From positions 4,800,001-4,864,000 of the forward strand of contig OZ242351.1 of assembly GCA_965208675.1 (NCBI GenBank): a stretch of 64,000 nt of DNA. Reading direction: 5' to 3'. A program made the translations under genes and the position numbers. Within the stretch, counting starts at the first letter, position 1. Each line of letters opens with the position of its first letter. Under the pieces are notes generated by a model. The model made no database searches and had not been told where the DNA came from. It saw only the letters and a program-made list of their open reading frames with translations. This document shows, piece by piece, positions 1-64,000 of this stretch. The DNA comes from Candidatus Poribacteria bacterium (GTDB taxonomy: Bacteria > Poribacteria > WGA-4E > PCPOR2b).

Positions 1-2
1 TT

Positions 3-2918
3 CCAACGTCCCCCCAAGAAGATATTGCCGTGCAAATTGATGAAATCGAGCCCGAAAATACCCTTGTTCAATCCGGAGAAAACATCTCTATCTCCGCTAA
101 AGTGTTTGGACATTTTGACGCCCCAGTACATCTAAACTATCGTGCGGTACAGGCTATGAATCCGGCGAATCAGCGAACTGAGCACCCTGCGTCGTCTTCC
201 GACAAATGGCGGTCGATTTTAATGGAGCAGAACCACATGGAGACTAGCTATCACGTTGAATTGAAAAATGTTACGCAGTCAATGGATTATTATATCAGGG
301 TGAATGAAGCCGAGTCAGCACACTACCGTATTACTGTTGCGCACCGTCCAATCGTTAGGCATTTCCAGCTTAAACTTAGCTTTCCCAGATACACCCAGCT
401 CTCTCAGCACGTCTTGGAAGAGAATATCGGCGACATCAGTGCGCTAATTGGCACCGGGGTACAGTTCGATGGCGAAAGCAATAAGCCCCTTGCTTCAGCT
501 ACGCTAATCTTTGAAGAATCACCGGCTGTCAAGCTCAAAGTTTTAGACGATAACCAACTAGTCGGGAAATTTATTGTTCAACGCAGCGAAAAATACCATG
601 TTGAACTGATCGACGCCGATGGCATTTCGAATTCACAGCCGATTGTCTATACGATTCACACCATTAAGGATGCCGAACCGAAAATTGAAATTGTTGAGCC
701 TGGGAAAGATGTTACGCTTGATGAATCTATGACTGTAAACCTCCAGATCGATGTTGAGGATGACTATGGTGTACAAGAGATTCGGTTGGTTTATCGAGTT
801 GAAGGGCACAATGAAGGCGATAAGATTGTCTCGCTTAACGCATTCAATCCACCCCAAACTACCGCCTACACCGCGTTTGGTTGGGATATTGATTCAATAG
901 GGCTATTTCCGGAAGACATTGTTACATATCATGCGGAAGCAATTGACTCAGATAATGTTACTGGACCAAACGTAGGCAAATCTATCACCTACTCAATCCG
1001 TTTTCCATCTGTGGCAGAACTATATGAAGCAATTGAGGCTGAGCAGGAATTAGAGCAACACGGGGTGGAAGCCTTATTTAGGAGGCAAGCTGAAGTGAAA
1101 GCAACAATTGATGACCTGCTAAGCAAAATTCGCAAGAGTCAGCAGTTTACGCTCAAAGACGAAAAGTTAGTAAAACAGGTGCTTGAAACGCAGAAACAAA
1201 TTGAGCAAACCTCAAAGAATATTATCGAAGATATGAAGCAAACTGCCGAGCGGATGGAGAGGAATCAGTTGTTTGATTTGCAGACTATCCAGAAGTATCA
1301 GGAATTGCAAGAACTGATGGAGCAGGCGCTGTCAGAAACGCATAAAGAACTTCTGCGAAAATTGTCCGAGGCGTTGCAGCAGCGGCAACTGTCCGAACAA
1401 GAAAGAAAATTGATGGAGACGAATTTCGACCAAGAACAGTTTCTTCAGCAGTTGGATCGATTGAAAGAGCTCTATCAACAGTTAATTCTTGAACAAAAAT
1501 TGGAAGCGGCGGCTACGCAGGCTATAGATCTCGCTAAACGTCAGGAACGCTTGATGGACACGGTAAAGAATCTGATTAGTCAGGCCGAGCAATTAAATGA
1601 GGGGAAAGAAAAGGGACGAGAGAATCTTGCCGAACAAGAAAACCGAATTATGGAAGGCCTAGCGTCACTCCACGAAAAGCTTGATGAACTAGTGGAAAAA
1701 ATGTCGACACGAGTAAATCTGCAACGTGTCGCTGATGAAATAAAGCGGTTAAACCAGGCCGCACGAGAACGGGAAATCGCTCAAAAACTGCAATCCGCAG
1801 GTTCAGCAATTCAGCGGTCTCGCATGCATGCTGCAATCGTACCAGGTCAGCAGGCGCAGGAAGGACTGAATGACCTGGCACAAGGATTAGCAAACGCGAT
1901 GGAATTCATGGGGGCGAACGCTGATGAAGCTTTAGCGGCAATGCGAGAAGCCGTACGCGATGGCCTATTTCTCTCCCATCTGCAAGAAGGAGTAATTGAT
2001 GGGACTGAAGCACTCTTGAATTCGGGGCATGGACGTTATATCGAAAGTGAAATTAAACGGTTACAGCGATTGTCAGCGAGTGAATTGAGCATTTCATCGG
2101 GTATCGAGAATCTTGCCAGCGGACTTTGGGATTTAGGCAAGGAACAGATGCAAATCGATCTGAAAATCGTATTGAGGCTGCGCGCTGCAAGCGATGCCTT
2201 TGAGAGATCGGCGCGCGCTTTAGAAGATCGAAAACCAAGTCTGGCAATGCCTATACAAAAGCAGGGATTGGCTGATCTCAATAAAGCAATTTTTGATATC
2301 ATCAAGGCAATGAACCAAATGAACCAAATGAACCAACAGATGGGTATGGGCGGATTGCAGAGTATGCTGGAACAGCTCCAGGAAATGGCACAGAATCAAC
2401 AAAATCTGAATGAAATGGCTGAAAACCTACATGAACAGATGCGGCAGCAAGGACGGACACCGGAGATGAAACAGTTGCTCGATCGTTTGGCTTATGAGCA
2501 GGAGATGATACGTGAAGCGACCGAACGGCTAGCAGAAATGATGGGAATGATGCCACAAGTACTCGGCGATCTGAATAGTGTGTCCGCGGAAATGAAAGAA
2601 GTAGAAGCAGAACTCCAACAAGGCAACCTGAATCAACGCGTGTTAGAAAAGCAGCGACGGATTCTAACCCGAATGCTCGAAAGTTCAAAATCGTTACAGA
2701 AACGAGAAGTTAACAAAAGGCGCAAAGGTAAGGTCGCTAAAAATCCGGTGGATTCCACAATAGATGCACCTGCACTCGATTCCAAATTGCTAGAGACTGT
2801 CCGCCAGCTTGAGTCTGACCTAAAATCTGGCGGAAGAGACGGGTTTCCTCTTCAGTACCGCGGGTTGATTGAACGGTATTTTAAGGCATTATCTCGGGAA
2901 ACACAGAGAGGATTGTAG
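3..2918 (+). CDS. DUF4175-like protein (Ig-like domains followed by long Gln/Glu-rich coiled coil); 5' end lies outside the window
   Basis: Frame open from position 3; DDYGV motif, D-N-V-T-G-P-N-V-G-K-S segment, long helical Q/E-rich region, C-terminal P-x-Q-Y-R-x-L-I-E-R-Y-F-K-A-L typical of this family. Confidence 0.7.
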   Translation, partial: PTSPQEDIAVQIDEIEPENTLVQSGENISISAKVFGHFDAPVHLNYRAVQAMNPANQRTEHPASSSDKWRSILMEQNHMETSYHVELKNVTQSMDYYIRVNEAESAHYRITVAHRPIVRHFQLKLSFPRYTQLSQHVLEENIGDISALIGTGVQFDGESNKPLASATLIFEESPAVKLKVLDDNQLVGKFIVQRSEKYHVELIDADGISNSQPIVYTIHTIKDAEPKIEIVEPGKDVTLDESMTVNLQIDVEDDYGVQEIRLVYRVEGHNEGDKIVSLNAFNPPQTTAYTAFGWDIDSIGLFPEDIVTYHAEAIDSDNVTGPNVGKSITYSIRFPSVAELYEAIEAEQELEQHGVEALFRRQAEVKATIDDLLSKIRKSQQFTLKDEKLVKQVLETQKQIEQTSKNIIEDMKQTAERMERNQLFDLQTIQKYQELQELMEQALSETHKELLRKLSEALQQRQLSEQERKLMETNFDQEQFLQQLDRLKELYQQLILEQKLEAAATQAIDLAKRQERLMDTVKNLISQAEQLNEGKEKGRENLAEQENRIMEGLASLHEKLDELVEKMSTRVNLQRVADEIKRLNQAAREREIAQKLQSAGSAIQRSRMHAAIVPGQQAQEGLNDLAQGLANAMEFMGANADEALAAMREAVRDGLFLSHLQEGVIDGTEALLNSGHGRYIESEIKRLQRLSASELSISSGIENLASGLWDLGKEQMQIDLKIVLRLRAASDAFERSARALEDRKPSLAMPIQKQGLADLNKAIFDIIKAMNQMNQMNQQMGMGGLQSMLEQLQEMAQNQQNLNEMAENLHEQMRQQGRTPEMKQLLDRLAYEQEMIREATERLAEMMGMMPQVLGDLNSVSAEMKEVEAELQQGNLNQRVLEKQRRILTRMLESSKSLQKREVNKRRKGKVAKNPVDSTIDAPALDSKLLETVRQLESDLKSGGRDGFPLQYRGLIERYFKALSRETQRGL
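2310..2336 (+). repeat. Perfect 9-bp tandem repeat (ATGAACCAA)x3 encoding MNQMNQMNQ
   Basis: Read directly from sequence. Confidence 0.9.
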
Positions 2919-3217
2919 AAATTGGCGGCATAACTAGGATGGAAGCACGGAGTTTTTATTTAAGTTAAAGACGTGAAATTCCAAGTTCGCCGGACGTTTT
3001 AACCCGTATTCGTTTAATGCGAATCAAAACACCAAATCTCCGTGCTTAGGAAATCGAAAAATCTTGAATTATTGATAGCGCCAAAATTTCGGGGATTGCG
3101 TTGGAGAGGGAAGAGAATCAGTTACGCACGGCTTTTAAGAAATCATGGAAGGAAATGAGTAGGTTGGACATTTGACAAGTGGGTAGGTATTGGGAGACAC
3201 TAGCCTTGCTTGTCTCC

Positions 3218-3574
3218 TTACTCATCAACTAAACTAATGTAAGCCATCTGAGCATCATCACCGCCTCGTACCTCCCCGCGAATGATGCGAGTATACCCGC
3301 CATTTCGGTTCTCATAACGAGGACCAATCTCATCGAACAACTTCTGCAAAATGAAATGATCGTGAATGATTCGAGCAGCTTGCCGGCGTGCGTGCAGGTC
3401 ACCTCGTTTGGCTAACGTAATCAGTTTTTCTGCAATTCGCCTGAGTTCCTTACACTTGGGTAGCGTGGTCCGAATCTGCTCATGTTCAAGCAGCGCGGTT
3501 GCTTGGTTACTGAATAAAGCCTTACGATGGCTACTTGTTCTCCCCAGTTTCCGTCCGCTCTTTCTATGACGCAT
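3218..3574 (-). CDS. rplQ: 50S ribosomal protein L17
   Basis: [27 protein letters not shown]; follows rpoA. Confidence 0.99.
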
Positions 3575-3576
3575 AA

Positions 3577-4560
3577 TTATTCATCCTTCTCTTCGTTTGC
3601 ATCATCCAGGATCATTCCTAAGGAGAGTCCCATACCCGCAAGAATATCTTTAATCTCATTTAAAGATTTCCTGCCAAAATTGCGGAATTTGAGCATTTCT
3701 TGCTCGGTTTTTTGCACCAAGTCTCTTATGGTTACAATCTTGGCAGCCTCCAAACAATTCGCCGATCGCACTGACAGTTCTAGCTCTGCGACGGGTTTGG
3801 ATAAAAATTTATCGCGTTGAACCTTTTCTTCATCAATTACAACTTCTGGTTCAACATAAGTTTCATCAAAATCGCTAAACAGCCGTAGCTGATCAAGCAA
3901 AATTTCCGCTGCCCGCGTCACCGCCTCTTTTGCGGTGAGGCTCGCATCTGTCCATACCTCCAAGATGAGACGATCAAAATTTGTCATGTGTCCAACTCGT
4001 GTTTCTTCAACATGAAAATTCGCTTTCTTGACGGGGGAGAATTGGGCGTCAAGCGGGATTACGCCAATTGGTTGTTCAGGACTCAAATGTTCTTCAGAAA
4101 GTGCATAACCACGCCCTTTACACACTTGCATTTCCATATTCAAACCGTTACACTTATCAAGCGTTGCAATGTGTTGATCCGGGTTGATAATATCAATCTG
4201 ACTATTTGGTTGAATATCCGCTGCAGTAACCTCAGATGAGCCTTCTGCAAACAATCGCAATGAAACAATTTCATCGGTATAGACATGGAATCTTATTTCT
4301 TTGAGGTTAAGAAGAATCTGAACGATATCTTCACGCACTCCTTCAATTGTCGAATATTCATGCCTTACATTTTCAATAGCAACAGTAATAATTGCTGCGC
4401 CTTCAATCGATGACAACAAAACCCGTCTCAGAGCATTACCAAGTGTAATCCCAAATCCTCTAGCGAGTGGTTCAGCAATGAATTTCCCATAATCAGCCCT
4501 TAAAGTGTCCAAATCTGCGACAAGACGCTGCGGCTTAGTAATTTCCCAACCCGTCATCAA
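3577..4560 (-). CDS. rpoA: RNA polymerase alpha subunit
   Basis: [45 protein letters not shown]. Confidence 0.99.
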
Positions 4561-4578
4561 TTTAATCTCCCTGCATCA

Positions 4579-5205
4579 TTACTTGGAATAAAACTCAACA
4601 ATCAGTTGTGTTTGGAGGTTGGCAGCAACTTGATCCGCTTGGGGAAATGCCCGTACAACTCCCTCCTGTTTGTCCACATCTAGTTCTAACCAATCCGGTG
4701 TCCCTTTGTGTTGAGCAAGTTCTAAAGATTCGCTAATAATCGCTACATTGCGACTCTTTTCGCGGACCTGAATGACTCCTCCAACGGGTACGGAGTAAGA
4801 GGGTATATTCGCCCGTTTCCCGTTCACAAGGAAGTGGTTGTGCTTAACGAGTTGGCGTGCCTGCGAACGTGAACTTGCAAAACCTAGCCGAAAAACTAAA
4901 TTGTCTAACCGACGTTCCAAGAGTACAACTAGATTTTGGCCGACAATGCCTTTTTGACGTGCCGCTTTCAAATAGTATCTTCTAAATTGTTTTTCTAAGA
5001 CACCGTAAATTCGTTTAGCTTTCTGTTTTTCGCGTAATTGCCGCCCATACTCTTTTACTTTGCTTGACTTCTGACCATGCTCACCGGGCGGGTAGGCACG
5101 ACGTTCAATGGCACACTTTGGGGAATGGCAACGTGACCCTTTCAAAAAAAGTTTTTCCCCTTCTCTTCGACACAACTTACAGACCGAATCTAAATATCTG
5201 CTCAT
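4579..5205 (-). CDS. rpsD: 30S ribosomal protein S4 (Zn-binding form)
   Basis: [37 protein letters not shown]. Confidence 0.99.
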
Positions 5206-5246
5206 TTTTACTCTCTAAAATTAGGTTACTGAAATCCAAATTTCAA

Positions 5247-5615
5247 TCAAACGCGGCGACGCTTAGGAGGACGGCACCCATTATGTGGAATTGGCGTGAC
5301 ATCTTTCAGCGAAGTAATTTCCAATCCGGCCGCTGACAGTGCTCGAATCGTAGATTCTCTGCCGGCGCCTGGTCCTTTTACACGAACCTCAACGCGTTTC
5401 ATACCTTGCTCCATTGCTTTTCTTGCAACAGCCTCCGCTGTCTGTTGAGCCGCAAACGGAGTAGATTTTCTGGAGCCTCGAAAGTTCATCCCAGCGCTTG
5501 CCCAAGCGACTGTATGACCGTTTGGATCTGTAATCGTAACAATCGTATTGTTGAATGTTGCCTGTATGTGGGCAATTCCTTCAGGAACGAATTTTTTTTC
5601 TTTCCTTTTTCTCAA
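5247..5615 (-). CDS. rpsK: 30S ribosomal protein S11
   Basis: [27 protein letters not shown]; TTG start. Confidence 0.99.
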
Positions 5616-5701
5616 ACGTAAACTCCTTATAAAAACCTTTTTGGGCTACAATATCACATTAAGAATGCCATCTATTCAAACGGGTGAGTTTCATACGGAT
5701 A

Positions 5702-6097
5702 TCAGCCACCTCTTCGCGCAGATTCTTTTGCTTTTCTGCCAACTGAAATAGTCCTTGCTCTTCCTTTGCGCGTGCGTGCATTTGTACTCGTACGTTGACC
5801 TCGAACAGGCAGTTGTCTACGATGACGTAACCCACGATAACTATTGATGTCTACCAGTCGTTTTATGTTTAGCTCAATCTCACGCCTGAGATCGCCTTCC
5901 ACCTTGTATTCCTGGCCTATGTTGTTTCTCAACCGGCTAATTTCGTCTTCAGTGAGATCTTGAGATTTTGTCTCAGGATTTATTTGCAACTCCTCCACCA
6001 TGTTTGATGCGGTACGACGACCAATTCCAAAAATGTGCGTGAGTGCAATATCTATTCTTTTGTTCCGAGGTAAATCGACACCGGCAATTCTTGCCAC
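5702..6097 (-). CDS. rpsM: 30S ribosomal protein S13
   Basis: [26 protein letters not shown]; start moved to GTG at 6097 behind a GGGAGG Shine-Dalgarno. Confidence 0.98.
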
Positions 6098-6222
6098 AGT
6101 TGCCCTCCCCAATGGATTGAAGGTTCTTGTTGCATTTGCCCTAGACTGGCACGCAATGAGATGCCAAAATCAAACTTTCCAATTGCCTTATAACTTGACC
6201 TTATTTCGCTAACCCCAAAAGA

Positions 6223-6339
6223 CTATCCTTGTCTCTGTTTGTGTTTTGGATTTGCGGGGCAAATTACCCGGACAATCCCTTTTCTCTTTATAACTATACA
6301 CTTATTACATATTTTCTTTACTGAAGCGCGAACTTTCAT
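6223..6339 (-). CDS. rpmJ: 50S ribosomal protein L36 (not in ORF track)
   Basis: Manual translation [38 protein letters not shown]. Confidence 0.98.
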
Positions 6340-6416
6340 AATACTTCCTCTTCTCATTTGGACGTTCGGGTTTTGTAAGCGAGCAATGTGTGAAAAAAGG
6401 GTATTGCCTATGGTTG

Positions 6417-7751
6417 CTATCTGGACCGTCGTCCTCTCATACGTCTATCTTGCAGAAATCCCTCATAATGTCTCATGGTCAGGTAGGACTCGATTTGGGA
6501 CATTGTATCCAATACAACACCTACAACAATCAAGATTGAAGCCCCTTCTATTAATGTTCCGACACCGAGACCTGCTTGCAAAATAATAGGAATTACTGCG
6601 ATGGCGGCGAGAAAGAGTGCGCCGGGTAAAGTAATCCTGGTTAAAGTATCATTAATATACTCCGCTGTCCGTTTACCGGGACGAATCCCCGGAATGAATC
6701 CGCCGTATTTTTTCAAATCATCAGCCATCTGAACCGGGTTAATCTGGACAGCAGTGTAGAAAAACGTGAAACCAACAATGAGAAGCGCATAAGTTATCAT
6801 ATATAAGGGAGTTCCCGAACTGAAAATTCCCCGTGCGCCATCGACCCAACCCCAGGTTTGCGGCAAGAAACCCAAAGCTGTGGAAGGAAATTGGATTAGC
6901 GTCACCGCGAAAATGATGGGAATCATACCTGCAGCGTTTACACGAAGGGGCAGATGGGTAGTTTGACCGCCGAATACCTTGCGCCCAACTACTCGCCGCG
7001 CATACTGAACGGGAATCTTACGAACGGCCAATTGAATATAGACCGTTCCCATGATGGCTATTACAGCCAGTACCAAAAATAAAGCAAGTTGAGGAAGTCC
7101 AAATTTTGGATCGCTAAACAGACGACCAAAAAGTGTACTAGCGCCGCCCGGCATGCCTGCAAGGATTCCAATGGTAATGATCAACGAAATGCCTTGCCCA
7201 ATTCCCCGCTCTGTAATCTGCTCGCCAAGCCACATCACAAACGAGGTACCTGCCATCAGAGTGATGACGGTGACGAAATGGAACATCCAACCCGGATTCG
7301 TTACGATTGTCCTATCCAGACCAACAATTGCACCGGGGTTGAGCAAAATGAAACTTATTGTGATTCCTTGAACAACGCTAAGAATGACGGTTCCGTAGCG
7401 CGTATATTGCGTAATTTTTTTGCGTCCATCAGGTTCTTTTGATAGTTTTTCAAGTGAGGGAATAACAACGGTGAGAAGCTGCATGATGATCATGGCGCTG
7501 ATGTAAGGCTGAATACCAAGCGCAAATATGGTCATCTGGGCGAACGCACCTCCGGAAAACAGATCTACTAGCCCAATCATTCCGCCCGTGCGTTCCTTTA
7601 ACGCCTCAAAGAATTCTTTCAACGCCGCATCATCAATCCCCGGCAAGGTAATGTGAGCGCCCAATCGATATACAATTAACAACATCGCCGTGAAGAACAG
7701 CCGTTTGCGTAATTCCGGAATTTTCAAAGCATTTTGAAAAGCCTTAATCAT
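6417..7751 (-). CDS. secY: Preprotein translocase subunit SecY
   Basis: [42 protein letters not shown]; multiple TM segments. Confidence 0.99.
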
Positions 7752-8200
7752 TATTGCATTACCTCAATTTTACCGCCTGCGGATTCTATTTTCTCAATGG
7801 CAGACTTTGAAAATTTATGGCTCTGTACAGTTAATTGCTTTTCAAGATTTCCGGATCCTAGGATTTTTACTCTGGCATTCCCGCCGTGAATAATTCTGGC
7901 TTCTCGCAGAACCTCTAGCGTAATTGTCCTCCCATTTTCAAAACGATTTAGCGTTTCTACATTAACGACGTCATACGTAATGTGTTTATGCCCCACTTTA
8001 CTAGGACCACGCTTGGGAAGCCGCCTAACGAAGGGCATTTGCCCCCCTTCGAACCAGTCCGGGATAGACCCGCCGGACCTCGACTTTTGCCCTTTGTGCC
8101 CTCTACCACAGGTTTTTCCCCAACCTGAAGCGTTTCCGCGCCCAACCCGTTTTCTTGGACGTTTTGAGTTCTTAGCTGGTTTGAGAGTGTTCAAATTCAT
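7751..8200 (-). CDS. rplO: 50S ribosomal protein L15
   Basis: RVGRGNASGWGKTCGRGHKGQKSRSG, FEGGQMP. Confidence 0.99.
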   Translation of the reverse strand: MNLNTLKPAKNSKRPRKRVGRGNASGWGKTCGRGHKGQKSRSGGSIPDWFEGGQMPFVRRLPKRGPSKVGHKHITYDVVNVETLNRFENGRTITLEVLREARIIHGGNARVKILGSGNLEKQLTVQSHKFSKSAIEKIESAGGKIEVMQ

Positions 8201-8212
8201 TGGAATTTTGTC

Positions 8213-8734
8213 CTAGTGGGCGTCCATTTTATTTCGAAGTTCTTCAATGGCTTTACCACGGAGGTGAGTAACTTCATCAATATCCTTCAAAGCGCGCAGC
8301 GCTTGCATAGTTGCTTCTGCAATATTTTTTGCATTTCTAGATCCTAACCGCTTGGTCAATATATCCTGAACGCCGGCAAATTCCAGAATTATCCGTGTTG
8401 CAAGACCGGCGATAATCCCTGTACCGGGGCTTGCCGGTTTCAGAAGGACTTTAGCAGCTTTAAATTGACCTACAATTTCGTGTGGTATCGTACTTCCTGA
8501 CAACGGTACGCGGATTAGATTTTTCTTGGCATCAGCAATACTCTTGCTGATAGCGGAAGGTATTTCATTCGCGCTGCCAAATCCGATGCCAACAATGCCA
8601 TCGCGGTTCCCCACGGCTGAAAGCGCATTGAAACTCGGTGTTCGTCCGCCTTTGCGCACGCGCATTACGCGATTAATGTCAATTGGGCGTTCCTCAAATT
8701 CAAATTCATCCGGGTTGATCTTTTCCTTCAACAA
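8213..8734 (-). CDS. rpsE: 30S ribosomal protein S5
   Basis: KGGR loop, TIPHEIVG, LKPASPGTGIIAG. Confidence 0.98.
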   Translation of the reverse strand: MLKEKINPDEFEFEERPIDINRVMRVRKGGRTPSFNALSAVGNRDGIVGIGFGSANEIPSAISKSIADAKKNLIRVPLSGSTIPHEIVGQFKAAKVLLKPASPGTGIIAGLATRIILEFAGVQDILTKRLGSRNAKNIAEATMQALRALKDIDEVTHLRGKAIEELRNKMDAH

Positions 8735-8760
8735 AAAAGTTTGCCTCCACGTTGAAATCT

Positions 8761-9129
8761 TTAAAACTTCAATCCGCCTTCCCTAGCAGCGTCTGCGAGC
8801 CCTTGGACCCTTCCATGATAAGGATTTCCTCCCCGGTCGAACACAACGGAATCAATCTTCCGTTCTATCGCTTTGTTCGCAATCAACTGTCCAACTTTCC
8901 GAGCCGCATCAATATTACCTGCTGTAGACAAGTTATTTTTTAACTCCGGTGAAAGGGTTGATGCTGCAACGAGCGTAATCCCTTTCTCATCATCAATTAT
9001 CTGTGTATAAATGTGCTTAAGACTTTTAAATACGGCAAGCCTTGGTCTTTTGCTGGAACCGACAATTTTCTTTCTGACTCGTTGTTTACGCATCTTTCTA
9101 GCGATATATTTCCTCTTTATCCGATCCAA
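8761..9129 (-). CDS. rplR: 50S ribosomal protein L18
   Basis: [29 protein letters not shown]. Confidence 0.99.
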
Positions 9130-9155
9130 GACTATCCTCCACGATATGTTCGGGG

Positions 9156-9722
9156 TTACGCCCTCGCTTTCCCTTCTTTCATTCGGACACGTTCGCCTTC
9201 ATAGCGGATACCTTTACACGGCTCGTAAACTTCAGGTTTTTTTATCTGTCGAATTGATGCAGCAACCTGTCCTACAAGTTGTTTATCAATGCCGTTTACC
9301 GTGATGGGTATATGAGGTTGCCCATCCACGTTTTCTAGGGTACCCACACTCAAGGTAACACCATCAGGGGGAGAATAAATAACCGGGTGAGAATATCCAA
9401 CATTTAAAACCAGACGCTTTTGCCGATCTATTTCCGCCCGGTACCCTGTTCCTACGGCACGAAGTCTCTTTTCAAATCCTTTGCTTACACCAGCTACCAT
9501 ATTCGCAATGAGGCTTCGAGTTAACCCATGTAGAGACCGATGTATCTTTTGGTTGCTCGGCCGGCTAACCGCAATTACACCATCGACTAAATCCACTTCT
9601 ATGTTTTCAGGTATCTTCCAACTTAGGTTACCTTTTGGTCCTTCAACAGTGATATCCCTTCGCTCCACAGCTACTTTCACATTCGATGGTACCGCAATGG
9701 CCATACGTCCTATTCGAGACAT
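9156..9722 (-). CDS. rplF: 50S ribosomal protein L6
   Basis: MSRIG, VEGPKG, GYSHP, KGIRY. Confidence 0.98.
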
Positions 9723-9754
9723 TACATTCATCTCCTATGTCCAAAACCTAAAAA

Positions 9755-10153
9755 TTACCAAACAAAACAGAGGACTTCACCGCCGATGCTGACCTTCCTG
9801 CATTCAAATGCGGTCTTCACACCTTGGGAGGTCGAAAGTATCGCGATCCCTAAATCTCCGTACACCCGAGGTAAGTCTGTCGCTTTTACATAAACACGCC
9901 GCCCCGGTTTGCTGATTCGCTTAATGCCTGTAATGACCTTCTCTTGATTGTCTCCATACTTAAGGTAAATCCTCAAAATGCCCTGTTTTCTGTCATCGAT
10001 CAAGCGATAGTTTCGAAGAAACCCTTCCTCGTGGAGGATACGGGCGATTTCCAACTTTAGATTTGACGCGGGTATTTCAACGCGATCGTGCCGGACTATA
10101 TTCGCATTGCGAATGCGAGTTAACATATCCGCGATAGGATCTGTCATTGACAT
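9755..10153 (-). CDS. rpsH: 30S ribosomal protein S8
   Basis: [32 protein letters not shown]. Confidence 0.99.
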
Positions 10154-10168
10154 TAGTATTCTTCTCCT

Positions 10169-10354
10169 TTACCAACTCGCCTTTCTCACACCGGGTATCT
10201 TGCCGGCCCTGGCTAACAATCGGAAGCAAATTCGGCAACATTCAAACCGGCGCAGGAAGCCTCGAGAGCGTCCACATATTCGGCATCGATTGTATTTGCG
10301 CGTCCTAAACTTGGGAGTTCTTTTCTGCTTTGCAATGAGTGCTTTAGTTGCCAA
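10169..10354 (-). CDS. rpsN: 30S ribosomal protein S14, type Z (61 aa)
   Basis: RCRICGR...CRICFR...IPGVRKASW; TTG start at 10354 after AGGAGG. Confidence 0.97.
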
Positions 10355-10398
10355 CCCCAACCTCCTTTCTTCAGCTATGCCCGGGACAAAGCATGCAA

Positions 10399-10938
10399 TC
10401 ATCCTCTAAATGGCATGCCCATGAGACGCAAGAATTCATGGCCCTCTTCGTCTGTTGAGGCCGTAGTAACTATGGAAATATTTAAACCTCGGACTTCACT
10501 CACGCGATCGTAGTCTATCTCCGGAAAAATAACCTGTTCATGAAGACCTAGCGAATAATTTCCGCGTCCATCGAATGAATTTGGGGAGAGCCCTCTAAAA
10601 TCTCGAATTTGCGGTAACACAGCGTTTACGAGCCGATTGAAAAACTCATACATCGTGTCCCGCCGTAGAGTGACCTTACAACCGATAGCCATACCATCGC
10701 GTATCTTGAAAGCGGACACTGATTTTTTGGCTCGCGTGATAATTGCGCGTTGACCGGCTATTAGCGTCAGTTCTTCGACAGCATTCTCCAGCAATTTAGG
10801 ATTCTGTGTTGCAGCGCCAACCCCAATATTCAACGCAATTTTTTCAAGTTTTGGAACTTGCATGATGTTTGAATAATCAAAGCGCCGTTGGAGCGCGGGC
10901 GCGACCTCTTCTTTATAAAACGATCTAAATGGACTCAT
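10399..10938 (-). CDS. rplE: 50S ribosomal protein L5
   Basis: VPKLEKI, RDFRGL, FDGRGNY, IFPEI. Confidence 0.99.
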
Positions 10939-10999
10939 CAGTTTTTCCTCACGCGGAGAAAATTTTGCGCAGATATGGCAATTTATGTGTATCTAAGAA

Positions 11000-11350
11000 T
11001 TATTCGTTTTCGGCTACTTCCCCGCATTTTTTACATATGCGCAATCGGCGTTTTTTTGTTCGGTCTCCGATTTCTTTCTCAAACACTTGGCGTTTTGTAC
11101 GCGCTGGCTGATTACACTTAGGGCAAATTAATTTCAGGTTAGAAATGTGAATAGTACCTTCTTTCTCTACAATCCCGCCTTGCCCTTGCGGATTGGGACG
11201 AAGGTGCATCGTCGCCATGTGGATGCCTTCGACAACTGCACGATTTTTACTGTATAGCGTCTCAAGCACGGTTCCTCTCTTGCCCGCATCTTTCCCGCTC
11301 AACACTAATACAAAATCGTCTTTTCTGATATGAAATTTCCGCAGCGCCAC
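11000..11350 (-). CDS. rplX: 50S ribosomal protein L24 with C-terminal CxxC...CxxC
   Basis: KOW motif VLSGKDAGKRG, IHISN; position after rplN. Confidence 0.97.
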   Translation of the reverse strand: MALRKFHIRKDDFVLVLSGKDAGKRGTVLETLYSKNRAVVEGIHMATMHLRPNPQGQGGIVEKEGTIHISNLKLICPKCNQPARTKRQVFEKEIGDRTKKRRLRICKKCGEVAENE

Positions 11351-11381
11351 GAATACCTCCTTAAGGAACAGAAATGCCTTT

Positions 11382-11750
11382 CTAAATGACTTCAGGGGCT
11401 AAAGAGATAATCCGGGTGAACGCTTTATCTCTGAGTTCACGGGCGACGGGACCAAATATTCGTGTTCCCCTAGGCTGATTTTGAGCATCGATTAACACGG
11501 CCGCATTCTTATCGAACTTGATGTAAGACCCATCCAATCGACGGTACTCCTTGACGGTACGAACAATTACGGCTCGGACAATCTCCCCCTTTTTTACCTG
11601 GCTGTTTGGACTCGCTTCCTTCACACTTGCAACAATTACATCGCCCACTCGCCCATACCGTTTTCGGCTTCCACCAAGCACTCGAATACACATCAGCCGT
11701 TTCGCACCGGTGTTATCAGCACAGATTAAACGGCTGTAGGATTGGATCAT
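11382..11750 (-). CDS. rplN: 50S ribosomal protein L14
   Basis: [25 protein letters not shown]. Confidence 0.99.
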
Positions 11751-11793
11751 TTATCGGTCCCTTTCTGATACTTCTGGCATCTGTGCGATTAGC

Positions 11794-12069
11794 TCAATCA
11801 TTGTCAGGCTCAATATTTGAAACAACCTGACGAACTTTCCATTTTTTTCTGCGACTAATCGGGCGCGTTTCAACCACCTGAACAAAGTCACCTACTTTAC
11901 ACACATTCTGCTCATCGTGGGCAAGTATTCTTGTTGTTTTTCTTAAAATCTTTTTATAAAACGGATGTTGATAAGTGCGGGTAATTGTGACCGCAACAGT
12001 TTTATCCATTGAATCGCTAGTTACAACACCCGTGCGAAGTTTTCGTCTGCCTCGGTCCTTTTGACTCAA
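11794..12069 (-). CDS. rpsQ: 30S ribosomal protein S17
   Basis: GVVTSDSMDKT, AHDE, ETRPIS. Confidence 0.98.
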   Translation of the reverse strand: MSQKDRGRRKLRTGVVTSDSMDKTVAVTITRTYQHPFYKKILRKTTRILAHDEQNVCKVGDFVQVVETRPISRRKKWKVRQVVSNIEPDND

Positions 12070-12087
12070 GATTGCCCTCTCTCAAAC

Positions 12088-12294
12088 CTATTGTGCATTA
12101 TCAATTTCGAGTTCACGTGCCCCTAAAATTGTGTGAATCCGCGCGATATCTACCTTGATTTTTTTAAATTGAGAAGTATCTTCAAGTTGGCCAAGCATCG
12201 CGCGAAATTTCAGATTAAATAGTGCTTCTTTGAGATTGCCTAGTTCGCTTTTTAGTTCTTCTATTGATTTGCTTCGAAGTTCGACGGTAGTCAT
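12088..12294 (-). CDS. rpmC: 50S ribosomal protein L29
   Basis: ELRSKS..EL, LFNLKF, DIARIHTIL; between rplP and rpsQ. Confidence 0.95.
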   Translation of the reverse strand: MTTVELRSKSIEELKSELGNLKEALFNLKFRAMLGQLEDTSQFKKIKVDIARIHTILGARELEIDNAQ

Positions 12295-12301
12295 TGCCCT
12301 G

Positions 12302-12715
12302 TTATACTCCGGATCGGCTGACAAACTTTGTCTTCACGGGTAATTTGTGGGCGGCTCTTCGCATCGCCTCCCGAGCTTCTGCCTCAGCGACTCCACTTAA
12401 TTCGTACAGGATTCGCCCGGATTTTACAACTGCCACCCAAAATTCGGGCGGACCTTTCCCACTTCCCATTCTAGTTTCAGCGGGTTTCTTACTGATTGGT
12501 TTATGCGGAAAGATTTTAATCCAAACCTTCCCGCCGCGCCGTACATACCGGGTCATCGCGACACGAGCAGCCTCAATTTGACGACTTGTAATCCAACCAC
12601 ATTCAACTGCCTGCAAGCCAAATTCACCAAAATTTATCCGAGAACCGCGGTGGGGCTTGCCGCGCCGCTTCCCTCGTTGCACCTTCCTGTGTAATACACG
12701 CTTTGGCATCAACAT
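12302..12715 (-). CDS. rplP: 50S ribosomal protein L16
   Basis: MLMPKR, RQIEAAR, RMGSGKG, KLP. Confidence 0.99.
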
Positions 12716-12836
12716 TTCATGTAACTCCCTATACTTTGGCCCCCTTTACCTCACACTAACATAGGGCAACCTGCAATGAGAAATACAATTGGATTACGAT
12801 GATTCGTGACTGAATTCATCACGATTTTATCGGCGG

Positions 12837-13613
12837 CTAACTTGTTCTGCTACGACGAGAGCCACGCTGGCGAGATTGGCCTTCCCACCTATCTTGAGAG
12901 CGCCGTGAAGGCTGTCTTGATGTGGTCTGTTCAGGAGGAACTTTCGCCACACGCCCTGGGGGCGATGTAATCTCCGGAATGCCAGGTTTACCAATTACTT
13001 CCCCTTTGAAAATCCATGTCTTTACACCAATCTTTCCGTAGGTTGTATTTGCTTCGGTGAACCCATAGTCAATATTCGCTCTTAGTGTATGGAGGGGAAC
13101 GCGCCCATCAATATTTGATTCCGATCGCGCCATCTCATGTCCGCCGAGGCGGCCGCCAATAACTATTTTCACTCCCTGAGCACCAGCCCTCATTGAGGAA
13201 GCGATCGTTTTTTTCATTGCCTGCCTGAAATTCGTTCTCCGCTCAATCTGAAGTGCGACGCCTTCAGCTACGAGTTGCGCATCAAGTTCAGGCTGTTTAA
13301 TTTCTGTCACATTGATTCGGATGGTTCGTCCGATGAGTTTTGCCACGTCCACTTGCAATTTCTCAGCTTCCGCCCCGCGCCGCCCAATCACGATACCAGG
13401 ACGTGCTGTGTGGACATTTATGCTGCACTTATCTCCTACTCTCTCGATTTCAATACGCGAAATTCCCGCGCGTGACAATCTCTCCTTAACGAAGTTTTGA
13501 ATCTTTAAATCTTCATGGAGCCACTGGGCATACTCTTTTTCATTGTACCATTTAGAATCCCAAGTTTCAGTGATGCCCAATCGTAGGCCGCGTGGATGCG
13601 TTTTCTGTCCCAA
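12837..13613 (-). CDS. rpsC: 30S ribosomal protein S3
   Basis: [24 protein letters not shown]; basic C-terminal tail. Confidence 0.99.
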
Positions 13614-13707
13614 TCAGACCTCCTCACCGAGTTTATTCGTGCAGAAACGTCTACATAGACGAGGCGCAAGAACATTATTCAATTCATGTATAGAGTTAAA
13701 CAATTCC

Positions 13708-14061
13708 TTAATCCTCATTACCATCTTTTTCCTCGTCCAACATAATCGTAATATGCGATCTTCGATGTAATATCCGATTTGCTATACCTCGCGATCTTGG
13801 TCGAAACCACTTGCGGGTCATCCCCTCATCGACGAAAATCGTCTTGATAAAAAGATTGTTTTGGTCAATGTTGGCATCTCGATATTGTGCATTCGCTACC
13901 GCAGATTGAATTAGCTTGCGGATTACCGGAGAAATGGCTTTGTGTGTAACCGTTAATAGATTTAACGCATCGTCCACATACAGCCCTCTCACCAAATCGG
14001 CAACTAAACGTGCCTTGCGCGGTGCAACTGGAACATTTCGGATTCGCGCTTGCGCTTCCAT
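13708..14061 (-). CDS. rplV: 50S ribosomal protein L22
   Basis: PRKARLVADLVRG, SAVANA, SHIT. Confidence 0.99.
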   Translation of the reverse strand: MEAQARIRNVPVAPRKARLVADLVRGLYVDDALNLLTVTHKAISPVIRKLIQSAVANAQYRDANIDQNNLFIKTIFVDEGMTRKWFRPRSRGIANRILHRRSHITIMLDEEKDGNED

Positions 14062-14093
14062 CTTACAAAACTCCTCACCTCGTCGAACGTCAA

Positions 14094-14363
14094 TTACGCT
14101 TTTCTACCGCCAGTATGTGATCGAAACGTCCTTGTTGGTGCGAATTCGCCTAATTTGTGTCCTACCATGTTCTCCGAAATATAAACTGGGAAAAACTTCT
14201 TCCCGTTGTGGATAGCGAGGGTATGCCCCACCAATTCCGGCGTAATCATCGAACGGCGCGACCACGTACGAATAACACGCTTGGTACCGGATCGATTCAT
14301 GGTTTCAATCTTTTTCTGCAGCTTGGGCTCAATGTAAGCCCCTTTTTTCACAGAGCGTGGCAT
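14094..14363 (-). CDS. rpsS: 30S ribosomal protein S19
   Basis: [19 protein letters not shown]. Confidence 0.99.
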
Positions 14364-14440
14364 CAGCCATTCCTCTTCTATTCGGTTGAGGTATGGTACG
14401 TTTTATTCCCATGCAATCGAAATTGAGTCTAATAAAATGA

Positions 14441-15265
14441 CTACTTGCGACGAATAGAAATATATTGACTCGATTTCTTCTTAGGATTTCGTGTTTTATA
14501 ACCCTTCGTCGGAACTCCCGAAGGTGTTACGGGGTGCCTACCACCCGAACTTTTCCCTTCGCCGCCGCCATGAGGATGATCGATTGGATTCATTGCAACG
14601 CCACGGACTTTAGGGCGATGTCCCATCCATCGAGAACGCCCAGCCTTACCGATAGAGATATTGGCATATTCAACATTGCCAACCTGGCCAATAGTAGCCA
14701 TGCAGGTCACCAAAATTAACCGAACCTCACTGGATGGCAGCCGAATCCGTGCATATTTGCCTTCTCGATCAATCAACTGCGCAGCGGCACCGGCACTTCG
14801 TACTAACTGCGCTCCTTTACCCGGCATCATTTCTACGTTGTGTACCGAGGTCCCGAGGGGTATTTTCTCAAGCGGTAAAGCGTTCCCTACCTTAATCTCC
14901 GCATCTGTGCCTGAACTCAACATTTCGCCGACCTGCAGGCCTAAGGGCGCAAGAATATACCGCTTTTCACCATCAGAATAGTGAAGAAGCGCGACACGGG
15001 CGGACCGGTTGGGATCGTACTCAATTGAGGCAACTTTTGCTGGAATTCCAAATTTATCACGCCTGAAATCAATGTTTCTGTATCGCCGTTTGTGTCCACC
15101 TCCGCGCCTTCGGACGGTAATGCGTCCTAATGCGTTCCGCCCGGCATTGTTCTTTTTCCCTTTAACTAAGGATTTTTCTGGTTGACGACGAGTAATTTCT
15201 TCAAAAGTATGTCCCGTCATCGTTCGGCGACTAGGTGTCACTGGCGAATAGGTCTTAACTGCCAT
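14441..15265 (-). CDS. rplB: 50S ribosomal protein L2
   Basis: [26 protein letters not shown]; start at MAVKTY. Confidence 0.99.
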
Positions 15266-15343
15266 GCTCAATTCCTTTTGCAAATTGAAATGGGCATACC
15301 GCACGACACGGTAACACAGGCGTAAACCCATCAACTCACAGGT

Positions 15344-15643
15344 TTAAATTCCTTCGAAAATCTGTATGGTTGCCCCTTCTTCGATAGTGATAATTGCTTT
15401 TTTCCAGCTAGGGCGTCTGCCAATCCGATACCGAAACAACTTCCCTTTTGGCTTCCCATGAACCCGAATGGTATTTACGTGCGTAATTTTACCCTTTAAA
15501 TCAAATATCTCTTCAGCAGCCTGACGAATTTCTGATTTCGTGGATTTTGAATCAACAACGAATGAATACTTATTGGATTCCCGAAGAATTGTGCTTTTTT
15601 CGGTAACTAGAGGCTTTAATATAACTTGGTACGGTTCTTTCAT
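15344..15643 (-). CDS. rplW: 50S ribosomal protein L23
   Basis: PLVTEKS, WKKAI. Confidence 0.97.
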   Translation of the reverse strand: MKEPYQVILKPLVTEKSTILRESNKYSFVVDSKSTKSEIRQAAEEIFDLKGKITHVNTIRVHGKPKGKLFRYRIGRRPSWKKAIITIEEGATIQIFEGI

Positions 15644-15677
15644 TGACTGGCTTATGCCTTATTTGAAGAAGTTCTTG

Positions 15678-16319
15678 TTATTCGACTACTTGATTTTCTA
15701 CGAATTTACACTCAAGCTTTTCTACCGCGCTTTCAGTGAAGACGATTTTGTCATGCCAAAGTACATCATGAATATTTAACCTATCCCACGTGCAACTATT
15801 CGCCCGAGGAATATTCCGCACAGATAAAAAAATGTTGGGATCATGGGATCCAACGACAAAAAGTGTTTTACCTTCAAGGCCAAAGGAATCTAAAAACTCA
15901 ACGAATGTTTTAGTTTTGGGCAGTTCTAATGTGAAATCCTCTACTATTAAACAATTGCTACTTTGAAATTTGTCCGCTAAAGCCGAGTGAAGCCCACGTC
16001 TACGGATTTTTTTGGGGGTATATTGACGATAGCTCCGCGGTTTTGGACCAAATGCCACACCCCCGTGTACACGTGTCGGTGATTTTTTATCCCCGGCACG
16101 AGCCCGTCCCGTACCTTTTTGGCGATAGAGCTTTTTCTTGCTGCCGCGAACCTCTGAGCGTGATTTGGTGGAAGCTGTTCCTCTTCGTTGATTGGCAAGG
16201 TATGCAACGACACATTGATGTACAACAGCCGTGTTAACAGTTTCATTAACAAATATGTCCGATAATTCCTTCGACCGAAGAATAGAACCCGACCGGTCAT
16301 ACACATCGAAAGTTGCCAT
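15678..16319 (-). CDS. rplD: 50S ribosomal protein L4
   Basis: [27 protein letters not shown]. Confidence 0.99.
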
Positions 16320-16398
16320 GGTCAATCACCCTTACAAAGATGGACGGAATCGCTTGATTTTATTTTTGACATTATTCGTTTTCGCGGAGGATAATCTC

Positions 16399-17028
16399 TC
16401 ATTTGACCGCTTTTCTGATGACTAGCAATCCATTTGGCGGACCAGCGACTGCACCTTTAATGACCAAAAGATTCCTATCCATATCGGCTTCAATGACTTC
16501 TAAGTTTTGGATGGTAACTCGTTTTCCGCCATGCCGGCCTGACATACGCTTTCCCTTGAAGACCCGTGAGGGATCGGAACCTGCTCCAATCGAACCCGGG
16601 CGTCTCAAATCTTGTTCGCCTCCATGGGATTTTCTACCACCCGCGAACCCCCAACGTTTAACGACGCCGGTAAAACCTCTTCCTTTTGAAATCCCGGATA
16701 CATCAACGGTGTCGCCGGCTGAAAAAATTCCTGCATCAATAACCGATCCAACCGACAACCCTTCGGTTGTGTCTACGCGCACCTCTTTCAAATACCGGCG
16801 AGGCGCAACATCTGCCTTTTTGAAATGGCCATGTATCGGGCGGTTAATCTTATTTTCGTTTCGATCGACAAATCCCAGTTGAACCGCATTATATCCGTCT
16901 CGTTTCTCGGTCTTAATTTGCACGATTGGACAAGGGCCGGCTTCCACGACCGTTACCGGAATGGCTGTACCAGATTCGTCAAAGACTTGGGTCATTCCTA
17001 TCTTTTTACCCAAAATTCCATCGCTCAT
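16399..17028 (-). CDS. rplC: 50S ribosomal protein L3
   Basis: GKKIGMTQVF, DGYNAVQ, SKGRGF, RPGSIG. Confidence 0.99.
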   Translation of the reverse strand: MSDGILGKKIGMTQVFDESGTAIPVTVVEAGPCPIVQIKTEKRDGYNAVQLGFVDRNENKINRPIHGHFKKADVAPRRYLKEVRVDTTEGLSVGSVIDAGIFSAGDTVDVSGISKGRGFTGVVKRWGFAGGRKSHGGEQDLRRPGSIGAGSDPSRVFKGKRMSGRHGGKRVTIQNLEVIEADMDRNLLVIKGAVAGPPNGLLVIRKAVK

Positions 17029-17061
17029 TTACACATCTCCAAAGCCGGTATTACAGATTAC

Positions 17062-17373
17062 CTACAAAAGCATGATTTTAACATCAACACCGGCAGGCAA
17101 ATCTAAGCGCATTAAGGCGTCTACAGTCTTTGGGGTTATTTCCACGATATCCAAAACCCTCTTATGGATACGCATTTCAAACTGCTCACGAGACTTTTTA
17201 TCTATGAATGTAGACCGTTGAACTGTATAGGTATGTTTCTTTGTGGGCAGCGGGATTGGACCAGACACAACTGCCCCTGACCGCTTCGCAGTATCTGCGA
17301 TTTGTGATGCGGACTGGTCTAATAATCGATGATCGAACGCTTTCAGGCGAATACGAATTTTTTGGTTGTCCAT
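17062..17373 (-). CDS. rpsJ: 30S ribosomal protein S10
   Basis: [23 protein letters not shown]. Confidence 0.99.
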
Positions 17374-17604
17374 CAACCTTTCCAATTGAGTCCATGGAGC
17401 GGTGCACTACACAGCACGAATCGGACAAAAGGACGTATGCACGATATTTTTCAAATCAACTGGGCGATACAGTGCAAATCCAATAACCCCATTAGACCTC
17501 GAGTGTTGCAAAAAGATGACCCGATTAATTTTATCACGGTTTGTTGTGAGGCGTCTTTTCGCGACGATTACCCTTCTTCATTGCAACTTACAACGTAGGA
17601 GCGT

Positions 17605-18801
17605 TCACTCAATAACTTTAGAAACAACACCTGCTCCAACAGTATGTCCACCTTCACGTATGGCGAACCTCAATTCTTCTTCTAAGGCAATTGGCTTTGT
17701 CAGTTCTACGCTAATATGGATGTGATCGCCTGGCATTACCATTTCGACCCCATCGGGAAGGTGCATTACGCCTGTTACGTCCGTCGTACGGAAGTAAAAC
17801 TGGGGTCGGTACCCGGTAAAGAATGGTGTCCAACGACCGCCTTCCTCTTTATTCAAAATATAGGTTTCCGCTTCAAATTTCGTGTGGGGTGTAATTGAAC
17901 TAGGCGCCGCTACCACTTGCCCCCGCTCAACATTCTGGCGCTCAATACCACGCAACAATAACCCGATGTTATCACCGGCGCGCCCTTCATCTAACAACTT
18001 TCGGAACATCTCCACCCCGGTGACAACAGTGTCATGGGTTGGTCGAAGGCCAACAATTTCAACAGTTTCGCCGACCTTTACTATTCCACGTTCCACACGC
18101 CCTGTCACAACAGTTCCTCGTCCCGTAATTGAAAAAATATCTTCTATTGGCATTAAAAACGGCCTGTCAATATCTCTTACGGGTTCAGGAATATACGCGT
18201 CAATGGCTTCCATCAAGTCCAAAATTGGCTTACATGCTTCATTGTCTGGTTCGCCGCTTTCCATCGCCTCTAGTGCGGAACCCGCAATTACAGGGATATC
18301 ATCCCCCGGAAATTCATATTCGGTTAAAAGTTCTCGAACTTCAAGCTCAACCAATTCCAAAAGTTCGGGGTCATCAACCATGTCGGCCTTATTTAGAAAA
18401 ACTACGATTGAAGGCACATTTACTTGCCGCGCTAATAGAACGTGCTCACGGGTTTGGGGCATTGGACCATCGGCAGCAGACACCACCAAGATTGCTCCAT
18501 CCATTTGCGCCGCACCTGTAATCATATTTTTGATGTAGTCCGCGTGTCCGGGACAATCCACATGAGCATAGTGTCGAATCTCGGTTTCATATTCCACGTG
18601 GGCTGTATTGATTGTAATTCCGCGCTCTTTCTCTTCCGGCGCGGCGTCAATCTCTTCGTAAGTCTTAACATAATCTACTCCGGAAAGCTTTGAAAAGATC
18701 ATTGTAATTGCCGCCGTTAACGTTGTCTTACCGTGATCAACGTGCCCAATTGTACCGATATTGATGTGTGGTTTAGTCCTTTCAAATTTTGCTTTAGCCA
18801 T
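17605..18801 (-). CDS. tuf: Elongation factor Tu
   Basis: [23 protein letters not shown]. Confidence 0.99.
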
Positions 18802-18913
18802 GTGTAAATCTCCTCACATTCATAAGAATTTTAAAGCGTGTACATACTTGCCAGACTCTGGCGATCAGGGTTGGTTATCATTCATAAAGCGGTAACTGAT
18901 TAGAATGATAGAG

Positions 18914-21052
18914 TTAAGATAGCCTTTTTGACGAAAGAATCTCCTGTACAATGCCTTGTGGAACATCACTGTAGTGCGAGAATTCCATTGAATACGTCGC
19001 TCGACCTTGAGTTAGGGAGCGAAGCGTTTTGACATAACCAAACATCTCAGCAAGTGGGCAATATGCTTGAATCAACTGTATGTGTGATTTCGATTGTGTG
19101 TCCGTGCGGAGAATTTGTGCTCGACGTGCATTCAAGTCTCCCATAACTTTGCCTAAGTAGCTATCAGGTACAATCACTTCTACATCCATGATGGGTTCAA
19201 GCAAGATTGGCTGTGCTTGCTTCATTGCGTCTTTGAAGGCAATCGAAGCAGCAATAGAAAACGCTAATTCTGATGAATCAACGGCATGGTAAGAACCGTC
19301 GTAGAGACGTACACCGACATCAACTATTGGATAGCCGCATACAATCCCTACGTTCATTGCTTCCTGAATCCCCTTATTAACAGCAGGTATATAGTCTTTT
19401 GGAATATCACCGCTCTTTATTTCATCAACGAATTCATATCCAGATCCCTTTTCAATGGGATAAATTTCGAGAACCACATGTCCGTATTGCCCACGTCCGC
19501 CAGATTGTCTGACAAATCGTCCCTCCGCCATCGCATGGCGCCGGATGGTTTCCCGATAAGCCACTTGGGGCTGTCCAATATTTGCGCTTACATTAAACTC
19601 TCTAATTAGGCGATCGACGATGATTTCAAGGTGCAACTCTCCCATTCCTGACAGGAGCGTTTGACCTGTTTCGGTGTTTTGATGAATCTTGAAGGTTGGA
19701 TCTTCTTCTGCGAGTTTCAAGAGAGCTAGGTTCATTTTGTCAACGTCGGATTGCGTCTGTGGTTCAATTGCAATTGACATGACCGGCGATGGAAAGGTTA
19801 TCGATTCAAACTGTATGGGTAAATCCTGTACACAGATAGTGTCGCCGGTGGAGATATCCTTCAACCCAATTACTGCCGCTATGTCTCCGGCATAAACTGC
19901 ATGGCGTTCTTCACGTTTATTCGCGTGCATTTGCATCAACCTTCCAGCTCTCTCGTGCTTTTGACGCGTACTGTTATATACGGCTGCACCTTTTGTTAAA
20001 ACGCCAGAATAGACACGAAGAAACGTTAATTTTCCAACGTGCTCATCCGTCATAATTTTGAAGGCTAATGCCGAAAAAGGTTCATCATCGCTGGCTGAAC
20101 GCCTTTCTTCGTTATGGGTTTGGGGATGAAAACCGGTCATTGGGGGAACATCTACGGGGGAGGGCAAAAAATCAGTGATGGCATCTAACAACGGTTGAAT
20201 TCCTCTGTTTCTTAATGCGGCGCCGCATATCACCGGGACAACGTGACCGTTCAATGTAGCTTTTCTCAAGCCGGATTTGATTTCCGCCTCGGAAAACTCA
20301 ACACCATCAAGGTATTTAATTAGCAACTCATTATCCCATTCCGCAATCGCCTCCAACATCTGCCCTCGGTATTCCTCAACTATCTCTGTCATTTCTTCAG
20401 GGATTGCTGTTTCGTCAAACACAGTTCCGAGGCTTGCTTCATTCCAGGTTAAACCTTTGCGTGTAATCAAATCAACGACACCGTTAAACCGCTCGGCCGA
20501 ACCGATGGGCAACTGAATTGGTATAGCGCGTGCGCCGAGCCGTTCAACCATCATTTCAACGGTTCGAAAAAAGTCTGCGCCCGTCCGATCCATCTTATTT
20601 ATTAATGCGATGCGAGGTATTTGATATTTATCCGCTTGCCTCCATACAGTTTCGGATTGCGGCTCGACACCGCCAACCGCACAAAACACCGCAACCGCAC
20701 CATCAAGAACGCGGAGTGAACGTTCGACTTCAACCGTAAAATCGATATGACCGGGCGTATCGATAATGTTGATACGATGATCTTTCCATCGGCAGGCTGT
20801 TGCCGCGGCAGTTATAGTTATCCCCCGTTCTTGTTCTTGGACCATCCAATCCATCGTGGTAGTGCCATCATCGACTATACCCATCCGATGGACTCGACCT
20901 GTATAGTATAATATTCGTTCGGTTATAGTTGTCTTTCCAGCATCAATATGCGCCATAATGCCAATGTTGCGCGTATTAGCCACAGGGAATCGACGTGGAT
21001 CTATAGATTTCCGTTTAGCGGATGAGGATCGGTCATTATGTGTGAGCGTCAT
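18914..21052 (-). CDS. fusA: Elongation factor G
   Basis: [32 protein letters not shown]. Confidence 0.99.
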
Positions 21053-21100
21053 TTTCTAAATTTACCTTCCGAACGTGCACGGATGGCTTTAACCATCTTT

Positions 21101-21598
21101 CTACCAGCGGTAGTGTGCAAATGCCCGGTTTGCTTCTGCCATTCTATGTTGATCGAGTTTCCTGCGGAATGCGGATCCGTCATTTCGATAAGCATCTAAC
21201 AATTCCCCAGCTAGCCGCTCTTGCATAGTTTTTTCGGGGCGTTGGCTTGTCGTAGCGTAGCCTCGCTCCCGTCGGGTGGATTTGACAATCCATCGAATTG
21301 CTAACGTGGTTCGCCGTTCAGCTTTGACATCAACCGGCACTTGATACGTTTGCCCGCCAACACGCCTCGATCTAATTTCAAGGACAGGTTTGACATTATT
21401 AATCGCCTGACGGAAAACTGCGAACCCATCTTCTTTTGTTTTATGTTCGATAATGTCCAGGCTTTCATACAACATTCGCCTGGCAAGGCTCCTTTTCCCA
21501 CGGGTCATCAGGCAATTGACAAATTTTGCGACAAGCTTACTGTTGTACTTCGGATCCGGGAGTATTTCTCGCTTCTCACCGACTTTGCGTCGCGGCAT
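21101..21598 (-). CDS. rpsG: 30S ribosomal protein S7
   Basis: RRVGGQTYQVP, HRMAEANRAFAHYRW. Confidence 0.99.
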   Translation of the reverse strand: MPRRKVGEKREILPDPKYNSKLVAKFVNCLMTRGKRSLARRMLYESLDIIEHKTKEDGFAVFRQAINNVKPVLEIRSRRVGGQTYQVPVDVKAERRTTLAIRWIVKSTRRERGYATTSQRPEKTMQERLAGELLDAYRNDGSAFRRKLDQHRMAEANRAFAHYRW

Positions 21599-21612
21599 GC
21601 CTTCCTCCTTAT

Positions 21613-21978
21613 TTACCTCTTCGCTCCATATTTGGAGCGAGCCTGCCGTCGATTTTCAACCCCTGCAGTATCTAAAGCACCGCGAACGATATGATATCTG
21701 ACATTTGGCAAATCTTTAACCCTTCCTCCGCGAACAAGGACAACCGAGTGTTCCTGCAGGTTATGGTCAATGCCCGGAATATAACAGGTCGCTTCGTAAC
21801 CTGTTGTGAAACGAACCCGAGCCACTTTTCGCAACGCGGAATTTGGTTTTTTTGGCGTTATGGCTCTGACCTGTACACAGATTCCTCGTCGTTGCGGGCA
21901 GTTTTGAAGGACAGGCGCCTTACTCTTTTTGCGGCTCTTTTTACGCGGCTTTTTGATTAACTGATTTATTGTTGGCAT
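21613..21978 (-). CDS. rpsL: 30S ribosomal protein S12
   Basis: [25 protein letters not shown]. Confidence 0.99.
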
Positions 21979-22185
21979 TTTTCCCTCGTTTATTTGGTCG
22001 TTGAATACGCGGTTTTGGGCACATGCTTCGAATTTCCGCTAGGCATAAATAAAGCCCCATGGGGACTCAAGGGGCTCATAACTAATTCCTATCATGAGTA
22101 AACCGTAAAAACACTATTGAAGCGTTCTGGGCTTAGAATCCCTCCTTCATGCCTTATCAACTTGAAAAAGCGCACTAAGGATCAG

Positions 22186-22215
22186 ATTATACCAAACCCG
22201 ATTGTTAGATGTCAA
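22186..22215 (-). promoter_or_regulatory. Sigma70-type promoter of the str superoperon
   Basis: TTGACA-18 nt-TATAAT on the minus strand about 200 nt upstream of rpsL. Confidence 0.8.
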
Positions 22216-22352
22216 GGTTTTTCTTAGCTTTTTTGAGTTTTAACACGTTTTTTCTTAAGCTGTGACCTAACAATGCCAAAATTTCCTTTGCAACGCTCTC
22301 ATCAGAGCGTTGCGAAGGACTCAGCGAATCAAATGAAATTCGGAACACACGC

Positions 22353-24044
22353 TTATTTTTTATAAGCGGATCGATCGGTATTTCCACCATATTTCATCGC
22401 ATACACAAACAGATTGACCATAAACCGGTGTACATCAGCGGAACGGCGCATCCTTAACATCGTCCGACTCGGGATTTCCGCTGTCTCCATCGCACAGAGA
22501 TAATCCTTCCGATTGTACAGCACTGCGACACGACGCCCAATCGTAATCGCCTTGTGAAACTTAAACTTTGTAACTTTAGGGTTATTTTCGGATCCCCAGT
22601 ACTCGTCGGATCCATTCGGCGGGACGGATAGCTTGTAATAGATGGAATATATCTCATGGCTATGAGGTATAGACTGAAGCGGATATTCTGGCAGGATTTT
22701 TTTCAATTCATCAGCGACACGCGCAGCGAACAATCCCTTGAACCCGCAATCATCGAAAAATAGCAGCCCGCCGCGTTCCACGAGGTATTTTCTCATCGCC
22801 GACCGTTCTGCAGGAGTAAAACCTACCATCCACGGCTCGCCCCGCATTAGATTACGCGTTGTGGTCAGTTCTTTATCGTGTCCGGTCATAACAATGATGG
22901 GTGCATCAAGGATTCGCGGATCTGTCATTCGCATGGCGCCGCCCTCCAGTTTCATATCCGCACGCAGGCGAGTGTTGTCCGATAACCACCGCATGAAACT
23001 CGGCAGCGCAGAAGGGTCTTGCCACCAATCTGCTAGTGAATGTATTAACCGTGTGAAACGGATGTGACCCTGTATGTCTGCGCCCTCACCCTCTAGAATA
23101 GCGCCTAACTTATCATCAGGCACCGTAGTGATTTTAGCCAACGGGTCGTCTCCAGCGCCACCGGCACCAGCGTCGGTTGCCCCAACTGCGCCCACAAGCG
23201 AGTCAATACCGCCCGTTCCGCTTCGACCGCGTCCGTTTATTGCCTCTGTACCTGACCCGCGCCCCTTATCGGGACCGCGACGCCCGCCGACCGCGGGAGC
23301 GATGACCTCCTCGTTACGCTTGGGTTGGATGTCTGCCACCGTCTTTACAGGACTATCTACAATCGTATCCGGAACTAATGGGGACACGTCCATCGACACG
23401 CGGCTTGGGGCAGCCGCGACAGGTCTAGCAACTCGCGGAGCAGACGACACTCGAACAGGTTGGGAAATCTGTTGCGCGGGTTGGCGCACCGGTTCAGGCG
23501 GTTTGGGCTTGATCTTTTTCAACCGTCTAACCTTCGGCTGCGGCTTCACCATCTCGACCGCAATCGCATCTTCAATTTCATCCGCGTCGTCCCTTGCAAA
23601 CAGGAAAATAGCGAACGCCAAGATAACGTGCGAGACCACAGAGATTACCATAGAATTGCGCGCAGTGCGACTTTTTGGGGTTACTACCGCGATCGCTGTT
23701 TCCGCCGCTGGAGATTGTGTCTCGTAGGTAGGTGCGCTCAGGTAATAGGTCTGTCCGCCGCAATCCACTTGCATTTGACCCTCCGGGAGCATGCGGAACT
23801 CGGCGCGTGCTCCGGCACGGATTACCTCACTCAGCCGTCTGACGGGCAGGATTACCGCCCCCGCTTGCGTAACCTCCGCGTCAATTGTAAATTTTGTGTC
23901 TGCGGTTGAAAGTTCTAGCTTATCGTTCCCGATGCTACGCACACGCACATCGGAGATAGACTCTAGCTGATTATCCCGGGCCGCCTGCGACTGGAGAGAC
24001 TTAATTGCTTTCAGAAGGTCCGCTTGTTTCGCTGTGAATTGCAT
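22353..24044 (-). CDS. Membrane-anchored protein: N-terminal beta-clamp(DnaN)-like domain, TM helix, Pro/Gly-rich linker, C-terminal DUF4159-like domain
   Basis: aa 1-105 resemble DnaN domain I; hydrophobic aa 132-150; C-terminus has MTGH, YLVERGGLLFFDDCG, IPHSHEIY and NLFVYAM motifs. Confidence 0.7.
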   Translation of the reverse strand: MQFTAKQADLLKAIKSLQSQAARDNQLESISDVRVRSIGNDKLELSTADTKFTIDAEVTQAGAVILPVRRLSEVIRAGARAEFRMLPEGQMQVDCGGQTYYLSAPTYETQSPAAETAIAVVTPKSRTARNSMVISVVSHVILAFAIFLFARDDADEIEDAIAVEMVKPQPKVRRLKKIKPKPPEPVRQPAQQISQPVRVSSAPRVARPVAAAPSRVSMDVSPLVPDTIVDSPVKTVADIQPKRNEEVIAPAVGGRRGPDKGRGSGTEAINGRGRSGTGGIDSLVGAVGATDAGAGGAGDDPLAKITTVPDDKLGAILEGEGADIQGHIRFTRLIHSLADWWQDPSALPSFMRWLSDNTRLRADMKLEGGAMRMTDPRILDAPIIVMTGHDKELTTTRNLMRGEPWMVGFTPAERSAMRKYLVERGGLLFFDDCGFKGLFAARVADELKKILPEYPLQSIPHSHEIYSIYYKLSVPPNGSDEYWGSENNPKVTKFKFHKAITIGRRVAVLYNRKDYLCAMETAEIPSRTMLRMRRSADVHRFMVNLFVYAMKYGGNTDRSAYKK

Positions 24045-24081
24045 AAGGTATTCCTTTTACTTTTACTGATGGTTTTTATGT

Positions 24082-25728
24082 TTATCCCATGTAGAGATTG
24101 CGCGATTGGAAGCCCATCGCCCTACCACGCCAATGGTGAACATCTGCATAATCCGACTTTAGCCGTACTGCTTCGTCAAAGTCCGCTATCGCTGCGGTGT
24201 ATTGTTTTAACCAATATCTTGTCCTTCCGCGCCAGTAGTAAGCATCAGCAAAATCCTTACTGAGCCTTAGCACCTCGTCGAAGTCTGAAATCGCTGCGGA
24301 GTATTGTTTTAAACGATACCTTTCCCGACCACGCAAGAAGTAACCATTGGCATCCGGACTCAAGCGTATTGATTCGTCTAAGGCTTTCGCCTGACGACAT
24401 GTGTTATCGTATCGTCCTACACATTCCTTCGCGGAATTACGCCAACGGTAGGCATTCAAACAATCGGGATTCAGGCGTATTGATTCATCAAAGTCCTGAA
24501 TAGCAGTTGCATATTGTCCTAACCCAAAATTTGAATAACCACGAAAGTAGAAGGCAATGGCAAGTGCTTCGTCAGTATGGTTATAGAGTAAGAGTGGTAT
24601 TGTTTCGTCTAAATCCTGAATGGCAGCTTCAAAATGTCCGTACTCAACCTTTGCTATACCACGCCAATAGAGGACATCTGCATAATCCGAATAACCCGAA
24701 CCACCCGAATAAACAGACTTCAATTGTATTGCGTGATCAAAGTCCGCAATCGCTGCGAAGTATTGTTTTAAACAATATCTCGTCCTGCCACGCCAGTAGT
24801 AAGCATCAGCATAATCCTTACTAAGCCTTATCACCTCGTCAAAGTCCGTTATCGCTGCGGAGTATTGTTCTGACCAATACCTTTCTATACCACGATCGTA
24901 GTAGATCCTACGGCACTTGTCATAGGCATCTGTATGATTCGGATTCAGCTGTATGGCTTCCTCAAAATCTGCTATTGCTGTGCTGTCTTGTTTTAACCTC
25001 CACTTCGTCATACCACGCCAATAATAGGCATCCGCATAATCAGATTTCAGTTGAATTGCTTCGTCGAAGTCCGTTATCGCTGTGGAGTATTGTTTCAACA
25101 AATTCTTCACCTTACCACGCCAGTAGTAGCCTTCCGCCCAGTTCGGATTTAGCCGTATTGCTTCGTCTAAATCCTGAATAGCGGTAGCGCCTCCGTCTAA
25201 ATGGGCTTTTACCCGACCACGCCAGCAATAGGCTTCAGCATAGTCTAGCTTAAGTCCAATGGCAGCGTCGAAATCCTTGATTGCTTCGGCATATTGCCCT
25301 AACTTTACTTTCTCCACACCACGCGCAAAGTAGCTAACAGCATGGGCTTCTCTATCCTGTTGCTCCTTCCGTGCTTTTTCCTGACGTTCTCGTTCCTCGC
25401 GCTCCTTTTCCCGACGTTTTCTTTTCTTTTGTTCCCTCGCCTTTTGTTCTTGGCGTTTCCTTTTCGCACGTGCTCTCGCTTCTCGTTTTTCGTGCTCTCT
25501 TTCTCGCCGTGCTTCTTCCGCTCTTGAGGAATCGTATTGCACTTGTTGGTAGGCGTTTGTAATCACCTCATATGCGTCTTGGACAAGTAAAAAGCGTTGT
25601 TTTGCGCCAGGGGAAGGGTCTTTGTCTGGATGTATGACTTTCACAAGGTCACGATAGGCTTTCTTGGCGTCGGCGAGTGTCGCGTTAGATTCCAATCCCA
25701 AAATACGCAATGCTTCGTCTGGTGTCAT
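24082..25728 (-). CDS. J-domain (DnaJ) plus charged linker plus TPR-repeat protein
   Basis: KKAYRDLVKVIHPDK (HPD motif); about ten AIxDFDEAIxLxxDYADAYYWRG repeats. Confidence 0.9.
   Translation of the reverse strand: MTPDEALRILGLESNATLADAKKAYRDLVKVIHPDKDPSPGAKQRFLLVQDAYEVITNAYQQVQYDSSRAEEARREREHEKREARARAKRKRQEQKAREQKKRKRREKEREERERQEKARKEQQDREAHAVSYFARGVEKVKLGQYAEAIKDFDAAIGLKLDYAEAYCWRGRVKAHLDGGATAIQDLDEAIRLNPNWAEGYYWRGKVKNLLKQYSTAITDFDEAIQLKSDYADAYYWRGMTKWRLKQDSTAIADFEEAIQLNPNHTDAYDKCRRIYYDRGIERYWSEQYSAAITDFDEVIRLSKDYADAYYWRGRTRYCLKQYFAAIADFDHAIQLKSVYSGGSGYSDYADVLYWRGIAKVEYGHFEAAIQDLDETIPLLLYNHTDEALAIAFYFRGYSNFGLGQYATAIQDFDESIRLNPDCLNAYRWRNSAKECVGRYDNTCRQAKALDESIRLSPDANGYFLRGRERYRLKQYSAAISDFDEVLRLSKDFADAYYWRGRTRYWLKQYTAAIADFDEAVRLKSDYADVHHWRGRAMGFQSRNLYMG
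24181..24894. repeat. Intragenic duplicated TPR-pair units (about 24181-24333 and 24741-24894)
   Basis: Near-identical DNA in both copies, e.g. CGCCAGTAGTAAGCATCAGCA-AATCCTTACT. Confidence 0.8.
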
Positions 25729-25784
25729 TTTGCTTACCTGTGTAATCCTTTATTTTACTTTGCAACCTCCCAACCGATATTTGC

Positions 25785-28700
25785 TTATCTGAGGATCGCC
25801 ATCTTTCGAGTCGCAGAGAAGCGGTTCGCGCTTAGCGTATAGAAATAAATTCCGCTCCCCACACGCTCCCCTAGGTCATTCCGCCCATCCCAATAGACCG
25901 CCTTGCTTGGGCTTTCGTACACGTCAGCCTTTTTGTTGCCGGATTCGATAGTTCTCACCAGGTTTCCACTCCGATTAAAGATGTTAACGGTGACTTTTGC
26001 ATCCTGCGCCAAGCGATACGGTATCCACGTTTCCGGGTTGAACGGATTTGGAAAATTCTGACCGAGTTCATTCATGAACCGCACCGTTTGCGGATTGGCG
26101 TTTTCAAGATGGGTTAGTTCTCCAAACACCGTTGGATCGTTGACCGAAAGTTCAAACAGATGTTCGTTAACCTTGAATATTTGGAGTGAGTAGAGATCTG
26201 CAACATAAACCGCGTCGTGGATGACCGCCAATTCCGACGGGAAGCGCAAGTTTTTGTAACGTGAAACCAACTCAAGATTGCGTATATCCACGATTTTAAG
26301 GGTTGTTCCATCTAGCAAGAATAGATAATCTCCACTTACTTTGGCATCAATCGGCAACCCATCCGTTTCATATTGCGCGATGCGAAACGGCCGCCGCGGA
26401 TCGCTAACGTCCAGAATCTGCACGCCGGAGCGGCTGTCAAGCACATACGCCCGGTTCTCAGCGACAGTCACATGTGTTGCATTGCCGTTCGTTTCGTAAC
26501 TCGCAACGGCGCGGGGCGCGGCTGGATTCTCTATGTCGAATATTCGTAAGCCCCCATCAAGGGCGGCGACGTAAGCGTACACACCGTCAATTGCCGATCG
26601 ATAGGCGTTCCCAGGCATACGTTGGCGCGCAACGACACGAATTCGGTTGAGGTCTCGCACATCAATGACGACGAAATCGCCTGCGCTGACGTAAGCGTAT
26701 CCGTTGTCAATCTCAATGCCCACCGCCGGTTCAGACGTTGAAATTCGCGCAATTGTGATGGGACGGATGACATTCCGCACATTCATGACGAATACTCCCC
26801 GTTCACCGCCCGCGATGTAGGCATGCCCGTTAAAAACTTGAACATCCGCAGCGGTTCCATCAATCGGTATGAATTGTGTTAAGGCCGCATCAAACGTGTC
26901 CTTTATGTCAACAACCTTCAATCCGCCGCGCCCATCAGCGATGAAGGCCTTCCGTCTCCCGTTTTCGCCCTGAACGATGTCAAGACCATAAGCTTCACCT
27001 GAAGCGACATGGCGATGCAACCACTGCGGACTACTCGGTCGGCTGACATCAACGGCATGCAAACTCCCGCTTCCATCCGCGATGTATGCAATGGTAGTTC
27101 CGTCGTTGGGTGTGTATAGGTCCACTCCCACTGCACTTCCGGTTATGGATTGACGGGCGACGAATTTAGGGCGGAGTGGATTACGAACGTCAATGAGATA
27201 AAATCCCGCCTGCACGTCGGTCAAATAGACGAACCCATCTTGGAATTTTATGCCATTTGAAGTTCCGGGTGTGCGCAGCGTCGAGATTATTTTTGGGTTG
27301 AATCGATCGCGTACATCGACAACTCGAAAGTCCCCCGATGCAACATAAACGTATCCGTCTTCGAAATGAAAATCGAAGCCGACAATGTCTATTTTACCAA
27401 CGATTGCGGGGATGTCGATTCGTTCAAAATCAAGAATTTGAAACCCTTGATTTCGATCACTCAAATACACGGTAGGACCTTCAACCCAGACATTCAGGGC
27501 TTCACCGAGCGTCTGAAACGCGCTAATCGGTTTCGGTTCGATTGAACTGTGCAATTCGTGTAAGTTATATATCAAGAGTCCCTCTTCACTATCAACTATG
27601 TAAGCATGCCCATTAGTTACCTGAATTCGATGAGCGAAGGTGAAACCCTTGACGGACTTCACGAGCTGCGGTGCCGCTGGTCGCCGAACATCAACAAGTT
27701 GAATGCCTTCCACTCCATCTGCGATGTAGGCTGTCCCGTCGTCAACGGCGGCATCTTGTGCGTTACCCGGTGTAGCAATTTCCCCGGTTCGCACTGGTTC
27801 TGTTGGGTTTTCGAAATTGAAGATTTCCAGTCCCCAGTCGCTCGCGGCAAACGCGTAATTCTCGACAACGACTACATTCTGATAGCTGCTAGATAGGTGT
27901 ACCTGACGCATCGGTTCCAGCTTATAGGAAATAGTTGGCAGTTTCTCGATTGGCTGCGAACGATTGCCAACGGTTCGCGTAATTTTGCCCGGCGCAACGA
28001 TTGGCAAATTAACCGGACGCGGCGCACCAACAACAATCCCGGAATTCCCATCAGATGTTCCTGCATACCGAAAAGATTGCGAGGTTGCAGTAGTTGCCAC
28101 TAGCATGACCTGATCCGACGGATTCAAATTGTTCAGCTCAAGGCGGGCATTGTCGTATTCATCAAATTGAAGCCGATGAATCATTGGCGAGCCGCGTTGC
28201 GGTATATGCACAACTTGTGCATACATTTCCCCATTGCCGGCTCCATCTAGGGCAATTTCAAGTTTAGGTGATAGATTCTGATAGGATACATAACGAACTC
28301 CCCAATCATCTAGGTTGTCCAATCGAATCGTGGGATAGCTGTTAACACGACGTTCAACGCCTCTATTGACGCGCTTATTTGGCAGGTTTTCATATCCGTA
28401 ATTGGCGCCGCGCCTGATGTCGTTGACGAAGTTAGCAATCGCCCAGTTTTGAAAAATATCGGCAAACCGTGCTGACCTACCTATCGACCCTAAAGCCGAA
28501 TTAATTCCGTCTATACCGAGCAGATCTTGTCGTGCAAGTTCACGAATGAACGCCGCGCCGCCGTAATTCTCGAATGCGTATAGCAGCAGCATGAAAGCAG
28601 CCCCGTAATAGACATCGCGGGTATTTCCAGACGTCAACGAAACGCTTGGATCTCTTAAATAACCATCGACAAAGATGTTGTGGACATTTCCGTAGATTGC

Positions 28701-29381
28701 CCATTCTGCGAACGACGCTATCCCCTCTTCCAACCAATTCTCATCGGTTGTTCCACCATTCTGATACCAATTGGCGAGGTGGGCAAATTCGTGGGCGAGC
28801 AGGGCGAGGAGGATAAAACGCCCCCGCTCCTTGAGCAGGTACACATCGGCAAAGATAATCTCGCGCCGGTTGCTATTGAAATCAGTCGGACGTTGATCGG
28901 TCGGTGAGAAATAACCGCCGATGTCTTGAGCTGAACCATTCAATCCCACATCGTGTATTAATAGTGTTACTCGGGCATCCCGGTCTAAGCCCGGCTTCCA
29001 TTCGCTGCCAATCCACCGGTGAACTTGCGGGTAGATTCGCGAATCAAATTCAGCTGCAATATCCTGTGCTTGTATTTCGTTTACTATACCGAGCACCGAA
29101 TTTTCGACGTAGATGTAGATATGCTCGCCGATGGCAATGCAAGTGCCTTTCACTAATTGTTCGGGGATATGTGTATAAAACCGTTCAATCTGCCCGAGGT
29201 GTATTTCAGGTGCCGGAGCGGCAGAAATTTCCGGCAATTGAAGAGCCGAGTGCGTATGCTGGGTGAGTTCCGGCGTTCCGCAGCGCCAATGTCCGCCATA
29301 AGGTGGATGCAGATGGATGGGTTGCGCGCAGACTTGATGAGCGATGCAACAAAAATATAAAAACAAATCGCAGCAACGCAT
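25785..29381 (-). CDS. Secreted zinc metalloprotease-like protein (M30/gluzincin-like HExxH) with LVIVD repeats and a C-terminal FlgD-Ig/sorting-type domain
   Basis: Signal-like N-terminus; AHEFAH...WLEEG; many AYIADG..GL..VDV..P repeats; QNFPNPFNPETWIPY...WDGRND.GE.V.SGIYFY. Confidence 0.8.
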   Translation of the reverse strand: MRCCDLFLYFCCIAHQVCAQPIHLHPPYGGHWRCGTPELTQHTHSALQLPEISAAPAPEIHLGQIERFYTHIPEQLVKGTCIAIGEHIYIYVENSVLGIVNEIQAQDIAAEFDSRIYPQVHRWIGSEWKPGLDRDARVTLLIHDVGLNGSAQDIGGYFSPTDQRPTDFNSNRREIIFADVYLLKERGRFILLALLAHEFAHLANWYQNGGTTDENWLEEGIASFAEWAIYGNVHNIFVDGYLRDPSVSLTSGNTRDVYYGAAFMLLLYAFENYGGAAFIRELARQDLLGIDGINSALGSIGRSARFADIFQNWAIANFVNDIRRGANYGYENLPNKRVNRGVERRVNSYPTIRLDNLDDWGVRYVSYQNLSPKLEIALDGAGNGEMYAQVVHIPQRGSPMIHRLQFDEYDNARLELNNLNPSDQVMLVATTATSQSFRYAGTSDGNSGIVVGAPRPVNLPIVAPGKITRTVGNRSQPIEKLPTISYKLEPMRQVHLSSSYQNVVVVENYAFAASDWGLEIFNFENPTEPVRTGEIATPGNAQDAAVDDGTAYIADGVEGIQLVDVRRPAAPQLVKSVKGFTFAHRIQVTNGHAYIVDSEEGLLIYNLHELHSSIEPKPISAFQTLGEALNVWVEGPTVYLSDRNQGFQILDFERIDIPAIVGKIDIVGFDFHFEDGYVYVASGDFRVVDVRDRFNPKIISTLRTPGTSNGIKFQDGFVYLTDVQAGFYLIDVRNPLRPKFVARQSITGSAVGVDLYTPNDGTTIAYIADGSGSLHAVDVSRPSSPQWLHRHVASGEAYGLDIVQGENGRRKAFIADGRGGLKVVDIKDTFDAALTQFIPIDGTAADVQVFNGHAYIAGGERGVFVMNVRNVIRPITIARISTSEPAVGIEIDNGYAYVSAGDFVVIDVRDLNRIRVVARQRMPGNAYRSAIDGVYAYVAALDGGLRIFDIENPAAPRAVASYETNGNATHVTVAENRAYVLDSRSGVQILDVSDPRRPFRIAQYETDGLPIDAKVSGDYLFLLDGTTLKIVDIRNLELVSRYKNLRFPSELAVIHDAVYVADLYSLQIFKVNEHLFELSVNDPTVFGELTHLENANPQTVRFMNELGQNFPNPFNPETWIPYRLAQDAKVTVNIFNRSGNLVRTIESGNKKADVYESPSKAVYWDGRNDLGERVGSGIYFYTLSANRFSATRKMAILR

Positions 29382-29566
29382 TTACAAACAACCCCCCATT
29401 CATCAAGTTATTAATTAGAACCTTTAATATCCAAAAGACACGGATATACGGTTAAAACGACGTTGACACACCCCCATGTAAAGTTTGAGATATTAGCACT
29501 CATTTTCGAATTCGGTGCACCTATCTAAGTTTTAGTGATTAGCGTTTGACTCTGTGCACTGTGGTA

Positions 29567-29595
29567 ATTCTACCACAAACCCCATGTAATGTCAA
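29567..29595 (-). promoter_or_regulatory. Sigma70-type promoter upstream of the 1198-aa gene
   Basis: TTGACA-17 nt-TAGAAT on the minus strand. Confidence 0.7.
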
Positions 29596-29724
29596 CGTAT
29601 ATTAAGTATATATTGAAATCAAACCATTAGTTAATGCGTTTACTCGATGAAAACTGGCTGATGTTGGTTGCGTCCGTTGACATGGGATCTTTGGTGTTTT
29701 GGACCTAAAATTGCTATGTTTCGC

Positions 29725-30486
29725 TTAAACAAGTGTTTGCCAGACGAGCCGAATTGCGAAAGCCAATGAGGTGACAACGAGTACGATTTTAATCCATTTT
29801 TCTCCTCTGTCAACCGCCCAATTGCTTCCGAACCACGCACCGGTCGCATTTCCAAGTGCAAGTGTTAACCCCAAAAAGGGGTCGACATTGCCATTGTAAA
29901 TGAAGATTCCCAGCGCGACGATGGTGAAAAAGAAGCTGACAAACAGCTTGATCGCGTTTGCACGAACGAGGTCATAACCATTTATTGATGTCAATGCGCC
30001 AATGATAATGAAACCCACTCCGGCTTGAATAAACCCGCCATAAATACCAATAAAAAAGAAGGCAATTATTGCGACAATCTTTCGTGCAAGATTCTGCTCA
30101 ATTCTTGTTCCTTCACTTTTCCTTGTCGGACTGAGATAAGTCAATGCCAGTACTCCTACCATGATAGCCGCTAACACTCTCTTGAAAGCAACCTCACCCA
30201 TGAATACTGCAATGATAGCCCCAATGATAGCTCCTGGAATTGCTGGAATGGTCAGGAAAGCGCTAAAGCGAAAGTCAGAAAATCCTTTGGCACGAAATCC
30301 TGCAACGCCGGTTGCACACTGTATGGCGACCGCTACTCGATTTGTGCCGTTCGCTGTCGCGGCGGGTAAACCGAGGAAGATTAGCACCGGAAGGGTTAGT
30401 AATGAACCGCCGCCCGCAACCACATTTAGGAAACCTGCAGCGACTCCAGAAATTAAGATTAAGGGAATTTGCCAAACCAGTTGCAT
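29725..30486 (-). CDS. TauE/SafE (TSUP) family membrane transporter
   Basis: AGFLNVVAGGGSLLTLP, ANGTN, GIYGGFIQAGVG. Confidence 0.9.
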   Translation of the reverse strand: MQLVWQIPLILISGVAAGFLNVVAGGGSLLTLPVLIFLGLPAATANGTNRVAVAIQCATGVAGFRAKGFSDFRFSAFLTIPAIPGAIIGAIIAVFMGEVAFKRVLAAIMVGVLALTYLSPTRKSEGTRIEQNLARKIVAIIAFFFIGIYGGFIQAGVGFIIIGALTSINGYDLVRANAIKLFVSFFFTIVALGIFIYNGNVDPFLGLTLALGNATGAWFGSNWAVDRGEKWIKIVLVVTSLAFAIRLVWQTLV

Positions 30487-30487
30487 G

Positions 30488-30781
30488 TCAGTTTTTAGTC
30501 CTTTCTTTGTGGCTAGATTTTGATGCCTGACGGCGTTTCGCCGCTAAAATTAACAGTAACGCAGACCCATTTCCAATTAGGACCGCGCTCAGAATGCCCA
30601 TGAGGAACACGAATCCGCCGGTGGCTACTACGCCGGATCCAAACGGGCATGACCAGATTCCCAAAGCAAAGGCAGAGAGTGGAATGAGCGCACCCAATAG
30701 GAAACCGATTACAGCAGCGACTGTAGCGAAGTTTTGATGTTTTTTTATTGGGAGTTTTACGGATCGTAAAGTCATGTTCAT
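30488..30781 (-). CDS. Small hypothetical membrane protein (2 TM)
   Basis: Two hydrophobic stretches; packed tightly and co-oriented between the dppC-like and TauE genes. Confidence 0.6.
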   Translation of the reverse strand: MNMTLRSVKLPIKKHQNFATVAAVIGFLLGALIPLSAFALGIWSCPFGSGVVATGGFVFLMGILSAVLIGNGSALLLILAAKRRQASKSSHKERTKN

Positions 30782-30832
30782 ACCTTCATACGTTAGCAGG
30801 GCTTAATCCTCTTGATTTAAATTTAGTAGCAA

Positions 30833-31675
30833 TTAAGTCTTTACTTGTGGATCCAAGACATCGCGCAGCGCATCGCCTAGCAAGTTGAACCCTAACACCA
30901 TCAGGAAAATGGCAGTTCCCGGCGTCATCACCGTCCAAGGCGCGCGGCGGATGAGCGAGCGATTTTCGTTCAACATTGCGCCCCACTCCGGCTCGCCAAT
31001 TTCGGCCCCAAGTCCTAAAAAACTTAGGCCCGCAGCGTCTAGGATTGCAGCTCCCATGCCGAGCGTAGCTTGTACAATCAATGGGGCAAGGCAATTTGGG
31101 ATAACTGCTGTCGTCATTATTCGAATGTCGCTTGCACCAACAACTCTTGCTGCCATTACATATTCTTCTTCGCGAATTTTGAGCACTGACGCCCGTAGTA
31201 TTCGGGCATATTGCGGAATATAAACTATCGAAACAGCGATAATTGCATTGGTCAGGCTCTGTCCTAAAATGGTGATTATCACCATCGCAAGCAGGATGCT
31301 TGGCATAGCAAGCATCATATCCATTATGCGCATAAACGTGTTATCCATCCAACCGCCGTAATAGCCTGCGATAATTCCCACCAGCGCGCCAATGGAGATT
31401 GAAAACGACATTGCAACCAGCCCTATTTTTATAGAGATTTGCGATCCGTAAACGATCCGGCTAAAGATATCCCTCCCTGCCTTGTCGGTGCCGAAGTAAT
31501 GTTCGGACGACCAACCCTTGAGTCCAGCGATGACATCAGCTTCGCGCGGGTCGTGTGTGGCAATGAATGGAGCTAGGATTGCGATGAGGACAAAAATGAG
31601 GATAATTGAAAAGCCAATCATGCCGGATGTGTGACGCAAAAGATTTTGATGAATCCTGCGGCTGTTCCCGCTCAT
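30833..31675 (-). CDS. Peptide/nickel ABC transporter permease (DppC/OppC-like)
   Basis: FGTDKAGRDIFSRIVYG, EAA-like loop EEYVMAARVVGAS, FNLLGDALRDVLDP. Confidence 0.95.
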   Translation of the reverse strand: MSGNSRRIHQNLLRHTSGMIGFSIILIFVLIAILAPFIATHDPREADVIAGLKGWSSEHYFGTDKAGRDIFSRIVYGSQISIKIGLVAMSFSISIGALVGIIAGYYGGWMDNTFMRIMDMMLAMPSILLAMVIITILGQSLTNAIIAVSIVYIPQYARILRASVLKIREEEYVMAARVVGASDIRIMTTAVIPNCLAPLIVQATLGMGAAILDAAGLSFLGLGAEIGEPEWGAMLNENRSLIRRAPWTVMTPGTAIFLMVLGFNLLGDALRDVLDPQVKT

Positions 31676-32697
31676 GTGTTTCCTCCAATCCTGATTCGTG
31701 GATCGAAATAGATGTAAAGCAGGTCAACAATCAGATTGACGGCCATGAAAACGGTAGCCACAAATAGCACACCTCCTTGAACCGGTCGAATATCTCTGGC
31801 TTCGACAGCGGCGCGCAGCCATGAACCGAGTCCTGGCCAAGAAAAGATGTGTTCGGTTAGAATAGCACCGCCCAGTAAGTATCCGAAATTCAAACCAATA
31901 ACAGTCAACACAGGATTGACGCTATTTTTCAGCGCGTGCTTAAGCACAATTTTCGATTTTGAAAGCCCTTTCGCATGCGCGGTCATGATGTATTGTTGAT
32001 TCAATACTTCAAGTAGGCTAGAACGAGTCATGCGCGCAATGATTGCCAACGGAATTGTGCCAAGCGTCACTGCGGGAAGAATCAGGTGCCAGATTGCATT
32101 CCGAAACGCGGCAAAGTTTCCGGCAAGCAGCGTATCTATCAACAAAAAGTTTGTGCGATGTTGTATTTTTAGGTTTGCATCTAAAAGAGTATCTAATCGT
32201 TGGGAACTTGGGAAAATCGGAAATGTGTAGGCGAACAGCAGAATTAACATTAACCCGAGCCAGAATATTGGCATCGAAATTCCCGCCAACGATCCGAACA
32301 TTGTGGAATAGTCCCAAAACTTGCCGTGATTGACCGCGGCTAAAATCCCCGTACCGACGCCGAAAACAATCGAGAATCCCATCGCCGCGACTGTCAGTTC
32401 AACCGTTGCCGGGAAATAGTGTAAAATTTCATCAACTACGCGCGCATTTGTCTTAAACGACCGCCCCAAATCTAAGTGAATCAGATCCCAAAGAAACACT
32501 CCATACTGCCGATAGAGCGGCTGATTCAGTCCCATCTGTTGACGAAGTTTAGCCAGCGCGTCCGCCGTGGCGCGTTCTCCTAAAATCGTTAGCGCCGCAT
32601 CACCGGGAATTAGATGAACCATAAAGAAGACGAGAACCGACACACCGAAGAGAGACAACGCCATAGAGAGCAGCCGTTGCGAGATGTATGTAGTCAT
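31672..32697 (-). CDS. Peptide/nickel ABC transporter permease (DppB/OppB-like)
   Basis: IPGDA, DLGRSF, FPATVEL, YIMTAHAKGL, DPRI. Confidence 0.95.
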   Translation of the reverse strand: MTTYISQRLLSMALSLFGVSVLVFFMVHLIPGDAALTILGERATADALAKLRQQMGLNQPLYRQYGVFLWDLIHLDLGRSFKTNARVVDEILHYFPATVELTVAAMGFSIVFGVGTGILAAVNHGKFWDYSTMFGSLAGISMPIFWLGLMLILLFAYTFPIFPSSQRLDTLLDANLKIQHRTNFLLIDTLLAGNFAAFRNAIWHLILPAVTLGTIPLAIIARMTRSSLLEVLNQQYIMTAHAKGLSKSKIVLKHALKNSVNPVLTVIGLNFGYLLGGAILTEHIFSWPGLGSWLRAAVEARDIRPVQGGVLFVATVFMAVNLIVDLLYIYFDPRIRIGGNT

Positions 32698-32785
32698 GCG
32701 TAATGCGTAATGTGTAAATGGTTGGCTGCTTCTAGCTAGTGAAACGAAGTTTATCTGACTTGAATTTCACTTCGAGCAGCAAGAC

Positions 32786-35700
32786 CTATTTCAAGATTAC
32801 CATTGGCCGCAATTGACGGAATGACGGCGTCCGTAGCTGGTAAAAGTAAAGACCGCTGGCAACCATTTCGCCGAGTTTATTACGGCCATCCCAGTAGGCA
32901 GCTTTTTCCTGCGCGGTATAATAGCCTGCCAACCGATGCCCTAGTTCCAGACTACGAACCGCTGCACCCTTAATATCAAATATCGTCAACGTGACGTTCG
33001 CATCGTCCGCCAACTGATATGGCATCCACGTCTCCGGATTGAACGGGTTCGGGTAGTTTGGCAACAGTGCCGTCTTGATAGGTATTTCGTATGCGGATAT
33101 TGCCGGCAACTGGATTTTATTGTTAATCACATCGCTGTCTGTTACCGTGTAGTGCAACGGCTGAACACCAATTAGCGGACGTGAGAATTCGGCAGAGATT
33201 TCAATGGCATCTCCGACCTGTGCCGCATGACTAGCTGCAGTTTCAACTAAGGTCAGTTGATAGCCAATCCCGTCTGTGTGCAGACTGCCACCGTCCGTTG
33301 TGTGAACCGTCGACTTCATGCCGGAAGCCAAATTTGTCAACGTTACCCTCAATTTTAGCGGCGTAATCGATAAATCGCTCTCCGGAGTTCCATTCTCGTA
33401 AATGATCGATCCGATTATGCACAATAGGGGCGTAGTTTTCGTAAAATTGATACCGTTGCGTGATAATGGCGCTGCGGCACCCGTGCCCGTGAATCCACCC
33501 CAACCATCGCCGGAGATTGCAATTGACGCTGCGGATTGTGCATCCATGATAAACGACTGACCGCCAGTTATGTGGACATCTCCGTCATCTCCTGCATGTT
33601 CAACGACCTTGAAAATTCCGTCAACTGACACTGTGACAGAAGATACATTGTCACGAATTCCTTCGAGAGCGAGCAGGTCGCTTACTCGTTCGATTCGTGA
33701 ATCGCGGAGAGGCACCGCCACGAGGTTTGTTCCTTGCATCAACGAAATTGTACTGCTCCCCTCTTCGCCGAGTGGGTGGCCTGTCAGAAGAAGTTCCACC
33801 GGCGCCCTCATACTTGCAATTATGCCTTCGTCATCTGTCAATTGAGGGTCTTCGGTTTTGCCTCGGCTGGAGTCTCCGAGGTAACTGTGCCACTGCTGCC
33901 TTTGGCGATCTCTAGTCGTGATCAAATTCACCGTCGCCGCTCCACCGAGGGCGTCGTAGAGGTCGCTAACAGATTCGATTGTACCTGTCTCCCCGTCAAC
34001 TGAAGTAACCCGCAATGGAATGTGTATCAAACTAGTACCCCTTGGTACCGAGAGAGCAAACTCGCGTCTTTTTGCAACGGCATTAAAGATTACCGGCGTC
34101 TCTACTCCCGCGGCGGACACTTCGGCCGTGTGTATTCCCGGATTTGTCCCTAAGGTTAACCAACTTTCCGATCTGCCGTTAGCGCCAGTTTGTGTGCTAG
34201 TAATGCTGAGTGTCCCATGCCCCGCGGTTACTGTAAAGGTCAGAACCACGCCTTCAAGCGGCGCACCTTTCTTGTCTTGTACTTCAACTACGAACGGGTC
34301 GCCAAGCATCGCACCTGGTAGTCCCTCCTGCAAATCACCTGAAATTATCACAATTTTGTTGGGAAATCGGACGCCTTCAGCATTGAAAATTATTGAACTG
34401 TCGATCCCAGACGCAGACACAGCGACCGTATTAGTTCCAGCGTTCGGTCCAAGGGTAAGTCTGCTTACTGCCCTTCCGTTACTATCGGTTTTAGTGCTTG
34501 TGGTGGACAATGATCCTCCTCCAGCAGTTGCCTCGAAGGTTACCTGAACCTCAGATAAGGGTTTATCCGACTGGTCTCTCACCTCAACAATTAGCGGATT
34601 TGGAAGTGTCTCGCCGGGGAAACCTTCTTGGTTATCGCCCGAGATTTTCGACAGTTCGTTAGCCACTCGAATTCCCTTTGCGGTAAAGGTCAGCGGCTGC
34701 GAAATCCCTTCGACTTTAACACGTACGGTGTTCCTTACCGAAACCTGCCCCAATGTAAGAGTACACTCTGCCCTGCCGTTGGAGTCGGTCGTTGCGTTAG
34801 GCGTATTGAGCGAGCCCCCGCCTTCCGTTACCGAAAACGCTACGGGAACCCCTTCAAATGCAAGACTGTTCTCATCCTTTACTTCGACGACGAACGGATT
34901 GGGAAGCGCTGCGCCGGGTGCACTGCTTTGGTTATTGCCAGAAACCTGGCTTAGTTCTGTTGGATTACGGTCGTCGAACATGATGTCTACGCCGCGTGCT
35001 TTTAGGGTTGGTATGTGCGATTTAATAGATTCGTAGCTAAGGAGGTTTTCGCGAAGGTTTATCTCGTCTCCGTTTCCCAATCCCATATTTGATACTAAAT
35101 TCGCAAGGTCTGATATTTTGTTGTCGGAAAGTTGGAGATTCCGCAGGGTCGTCAATCCCTCTAGCGACGAGATATCCGATACCTTATTGGCGTCGAGAAG
35201 AAGAGATTCCAAGTTGGTCAACCCCGCCAGCGGTGAGATGTCTTCTATTGAATTGTGTCTAAGCGCCAACAGCGTAAGACCGGTCAATTCCTCGACATCC
35301 GAGATTTCCGAAACTGAGTTGTCGTCAACGACGAGCCATGTCAGCTTGGTTAAACCTGACAATGGAGATAGGTCAGATATAGAGTTGCCGCTAAGCGCAA
35401 GTTGTATTAAGTTGACTAAACCGGCAAGCGGGTAAATGTCTTCGATTGAGTTGTGCCTTAGGTCTAGGTGCGTGAAGTTCACAGCGAACTCCATCCCAGT
35501 CAAATCACTAATGCCGAGGCTCCAGGTTCCCTCTTCAGTGAAGACTAGCGTCGCCATCTCAGCTTGGGATATCGGTTCCCCTGCTACCTTCTCAAGGGAT
35601 TTCTCAACAACGATGCGGAGTTTTGGGTCGGGAATCTCTACAGGCTGTCCCGCCGAAGCGTTAAAGGTCACCGTAAAACCCAAGGCAGAGGCATTGACGG

Positions 35701-37072
35701 TGTTTGGTCCTAGGTTGGGACCGAGTGTTAGTGTGCTCATTGCACTCCCGTTGTCAAGTGTCGATACGCCTGTTGTGCTGAGATTGCCGCCTCCGGCAGT
35801 CACGGAAAATGAAACCCAAACGCCAGGCCGCGCCAAACCGGTGTTTACATCGCGCAATTCGACGATAAAAGGGAGTGGCAACGGTGTACTGGGTAAGCCC
35901 GCCGGCTGATTATCGCCGGAGATTTTTGTCAGTGCATGAAGTGTTTCCGGAAAAAGGTTAAAATCGGTTTCGCTCTTATTTCCGTTTATGTCCACTACGA
36001 CAGCACGGATTGGGTGAACAGCGCGGTCGGAAAGACTTTCGAATTCCTAGAGGGTAAAATCGCCGTCATAATCGAATTCAACGGATCCTTGTTTTTCTCC
36101 TCGAAATTCACGGCACATCCTCAGCCTGTCGTTTCTCAGCCTGTTGTTCCTTAGTCTGTCAACGCCGAACACGAGCACTTGATGAAGCCCCTCGTAATCG
36201 GAAACCCTGAGTTGGATTGAGATAGTTTCCGAACCTGCCGCGTACCTACGCGGCGAAACGAGGTCGATAGCCGGTGGATTTCTAAACCCGGAAGAAATGG
36301 CGGGATTGAAATACCTCTGGATTTGCAGCCATTTGACAGCACACCGGGACAATCTCGTGGTTTGCCCCCATACCCACGGTCCGTAGGACATTACGTGTTC
36401 ATTGGCGCGGAAATCGTGTTTTAATCCGAAGGTATGGCCTAGTTCGTGTGCCGCGAGTGGATGGCTAAAAAACTTACCGGAGGCGGGGATAGCTGCGAAA
36501 CCGCCCCAATCCCGGTAAGTAGAACCAACACCTGCCGCATTACCAATCTGTTCGTTGCTGACATCCACGGCTGCCAAGTAGATGTTCTGCGAGGTATCAA
36601 ACCGTTTGTGGACTTCATTCCAGACCTGGTAAAAAGTTTCTAGCCTAGAACTGTGAGGAGAATCGCGGTAATAGGAATCGAAGAACTGCCCGTAGACTCG
36701 ATGTACCACCGCCTTCCCACTGTAATCAGTTTCGATGTTGAAGGTCCTTCTGCCGAAGCCGTGGTTTTCCATCTGGTCGGCATAGAATTCGCGGACACCT
36801 TTAATCAGCGTGTCCATTTTACTCTCAATGTCTTCCCTCGGTTGACGGTCAGCGGGAAGAAAGTAGATTAACCGCACCGTGCGCGGCGCACCGATGTCAC
36901 GATTTGCAAAGGTGCGGACAGGTTTCTGTGTGAACCCCTGGAGTTCAGAATAACCGCACAAATGGATTTCGTTACTCGGCAATAATGGGAAAGCGGCAAT
37001 CGCTGCTGAATCGTAGTATCCCAGATACACCGCAATCAAATAAAGGATAAGACGACGTAGGTGGGTTTTCAT
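32786..37072 (-). pseudogene. Secreted metzincin-like protease + Big-type Ig repeats + internalin-like LRR + FlgD-Ig domain; one 1428-codon frame interrupted by a single in-frame TAG at 36047-36049 (track ORFs 36047-37072 and 32786-35995)
   Basis: Both ORFs share a frame; translation reads DGDFTL*EFESLSDRAVHPIRAVVVDINGNK; HELGHTFGLKHD + Met-turn (VMSY); four ISGDNQ...PFxVEVRD repeats; LRRs; NYPNPFNPETW. Confidence 0.75.
36120..36164. repeat. Imperfect 15-bp tandem repeat x3 (encodes DRLRN/NRLRN/DRLRM)
   Basis: CTCAGCCTGTCGTTT / CTCAGCCTGTTGTTC / CTTAGTCTGTCAACG. Confidence 0.75.
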
Positions 37073-37138
37073 CGAGTAAGTTGTTACGTAATATTCAATC
37101 GGGGAGGTTGGATTGAATGGATTATACTGGTGTTCGTT

Positions 37139-38734
37139 TTATTGCTCAAGCCAAATTTGCCGGAAATATTTCCACGTCGTCGGGTGTAGCTTGAGATTTT
37201 TGACTCTTTTGTTGATGATAACAATCTGTTTGGCGTGTGCGAGTGGCACCCAAGGGATGTCTCGGTGAAAGATTCGCTGGGCTTCTTTGTAAAGTTCGAT
37301 GCGTTCCGCTTGATTGGTGGCTGATTGCGCTTGGACGAGGATGTCCTGCATTTCATCACTGCGATAGAAGGAGATATTGCCCGCCGGCTTTTGTGCAGCC
37401 TCTTTGCTCAAGAGGTAGTAGAAGAAGTTGTCCGGATCGCCGATGTCGGCGGACCACCCGAGCATTGCCATATCGTGTTCTCCGTATTTTGTCTTCTCCA
37501 GATACGTCCCCCAATCATACGTCACAATCTTTCCTATGATTCCGACGCGGCGTAAATCCGATTGGATAACCGCTGCGAGGAGTCGTCCGGCGGGAATGTA
37601 CGGCCGCGGCACCGGCAATGCCCATAGTGTAGTTTCAAAACCTTCTGGATAACCCGCTTCTTTGAGTAATTGTTTTGCTTTTTCGGGATTATACGTGTAT
37701 TCCTCAATCGAATCATCGTAACTCCACATCGTCGGCGGGATAGGGTTTTTGGCGGGAATTCCCATCCCTTGATACAATTGCTTGATAATTTCGTGCTTGT
37801 TTATAGCATGATTGACGGCGCGGCGTATCTTAAGGTTGTCGAACGGCTTTCTATCCATGTTCATTGCTAAATAACCGACGTTCATCCCGGGCTGCTCAAC
37901 GATTTCAAGTTGAGTATCCTCGCGAATCTGTGGTAGGTCATCGGGGTTGGGAAACTCCATCGCGTCAATACTCCCATTTTGCAGTTCTATGAGTCGCACC
38001 GAATTGTCAGGAATCGATCGGAAAATAATTCGGTCAAGCGGCGGGCGGCCGCCCCAATAGTCGTGGTTTACTTCGAGGACAACCTTATCGCCACGATCCC
38101 AGCGTACGAATTTGAACGGTCCCGTGCCGACGGGACGGTTGGTAAAATTTTCCAGGGATTCGCGTGCTGAGGCTGGACTAACGATCGAAAAGGGCGTCAT
38201 CGCAATAGTATAAATGAAAGGTGCGTATGGGCGTGTGAGGGTTATCTGGACCGTGAAACGATCCACCGCGGTGACTTTATCTACGATTTCAGCAAGTCCG
38301 GTGTCAGACCAGTAGATATAAGGTCCCCCGACATTATGGAAAGGGTGAGCGGAATTGTGCTGCCGGTTGAGGGAAAAAAGCACAGCCGCGGCGTCGAACG
38401 GTGTTCCGTCATGAAACTTGACATCTTTTCTAAGATGGAACGTCCAGGACAGTCCATCAGAAGAGGCTTCCCACGAACTTGCCAACGCCGGTTCGACTTC
38501 GGTGCTCTCATCCTTGTATTGTATTAGTGTGTCGTAGATGGCGCCGCATACCTTGAAGGACTCTCCATCTTCTTCATGCGCAGGGTCCAACCCGACAGAG
38601 TCGCCTCCGCGACCAAAGATAAGCGTACCGCCGACTATCGGTCGTGCACCCTCCGTACATATTGGTAGGGCGAGTGCCCAGAGAAGCGCAGTGAATAAGA
38701 CTATATTACAAGTTTTGATGCCATGTTTTCCCAT
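37139..38734 (-). CDS. ABC transporter substrate-binding protein, family 5 (DppA-like)
   Basis: Signal peptide; LASSWE.S.DG..WTFHLRKDVKFHDG; PVGTGPFKF; PVPRPY. Confidence 0.95.
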   Translation of the reverse strand: MGKHGIKTCNIVLFTALLWALALPICTEGARPIVGGTLIFGRGGDSVGLDPAHEEDGESFKVCGAIYDTLIQYKDESTEVEPALASSWEASSDGLSWTFHLRKDVKFHDGTPFDAAAVLFSLNRQHNSAHPFHNVGGPYIYWSDTGLAEIVDKVTAVDRFTVQITLTRPYAPFIYTIAMTPFSIVSPASARESLENFTNRPVGTGPFKFVRWDRGDKVVLEVNHDYWGGRPPLDRIIFRSIPDNSVRLIELQNGSIDAMEFPNPDDLPQIREDTQLEIVEQPGMNVGYLAMNMDRKPFDNLKIRRAVNHAINKHEIIKQLYQGMGIPAKNPIPPTMWSYDDSIEEYTYNPEKAKQLLKEAGYPEGFETTLWALPVPRPYIPAGRLLAAVIQSDLRRVGIIGKIVTYDWGTYLEKTKYGEHDMAMLGWSADIGDPDNFFYYLLSKEAAQKPAGNISFYRSDEMQDILVQAQSATNQAERIELYKEAQRIFHRDIPWVPLAHAKQIVIINKRVKNLKLHPTTWKYFRQIWLEQ

Positions 38735-38746
38735 AGAGTTTTTACC

Positions 38747-39769
38747 TCACCATTTAATATGAAAAACCTTGTTCTGGTTTGCCGACTCGTAGCCGCCAAA
38801 CACGAGCTCAAGCGTTTTCAAGTTATCAGCGCCAGATGTACACGGCTCGAGTCCGCGGTGTAAGCAGTCTACCCAATGTTTCTGGGTATTCATGACACTT
38901 TCAGCAAGTGCCCCGCCCAACGGGCTATCCCAAGAATATTGGGAAGGCGGCAAATGGTAGTGGTTAAGTCGCTTTCGCGATACAACACTGAGTTGATAGT
39001 CGCGCCGAATTTCCAGTGACCCGCAATCTCCTTCGATTCGCACCGGTATATGTATGATTTCATCATGCTCTACGGCTGATACGTAGTGCATATTTGCGAC
39101 GCTGGTTCGGTTCTCATGTCGAAGCAGGGCGACAGCGACATCTTCGCCGCGAATGTCCGGGTTGATACGATGGATTTGTGCGGAAAAGCTGGTGACTTCT
39201 CCCATAAAGAACCTCACGAGATCGAACATATGCACCCCCATATCCAAAAGAACCATCCGTTCTTCCGTAGCAAGGTAAGGTTGATTAGGGTAAACATCGT
39301 ACCCGGTACGGAAAGACATTTGAGCGAAGAACGGGATGCCAATTTCGCCCGCGTCAATAATCTGTTTCGCATGTTGGATGATGCCTTGCCATCGGATATT
39401 CTCGTGCACCATAAAGGATAGGCCTGCAGATTGGCAAACGTCGACCATCGCGGTCGCATCTTCCAACGACATGGCCATCGGCTTTTGGCAGATTACATGC
39501 CTGCCATAAAGGGCAGCCATTTCCACGAGTTCACGGTGGGTCGGTGGCGCCGTGACGATGTCAACGAAGTCGAGCGGTTCGTTTGCAAGCATCTCTTCAG
39601 CATGCTCGTATGCATTCCCGGCGTTGAACTTTGCCGCCGCCGCGTTTGCGCGATCTGCCTGTAAATCGCAGACCGCCGCAAGCGTTACATCTTCGATTGC
39701 ATTCCAAGCGGAAAGGTGATTTTGCGCGAAGAACCCGCATCCGATTACGCCAGCGTTCAATTTTTTCAT
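38747..39769 (-). CDS. Gfo/Idh/MocA family oxidoreductase
   Basis: GVIGCGFFA, HVICQKPMA, DMGVH. Confidence 0.93.
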   Translation of the reverse strand: MKKLNAGVIGCGFFAQNHLSAWNAIEDVTLAAVCDLQADRANAAAAKFNAGNAYEHAEEMLANEPLDFVDIVTAPPTHRELVEMAALYGRHVICQKPMAMSLEDATAMVDVCQSAGLSFMVHENIRWQGIIQHAKQIIDAGEIGIPFFAQMSFRTGYDVYPNQPYLATEERMVLLDMGVHMFDLVRFFMGEVTSFSAQIHRINPDIRGEDVAVALLRHENRTSVANMHYVSAVEHDEIIHIPVRIEGDCGSLEIRRDYQLSVVSRKRLNHYHLPPSQYSWDSPLGGALAESVMNTQKHWVDCLHRGLEPCTSGADNLKTLELVFGGYESANQNKVFHIKW

Positions 39770-39797
39770 TTCGATCGCGTAAGTTTTTTATTAAGCC

Positions 39798-42740
39798 TTA
39801 TGCCCGTGATTCTTGAATAGCATCACGGAAAACTTCAATTAGATGTTTCGCCGATTTTCCCGTCCCGTGTTCAATCTGGTGCCGGCAGGAGAATCCCGCG
39901 GCGACAATTTCAAAGTCGCCTTTTTTTTCCTCGACAGCTTTGAAAAGTTCGCGGCGACCACACTCCATTGAGACCTGGTAGTGCTCAGCTTCATATCCGA
40001 ACGACCCTGCCATGCCGCAACATCCAGAATCAATAACCTTCACATCGTGTCCGGTGGGCAAACTTAGAACTTGCACAGACGGTGAAATACCAATCAACGC
40101 CTTTTGGTGACAGTGACCGTGCAAAACAACATTTTTCTGCGTATCTTTAAATTGAACAGGAAATTCTCCATTCTCGTGGCATGCGAGTAAAAATTCCTCA
40201 ATCATGAACGTGTGTTGTGCAACAATCTCGGCATCGCTGCCCGGGATGAGGTCCACGTAATCATCACGCAGGGCTGAGACACAACTCGGTTCACAACCGA
40301 TAATGGGCGTGCCTTCGTTGGCATAAGGGAGGAGATTCTCAATATTGTATTGTGCATTCTCGATTGCATGATCGAGCATGCCTTTGGATATCATAGGCCG
40401 GCCGCAACAACGCTTGTCAGGCAATACGACTTCAAATCCCGCGGCTTCAAGCACTGTTACTGCGGCTTTTCCAATTTGGGGTTCGTTAAAATTCATGAAG
40501 GTGTCATGAAATAACACGACCTGCTTACGGTTTACCGCGTAATTTCCCGGCATTCGTTTTGCATACCACTTTTGAAAGGATTCCCGAGCGAAGGCCGGTA
40601 GCGTTCGTCGCCGGTCAATGCCAATGGTTCTTTCCATCGCCCATTTCGAGGCGCGGTTATTCGCTAACCAGTTTGATACTGGAGCCGTCGCTGATCCAAT
40701 TGCACTTAGCGTGGCGATATTTCCAAATATCCTGTTGCGGAGAGGTAGACCGTTTGCATTGTGATAGTGAGCCAAAAATTCGTATTTGAGTTTCGCCATG
40801 TCCACGTTTGACGCGCATTCTGCCTTACATCCTTTACACTCCAAACAAAGACTTAGCACGTCGTACAACCGCCTGTCTTTGAATTGTTCCGCTGGTAATT
40901 TTCCGGACAGCACAGCCCGAAGCACGTTTGCCCGGCCGCGTGTGGAATGCTCTTCCTCCATCGTCACCATAAAGGAGGGGCACATTGTGCCGCCGAGTTT
41001 CTTGCGGCACGCTCCAACACCGTTACACATCTCAATTGCACCGGAAAACCCACCTTGACTGGAAAAGTCAAAGTAGCTGTCAATCTGAATTGTCCGGTAA
41101 TTTTCACCGTAGCGCAGGTTTTCCGTCATCGGCGGCGAGTCTATTATTTTACCCGGGTTCATAATGCCCTTTGGATCAAATGCGGTTTTGACTTGGCGAA
41201 ACGCATTGTAGATTTGCGCCCCAAATGTAGTTTCAATCCATTCGCTTCGCACAAGCCCGTCACCATGTTCGCCGCTCATCGTACCACCAAACTCCAACGT
41301 TAAATCCAGAACGCGGCATGCGATGCTGCGCATTTTTTGAATTTCGACCTTTTGCTTTAGATTAATTACCGGTCGGATGTGCAAAAGTCCAACACTCGCA
41401 TGGGCATAATAGACCGCTGTTGTGTTGTGATCGGCGAGGAGTTTTTCAAAGAGACGGACATATTCGGGTAAACTATCTACGGGGATTGCGGCGTCTTCTA
41501 CAAAGGGTATCGGTTTGTAATCTCCTTTCATACCCATCATCAACCCAAGCCCCGCCTTGCGAATATTCCATACTTGCGATTGCTCAAAGGTAGTCATGCA
41601 TCGGACAAACGCATAACCTAATCCAATCGAATTTAGTTTACGTTCGAGCGTATCGAGTTTGTCTACCAACTCGTTATCGGACTCACCATAAAACTCTACA
41701 GCAAGAATTGCCGCTGGATCGCCTTGTATGAAAGTTCGTAGGCGTGAATATTCTAGCGATCCTTTTGTCATATCAAGGATGGTTTTATCTACTAGCTCTA
41801 CAGCGGAGGGGTGACACTCGAGAATTGTATTCACAGCTTCCATCGATTCCATTAGTGTATCGAAATGGATTGCGACGACGGATGTCTTCGTGGGACGCGG
41901 CACAAGGTTAATCTTAGCTTCGACCGTAGTGGCAAGTGTTCCTTCAGATCCAACGACGATTTTGGCTAAGTTGAACGGACGTTCAACGTCCCAGCTAGAC
42001 CGCCTGTACGGCGTTACCTCTTTTGAACCGGCATTCGGAATGAACTCATCAAGGTTATATCCGGAGACGCGGCGCAAAATGCGTGGAAACCGCTCTCGAA
42101 TTTCTTGGGAGTTTTCCGCAGTTATACGGCATATTTCACGATATAAATGGCTTTCACGAGAGTTTCCCTGCTTTTTAACCGCGAGCTCGTCGAGCGAGAC
42201 GGGTTCAGCCGTAATCTCTTCGCCGTCGGGAAGAACCAGTTCTAAAGATATTACATGATCAATCGTTTTACCGTAAATTAAAGAGTGGGCCCCCGCTGAG
42301 TTGTTTCCTATCATGCCCCCGACGGTCGCTTGACTGCTAGTCGACACATCCGGTGCAAACATCAGGTTATACGGTTTCAGATTGTGATTCAATTCGTCCA
42401 GAACAACCCCCGGTTGGACACGTGCCCACTGATTTTCAATATTTACCTCAATAATGGTGTCCATGTATTTGGACATATCCATGATTATCGCTTCACCGAT
42501 CGCTTGCCCTGCCAGACTCGTGCCGCCTCCGCGTGCGAGGATTGGCACATTCCGGTCATGGGCGATTTGAATAGTTGTTAGCACATCCTTCTTATGACGG
42601 GGGACGACAACGCCTATTGGATTAATTTGATAAATGCTTGCGTCTGTACTGTATAATACTTTAGAATAAAGATCGAAGCGCACTTCACCTTCAATTTGAT
42701 TGGTCAGTAGGTGTTCAAGTTCGTTGGATGAATTATACAT
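39798..42740 (-). CDS. FAD-binding/4Fe-4S oxidoreductase (GlcD-GlpC fusion, YdiJ/D-lactate dehydrogenase-like)
   Basis: YSTDASIY, RGGGTSLAGQ, GSEGTL, GEHGDG, CLECKGCKAEC, two CCG domains. Confidence 0.92.
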   Translation of the reverse strand: MYNSSNELEHLLTNQIEGEVRFDLYSKVLYSTDASIYQINPIGVVVPRHKKDVLTTIQIAHDRNVPILARGGGTSLAGQAIGEAIIMDMSKYMDTIIEVNIENQWARVQPGVVLDELNHNLKPYNLMFAPDVSTSSQATVGGMIGNNSAGAHSLIYGKTIDHVISLELVLPDGEEITAEPVSLDELAVKKQGNSRESHLYREICRITAENSQEIRERFPRILRRVSGYNLDEFIPNAGSKEVTPYRRSSWDVERPFNLAKIVVGSEGTLATTVEAKINLVPRPTKTSVVAIHFDTLMESMEAVNTILECHPSAVELVDKTILDMTKGSLEYSRLRTFIQGDPAAILAVEFYGESDNELVDKLDTLERKLNSIGLGYAFVRCMTTFEQSQVWNIRKAGLGLMMGMKGDYKPIPFVEDAAIPVDSLPEYVRLFEKLLADHNTTAVYYAHASVGLLHIRPVINLKQKVEIQKMRSIACRVLDLTLEFGGTMSGEHGDGLVRSEWIETTFGAQIYNAFRQVKTAFDPKGIMNPGKIIDSPPMTENLRYGENYRTIQIDSYFDFSSQGGFSGAIEMCNGVGACRKKLGGTMCPSFMVTMEEEHSTRGRANVLRAVLSGKLPAEQFKDRRLYDVLSLCLECKGCKAECASNVDMAKLKYEFLAHYHNANGLPLRNRIFGNIATLSAIGSATAPVSNWLANNRASKWAMERTIGIDRRRTLPAFARESFQKWYAKRMPGNYAVNRKQVVLFHDTFMNFNEPQIGKAAVTVLEAAGFEVVLPDKRCCGRPMISKGMLDHAIENAQYNIENLLPYANEGTPIIGCEPSCVSALRDDYVDLIPGSDAEIVAQHTFMIEEFLLACHENGEFPVQFKDTQKNVVLHGHCHQKALIGISPSVQVLSLPTGHDVKVIDSGCCGMAGSFGYEAEHYQVSMECGRRELFKAVEEKKGDFEIVAAGFSCRHQIEHGTGKSAKHLIEVFRDAIQESRA

Positions 42741-42926
42741 AAAGACTGTATTCGCACCCCGATAGCCGTTCTTCCCGTTGATGCACTCTGCAATTTCTGT
42801 ACGTGGGGTTTGGGATTGTAGTAGGCGTTGTATTTCCTGGGGCCGCTGACCTGATTGATTGGTTAACAGTTAAGATTGAGGGCTGCGTGGTAAAAGTGAT
42901 TTTGAATCCACTCACAAATGCTAAAC

Positions 42927-43745
42927 CTATGAAGACGATAGGGGTTCCATACCCAACTTTTGACAAATTCTTTTCACGCCTGTTAGCCGCGGATAAAGCT
43001 CGAACGCCGTTTTTAGCATCCGTTCTGCCTGGATATGCCGGTTAATATCGAAATAAAATTCCGCGAGCTTTTTATAAATCCACGCTGTTTCACGTTTTGA
43101 CAGGTCGAGGGCATGGACTTTTTCTAGGTCGATGGGAATATCTTCTAGACACTGCGGATGGGTAAGATTGTAAAAATAGACCTGTTTAAGCCGCGCTTTA
43201 ATTTCATCTGTAAAATGGCGAAAAAACAAGCGGCGCTTTTCATGTGAAATTAACGATTCATAAATTCGCATCGCCGTTCGGTAGTTGCCGAGGGCATAGT
43301 AGGCTTCTGCTATAAGGAATTCGCAGTCTCGACTGTCCGCGTAGCTTAGAAAATCATCAATATGAAAATTTTTATCCTCACGCAGTAGCTGTTCATAAAT
43401 CCGGATGCCAGCCTCATCATTTCGGTTAAGCAACTCCTGAAACATCAGTTCGTATTTTTGCCGTTTTTGTTTTGCCCTTCTAAGGTTCTTAAGATAGGCA
43501 ACCTTCAATTGTTCCTCATCGTCCAAGGCGTCTAATGTCATGTCGTATTTCAATCTCTGCTGGGAATAGCATAGTGTATCGTAAGCCGTACAGATTTGAT
43601 GGAACATCCGCTCGGCAAATTCCTCGCGCCCCGGGTTCTTATCAGGATGATATCGCTTCGCCAGCTTACGGAATGCCCTTTTGATTTCCGCTGCTGTCGC
43701 TTTGCGATGGACTTCCAATATACGATAGTAGTTTGGAATATGCAT
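42927..43745 (-). CDS. J-domain protein with helical/TPR-like C-terminus
   Basis: NYYRILEV, IKRAFRKLAKRYHPDKN; no G/F region or zinc finger. Confidence 0.85.
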   Translation of the reverse strand: MHIPNYYRILEVHRKATAAEIKRAFRKLAKRYHPDKNPGREEFAERMFHQICTAYDTLCYSQQRLKYDMTLDALDDEEQLKVAYLKNLRRAKQKRQKYELMFQELLNRNDEAGIRIYEQLLREDKNFHIDDFLSYADSRDCEFLIAEAYYALGNYRTAMRIYESLISHEKRRLFFRHFTDEIKARLKQVYFYNLTHPQCLEDIPIDLEKVHALDLSKRETAWIYKKLAEFYFDINRHIQAERMLKTAFELYPRLTGVKRICQKLGMEPLSSS

Positions 43746-44005
43746 CTGGATTATGAATGACTTTCTTTAGTCTTTACTAAACTAGCTGTCTGTAGAAGAA
43801 TTTCATCGGTGTAATTTGTATTTTCCTATAATCTCACAGCGGCAATATTTTGTCAAGGCAAACTTCTGTGCTCTACACGCCACGCTAAATCCGAAAGCCG
43901 CGTGTCCGCGGAAATTGGTTTTACCATCATGGACATGGACGACAGTCGGCTGTTATTGGGATTTCGAGGCGCTTGAGAAAATCTCAAAAATAATTTGATT
44001 TTGCC

Positions 44006-44034
44006 TTGACAGCGAATACCATGCGTGTTATAAT
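44006..44034 (+). promoter_or_regulatory. rrn operon promoter
   Basis: Perfect TTGACA-17 nt-TATAAT, with an AT-rich upstream segment. Confidence 0.9.
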
Positions 44035-44040
44035 TTGCGC

Positions 44041-44081
44041 TACTCTGTACGTCAGAGTAGGCAACATGCGCTCTTTGAAAG
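44041..44081 (+). promoter_or_regulatory. rrn leader antitermination elements (boxB-like hairpin + boxA)
   Basis: TACTCTG-tacgt-CAGAGTA hairpin followed by GCTCTTTGAAA. Confidence 0.65.
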
Positions 44082-44189
44082 CTGAATAGTTTCTCGTGAC
44101 ATGTCCATGATGTTAATACAAACATCAGAATTAAGAGCTTGTTAAGGCTCGTAGAGTCATTGCTGGTTCAAAAGGATCAGTACACGTTT

Positions 44190-45758
<1,569 letters not shown>

Positions 45759-45866
45759 CCTATATAGGCTATCACTTGTTGGATGACACGTGGTATGCTT
45801 AGCTCGTTTCAGTGGGCACGTTCGAGATGCTATTTAGCTTTCTTAAAGCGCTTGTTGTTTTTGTAA

Positions 45867-45943
45867 GGGCTTATAGCTCAGGCGGTTAGAGCGCGCGCCT
45901 GATAAGCGCGAGGTCTCTGGTTCGATTCCAGATAAGCCCACCA
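45867..45943 (+). tRNA. tRNA-Ile (GAT)
   Basis: Cloverleaf GGGCTTA...TAAGCCC A CCA; anticodon loop CT-GAT-AA; TTCGA T-loop. Confidence 0.97.
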
Positions 45944-45952
45944 CTCTCGTGT

Positions 45953-46026
45953 GGGGGTGTAGCTCAGTTTGGGAGAGCGTCTGCTTTGCACGCAGAAGGT
46001 CAGCGGTTCGACTCCGCTCATCTCCA
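45953..46026 (+). tRNA. tRNA-Ala (TGC), CCA not encoded
   Basis: G3:U70 pair; anticodon loop TT-TGC-AC; TTCGA T-loop. Confidence 0.97.
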
Positions 46027-46029
46027 TTT

Positions 46030-46063
46030 GCCTGCATCTATTGCAGGCTTCGGTCTTTGACAA
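46030..46063 (+). promoter_or_regulatory. Spacer boxB-like hairpin + boxA before 23S
   Basis: GCCTGCA-tctat-TGCAGGC followed by GGTCTTTGACAA. Confidence 0.6.
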
Positions 46064-46098
46064 TTGTATAGATTTGATTGATTTACTTCATAACTGTT

Positions 46099-49118
<3,020 letters not shown>

Positions 49119-49220
49119 ATTCTTGTTGAAGTAAATCTTCAAATCTATAGAGTTGTCAAATATCAGTAAACGAAACAATTGCGGGATACAGACTTAGCGT
49201 TAAAATCTTATTAGTTTATC

Positions 49221-49338
49221 TTCCGGTGACAATGGCGGAGGGGAAACACCCGTACTCATTCCGAACACGGCAGTTAAGTCCTCCAGCGCTGATGATACTT
49301 CGAGGGTAACCTTGTGGAAAAGTAGGTCGTTGCCGGGA
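49221..49338 (+). rRNA. rrf: 5S rRNA
   Basis: ACACCCGTACTCATTCCGAACACGGCAGTTAAG, AGTAGGTCG; terminal stem TCCGGT/GCCGGG. Confidence 0.97.
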
Positions 49339-49348
49339 GAATTATTCA

Positions 49349-49391
49349 GCCTGTATTGTACGAAAATCTCGTATAATACAGGTTTTTTTTT
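49349..49391 (+). terminator. Rho-independent terminator of the rrn operon
   Basis: CCTGTATTGTACGA-aaatc-TCGTATAATACAGG followed by a T9 tract. Confidence 0.9.
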
Positions 49392-49612
49392 GTCCACTCC
49401 GAGGTGATTTCGTATTCGTAACAATAATTTGGTTCGTCAATCCGATTCTTGATGTGATTGGAGTGGACAGATTGGAAGTTCTTTTGGAACTCTGGACACA
49501 TACCAATTCGTCTCCGGCCGATTGATGAGGTGTGTTTTCAACATTCGGGGGAGCTGTCAATGGCTCAGGACAATTAGTAGATTTTGTTTTTTTTGGGAGG
49601 GGTAAGGAGAAT

Positions 49613-50137
49613 TTAGTTGCAATCTTCCTGTTTGGAAATTTTGATGGGCGGCGGTGCAACACGACGCACCACTTCCGGGCCCGTCAGTTCCGATAGTAAG
49701 GTATGGACGTTTTTACCAAGGATAGGGTGAACTACATCCGGTGCGATTTCGGCGAAAGGAAGGAGCACAAAACGGCGACGCTGCATTTCAGGATGCGGCA
49801 CTGACAATTCGGGCGTGTCAACACATTGGTCGCCAAAGATTAAGAGGTCTAGATCGATCTCTCTGGGTCCCCAGCGGGACCGCTGCTCCCGTCCAATTTG
49901 ATTTTCAAATGTCTTTAACAAAGCCAAAAGCGGGCGAGGTAAAACCTTGGTTTCAATGGCGATGACGCCGTTAATAAACCAATGCTGGTTCTCATACCCG
50001 ACAGGTTCAGTCTCATAGAGAGAGGATATTTGCATCGGCGCAACGCCTTCCGCTTCTAGCAGCAGGTGTAATGCGCGATTGATGTGAGCAAATCGATCTC
50101 CGATGTTCGCTCCAAAACCGATATAGACATCTGCCAT
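49613..50137 (-). CDS. folK: 2-amino-4-hydroxy-6-hydroxymethyldihydropteridine diphosphokinase
   Basis: YIGFGANIG, SSLYETEPVG, WGPREIDLDLL, VPHP...RRFVLLP. Confidence 0.96.
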   Translation of the reverse strand: MADVYIGFGANIGDRFAHINRALHLLLEAEGVAPMQISSLYETEPVGYENQHWFINGVIAIETKVLPRPLLALLKTFENQIGREQRSRWGPREIDLDLLIFGDQCVDTPELSVPHPEMQRRRFVLLPFAEIAPDVVHPILGKNVHTLLSELTGPEVVRRVAPPPIKISKQEDCN

Positions 50138-50199
50138 ATTTCAATTGAGAATTGTGCAGTTCAGAATTTGCGATTAATCCTGGTATATTTTTCAGGGTT

Positions 50200-51051
50200 C
50201 TATTTTTCCAATCCAAGGAGGCGCGCTGCGGTGGCATACAAAACTTTGTGCTTTACGTGGTCGTCGCGAAAGGGCAGTCTGTGGAAGTCATTCACACTTT
50301 CTGGTAGTGGTCGTGTCGGGTAAGCAGTTCCAAAAACGATTCGATCTTCCAGCAGCAAGTTTGCTGCACGGACATATTCGAGGCCGCCAGGCATCTCAGG
50401 ATATATCATATACATATCCGGGGACACATATACGTTGGGGCAAGAGTAAGCAACTGCAATTGCTTGATGTACCCACGGCCATCCGCCGTGGCACATGATC
50501 AGTGTAAGCCCGGGAAAGTCCCTGGCGACGCGTTGGATGGCGATAGGATTGACGTATGTATAGTCAGGGCCCATGAGACCTCCTCCGGATATGGCCGCAA
50601 TGATTCCCAGACGTTCCGCCTCTGCATAGAGCGGGTAATACACACGGTCATCCGCTGCACGTGCTGGGGCTGATCCCATGGGTTCCAGGTGAATTCCCGG
50701 CATCTTGGGGTGTTGAGCAACCTGACGCAGTTCATCAAGAGACTCTCGCGGACGGACACTATTTACCCCAGGGAATCCCACAAAGCGATTCGGATATGCA
50801 TCGACGAGTTCATAAATGTCCTCGTTTGCAATTGTGCCGTACTGTTCATCTGCCAACCGACCCATGACGACTCCCCACCGAATTCCCGCCTCATCCATCT
50901 CTTGGATGAGCAGGTCCATTGATCGTTCTGTGGCTGAACGCGGACGCTCGGCTCCTTTAATCTCTGGCGCATAACTGCCCGGCGGAAAATTATAAACAGC
51001 CAGACTAGGAATGCTCTTCCACGGCGGCCGCAGCCGCATATCAATAATCAT
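50200..51051 (-). CDS. Amidohydrolase family (amidohydro_2) protein
   Basis: IIDMRLRPP, YPNRFVGF, CHGGWPW, DRIVFGTAYP. Confidence 0.85.
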   Translation of the reverse strand: MIIDMRLRPPWKSIPSLAVYNFPPGSYAPEIKGAERPRSATERSMDLLIQEMDEAGIRWGVVMGRLADEQYGTIANEDIYELVDAYPNRFVGFPGVNSVRPRESLDELRQVAQHPKMPGIHLEPMGSAPARAADDRVYYPLYAEAERLGIIAAISGGGLMGPDYTYVNPIAIQRVARDFPGLTLIMCHGGWPWVHQAIAVAYSCPNVYVSPDMYMIYPEMPGGLEYVRAANLLLEDRIVFGTAYPTRPLPESVNDFHRLPFRDDHVKHKVLYATAARLLGLEK

Positions 51052-51841
51052 CTGACAATTCCTCCCTTAATTCTGTAAGAATGCGGCAACCTCCCCGCCG
51101 CCATTTTGTTCCCGTCTCTACACGGAGGGAATTAAGTAAGGCAACGAGGGTATTCATTGTGTGGATCATTAGAACTTTACAATCTACGACACGGTGTACC
51201 GTTTTACACCGCCGTTTGTGTGAAAATGTATGCCATTAACATGCGCGAATTTCGAAGTGAACCAGAAAGGCAAGTGCTTCCTTCGCTTAACCAAGCTTTA
51301 CCGACTGAATGCGCATCGTTGACGGAAGTTGAATACGCAACCATGTTGGTGATTGTGTGTCCCGTCCGTGTTGATGTGTTCCGGCAAACCCGACGTGTCC
51401 ACATCACCACCGATGAAATATGTGTGATTGTAAAGTTGAACGCCGCTGCATCTGGTTAGGTGTACGCCTCGACATCATCATGATGATGTGATGAGCGAAT
51501 TCCCAAGATTTTTTTGCGTGTGTTATTCTCACTGAGTACGCGTCGTTGTCCAGTACGGCTTGGCTCAGAAAGTACGCCGGACCTACTAACGGAACGTCAA
51601 TGTTTCCGAAGGCATGGACTTCATAACCACCCACAACGGCGGTGCCTGATTTTGAATCCCTTGTTTTGACAAGCATGTATTTCCAGCGGACGCGGGTGCT
51701 TCCTCAAATTTACCCGACTTAATTATTAAGTGGTGCAAGAGCAAACGAATGATTTCGCAAAATCTCGGTTGCTTTTAGCGCTTAGCGCTTTCCTTTGCTC
51801 GCGCGTTTGTGAGTCGCCCGCCGTTTGGATTTCAGTACATC

Positions 51842-53770
51842 TCAACGGAAAAAGCGGTAGACCACCTCCCCTTGCGCGATGCCCACAATCGTCCACAATC
51901 CGCCGACCATGTGTTGTCCTAGGATTAGCCCTGCGAAGAACGGCACGAATTGACGATACAGCCGCGGTCCTCCAACCGTCAGGATGGTGGTCTTCAAAGC
52001 CCATGCGATAAGAATTGAAAACCATGCTCGCTTCTCCATCACAGATCCACCTGCGACAGCATAACCTACCGGATGAAAGGGAAATCCTACATATCGATGA
52101 TGGAACACCATTAAGATACCTGTAACCACCGCGCCAATTCCCATCTCCCGCAGGAGCTCGTAGTTCCGGTGGCCAGGCGCCAAGAGCCACGGCTGAAGCC
52201 GGCGAAAGGGTTCCATTCCGATTTGATGCTGGACGTTCACCGCTCCAAATTGATACATCGCTTCAAGGAATATCCAAAACCCGCTGATTGTCCCGATGAC
52301 CGAGGCGATGACCATTGCCGTCAGGAACGCCCGCACCGGCCCTCCGGCAACCTGAGCTGTCTTAAAACCCTCAAGTTGATGACCGATGGGAACGCTTCGA
52401 TAAGCACGACTCATCCAGTAAAACCCGCTGAACAGTGCAACATTTTTCGTTCCAATGCTCCTCGGGCCGAAGATGTTTAGTAAGACCTGTTCGGGCCCCA
52501 TAAATTCCGCGCCGTGGGATGGAGGCCCCGCCTCGGCTCGAATGCGGCTAATCGCAATCATATATGCGAGATAAATCAGTAAGAAGAGCGTGCCCACCCA
52601 AACCGACAGTCCCGCCGCCATTAGCATCACCACAAGCAATACCACGCCGCCTACTAGACCAAAAACGGCGCTTCGATACCGCATTGGTTCTTTTTCATCG
52701 CTTGTATCCAGATTGCCGCGAAGTGCTGTCCGAAGCACACTCCTCAAGTGTCGACGGCCTGTCCACGCAACAATTGCGGTAAGAATCATCCACGAACCGG
52801 CTGTCTGATAACCCCGAAATGGGCCTGGCGTTTCCCATATGCCGATTGCCGCACGGAAAACTAGCTCCGCCTTCCATATCAAGTAGAAAAACCAAGCTGA
52901 CAGCGACAGATTTACGGGGAGGAAGTAACCTAACCCCACGACAAAAGGGTAAATCCATGCCACTAGCGGCTTGGCTGCAGTCCAAGGCTTCTCCGTCAGG
53001 TAGACCCCGATATCCATGCTAAGTGTGAACACGGGAATGACCGGAATGTAGGCGTGCAAGCCATTAATCAGGTCCAGTGTCCCCGCCAGTGCGAATCCCA
53101 ACCACAACATTCGATTCCTCAAAATTGAGCTGCCCGTTGCGAGCGCTATTGGCAACTGAATGATCGGATAAGCTAATTTCTCGTGCTCAGTCCACTGCCG
53201 TCGAACAATGGCAGTCAAGCAGAGCGTAACGAAGAGTAGAGTAATTAAAAACGCACTCCAGTAAAGCACAGGCCGGTACCATGCGCTTATGTGCGCCCCA
53301 TAGTAAAAGGCGGACTCTCCAAGGAAATAGCCTTGTGCAGCCGCATCGTCAATTCGGAGCCATGAGGGCAAGTGGCGGAGAAATAGATTTTCCCAGTCAT
53401 TTTCCGGTGTCGTGTACCAGCCGGTTCCGGCGAGAGATTGGACCAACACGAGCATTAAATCGTGCCCAAAGATTCCCGTAGCGACGGTGAGCATCACGAA
53501 AACAATTAAGAGTTCGCTCGGGCCAAAGGCGGCGCGCGGTGCTACTCGCCGGAGTAAACTGTTAGCCGCAACAAGCACAAATAACGTGAAAGTCACGTTG
53601 TAAAAGATGGTCAGAAGCGTGGAAAATGTGCCTGGGTAAACGGTTTCGGCGCGCATCAGCCAATATTGGTTCACCGGTATTAGCAGGGAACCGAGGAATA
53701 TGGCGCAGATGGGCTTGATTTGGGAGGTTCGTTTCTCCATACGGGGAGCAGTACGAGTTGATGAGGACAA
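51842..53770 (-). CDS. Multi-pass membrane protein, DUF6785/DUF6784-like (putative transporter)
   Basis: Many TM segments; RRQWTEHEKLAYP, SRIRAEAG, FPFHPVGY, GGPRLYR...PFFAGLILG motifs. Confidence 0.7.
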   Translation of the reverse strand: MSSSTRTAPRMEKRTSQIKPICAIFLGSLLIPVNQYWLMRAETVYPGTFSTLLTIFYNVTFTLFVLVAANSLLRRVAPRAAFGPSELLIVFVMLTVATGIFGHDLMLVLVQSLAGTGWYTTPENDWENLFLRHLPSWLRIDDAAAQGYFLGESAFYYGAHISAWYRPVLYWSAFLITLLFVTLCLTAIVRRQWTEHEKLAYPIIQLPIALATGSSILRNRMLWLGFALAGTLDLINGLHAYIPVIPVFTLSMDIGVYLTEKPWTAAKPLVAWIYPFVVGLGYFLPVNLSLSAWFFYLIWKAELVFRAAIGIWETPGPFRGYQTAGSWMILTAIVAWTGRRHLRSVLRTALRGNLDTSDEKEPMRYRSAVFGLVGGVVLLVVMLMAAGLSVWVGTLFLLIYLAYMIAISRIRAEAGPPSHGAEFMGPEQVLLNIFGPRSIGTKNVALFSGFYWMSRAYRSVPIGHQLEGFKTAQVAGGPVRAFLTAMVIASVIGTISGFWIFLEAMYQFGAVNVQHQIGMEPFRRLQPWLLAPGHRNYELLREMGIGAVVTGILMVFHHRYVGFPFHPVGYAVAGGSVMEKRAWFSILIAWALKTTILTVGGPRLYRQFVPFFAGLILGQHMVGGLWTIVGIAQGEVVYRFFR

Positions 53771-54120
53771 TTAAGGCGCCGGACAAAGGATTGGTAAAGG
53801 GCGGTGACGGGCTTTCAAATGGAACCATTTTTCGGTGGGCGTTTCGTAACCGTAGCAAATTTGCCTGACATCAAACGAGCCAATGGTAAATTCCAGGTGT
53901 CATCCTGAACTGCGATCTAGTTGGGCTCCTCGACAACGCATCGTACTCGGGAATAGCAGGGTTTTTGTTGTCGTGCAGGATTAGGAATAGCCATCCAAAA
54001 CCGATTAAGGAAAAGTCATGAATGGAAGATGGAGCCCGAGATGCATTCCCAGCCTCAAACCAACAATGGAGGTGCATCACAGGCTCCGTGAAAAGCGTTT
54101 AATACGTACAGTGAACAGTG

Positions 54121-54891
54121 TCAATCCGAAGTCTTCAAGGCGGCCCAGGTAATGGCAAGTTTACTTTTCGGAGAGACGGCAGTACCTCCTCCCTGAAAAA
54201 ATTGCATAATCTCGTCCGCTGATAAAGCTCGATTCCAGATGTGGAATTCGTCCAACACGCCCTCGAAGTTCTGTTGCTTAGGATTACCTGCCGCTAAAAT
54301 CCCCATGTCTCCGAAGTACATCGGTTCCGTAGTGAGGACAATGGGTCCCATATCCGGCTCTGTGTGAATTGCTACGCCATCAAGATACGAGGTGCTTGCC
54401 GTTGGAGAGTGTACCCACGCGCAGTGATGCCATTCTCCCCAATTTGCGGCAAAAGGAGAAAAAGTAAACCCCGGTCCGCCGCCCCAGTGGAACCGCCAGC
54501 CCGGATCTTCTTCAAGGATGTACCACTGAATTCGGTTGACTTCATCGGACTTGTCCATCATTGCACCGCGGCTAAGCGGTTTCGCCCAGTTCGCCACAGT
54601 GAACGAACCGTCGGCGCCGAAGAAGTCGTTGGAATGAGCGACAGTCACTTTCGTATCGTCCGCAGGGGAGAATTCCAACGCGTATCCGCCACCTTGGGCA
54701 TCAGTTGTCCAAGCAGCGCGCTCAACCGTACCATCATGCCCGCCGATTTCATCATGGGCAACATCGCCCTGTCCTTCGTCAAATGACCATTTGCCCACCA
54801 ACCCGTCAGTAACAGCAGAGAACGCATTGGAATGCAAAAACGCGATCGCAACAAGTACCATCAACGTAGCGCACCATTTCTGATGTTGCAT
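54121..54891 (-). CDS. Secreted LamG-like jellyroll domain protein (paralog 4)
   Basis: Signal peptide; GLVGKWSFDEG, WHH, FEGVLDEFHIWNRALS; C-terminal AVSPKSKLAITWAALK. Confidence 0.88.
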   Translation of the reverse strand: MQHQKWCATLMVLVAIAFLHSNAFSAVTDGLVGKWSFDEGQGDVAHDEIGGHDGTVERAAWTTDAQGGGYALEFSPADDTKVTVAHSNDFFGADGSFTVANWAKPLSRGAMMDKSDEVNRIQWYILEEDPGWRFHWGGGPGFTFSPFAANWGEWHHCAWVHSPTASTSYLDGVAIHTEPDMGPIVLTTEPMYFGDMGILAAGNPKQQNFEGVLDEFHIWNRALSADEIMQFFQGGGTAVSPKSKLAITWAALKTSD

Positions 54892-55289
54892 TATTTTTTC
54901 CTTTCTCGAAACGAAACCAGATGGTAACGTAAGTTATGTGCGAATCAACTGTATCTTTCACACTTTTTCAAGATTTGCCAGTGTTAGCGCAGAAGAGACA
55001 CAACAATGGTTATGATTGGGCAACCTCGACAATAAAAACAACACTGACTGTTAACACTGTGATGCTAGCTATTGCGGTGAGTATATCCCCACTTTCTCTC
55101 CATCACTCAGACTTTGAGGGGTGAAGGGGGGAGGAAGAAATGGCTGAACTCAACCATTCCAAGTCATTTTAACCGAATTTAACTTAAATGTAAATTTATT
55201 CATGAATCGTCAAATTGCTCTTTCGCTTGGTGTTGCGATTCAAGAGCCCGCGCCGCAGGACGGGATAGAACACTACAGAATCGCTCGTA

Positions 55290-56078
55290 TTAATTACTCA
55301 CTTTCAAGGCTGCCCACGTCATCGCCAGCTTATTGCGGGCAGCGACAGCGAGAATCTGATCGATGCCCCTGTCGTATACCTCCGCGACTTCATTGGCAGA
55401 TAATGGGCGGTTCCAGAAGCCAATCTCGTCAATAATGCCTTCGAAGTTCTGTTGCTTGGGATTGTTGCCGGGGAGGACTCCCATGTCTCCGAAGTACATC
55501 GGCTCACCGGTGGGTACAAATTGTCCCAATCCCTTCTGGCTGTGAACTTCTTCTCCGTTGACATAGGCAACACTTTCATCAACCGGATCGTGTGACCATA
55601 CGACGTGGGACCAATCTCCAAACTCGACTACGGGACCGTCGGTAAAGGTGAAGTTTGGACCGGCACCCCAATGAAGCCGTCCATCTTCCATGAGAAACCA
55701 CTGGATTCTGTCTGCCCGGCCGGACTTATCCATCATTGCGCCGCGGCTAAGCGGCCTTATCCAGTTCGCAACGGTTAATCCGTCCGGGAGTTCATCAAGA
55801 TTCTTGTCATCTTCAACACGTACTTTTGTATCATCTTGCGGCACGAATTTTAACGCCTTGCCCTTAATTGCGTTATCGGTCCAAGCGGCACCCTCGACCG
55901 TTCCATCATGGCCGCCGATTACATCGGCGGCTACCTTGCCTTCGCCTTCGTCAAAGGACCAATAGCCAATCAAACCATCTAAGACATCAGCGAACACGAA
56001 GGGCTGAATAGCAAGCACAAGTAGGGCGACTACTGTAGCACAGCGTACACATCGATTCATGACTTTCTCCTTTCTCAA
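55290..56078 (-). CDS. Secreted LamG-like jellyroll domain protein (paralog 3)
   Basis: GLIGYWSFDEG, FEGIIDEIGFWNRPLS; AVAARNKLAMTWAALK. Confidence 0.88.
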   Translation of the reverse strand: MRKEKVMNRCVRCATVVALLVLAIQPFVFADVLDGLIGYWSFDEGEGKVAADVIGGHDGTVEGAAWTDNAIKGKALKFVPQDDTKVRVEDDKNLDELPDGLTVANWIRPLSRGAMMDKSGRADRIQWFLMEDGRLHWGAGPNFTFTDGPVVEFGDWSHVVWSHDPVDESVAYVNGEEVHSQKGLGQFVPTGEPMYFGDMGVLPGNNPKQQNFEGIIDEIGFWNRPLSANEVAEVYDRGIDQILAVAARNKLAMTWAALKVSN

Positions 56079-56148
56079 AATTAAGAGTTGTTGCCCTGGA
56101 CGAAGCTAAACATCAGTTTTTTGAGAGCTTTGCTCCACTCAAGGATTG

Positions 56149-56922
56149 TTAATTGTGCACCTTCACCGCCGCCCATGTCATAGTCACTTTACTGCGGGGG
56201 GAAACGGCAAGAATTGTGCCAATCCCCTTCTCGAAGACCTCGCTGATTTCCTTTTCAGATAAGGGACGATTCCAAAAGCCGAAGTCGTCCATGATCCCCT
56301 CGAAATTTTGTTGTTTTGGATTTCCGGCGGCTATAATCCCACTTCTTCCGAAGATCATCGGCTCGCCGGTTGGAATAGGCGCCCCCATGTTCAACTCTTC
56401 ATGAAATATCTCACCGTTAACATACACGACGCTCACTTCGTCCGAATGTGACCATGCGACGTGGGACCACTTTCGAAAGGACACGGGATTTTCGCTAAAG
56501 GCAAAATTAGGCCCGCTACCCCAATGAAGGCGCCCATCGTCAAAGAAGAACCACTGTATGCGTAAATGGTTGCCTCCTGACTTATCCATCATTGCGCCTC
56601 GACTCACCGGCCAGATCCAGTTCGCCACCGTATGGCCATCCGGTAGATTATCGAGCGCTTCGGCATCCGGAACTACAATTTTCGTATCCTCTTCAGGCGA
56701 GAATTGAAGCGCCCACTTTCCAGACTTCGCTCTGTCAGTCCAAGCGGCACGCTTGATTGATCCATCATGTCCGCCAACTATATCGTGAGCCACATCTCCC
56801 TCTCCTGCATCAAATGGCCAGTAACCAACGAGTCCATCCATGATGTCAGCGGCGAAAATGCTGGTGTGGATAGAAAGCCCAATAAGTGTTGTCAGTACAG
56901 CGCAACATTTTTGTCGTTTCAT
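56149..56922 (-). CDS. Secreted LamG-like jellyroll domain protein (paralog 2)
   Basis: GLVGYWPFDAG, FEGIMDDFGFWNRPLS; AVSPRSKVTMTWAAVK. Confidence 0.88.
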   Translation of the reverse strand: MKRQKCCAVLTTLIGLSIHTSIFAADIMDGLVGYWPFDAGEGDVAHDIVGGHDGSIKRAAWTDRAKSGKWALQFSPEEDTKIVVPDAEALDNLPDGHTVANWIWPVSRGAMMDKSGGNHLRIQWFFFDDGRLHWGSGPNFAFSENPVSFRKWSHVAWSHSDEVSVVYVNGEIFHEELNMGAPIPTGEPMIFGRSGIIAAGNPKQQNFEGIMDDFGFWNRPLSEKEISEVFEKGIGTILAVSPRSKVTMTWAAVKVHN

Positions 56923-57035
56923 GATTTAGTCCTTTCACTGAAAGGCGGATTGACATTCTGACCGCTTCGCCGCGCTGAAGTGCCGGCTTCGTGAAGTATC
57001 CCTTTTTGCGAAATTCACTTTGCGCAGGCACCGAT

Positions 57036-57782
57036 TTAACGCATTCGTTTGATTTTCCCCCAGGCTGTAGTCAGGGCGCCGATGGGTGAGACAGCAATCG
57101 GTTCTTCAAATAAGTCCAACACCTCGCTGTCAGTCATCGCACGATGATACCACCTGTGCTGGTCCATTATACCCACGAACGCGGCATGTCCAAGATTCCC
57201 GAGTCGCCAGTAGTCGTTTGTCTGGTCGAGCGAAGGAACTTCCAAATTCTCGGCAACGCGCACCCCGTTGTGGTACATTGCGGCGCCTGATGCCGTCGAA
57301 AAAGTCAAAGCCATATGGAGCCACTCGTTTAATTCGACCGGCGGTTGCTCTTTCGCATCTGTACCCCACCATCGCTTACCGGAACGCACCTCCAGTCGAC
57401 CCCGTCCATACTGGAGGTCGAGGTTGAACTGGTCGTGTTTATAGGTCACTCGATTTTCTCCTTCCGGATCGAGCGCGAATGGTTTCACCCAAACACTGAT
57501 GGTGAAGGCGTCTTTAGCAACCAATCCCTCATCCACCGCGGCGTCGGCGAACTGATCCGGGGCGGTGAATTCAATTCCTTTTCCGATTAGCCCCTCGCTC
57601 GTTCGCGAGGCGGTGCTAAGCTTACCGTCGAATCCATTCCCACTTGAATCAATTAGGACATCGCCATCTCCTTCAAATTCGTAAAAGAGGACGAGTCCGT
57701 CGTCTATGCCGGCGAAGCCAACCGAAGCGAGGGTGAAGAGCATCAAGGCAACGCCGAACCTAGAGTTCCCATTTCTCATCAT
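57036..57782 (-). CDS. Secreted LamG-like jellyroll domain protein (paralog 1, more divergent)
   Basis: GLVLFYEFEG, FTISVWVKP, WLHMALTF, FVGIMDQ; AVSPIGALTTAWGKIK. Confidence 0.85.
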   Translation of the reverse strand: MMRNGNSRFGVALMLFTLASVGFAGIDDGLVLFYEFEGDGDVLIDSSGNGFDGKLSTASRTSEGLIGKGIEFTAPDQFADAAVDEGLVAKDAFTISVWVKPFALDPEGENRVTYKHDQFNLDLQYGRGRLEVRSGKRWWGTDAKEQPPVELNEWLHMALTFSTASGAAMYHNGVRVAENLEVPSLDQTNDYWRLGNLGHAAFVGIMDQHRWYHRAMTDSEVLDLFEEPIAVSPIGALTTAWGKIKRMR

Positions 57783-57830
57783 TGTAATCTCCCCTTATCT
57801 GCCGGAAAAGTGAAACGGTTAAATTGGGGT

Positions 57831-57859
57831 ATTATATTGAACTGACCAGAAGGTGTCAA
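57831..57859 (-). promoter_or_regulatory. Sigma70-type promoter of the LamG cluster
   Basis: Perfect TTGACA-17 nt-TATAAT about 50 nt upstream of the first LamG gene. Confidence 0.85.
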
Positions 57860-58220
57860 GCGGTAAAGACACGATTTAGCAGTTATATCCCGATTGATAA
57901 ATGGCGTGAGTTTCAGTAATGAATCGAGACTATTTTATGGATTGCAGCAATGAACAAACAGCTTGCCGCGGAAATCAGAAGTCGAGAATGAATAAAAGGA
58001 TCCATCCAAATTGCAATGAAGCGAGAATGCTTTGCTTGCTTTCGCGCTCTATGATATCACGGAAATGTCTAGCCTGATTTCCAACTTGTTTTGTGCTAAT
58101 AATGGGAAATTCTTAAAAGGAAGGAGAGTTTGGGAAACCGCTGCGCCAAAAAATGTAGAAAATGACAGTGAAGCGCAAAAAGTCAAGAGCTAGATGAAAT
58201 TTACGCTCCACTTGTACGGG

Positions 58221-59462
58221 TTAAGCGCTTACGAATTTTTGAATTACGATGGACGTGTTGTGCCCGCCAAATCCAAAAGCGTTTGATATGGCAACCTGAA
58301 TTTCTGCAGTACGGCCTTGGTTGGGGACATAATCGAGATCGCATTCCGGATCCGGAGTCTCGTAATTTATCGTAGGAGGAATAAAGCCATTTTCGATGGC
58401 GCAAACACTGGCAATGAGCTCAATTGCACCGGCGGCGCCGAGTAAGTGCCCCGTCATTGATTTGGTCGAACTTACGGCAAGCTGATTAGCATGCGTACCG
58501 AAAAGCGTTTTAATGGCTAGTGTTTCAGCTACATCGCCTGCGGGCGTTGAGGTGCCGTGAGCATTAATATAGTCAACGCTCTTTGAGTCGATCTTGGAAT
58601 CTTGCAGCGCGAATTGCATCGCCTTAGCTGCACCTTCGCCGCCCTCTGAAGGATGCACCATGTCGCATGCGTCCGAACTCATTCCATAACCGACAATCTC
58701 TGCATAAATGGAAGCATTTCGCTTTAAGGCGTGGGAAAGGGACTCCAGCACCAAAATCCCCGCGCCTTCTCCCATTACGAATCCATCTCGGTCTTTATCA
58801 AATGGACGGCATGCACGCTGTAGTTCGTCGTTACGCGTCGACATCGCACGCATTGAACAAAATCCCGCAAAACTTAATGGCGTAATTGCGGCTTCGGTGC
58901 CGCCTGTGAACATCACATCGGCATCCCCACGTTGGATTATGCGGTAGGATTCCCCAATCGCGTTGTTCGCGGTCGCGCAAGCGGTAACTGAGGCGAAGTT
59001 TGGTCCCTTGAGGTTTAAATGGATTGAGACCTGCCCGGCAGCCATGTTGATAATCTCGTGAGGTACAAAGAACGGGCTTACCCGCTTGGGCCCCCTCTCT
59101 AGCAAGATTCGGTGGTTCTCTTCAATCACACTAAGACCGCCAATCCCGGACCCGACGCCAACACCAGCGCGGTATGGATTGACTTGAGACAGATCCAGCC
59201 CTGAATCCTGCTGTGCCATTATTGAAGCGACAAGTGCGTATTGAATAAACAGAGGGAGGCGAGATACGGCTTTCGGCGGTAGAAATGCCTCGGGTTCAAA
59301 TCCTTTGACTTCTCCAGCCACCTGTGTTCGAAAATCTGTCGGATCAAAGTACGTCACCCTGTCAATCCCGCTTTTACCGGACGCGATCGATTCCCAAAAT
59401 TCCGGAATGGAAGAGCCCACCGGGCTGATAACTCCCATGCCGGTAATAACAACTCGCTTCAC
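58221..59462 (-). CDS. fabF: Beta-ketoacyl-ACP synthase II
   Basis: [35 protein letters not shown]. Confidence 0.97.
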
Positions 59463-59520
59463 GAGATTTACCTCTAAATTATTGGTGTCTGCCGCAACTT
59501 GTTTCTGCTATGATTCGGAA

Positions 59521-59754
59521 CTAGACATGCGAATTCATGTAGTCAATTGCATCTTGTACGGTCCGAATCTTCTCGGCGTCACTGTCTGGAATTTCAATGT
59601 CGAATTCTTCCTCAAGTGCCATGATTAGTTCGACCGTGTCTAGTGAATCTGCACCTAAATCATCCATGAAAGAGGCATCAGCCGTTACCTGACCCTCATC
59701 AATTTGTAACTGGTTTGCAATTATCTTTATAAGCTGGTTATGATCGATTGCCAT
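59521..59754 (-). CDS. acpP: Acyl carrier protein
   Basis: [20 protein letters not shown]. Confidence 0.98.
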
Positions 59755-59835
59755 CGAATTAAAGAACCTCCTATTTCACAAAGTTTAGATTTTGGGCGTT
59801 ACGAAAAATACGATACACAAACAACATTTGGTAAA

Positions 59836-60573
59836 TTACATCACCATCCCGCCGTCAACTTGGACGACTTGCCCGGTGATGTATTGAGCTTCATCAGATG
59901 CCAAAAATAAGGCGACTTGTGACACATCTTCAGGTAGGCCAAATCTGCCTATAGGAATCATCTCCAAAATTTTCTGTTGGTCTTGTTCCGCAAGATTTGC
60001 CGTCATTTCCGTTTGAATGAAACCGGGTGCAATTGCGTTCACAGTAATACCGCGCTTAGCGACTTCTCGCGCAATTGACTTGGTCAAACCGATTATACCG
60101 GCTTTGGATGCGGCATAATTCGCCTGTCCTGCATTTCCCATTAAGCCGATTACTGATGTAATATTGATAATTTTTCCGCTTTTTTGGCGCATCATTGAGC
60201 GGATAACGGCGCGCGTACAATAAGCAGTTCCTGTGAGATTTGTTTGCAGGACTGCATCCCAGTCTTCATCTCTCATGCGCATGAGTAAGGCATCCCGCGT
60301 GATTCCGGCGTTATTCACCAGAATATCGACACGCGAGAATGCTTTGAGCGTGGCATCTACAAGCCCTTCCACATCCGACTTCCGAGAAATATCCGCTTGT
60401 ATCGATTTGGTGTTCCACCCTTCACACGCTAATGCGTCAGCCGTAGCAGACGATGCGGCGGACCGAGAACAGAGCATCACGCTCGCACCTTCTTCACAGA
60501 ATTTTCGCGCAATGGCTTCACCAATCCCGCGGGATGCACCAGTTACAATTGCAACTTTACCTTTAAGTTTCAT
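59836..60573 (-). CDS. fabG: 3-oxoacyl-ACP reductase
   Basis: TGASRGIG, NNAGITRD, YAASK; start at MKLKGK. Confidence 0.97.
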   Translation of the reverse strand: MKLKGKVAIVTGASRGIGEAIARKFCEEGASVMLCSRSAASSATADALACEGWNTKSIQADISRKSDVEGLVDATLKAFSRVDILVNNAGITRDALLMRMRDEDWDAVLQTNLTGTAYCTRAVIRSMMRQKSGKIINITSVIGLMGNAGQANYAASKAGIIGLTKSIAREVAKRGITVNAIAPGFIQTEMTANLAEQDQQKILEMIPIGRFGLPEDVSQVALFLASDEAQYITGQVVQVDGGMVM

Positions 60574-60634
60574 TGAAAGATGTCCCAGAACGGCAGGCAC
60601 AGTTCAAAATCGGCGGTTGCCTTCTGTTATGGTT

Positions 60635-61570
60635 TCAGGGTTTGCCAATGGCATCAACTGTTTTTCCGAGGCTGTTGATGTCCTCAACATTCAAGCAAAC
60701 CGACTGGGGCAGTGTGCGGCGAACCATACCGGAAAGGACATTTCCGGGGCCAACTTCTACAAAATGAGATATCCCAGCGACTCCCATGGTTCGTATCGAT
60801 TTTTCCCATAGAACCGGACTCGTTACTTGGGCTATCAACAATTGGCGGATTTCATCCGGCGTTTGCACGCACTCCCCTGTGACATTGGCAACGAAACCAA
60901 TTTGCGGGTTGTCAAATGAGAATTCCGCAATGACAGATTCAAGTTGCGCCCTTGCGGATTCCATCAGAGATGAATGAAATGCTCCGCTTACTGCAAGCGG
61001 CCGACAACGCTTAGCGCCGTTTGCCTTCGCGGTTGAAATTAACCTTTGAACGGCGTCTGTTTCACCGGATACAACCAGTTGTCCGGGGCAGTTGTAATTC
61101 GCAATTTCTACGATGCCCACGGATTTAACTTCTTCGCAGAGCGTTTCTAACTGCTTTTCTTCAAGCCCCAAAACCGCTGCCATCATGCAATCTTGCTGCA
61201 GCGAGGCTTCAGCCATAAACCGCGCACGATATTCAATCAATTTAAGTGCGTCCGTAAAGCTGAACACGCCCGCAGCCACGAGCGCAGAGTGTTCTCCTAA
61301 ACTATGTCCTGCGACAATGGTTGATGCAATATTGAGTTGCCGCAGCACACGCAAAACGGCAACACTACACGTCAATATGGCTAATTGCGTATTCTCAGTC
61401 TGCCTCAGCAGTTCATCGGGGCCGTCAAAACAGAGTTGACTTAGACGCCGCCCCAAAAAAGAGTCTGCTTCATCAAAGGTATCGCGAGCAACAGTGTACG
61501 CTTGCGCGAACTCCAATCCCATTCCGACTTTTTGGGAACCCTGTCCGGGAAAAATAAATGCAACATCCAT
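60635..61570 (-). CDS. fabD: Malonyl-CoA:ACP transacylase
   Basis: FPGQGSQ, GHSLGE, SGAFHS. Confidence 0.97.
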   Translation of the reverse strand: MDVAFIFPGQGSQKVGMGLEFAQAYTVARDTFDEADSFLGRRLSQLCFDGPDELLRQTENTQLAILTCSVAVLRVLRQLNIASTIVAGHSLGEHSALVAAGVFSFTDALKLIEYRARFMAEASLQQDCMMAAVLGLEEKQLETLCEEVKSVGIVEIANYNCPGQLVVSGETDAVQRLISTAKANGAKRCRPLAVSGAFHSSLMESARAQLESVIAEFSFDNPQIGFVANVTGECVQTPDEIRQLLIAQVTSPVLWEKSIRTMGVAGISHFVEVGPGNVLSGMVRRTLPQSVCLNVEDINSLGKTVDAIGKP

Positions 61571-61660
61571 ATCACAGACAATTAATCCGCATTGGAGCCC
61601 ATAATTTTGAAGGCTTAAAACCGACCCTGGTTCATGTGCATATCAATTTGGTAAAGGGAA

Positions 61661-62650
61661 TCAAAGTTTAATCAAGGTACTTCCCCATGTCAGCCCTGCA
61701 CCAAATGTAACCATGAGAATCATGTCACCGAAGTTCACTCGCCTTTCACGAATCGCTTCGTCGAGCGCAACGATTGTGGTTGCGGCGGAAGTATTACCGT
61801 ATCTGTCAACATTGATGTACACTTTTTCACGCGGAATCCCCAACCGATCGCCGACGGCTTCAATGATTCGGATATTCGCTTGGTGTGGAATAAACAGATC
61901 GACCTCGTCAATTGTGATTCCTGCGAGAGTTAATGCTTTCAGGGCAGCTTCGGGCATAATTCGGACGCCAAGTTTGAATACTTCCCTGCCGCGCATTTTA
62001 ATAGTGTGGAGCTTTTGATTGACGGTCTCACATGTTGCCGGCATACGCGACCCTCCAGCCGGCACGCCCAGCAAATCTGTATCGGAGTAGTCTCCATCAG
62101 AGCCGCAGTAAGAGGCTAAAATACCTTTTTCCTCATCTGTTGCTTGTAAAATTGCTGCACCGGCGGCATCGCCAAACAACACGCAGGTGTTTCGATCTGT
62201 CCAATCAACAATTCTACTGAGAACTTCTCCTCCAATGACCAAAATCGTGTCATAACGCCCAGATTTAATCAGTCCGTCCGCAAGATCCAAACCGTAGACA
62301 AACCCTGCGCATGCCGCTGCTAAATCGAAGGCATACGCCTTTTTTGCACCAAGCCCCCGCTGTACATAGCACGCCGTAGAGGGGAACAGCGTATCAGATG
62401 TCACCGTGCCAACAATGATTAAATCAATGTCGAGCGGATCTATTTCAGCATGCTTAATAGCTCGACGAGCGGCTCGAAGGCATAAATCAGAGACCGCCAT
62501 ATCGGGTTCGGCGATATGGCGTTTGACGATACCAGTGCGTTGCCGAATCCATTCATCGTTGGTATCAACAATATTTTCTAGATTGACATTGGTCAGAACT
62601 TTTTCCGGGATGTACGAGCCTGTCCCAGTCATAGCCGCATATCGGACCAT
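61661..62650 (-). CDS. fabH: Beta-ketoacyl-ACP synthase III
   Basis: AACAGF, PHQANIRII, GNTSAA, FGAGLTWG. Confidence 0.97.
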   Translation of the reverse strand: MVRYAAMTGTGSYIPEKVLTNVNLENIVDTNDEWIRQRTGIVKRHIAEPDMAVSDLCLRAARRAIKHAEIDPLDIDLIIVGTVTSDTLFPSTACYVQRGLGAKKAYAFDLAAACAGFVYGLDLADGLIKSGRYDTILVIGGEVLSRIVDWTDRNTCVLFGDAAGAAILQATDEEKGILASYCGSDGDYSDTDLLGVPAGGSRMPATCETVNQKLHTIKMRGREVFKLGVRIMPEAALKALTLAGITIDEVDLFIPHQANIRIIEAVGDRLGIPREKVYINVDRYGNTSAATTIVALDEAIRERRVNFGDMILMVTFGAGLTWGSTLIKL

Positions 62651-62747
62651 TATAACAGAATCCCTTTTTCAATTGATAGTTCTATTTTCCATTGAAACTC
62701 ATCATTTGGAGCACATGAATTAATGTTTTATTGTTGAGTATACAGAG

Positions 62748-62933
62748 CTATATCTCTTCGACAGTTTTTAGAATTTTTCTGCCTCGGTAATACCCACAAC
62801 TTGGACAAACGCGGTGGGACAAAATTGCCACCGAACAGTTCGGGCATATTGCAAGGAATTTGTCGCGAAGTGCATGATGGCTTCTTCTCATTCGTTTTTT
62901 TGACTTTGATGTTCGACGTTTTGGATGTGCCAC
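62748..62933 (-). CDS. rpmF: 50S ribosomal protein L32
   Basis: AHPKRRTSK, CPNC...HRVCPSCGYYRG. Confidence 0.97.
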   Translation of the reverse strand: MAHPKRRTSKSKKRMRRSHHALRDKFLAICPNCSVAILSHRVCPSCGYYRGRKILKTVEEI

Positions 62934-63008
62934 TGTATTCTCCGATTTGTTAGAAAAATCAGAATTTCACCTCCTTACTGTTCTAGTATTATGCTTCTGA
63001 ATATTAGG

Positions 63009-63554
63009 CTATTTACCAACGGCGCGCTTTGAGTCGTTCAGAAGATTCCCCAATGCTGCAAATGGCGAGGCGACGCCGTCAGGGGTATTACAGCTACAAG
63101 GCACTGAATTTCGGTCTTCGCCGCAGTGTGGGCATAATCCTTCGCATGATTCTGAACATAGCGGCCAAATTGGAATTTCGAGCAAAAGGGTTTGACGCAC
63201 TTCATCAGATAAGTCAATGGATTCTCCTGAATAATACCGTTCGCCGACATCAAGAAGAAAGGGTTCGACGTGCTTGGATTTTTCCGCGGGATAAAATTGT
63301 AACTCAATCTTTGCCTCGACATCCGATCCAAACCTTTGGGTGCAGCGACGACACGCAGCCTCAATTGATGCCGCGATGTCGGCTTTAACATAAACGTCAT
63401 TCACACGGCGCGCCAATTGGATAATTCCGTTAATCGGCTGTACAAACTGTGCCTCTTCTACGGCCAAGCCAATTTCCGTTGGAGACACGGGAAGTTCGTG
63501 TACATCATAGGAGTTCTCATGAATATCCTTAACCCTGAATTCCAACGTTTTCAT
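63009..63554 (-). CDS. DUF177/YceD family protein
   Basis: CRRC, LCSESCEGLCPHCG, PFAAL; canonical position upstream of rpmF. Confidence 0.9.
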   Translation of the reverse strand: MKTLEFRVKDIHENSYDVHELPVSPTEIGLAVEEAQFVQPINGIIQLARRVNDVYVKADIAASIEAACRRCTQRFGSDVEAKIELQFYPAEKSKHVEPFLLDVGERYYSGESIDLSDEVRQTLLLEIPIWPLCSESCEGLCPHCGEDRNSVPCSCNTPDGVASPFAALGNLLNDSKRAVGK

Positions 63555-63999
63555 CGGAAGTATTCCCCAACTCAAACCTATCGTGGATTACACGCACAGC
63601 GTGTTCAGCCTCCCTGTCATCAATGACACAAGAGATTTTGATTTCCGATGTGCTAATCATCTGTATGTTGATGCCTTCGTCGGCAAGTGCGCGAAACATA
63701 CGCGCGGCAATACCGACATGGCTTTTCATCCCGATTCCGATTGCCGACACTTTGGCGATATTCTTATCTGTACTGATGTTTTGACATCCGATTTTGGCTT
63801 TAAGTATTTCAGCGATTTTCAGAGTTGCGTCTAAATCTTTTTTGGAAACCGTGAAGGATATATCGGTTGTACCTTCATGACTTATGTTCTGAATTATCAT
63901 ATCAATATTGATGTGTGAGTCGGCAATTTCTTGGAAAATACGCGCGGCAACGCCTGGGGTGTCCGGCACACCAAGCAATGAAACCTTGGCCTGGTCTTT
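63529..63999 (-). CDS. lysC: Aspartate kinase, C-terminal ACT domains (5' part outside the window)
   Basis: GVPDTPGVAARIF, INIDMIIQN, INIQMISTSEIKISC; frame open to the window edge. Confidence 0.9.
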   Translation of the reverse strand, partial: KDQAKVSLLGVPDTPGVAARIFQEIADSHINIDMIIQNISHEGTTDISFTVSKKDLDATLKIAEILKAKIGCQNISTDKNIAKVSAIGIGMKSHVGIAARMFRALADEGINIQMISTSEIKISCVIDDREAEHAVRVIHDRFELGNTSDENVGIQG

Positions 64000-64000
64000 G

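Follow-up and report, generated by a model that had tools for sequence, protein, structure and literature searches.

A beta-clamp domain I-like domain joined to a TonB/TolA-type membrane anchor and a DUF4159 domain in a Poribacteria protein family

The window analysed here comprises 64,000 nucleotides from a Candidatus Poribacteria bacterium (positions 4,800,001 to 4,864,000 of contig OZ242351.1, assembly GCA_965208675.1) and contains, on the negative strand at 22353..24044, a gene encoding 563 aa plus stop that runs from ATG to stop in the open reading frame (ORF) list. This ORF had been recognized in an earlier note on the sequence that gave no strand for it; the plus-strand frame over 22353..24044 holds many stops and no such ORF, and the gene lies on the minus strand. 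The encoded protein consists, in order, of a domain resembling domain I of the beta sliding clamp (DnaN), a transmembrane (TM) anchor, a linker and a DUF4159 domain. Its full length (100%) is covered by 36 of the 120 homologues listed, down to 45% identity, and the ORF is a genuine gene, conserved in Poribacteria, whose product is an inner-membrane protein of the bitopic type. The author of the earlier note knew of no described protein with this architecture, and a search of the full-text literature likewise found no description of a clamp domain I, TM and DUF4159 combination.

The N-terminal cytoplasmic domain (aa 1-110; 23715..24044, negative strand), characterized with profiles, AF2, Foldseek, BLASTP and dN/dS, is homologous to DnaN domain I. 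Single-sequence searches of the whole protein against the PDB and Pfam were too weak to decide the nature of this domain, and profiles were required. With the single sequence, PF00712 matches aa 1-77 below threshold (16.3 bits, cut-off 24.4, E 0.011) and TIGR00663 matches aa 1-90 with 17.8 bits against a cut-off of 137.65 (E 0.0013). When a profile of 12 orthologous N-domains was searched against the PDB, 49 of the 50 matches were beta clamps, the best being 5wce_A (E 4.8e-6) with N-terminus aligned to N-terminus; in a library of 1.84e9 proteins, DnaN proteins of about 365 aa appear from E 1.3e-13, right behind the family's own members. The AF2 model of the domain (pLDDT 82, pTM 0.69) retrieves only sliding clamps as top Foldseek matches in the PDB (E 3.6e-6, TMq 0.74), and the predicted order of strands and helices in aa 1-110 is one that we take to fit the clamp-domain fold. 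The genome's own DnaN is 29% identical to the domain over 106 aa by BLASTP (E 1e-11), and the N-domains of three of the five relatives searched pass the PF00712 gathering score of 24.4 with 33.5, 31.3 and 29.5 bits. The earlier note had read a clamp domain I pattern in aa 1-105 from the letters alone and proposed structural and profile searches to check it; both recover the clamp fold, and aa 1 to about 105 are a diverged paralogue of beta sliding clamp domain I, orthologues being only 25-43% identical in the N-domain.

Alignment of the 12 N-domains with ten Poribacteria DnaN proteins reveals that the G-R-N-T-L-P-I-L-S-N and T-D-L-E consensus segments of DnaN have been lost, and that other residues stand at most positions where domain I of Poribacteria DnaN is strictly conserved. 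The basic residues of the two helices of the N-domain are not conserved across the family. TIGR00663 describes a soluble ring protein of three domains and about 365 aa, whereas its match here is confined to aa 1 to about 105. The N-domain is not a DNA-encircling clamp: only one of the three domains is there, the cleft in which DnaN binds peptides, formed by domains II and III, is missing, and most of the residues invariant in DnaN domain I are gone. The suggestion of the earlier note that a bitopic protein has taken over a single clamp-fold domain for its cytoplasmic part is supported by this homology, by the predicted fold and by the N-in topology described below.

The clamp-like domain is followed by a short cytoplasmic tether (aa 111-130; 23655..23714, negative strand), identified from sequence reading and charge, that ends in basic residues (K124, R126 and R129) and begins with AF2 pLDDT values below 50 at aa 111-115. 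Hydropathy, conservation and HMM comparison place a single TM helix with a TonB/TolA-type Ser135-x3-His139 at aa 131-150 (23595..23654, negative strand); the Kyte-Doolittle profile has only one peak, in windows starting at 128-134, in agreement with the one helix noted earlier at aa 132-150. The 15 aa preceding the helix carry a net charge of +3 and the 15 that follow it one of -6, the fusion protein has no N-terminal signal peptide, and a stand-alone DUF4159 paralogue does have one; on these three grounds the protein is predicted to span the membrane once, with its N-terminus inside. His139 is invariant in the family (80/80 members), and 67 of the 80 have Ser135. PMC12215075 gives Ser-x3-His as the conserved part of the SHLS motif and as the part in contact with TM1 of ExbB/TolQ, with the other two positions less conserved in Ton; compared by eye, the TM helix of the fusion agrees at 8 of 14 positions with the TolA helix shown in that paper. 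Where the full SHLS motif has Leu and Ser, the protein has Ile146 and Ala150, in family columns of V/A/I and I/L/F.

The periplasmic segment that follows (aa 151-305; 23130..23594, negative strand), described from composition and conservation, comprises an acidic patch, a D-A-I-x-V-E-x-V segment, and a Pro/Lys-rich and then Gly-rich linker. The D-A-I-x-V-E-x-V segment is conserved, strand-like and aligned in register to genuine TonB, and aa 166-305 contain 13% Pro, 12% Gly and 16% Lys plus Arg with repeats of the K-P-K-P-P-E-P type. An HMM of the TM module (aa 120-172) searched against 29,359 ORFs of the genome places both of its TonB proteins at ranks 6 and 7, with weak matches (E 1.2e-3 and 1.8e-3, about 19 bits); these two, the only TonB_C proteins in the genome, both have an S-x3-H helix as well. 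In a BLASTP comparison with one of them, TM aligns on TM and post-TM on post-TM (32% over 88 aa, E 0.098). No Pfam match to TonB_C (PF03544) or the TolA C-terminal domain was found at E up to 10. It is well supported by sequence comparison that the helix and the roughly 25 residues after it are of TonB/TolA type with Ser-x3-His, leading into a Pro/Lys-rich spacer, which points to a proton-motor-coupled envelope protein. The earlier note was right in calling the linker TonB-like and rich in Pro and Gly, but overlooked that it is part of a whole TonB/TolA-type anchor. The same anchor also heads VWA or other DUF4159 proteins in this genome, which holds about ten DUF4159 genes and several VWA proteins with this anchor.

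The C-terminal part of the protein (aa 306-563; 22356..23129, negative strand), delimited with PF13709, AF2, Foldseek and dN/dS, is a highly conserved periplasmic domain. PF13709 matches aa 329-550 (22395-23060, negative strand) with 98.4 bits against a cut-off of 25.9, over positions 1-202 of its 202, and what had been called DUF4159-like is therefore DUF4159 proper. The AF2 model of this domain (pLDDT 72.9, pTM 0.79) has its best Foldseek match in 4i66 (E 2.2e-8), ahead of weak matches to ThuA-like and GATase structures, and the fold is predicted to be class-I glutamine-amidotransferase-like/flavodoxin-like. The Poribacteria subfamily has invariant motifs of its own, among them D-D-C-G-F, in which the stand-alone paralogue has Tyr for Cys. 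A catalytic triad of Cys433, which follows a strand, with His463 and Glu464 was considered by analogy with class-I amidotransferases and dropped, because of this Tyr at the Cys position in the stand-alone DUF4159 from the same genome and the weakness of the GATase matches (E > 0.01). No function for DUF4159 was found in the literature, the Pfam paper being the only one found to mention it.

Of the 151 Poribacteria genomes sampled, 11 contain the fusion, and these fall in 7 of 22 genera, which answers the suggestion of the earlier note to seek the architecture in other genomes. Each of five relatives has one fusion gene, and the host genome holds a second copy. At the level of loci, the N-domain is carried by 13 of 80 family members and absent from the remaining 67, and six-frame ORFs of the 80 loci revealed no N-domain remnants upstream of the paralogues lacking it at E up to 1. 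In a quick tree of the C-domain, whose topology is provisional, the 15 of 82 rows with an N-domain cluster, requiring a minimum of two changes, a value that none of 500 shuffles matched. Values of dN/dS are 0.16-0.37 for the N-domain, 0.10-0.21 for aa 151-305 and 0.02-0.06 for the C-domain. The fusion evolves under purifying selection, the C-terminal DUF4159 is the most constrained part of the protein, and the N-domain evolves several-fold faster than the C-domain. The same uninterrupted ORF layout is found in closed chromosomes of three genomes of the same genus, and in other genera and families. A contig of run X1 bridges the domain junction over 950 bp with 0 differences and no indels, and a contig of run X5, from another study, does so over 1,180 bp of the stretch with 43 differences and no indels. 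The 24 runs listed included no RNA data set containing the locus. The earlier note had considered that the fusion might be unique to this assembly and without read support; it is found in many independent assemblies, and contigs of two studies cross the junction.

The gene neighbourhoods of the fusion vary between genera. The rpsL-rpsG-fusA-tuf genes adjoin it in the same genus only, and ORF clustering of the 80 loci together with neighbour scans detected no neighbourhood common to the N-domain genes. The start codon of the second copy in the host genome overlaps the stop of a 289-aa TonB gene, an adjacency seen only at this extra copy; no tonB was found near the fusion in L002-L004 by tblastn with the window genes, or among the two to four flanking ORFs in each of the relatives L006 and L007. 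The genome has three ExbB/TolQ-like genes by PF01618, one of which, as judged by eye from the sequence, is followed by two ExbD-like ORFs, and neither exbB nor exbD lies beside the fusion gene, which has no conserved exbBD neighbourhood. Subfamilies lacking the N-domain are found with an ABC transporter and DUF1854, with pyrimidine and DAP genes, or with Omp85/DUF4252. In relative L006 the fusion is adjoined by a divergent Y-family polymerase gene, and in relative L008 by a convergent SRAP peptidase gene; the neighbour in L009 appears equivalent by position and size.

We infer that the protein is probably a transducer resembling TonB and TolA, with DUF4159 as its head in the periplasm and, on the cytoplasmic side, a docking module that derives from a clamp but is not a DNA-encircling clamp itself. 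The TM helix would dock on the outside of an ExbB/TolQ-type proton-driven motor, the extended linker would carry the DUF4159 head across the periplasm, and the clamp-derived domain, about 20 residues below the membrane, would act on the cytoplasmic side in protein docking or in regulation. A comparable case is GltJ, a TonB-like gliding protein whose N-terminal domains are cytoplasmic. Several observations weigh against parts of this reading: short TM-plus-proline segments can converge, and the HMM matches to TonB are weak at about 19 bits; the Leu and Ser of SHLS are not kept, TonB_C is absent and no motor gene is adjacent; and the fast evolution of the N-domain also fits a loosely constrained spacer or oligomerisation knob. 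The host Poribacteria are uncultured sponge symbionts, and therefore any test must be heterologous.

Since the anchor is common to VWA and DUF4159 proteins, it could be a lineage-typical membrane anchor without motor coupling. In that case the S-x3-H helix would merely be a signal-anchor, the protein a tethered DUF4159 protein of the Bat/VWA-associated type, and the clamp domain a loose knob, for example for dimerisation or stability. This explanation, which we regard as unlikely, draws on the VWA and other DUF4159 heads that carry the same anchor, the 67 of 80 family loci that manage without an N-domain, the several-fold higher dN/dS of this domain and the lack of a conserved exbBD neighbourhood. 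It has difficulty with a mid-helix His kept in all 80 members with Ser four residues earlier, the contact pair of TonB/TolA, and with an N-domain that has been kept, with its predicted clamp fold, down to 25-43% identity between orthologues.

It is rather improbable that the N-domain binds domain III of DnaN, or a different protein of the replisome or of DNA repair that makes contact with domain I, by retaining the head-to-tail dimer edge of DnaN domain I, so that clamps would be held or sequestered at the membrane and the state of the envelope coupled to replication or repair. Consistent with such binding, the genome's own DnaN scores 67.7 bits against the N-domain HMM and the best DnaN representative in the 1.84e9-protein library 67.4, the Poribacteria's own DnaN thus being unsurpassed by any in the library. 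The N-domain and Poribacteria DnaN also have in common the C-G-x-x-x-Y pattern of the last hairpin, whose strand presumably lies at the clamp dimer interface, and G96 and Q98 are nearly invariant across the N-domain family. The L006 and L008 neighbours place DNA-damage genes beside the fusion in two lineages, but in only 2 of about 9 contexts and not in operons, and most of the residues invariant in domain I of Poribacteria DnaN are replaced. Bacterial clamp dimers are very stable, and a lone domain would therefore compete poorly. A complex prediction of the N-domain with the genome's own DnaN, run without controls and with a DnaN alignment of this DnaN plus 39 of 150 listed library proteins, scored 0.00 against a mark of 0.32 and counts neither way. 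Combined with motor coupling, the idea becomes that an envelope-spanning protein uses the recruited domain I to dock the sliding clamp of its own cell, or a factor in repair or replication that recognises the rim of domain I, which we consider quite improbable.

A clamp ring is made of six copies of one fold, with inter-domain and inter-subunit joints alike, and this sixfold use is what favours a ring in which the N-domains of six anchored chains form a head-to-tail pseudo-clamp under the membrane. Such a ring is highly improbable: six tethers of 20 residues would hold it flat under the membrane, where DNA could hardly thread it, and the helix basic residues are not conserved across the family. 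Furthermore, according to PMC12215075, TonB and TolA occupy their motors singly or in pairs. Neither of the two mechanisms proposed in the earlier note, assembly into a homo-oligomeric ring and contact with the clamp loader or DnaN, gained computed support, and most DnaN-invariant residues of domain I are lost. Lastly, an artefact in which a chimeric assembly or a wrongly called start would have fused part of a dnaN gene with a DUF4159 gene is refuted by the multi-genome occurrence of the uninterrupted ORF, by the indel-free bridging contigs and by the complete dnaN that lies elsewhere, at C1:3.25 Mb, nothing having been found in its favour.

To our knowledge, the only proteins described with clamp-fold domains are DNA clamps that form rings and close relatives of these. 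A single domain I that is tethered to the membrane and kept under selection indicates that the clamp fold is reusable outside DNA sliding, and aa 1-110 provide a defined handle for asking what binds the domain I surface. The host and related Poribacteria have a large set of TonB/TolA-type Ser-x3-His anchors with non-TonB heads (DUF4159, VWA), suggesting that proton-motor coupling may serve periplasmic functions beyond nutrient uptake and Tol-Pal, and the fusion offers a first mechanistic lead for DUF4159. Should the N-domain dock the clamp or such a factor, the protein would physically and directly connect the replisome or the DNA-damage machinery of sponge-symbiotic Poribacteria to a DUF4159 effector in the periplasm, and would be a trans-envelope signalling or tethering device of an undescribed kind.

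Among known systems, DnaN (PF00712/PF02767/PF02768; TIGR00663) resembles the fusion in that aa 1 to about 105 are homologous to its domain I from residue 1 and have the same predicted fold, whereas the fusion has one domain instead of three, no II/III cleft and a membrane tether, and is encoded apart from the real dnaN. TonB and TolA transduce energy from the proton motors ExbBD and TolQR. The fusion is like them in its predicted N-in single TM helix with Ser-x3-His, its strand-like segment after the helix and its Pro/Lys-rich periplasmic spacer, and its family's TM-module HMM retrieves both genomic TonBs; it differs in carrying DUF4159 in place of TonB_C or the TolA C-terminal domain, a folded 105-aa cytoplasmic domain in place of a short N-terminal tail, and no adjacent motor gene. 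In GltJ/GltG of Myxococcus gliding, a folded module at the N-terminus, in the cytoplasm, is joined to a TonB-like TM helix and a periplasmic region rich in Pro, an analogous architecture, although the cytoplasmic and periplasmic domains both differ from those of the fusion; the sole computed link, a weak match to NF033761 (GltJ; aa 99-238 to positions 344-472, E 0.018, 14.2 bits where the cut-off is 450), fits analogy rather than membership. DUF4159 proteins accompany envelope proteins of the Bat/VWA type. The C-domain of the fusion is a clear PF13709 domain, with Hoch_4089 of Haliangium ochraceum (PDB 4i66) as its nearest structure, and is set apart from other DUF4159 proteins by the invariant residues of the Poribacteria subfamily, such as D-D-C-G-F.

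The gene is a single 563-aa ORF that fills 22353-24044 on the minus strand from ATG to stop; the plus-strand reading of this interval is interrupted by many stops. Its product is part of DnaN, part of TonB and DUF4159 combined, and the databases name its homologues 'DUF4159 domain-containing' or 'hypothetical'. All elements named in an earlier note were found here, the single transmembrane (TM) helix as one hydrophobic peak and the DUF4159-like domain as a PF13709 match of 98.4 bits; the strand, left unstated there, is the minus one. That note knew of no described protein with this architecture, and likewise no description of a clamp-domain/TM/DUF4159 protein was found in the full texts of openly available papers; in the same body of text, the Pfam paper alone uses the word DUF4159.

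The N-terminal domain (N-domain, aa 1 to about 105) is homologous to domain I of the beta sliding clamp and shares its fold. Single-sequence scans were sub-threshold (PF00712 on aa 1-77, 16.3 bits vs a cut-off of 24.4; TIGR00663, E 0.0013) and a single-sequence search reached PDB 5wce_A at E 0.43; the orthologous domain exceeds Pfam's PF00712 cut-off in three relatives. A profile was built from A2, an alignment of 12 of the 15 N-domain sequences in hand (the window and 11 loci, without the near-identical locus L002, the truncated L010 and the genome's own second copy). Of its 50 PDB matches at E up to 10, 49 are beta sliding clamps aligned residue 1 on residue 1 (best E 4.8e-6), the remaining one being an ion channel (E 0.69). 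A search of 1.84 billion representative proteins with this profile yielded 2,217 matches at E up to 0.001, with fusion-family members (about 570 aa, plus fragments) at the top, followed by DnaNs of about 365 aa from E 1.3e-13. The AlphaFold2 model from A2 (pLDDT 82, pTM 0.69) has a strand and helix order that we take to agree with a clamp domain, and Foldseek gave 179 PDB matches at E up to 0.001, all sliding clamps among the matches listed (E 3.6e-6, TMq about 0.74). The genome's separate 367-aa DnaN aligns by BLASTP with 29% identity across 106 residues (aa 1-100 on 1-105; E 1e-11). Profile, fold and BLASTP all agree with the domain I pattern noticed earlier, for which comparisons of the HHpred and Foldseek type had been proposed. 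With the N-domain HMM, the genome's own DnaN reaches 67.7 bits, level with the top-scoring DnaN representative in that library (67.4 bits), which would be consistent with the N-domain having arisen when a Poribacteria dnaN was partially duplicated.

When 12 N-domains are aligned with 10 Poribacteria DnaNs, the residues invariant in DnaN domain I prove mostly substituted; what remains is the hydrophobic pattern, L-L-K-A in helix 1 and C-G-x-Q in the last hairpin. The canonical peptide-binding cleft of a clamp lies between domains II and III; the fusion protein contains one clamp domain vs three in DnaN and therefore cannot form it. Judged by language-model features, the nearest ESM Atlas clusters consist of 112-124-aa proteins, for the most part from tailed phages, and in one cluster 38% of the members have PF00712 (score 0.89); as a lead only, phages may hold stand-alone single clamp-like domains.

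The hydrophobic peak covers windows starting at aa 128-134, and the TM helix is placed at aa 131-150. The flanks of the helix carry a net charge of +3 on the N-terminal side and -6 on the C-terminal side, an N-terminal signal peptide is absent from the fusion protein, and a typical signal peptide heads a stand-alone DUF4159 protein of 225 aa from the same genome; by the standard rules, these features suggest that the clamp-like domain is cytoplasmic and DUF4159 periplasmic.

The anchor belongs to the TonB/TolA type. Within the helix, His139 is invariant in 80/80 family members and is preceded four residues earlier by Ser in 67 of them; a D-A-I-x-V-E-W/M-V segment and then prolines follow. An HMM of this module (aa 120-172 of the 80 sequences) was run against all 29,359 stop-to-stop ORFs of the genome that reach 60 aa or more. 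The two fusion genes and two 411-aa VWA proteins took ranks 1-4, another VWA protein rank 5, and the genome's only two TonB_C proteins ranks 6 and 7 (E 1.2e-3 and 1.8e-3). The S-x3-H arrangement also occurs in the helices of both TonB_C proteins and of other DUF4159 paralogues, and BLASTP against one TonB places TM on TM and post-TM on post-TM (E 0.098). At least a dozen proteins of the genome have this anchor in common beneath differing periplasmic heads (VWA, DUF4159, TonB_C), for example at C1:2309819-2311054, 4491580-4492815, 2618024-2620135, 4059662-4060939, 652323-653831, 1278644-1280122, 4269106-4270689 and 4542722-4544215 (all on C1 of the genome), as if its set of TonB/TolA-anchored envelope proteins had expanded. 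The genome has three ExbB/TolQ-like genes by PF01618, one of them followed by two ORFs that are ExbD-like by eye; none adjoins the fusion gene.

The C-terminal domain was modelled from A3, 20 sequences picked among loci whose match extends to the last residue (AlphaFold2 pLDDT 72.9, pTM 0.79). Just one structure matches it strongly, that of an uncharacterised protein from Haliangium (4i66, E 2.2e-8); weak matches to ThuA-like and class-I amidotransferase folds come next. In the Poribacteria subfamily (here 22395-23060, minus strand), an invariant D-D-C-G-F directly follows a beta strand at aa 431-435 and H-x-H-E stands at aa 461-464, which brings to mind class-I amidotransferases with their nucleophile elbow and His/Glu; the Cys position is Tyr in the stand-alone DUF4159 protein. 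The latter, the best match among about ten DUF4159 genes in the genome (E 6e-57), follows a 412-aa protein whose C-terminal end carries a TM helix, just ahead of the window start (C1:4797275-4799336; L082:24-2085).

Among 120 listed homologues, 36 cover the whole protein at 45-97% identity and three have a precomputed PF00712 match. GTDB species genomes contain 241 stretches coding for relatives, the best 80 of which are all from Poribacteria or MAGs; the N-domain is present in 13 of these 80, and no remnant was found in the other 67. The search for the architecture in other genomes that had been suggested recovered it in 11 of 151 sampled genomes of the phylum (7/22 genera, 4/9 families). Each of five relatives has exactly one fusion gene and one normal dnaN, and lacks the second copy. 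This copy (P0010), 80% identical, lies outside the window at C1:3.04 Mb (C1:3036876-3039496; L090:6874-9446, minus strand) and starts 4 bases ahead of the stop of a 289-aa tonB (TonB_C E 4.5e-22). Of 82 rows in a quick maximum-likelihood tree built from the C-terminal 265 aa, those with an N-domain (15) group together with a minimum of 2 changes, and the fusion may have a single origin.

Five close copies compared in pairs give dN/dS of 0.16-0.37 in the N-domain, 0.10-0.21 in TM and linker and 0.02-0.06 in the C-domain; purifying selection thus acts on the N-domain, though less strictly than on the C-domain. The looser constraint would suit a passive anchor that bears the N-domain as a knob under little constraint; we consider this explanation unlikely.

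Neighbouring genes at two loci would suit a DnaN or replisome tether. At one locus the fusion gene has a divergent gene for a Y-family DNA polymerase (IMS/DinB) on its upstream side (L006:4439-5560, minus strand), and at another a convergent SOS-response-associated peptidase (SRAP) on its downstream side (L008:7721-8407, minus strand). Members of both families work on damaged DNA, and DinB is among the clients of the clamp; these neighbours could be there by chance, and such a tether seems improbable. A 222-aa ORF after the fusion gene at L009 looks equivalent to the SRAP neighbour by position and size alone. In the window, the gene for a 548-aa protein that has a DnaJ (J) domain at its N-terminus, a highly charged Lys/Glu/Arg stretch and numerous TPR repeats (24082-25728, minus strand) ends 37 bases upstream of the fusion gene, a pairing conserved within the genus only (L002-L004). 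Downstream, between the fusion-gene stop and rpsL, a perfect 12/12 match to a sigma-70 promoter with an extended -10 TG (22186-22215, minus strand) presumably serves the rpsL-rpsG-fusA-tuf operon; the fusion gene is therefore not necessarily part of that transcript. Two very large minus-strand proteins (25785-29381 and 32786-35995) end in domains of the FlgD-Ig/CHU_C type, a sorting signal like that of type IX secretion. LVIVD repeats occur in one of them; in the other there are LRR, Big_1 and invasin-like domains, typical of the 'eukaryote-like' surface proteins of sponge symbionts.

A hexameric pseudo-clamp is very improbable. An artefact is next to inconceivable, as contigs from two runs bridge the domain junction without indels, in line with the read-support check earlier proposed: in X1, possibly the source sample (950 bp, 22977-23926, 0 differences), and in X5, from another study (22965-24144, 43 differences). 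In X1 and X7, one contig each joins 22508/22514 to 23014, skipping about 500 bases within the DUF4159 region with a shorter side of only 30 letters; these are most likely assembly-graph cross-links among the many conserved DUF4159 paralogues, not a deletion variant. The runs containing the gene are sponge metagenomes, and the organisms carrying it uncultured sponge symbionts.

We favour, as fairly probable, a composite reading as a TonB/TolA-like transducer with a clamp-derived cytoplasmic module. The TM helix would dock onto an ExbB/TolQ-type motor, the Pro/Lys spacer would bear the DUF4159 head across the periplasm, and the clamp-derived domain, some 20 residues beneath the membrane, would serve as a cytoplasmic docking or regulatory module. 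Homology, fold, the single TM helix, the conserved Ser-His pair and the selection are shown by the data; topology, motor coupling and the part played by the N-domain are inferred from them. Such a protein is surprising for the clamp field and a lead for DUF4159. Its architecture and missing invariant residues set it apart from DnaN, and the absence of a TonB_C domain sets it apart from TonB. According to the cryo-EM work on Ton and Tol motors that defined the SHLS motif, the Ser-His half is the conserved part and touches Ser and Trp of ExbB/TolQ TM1 (PMC12215075). The Leu and Ser half is not retained in the fusion protein, and the TolA helix printed in that paper has, compared by eye, 8/14 positions in common with the fusion-protein helix.
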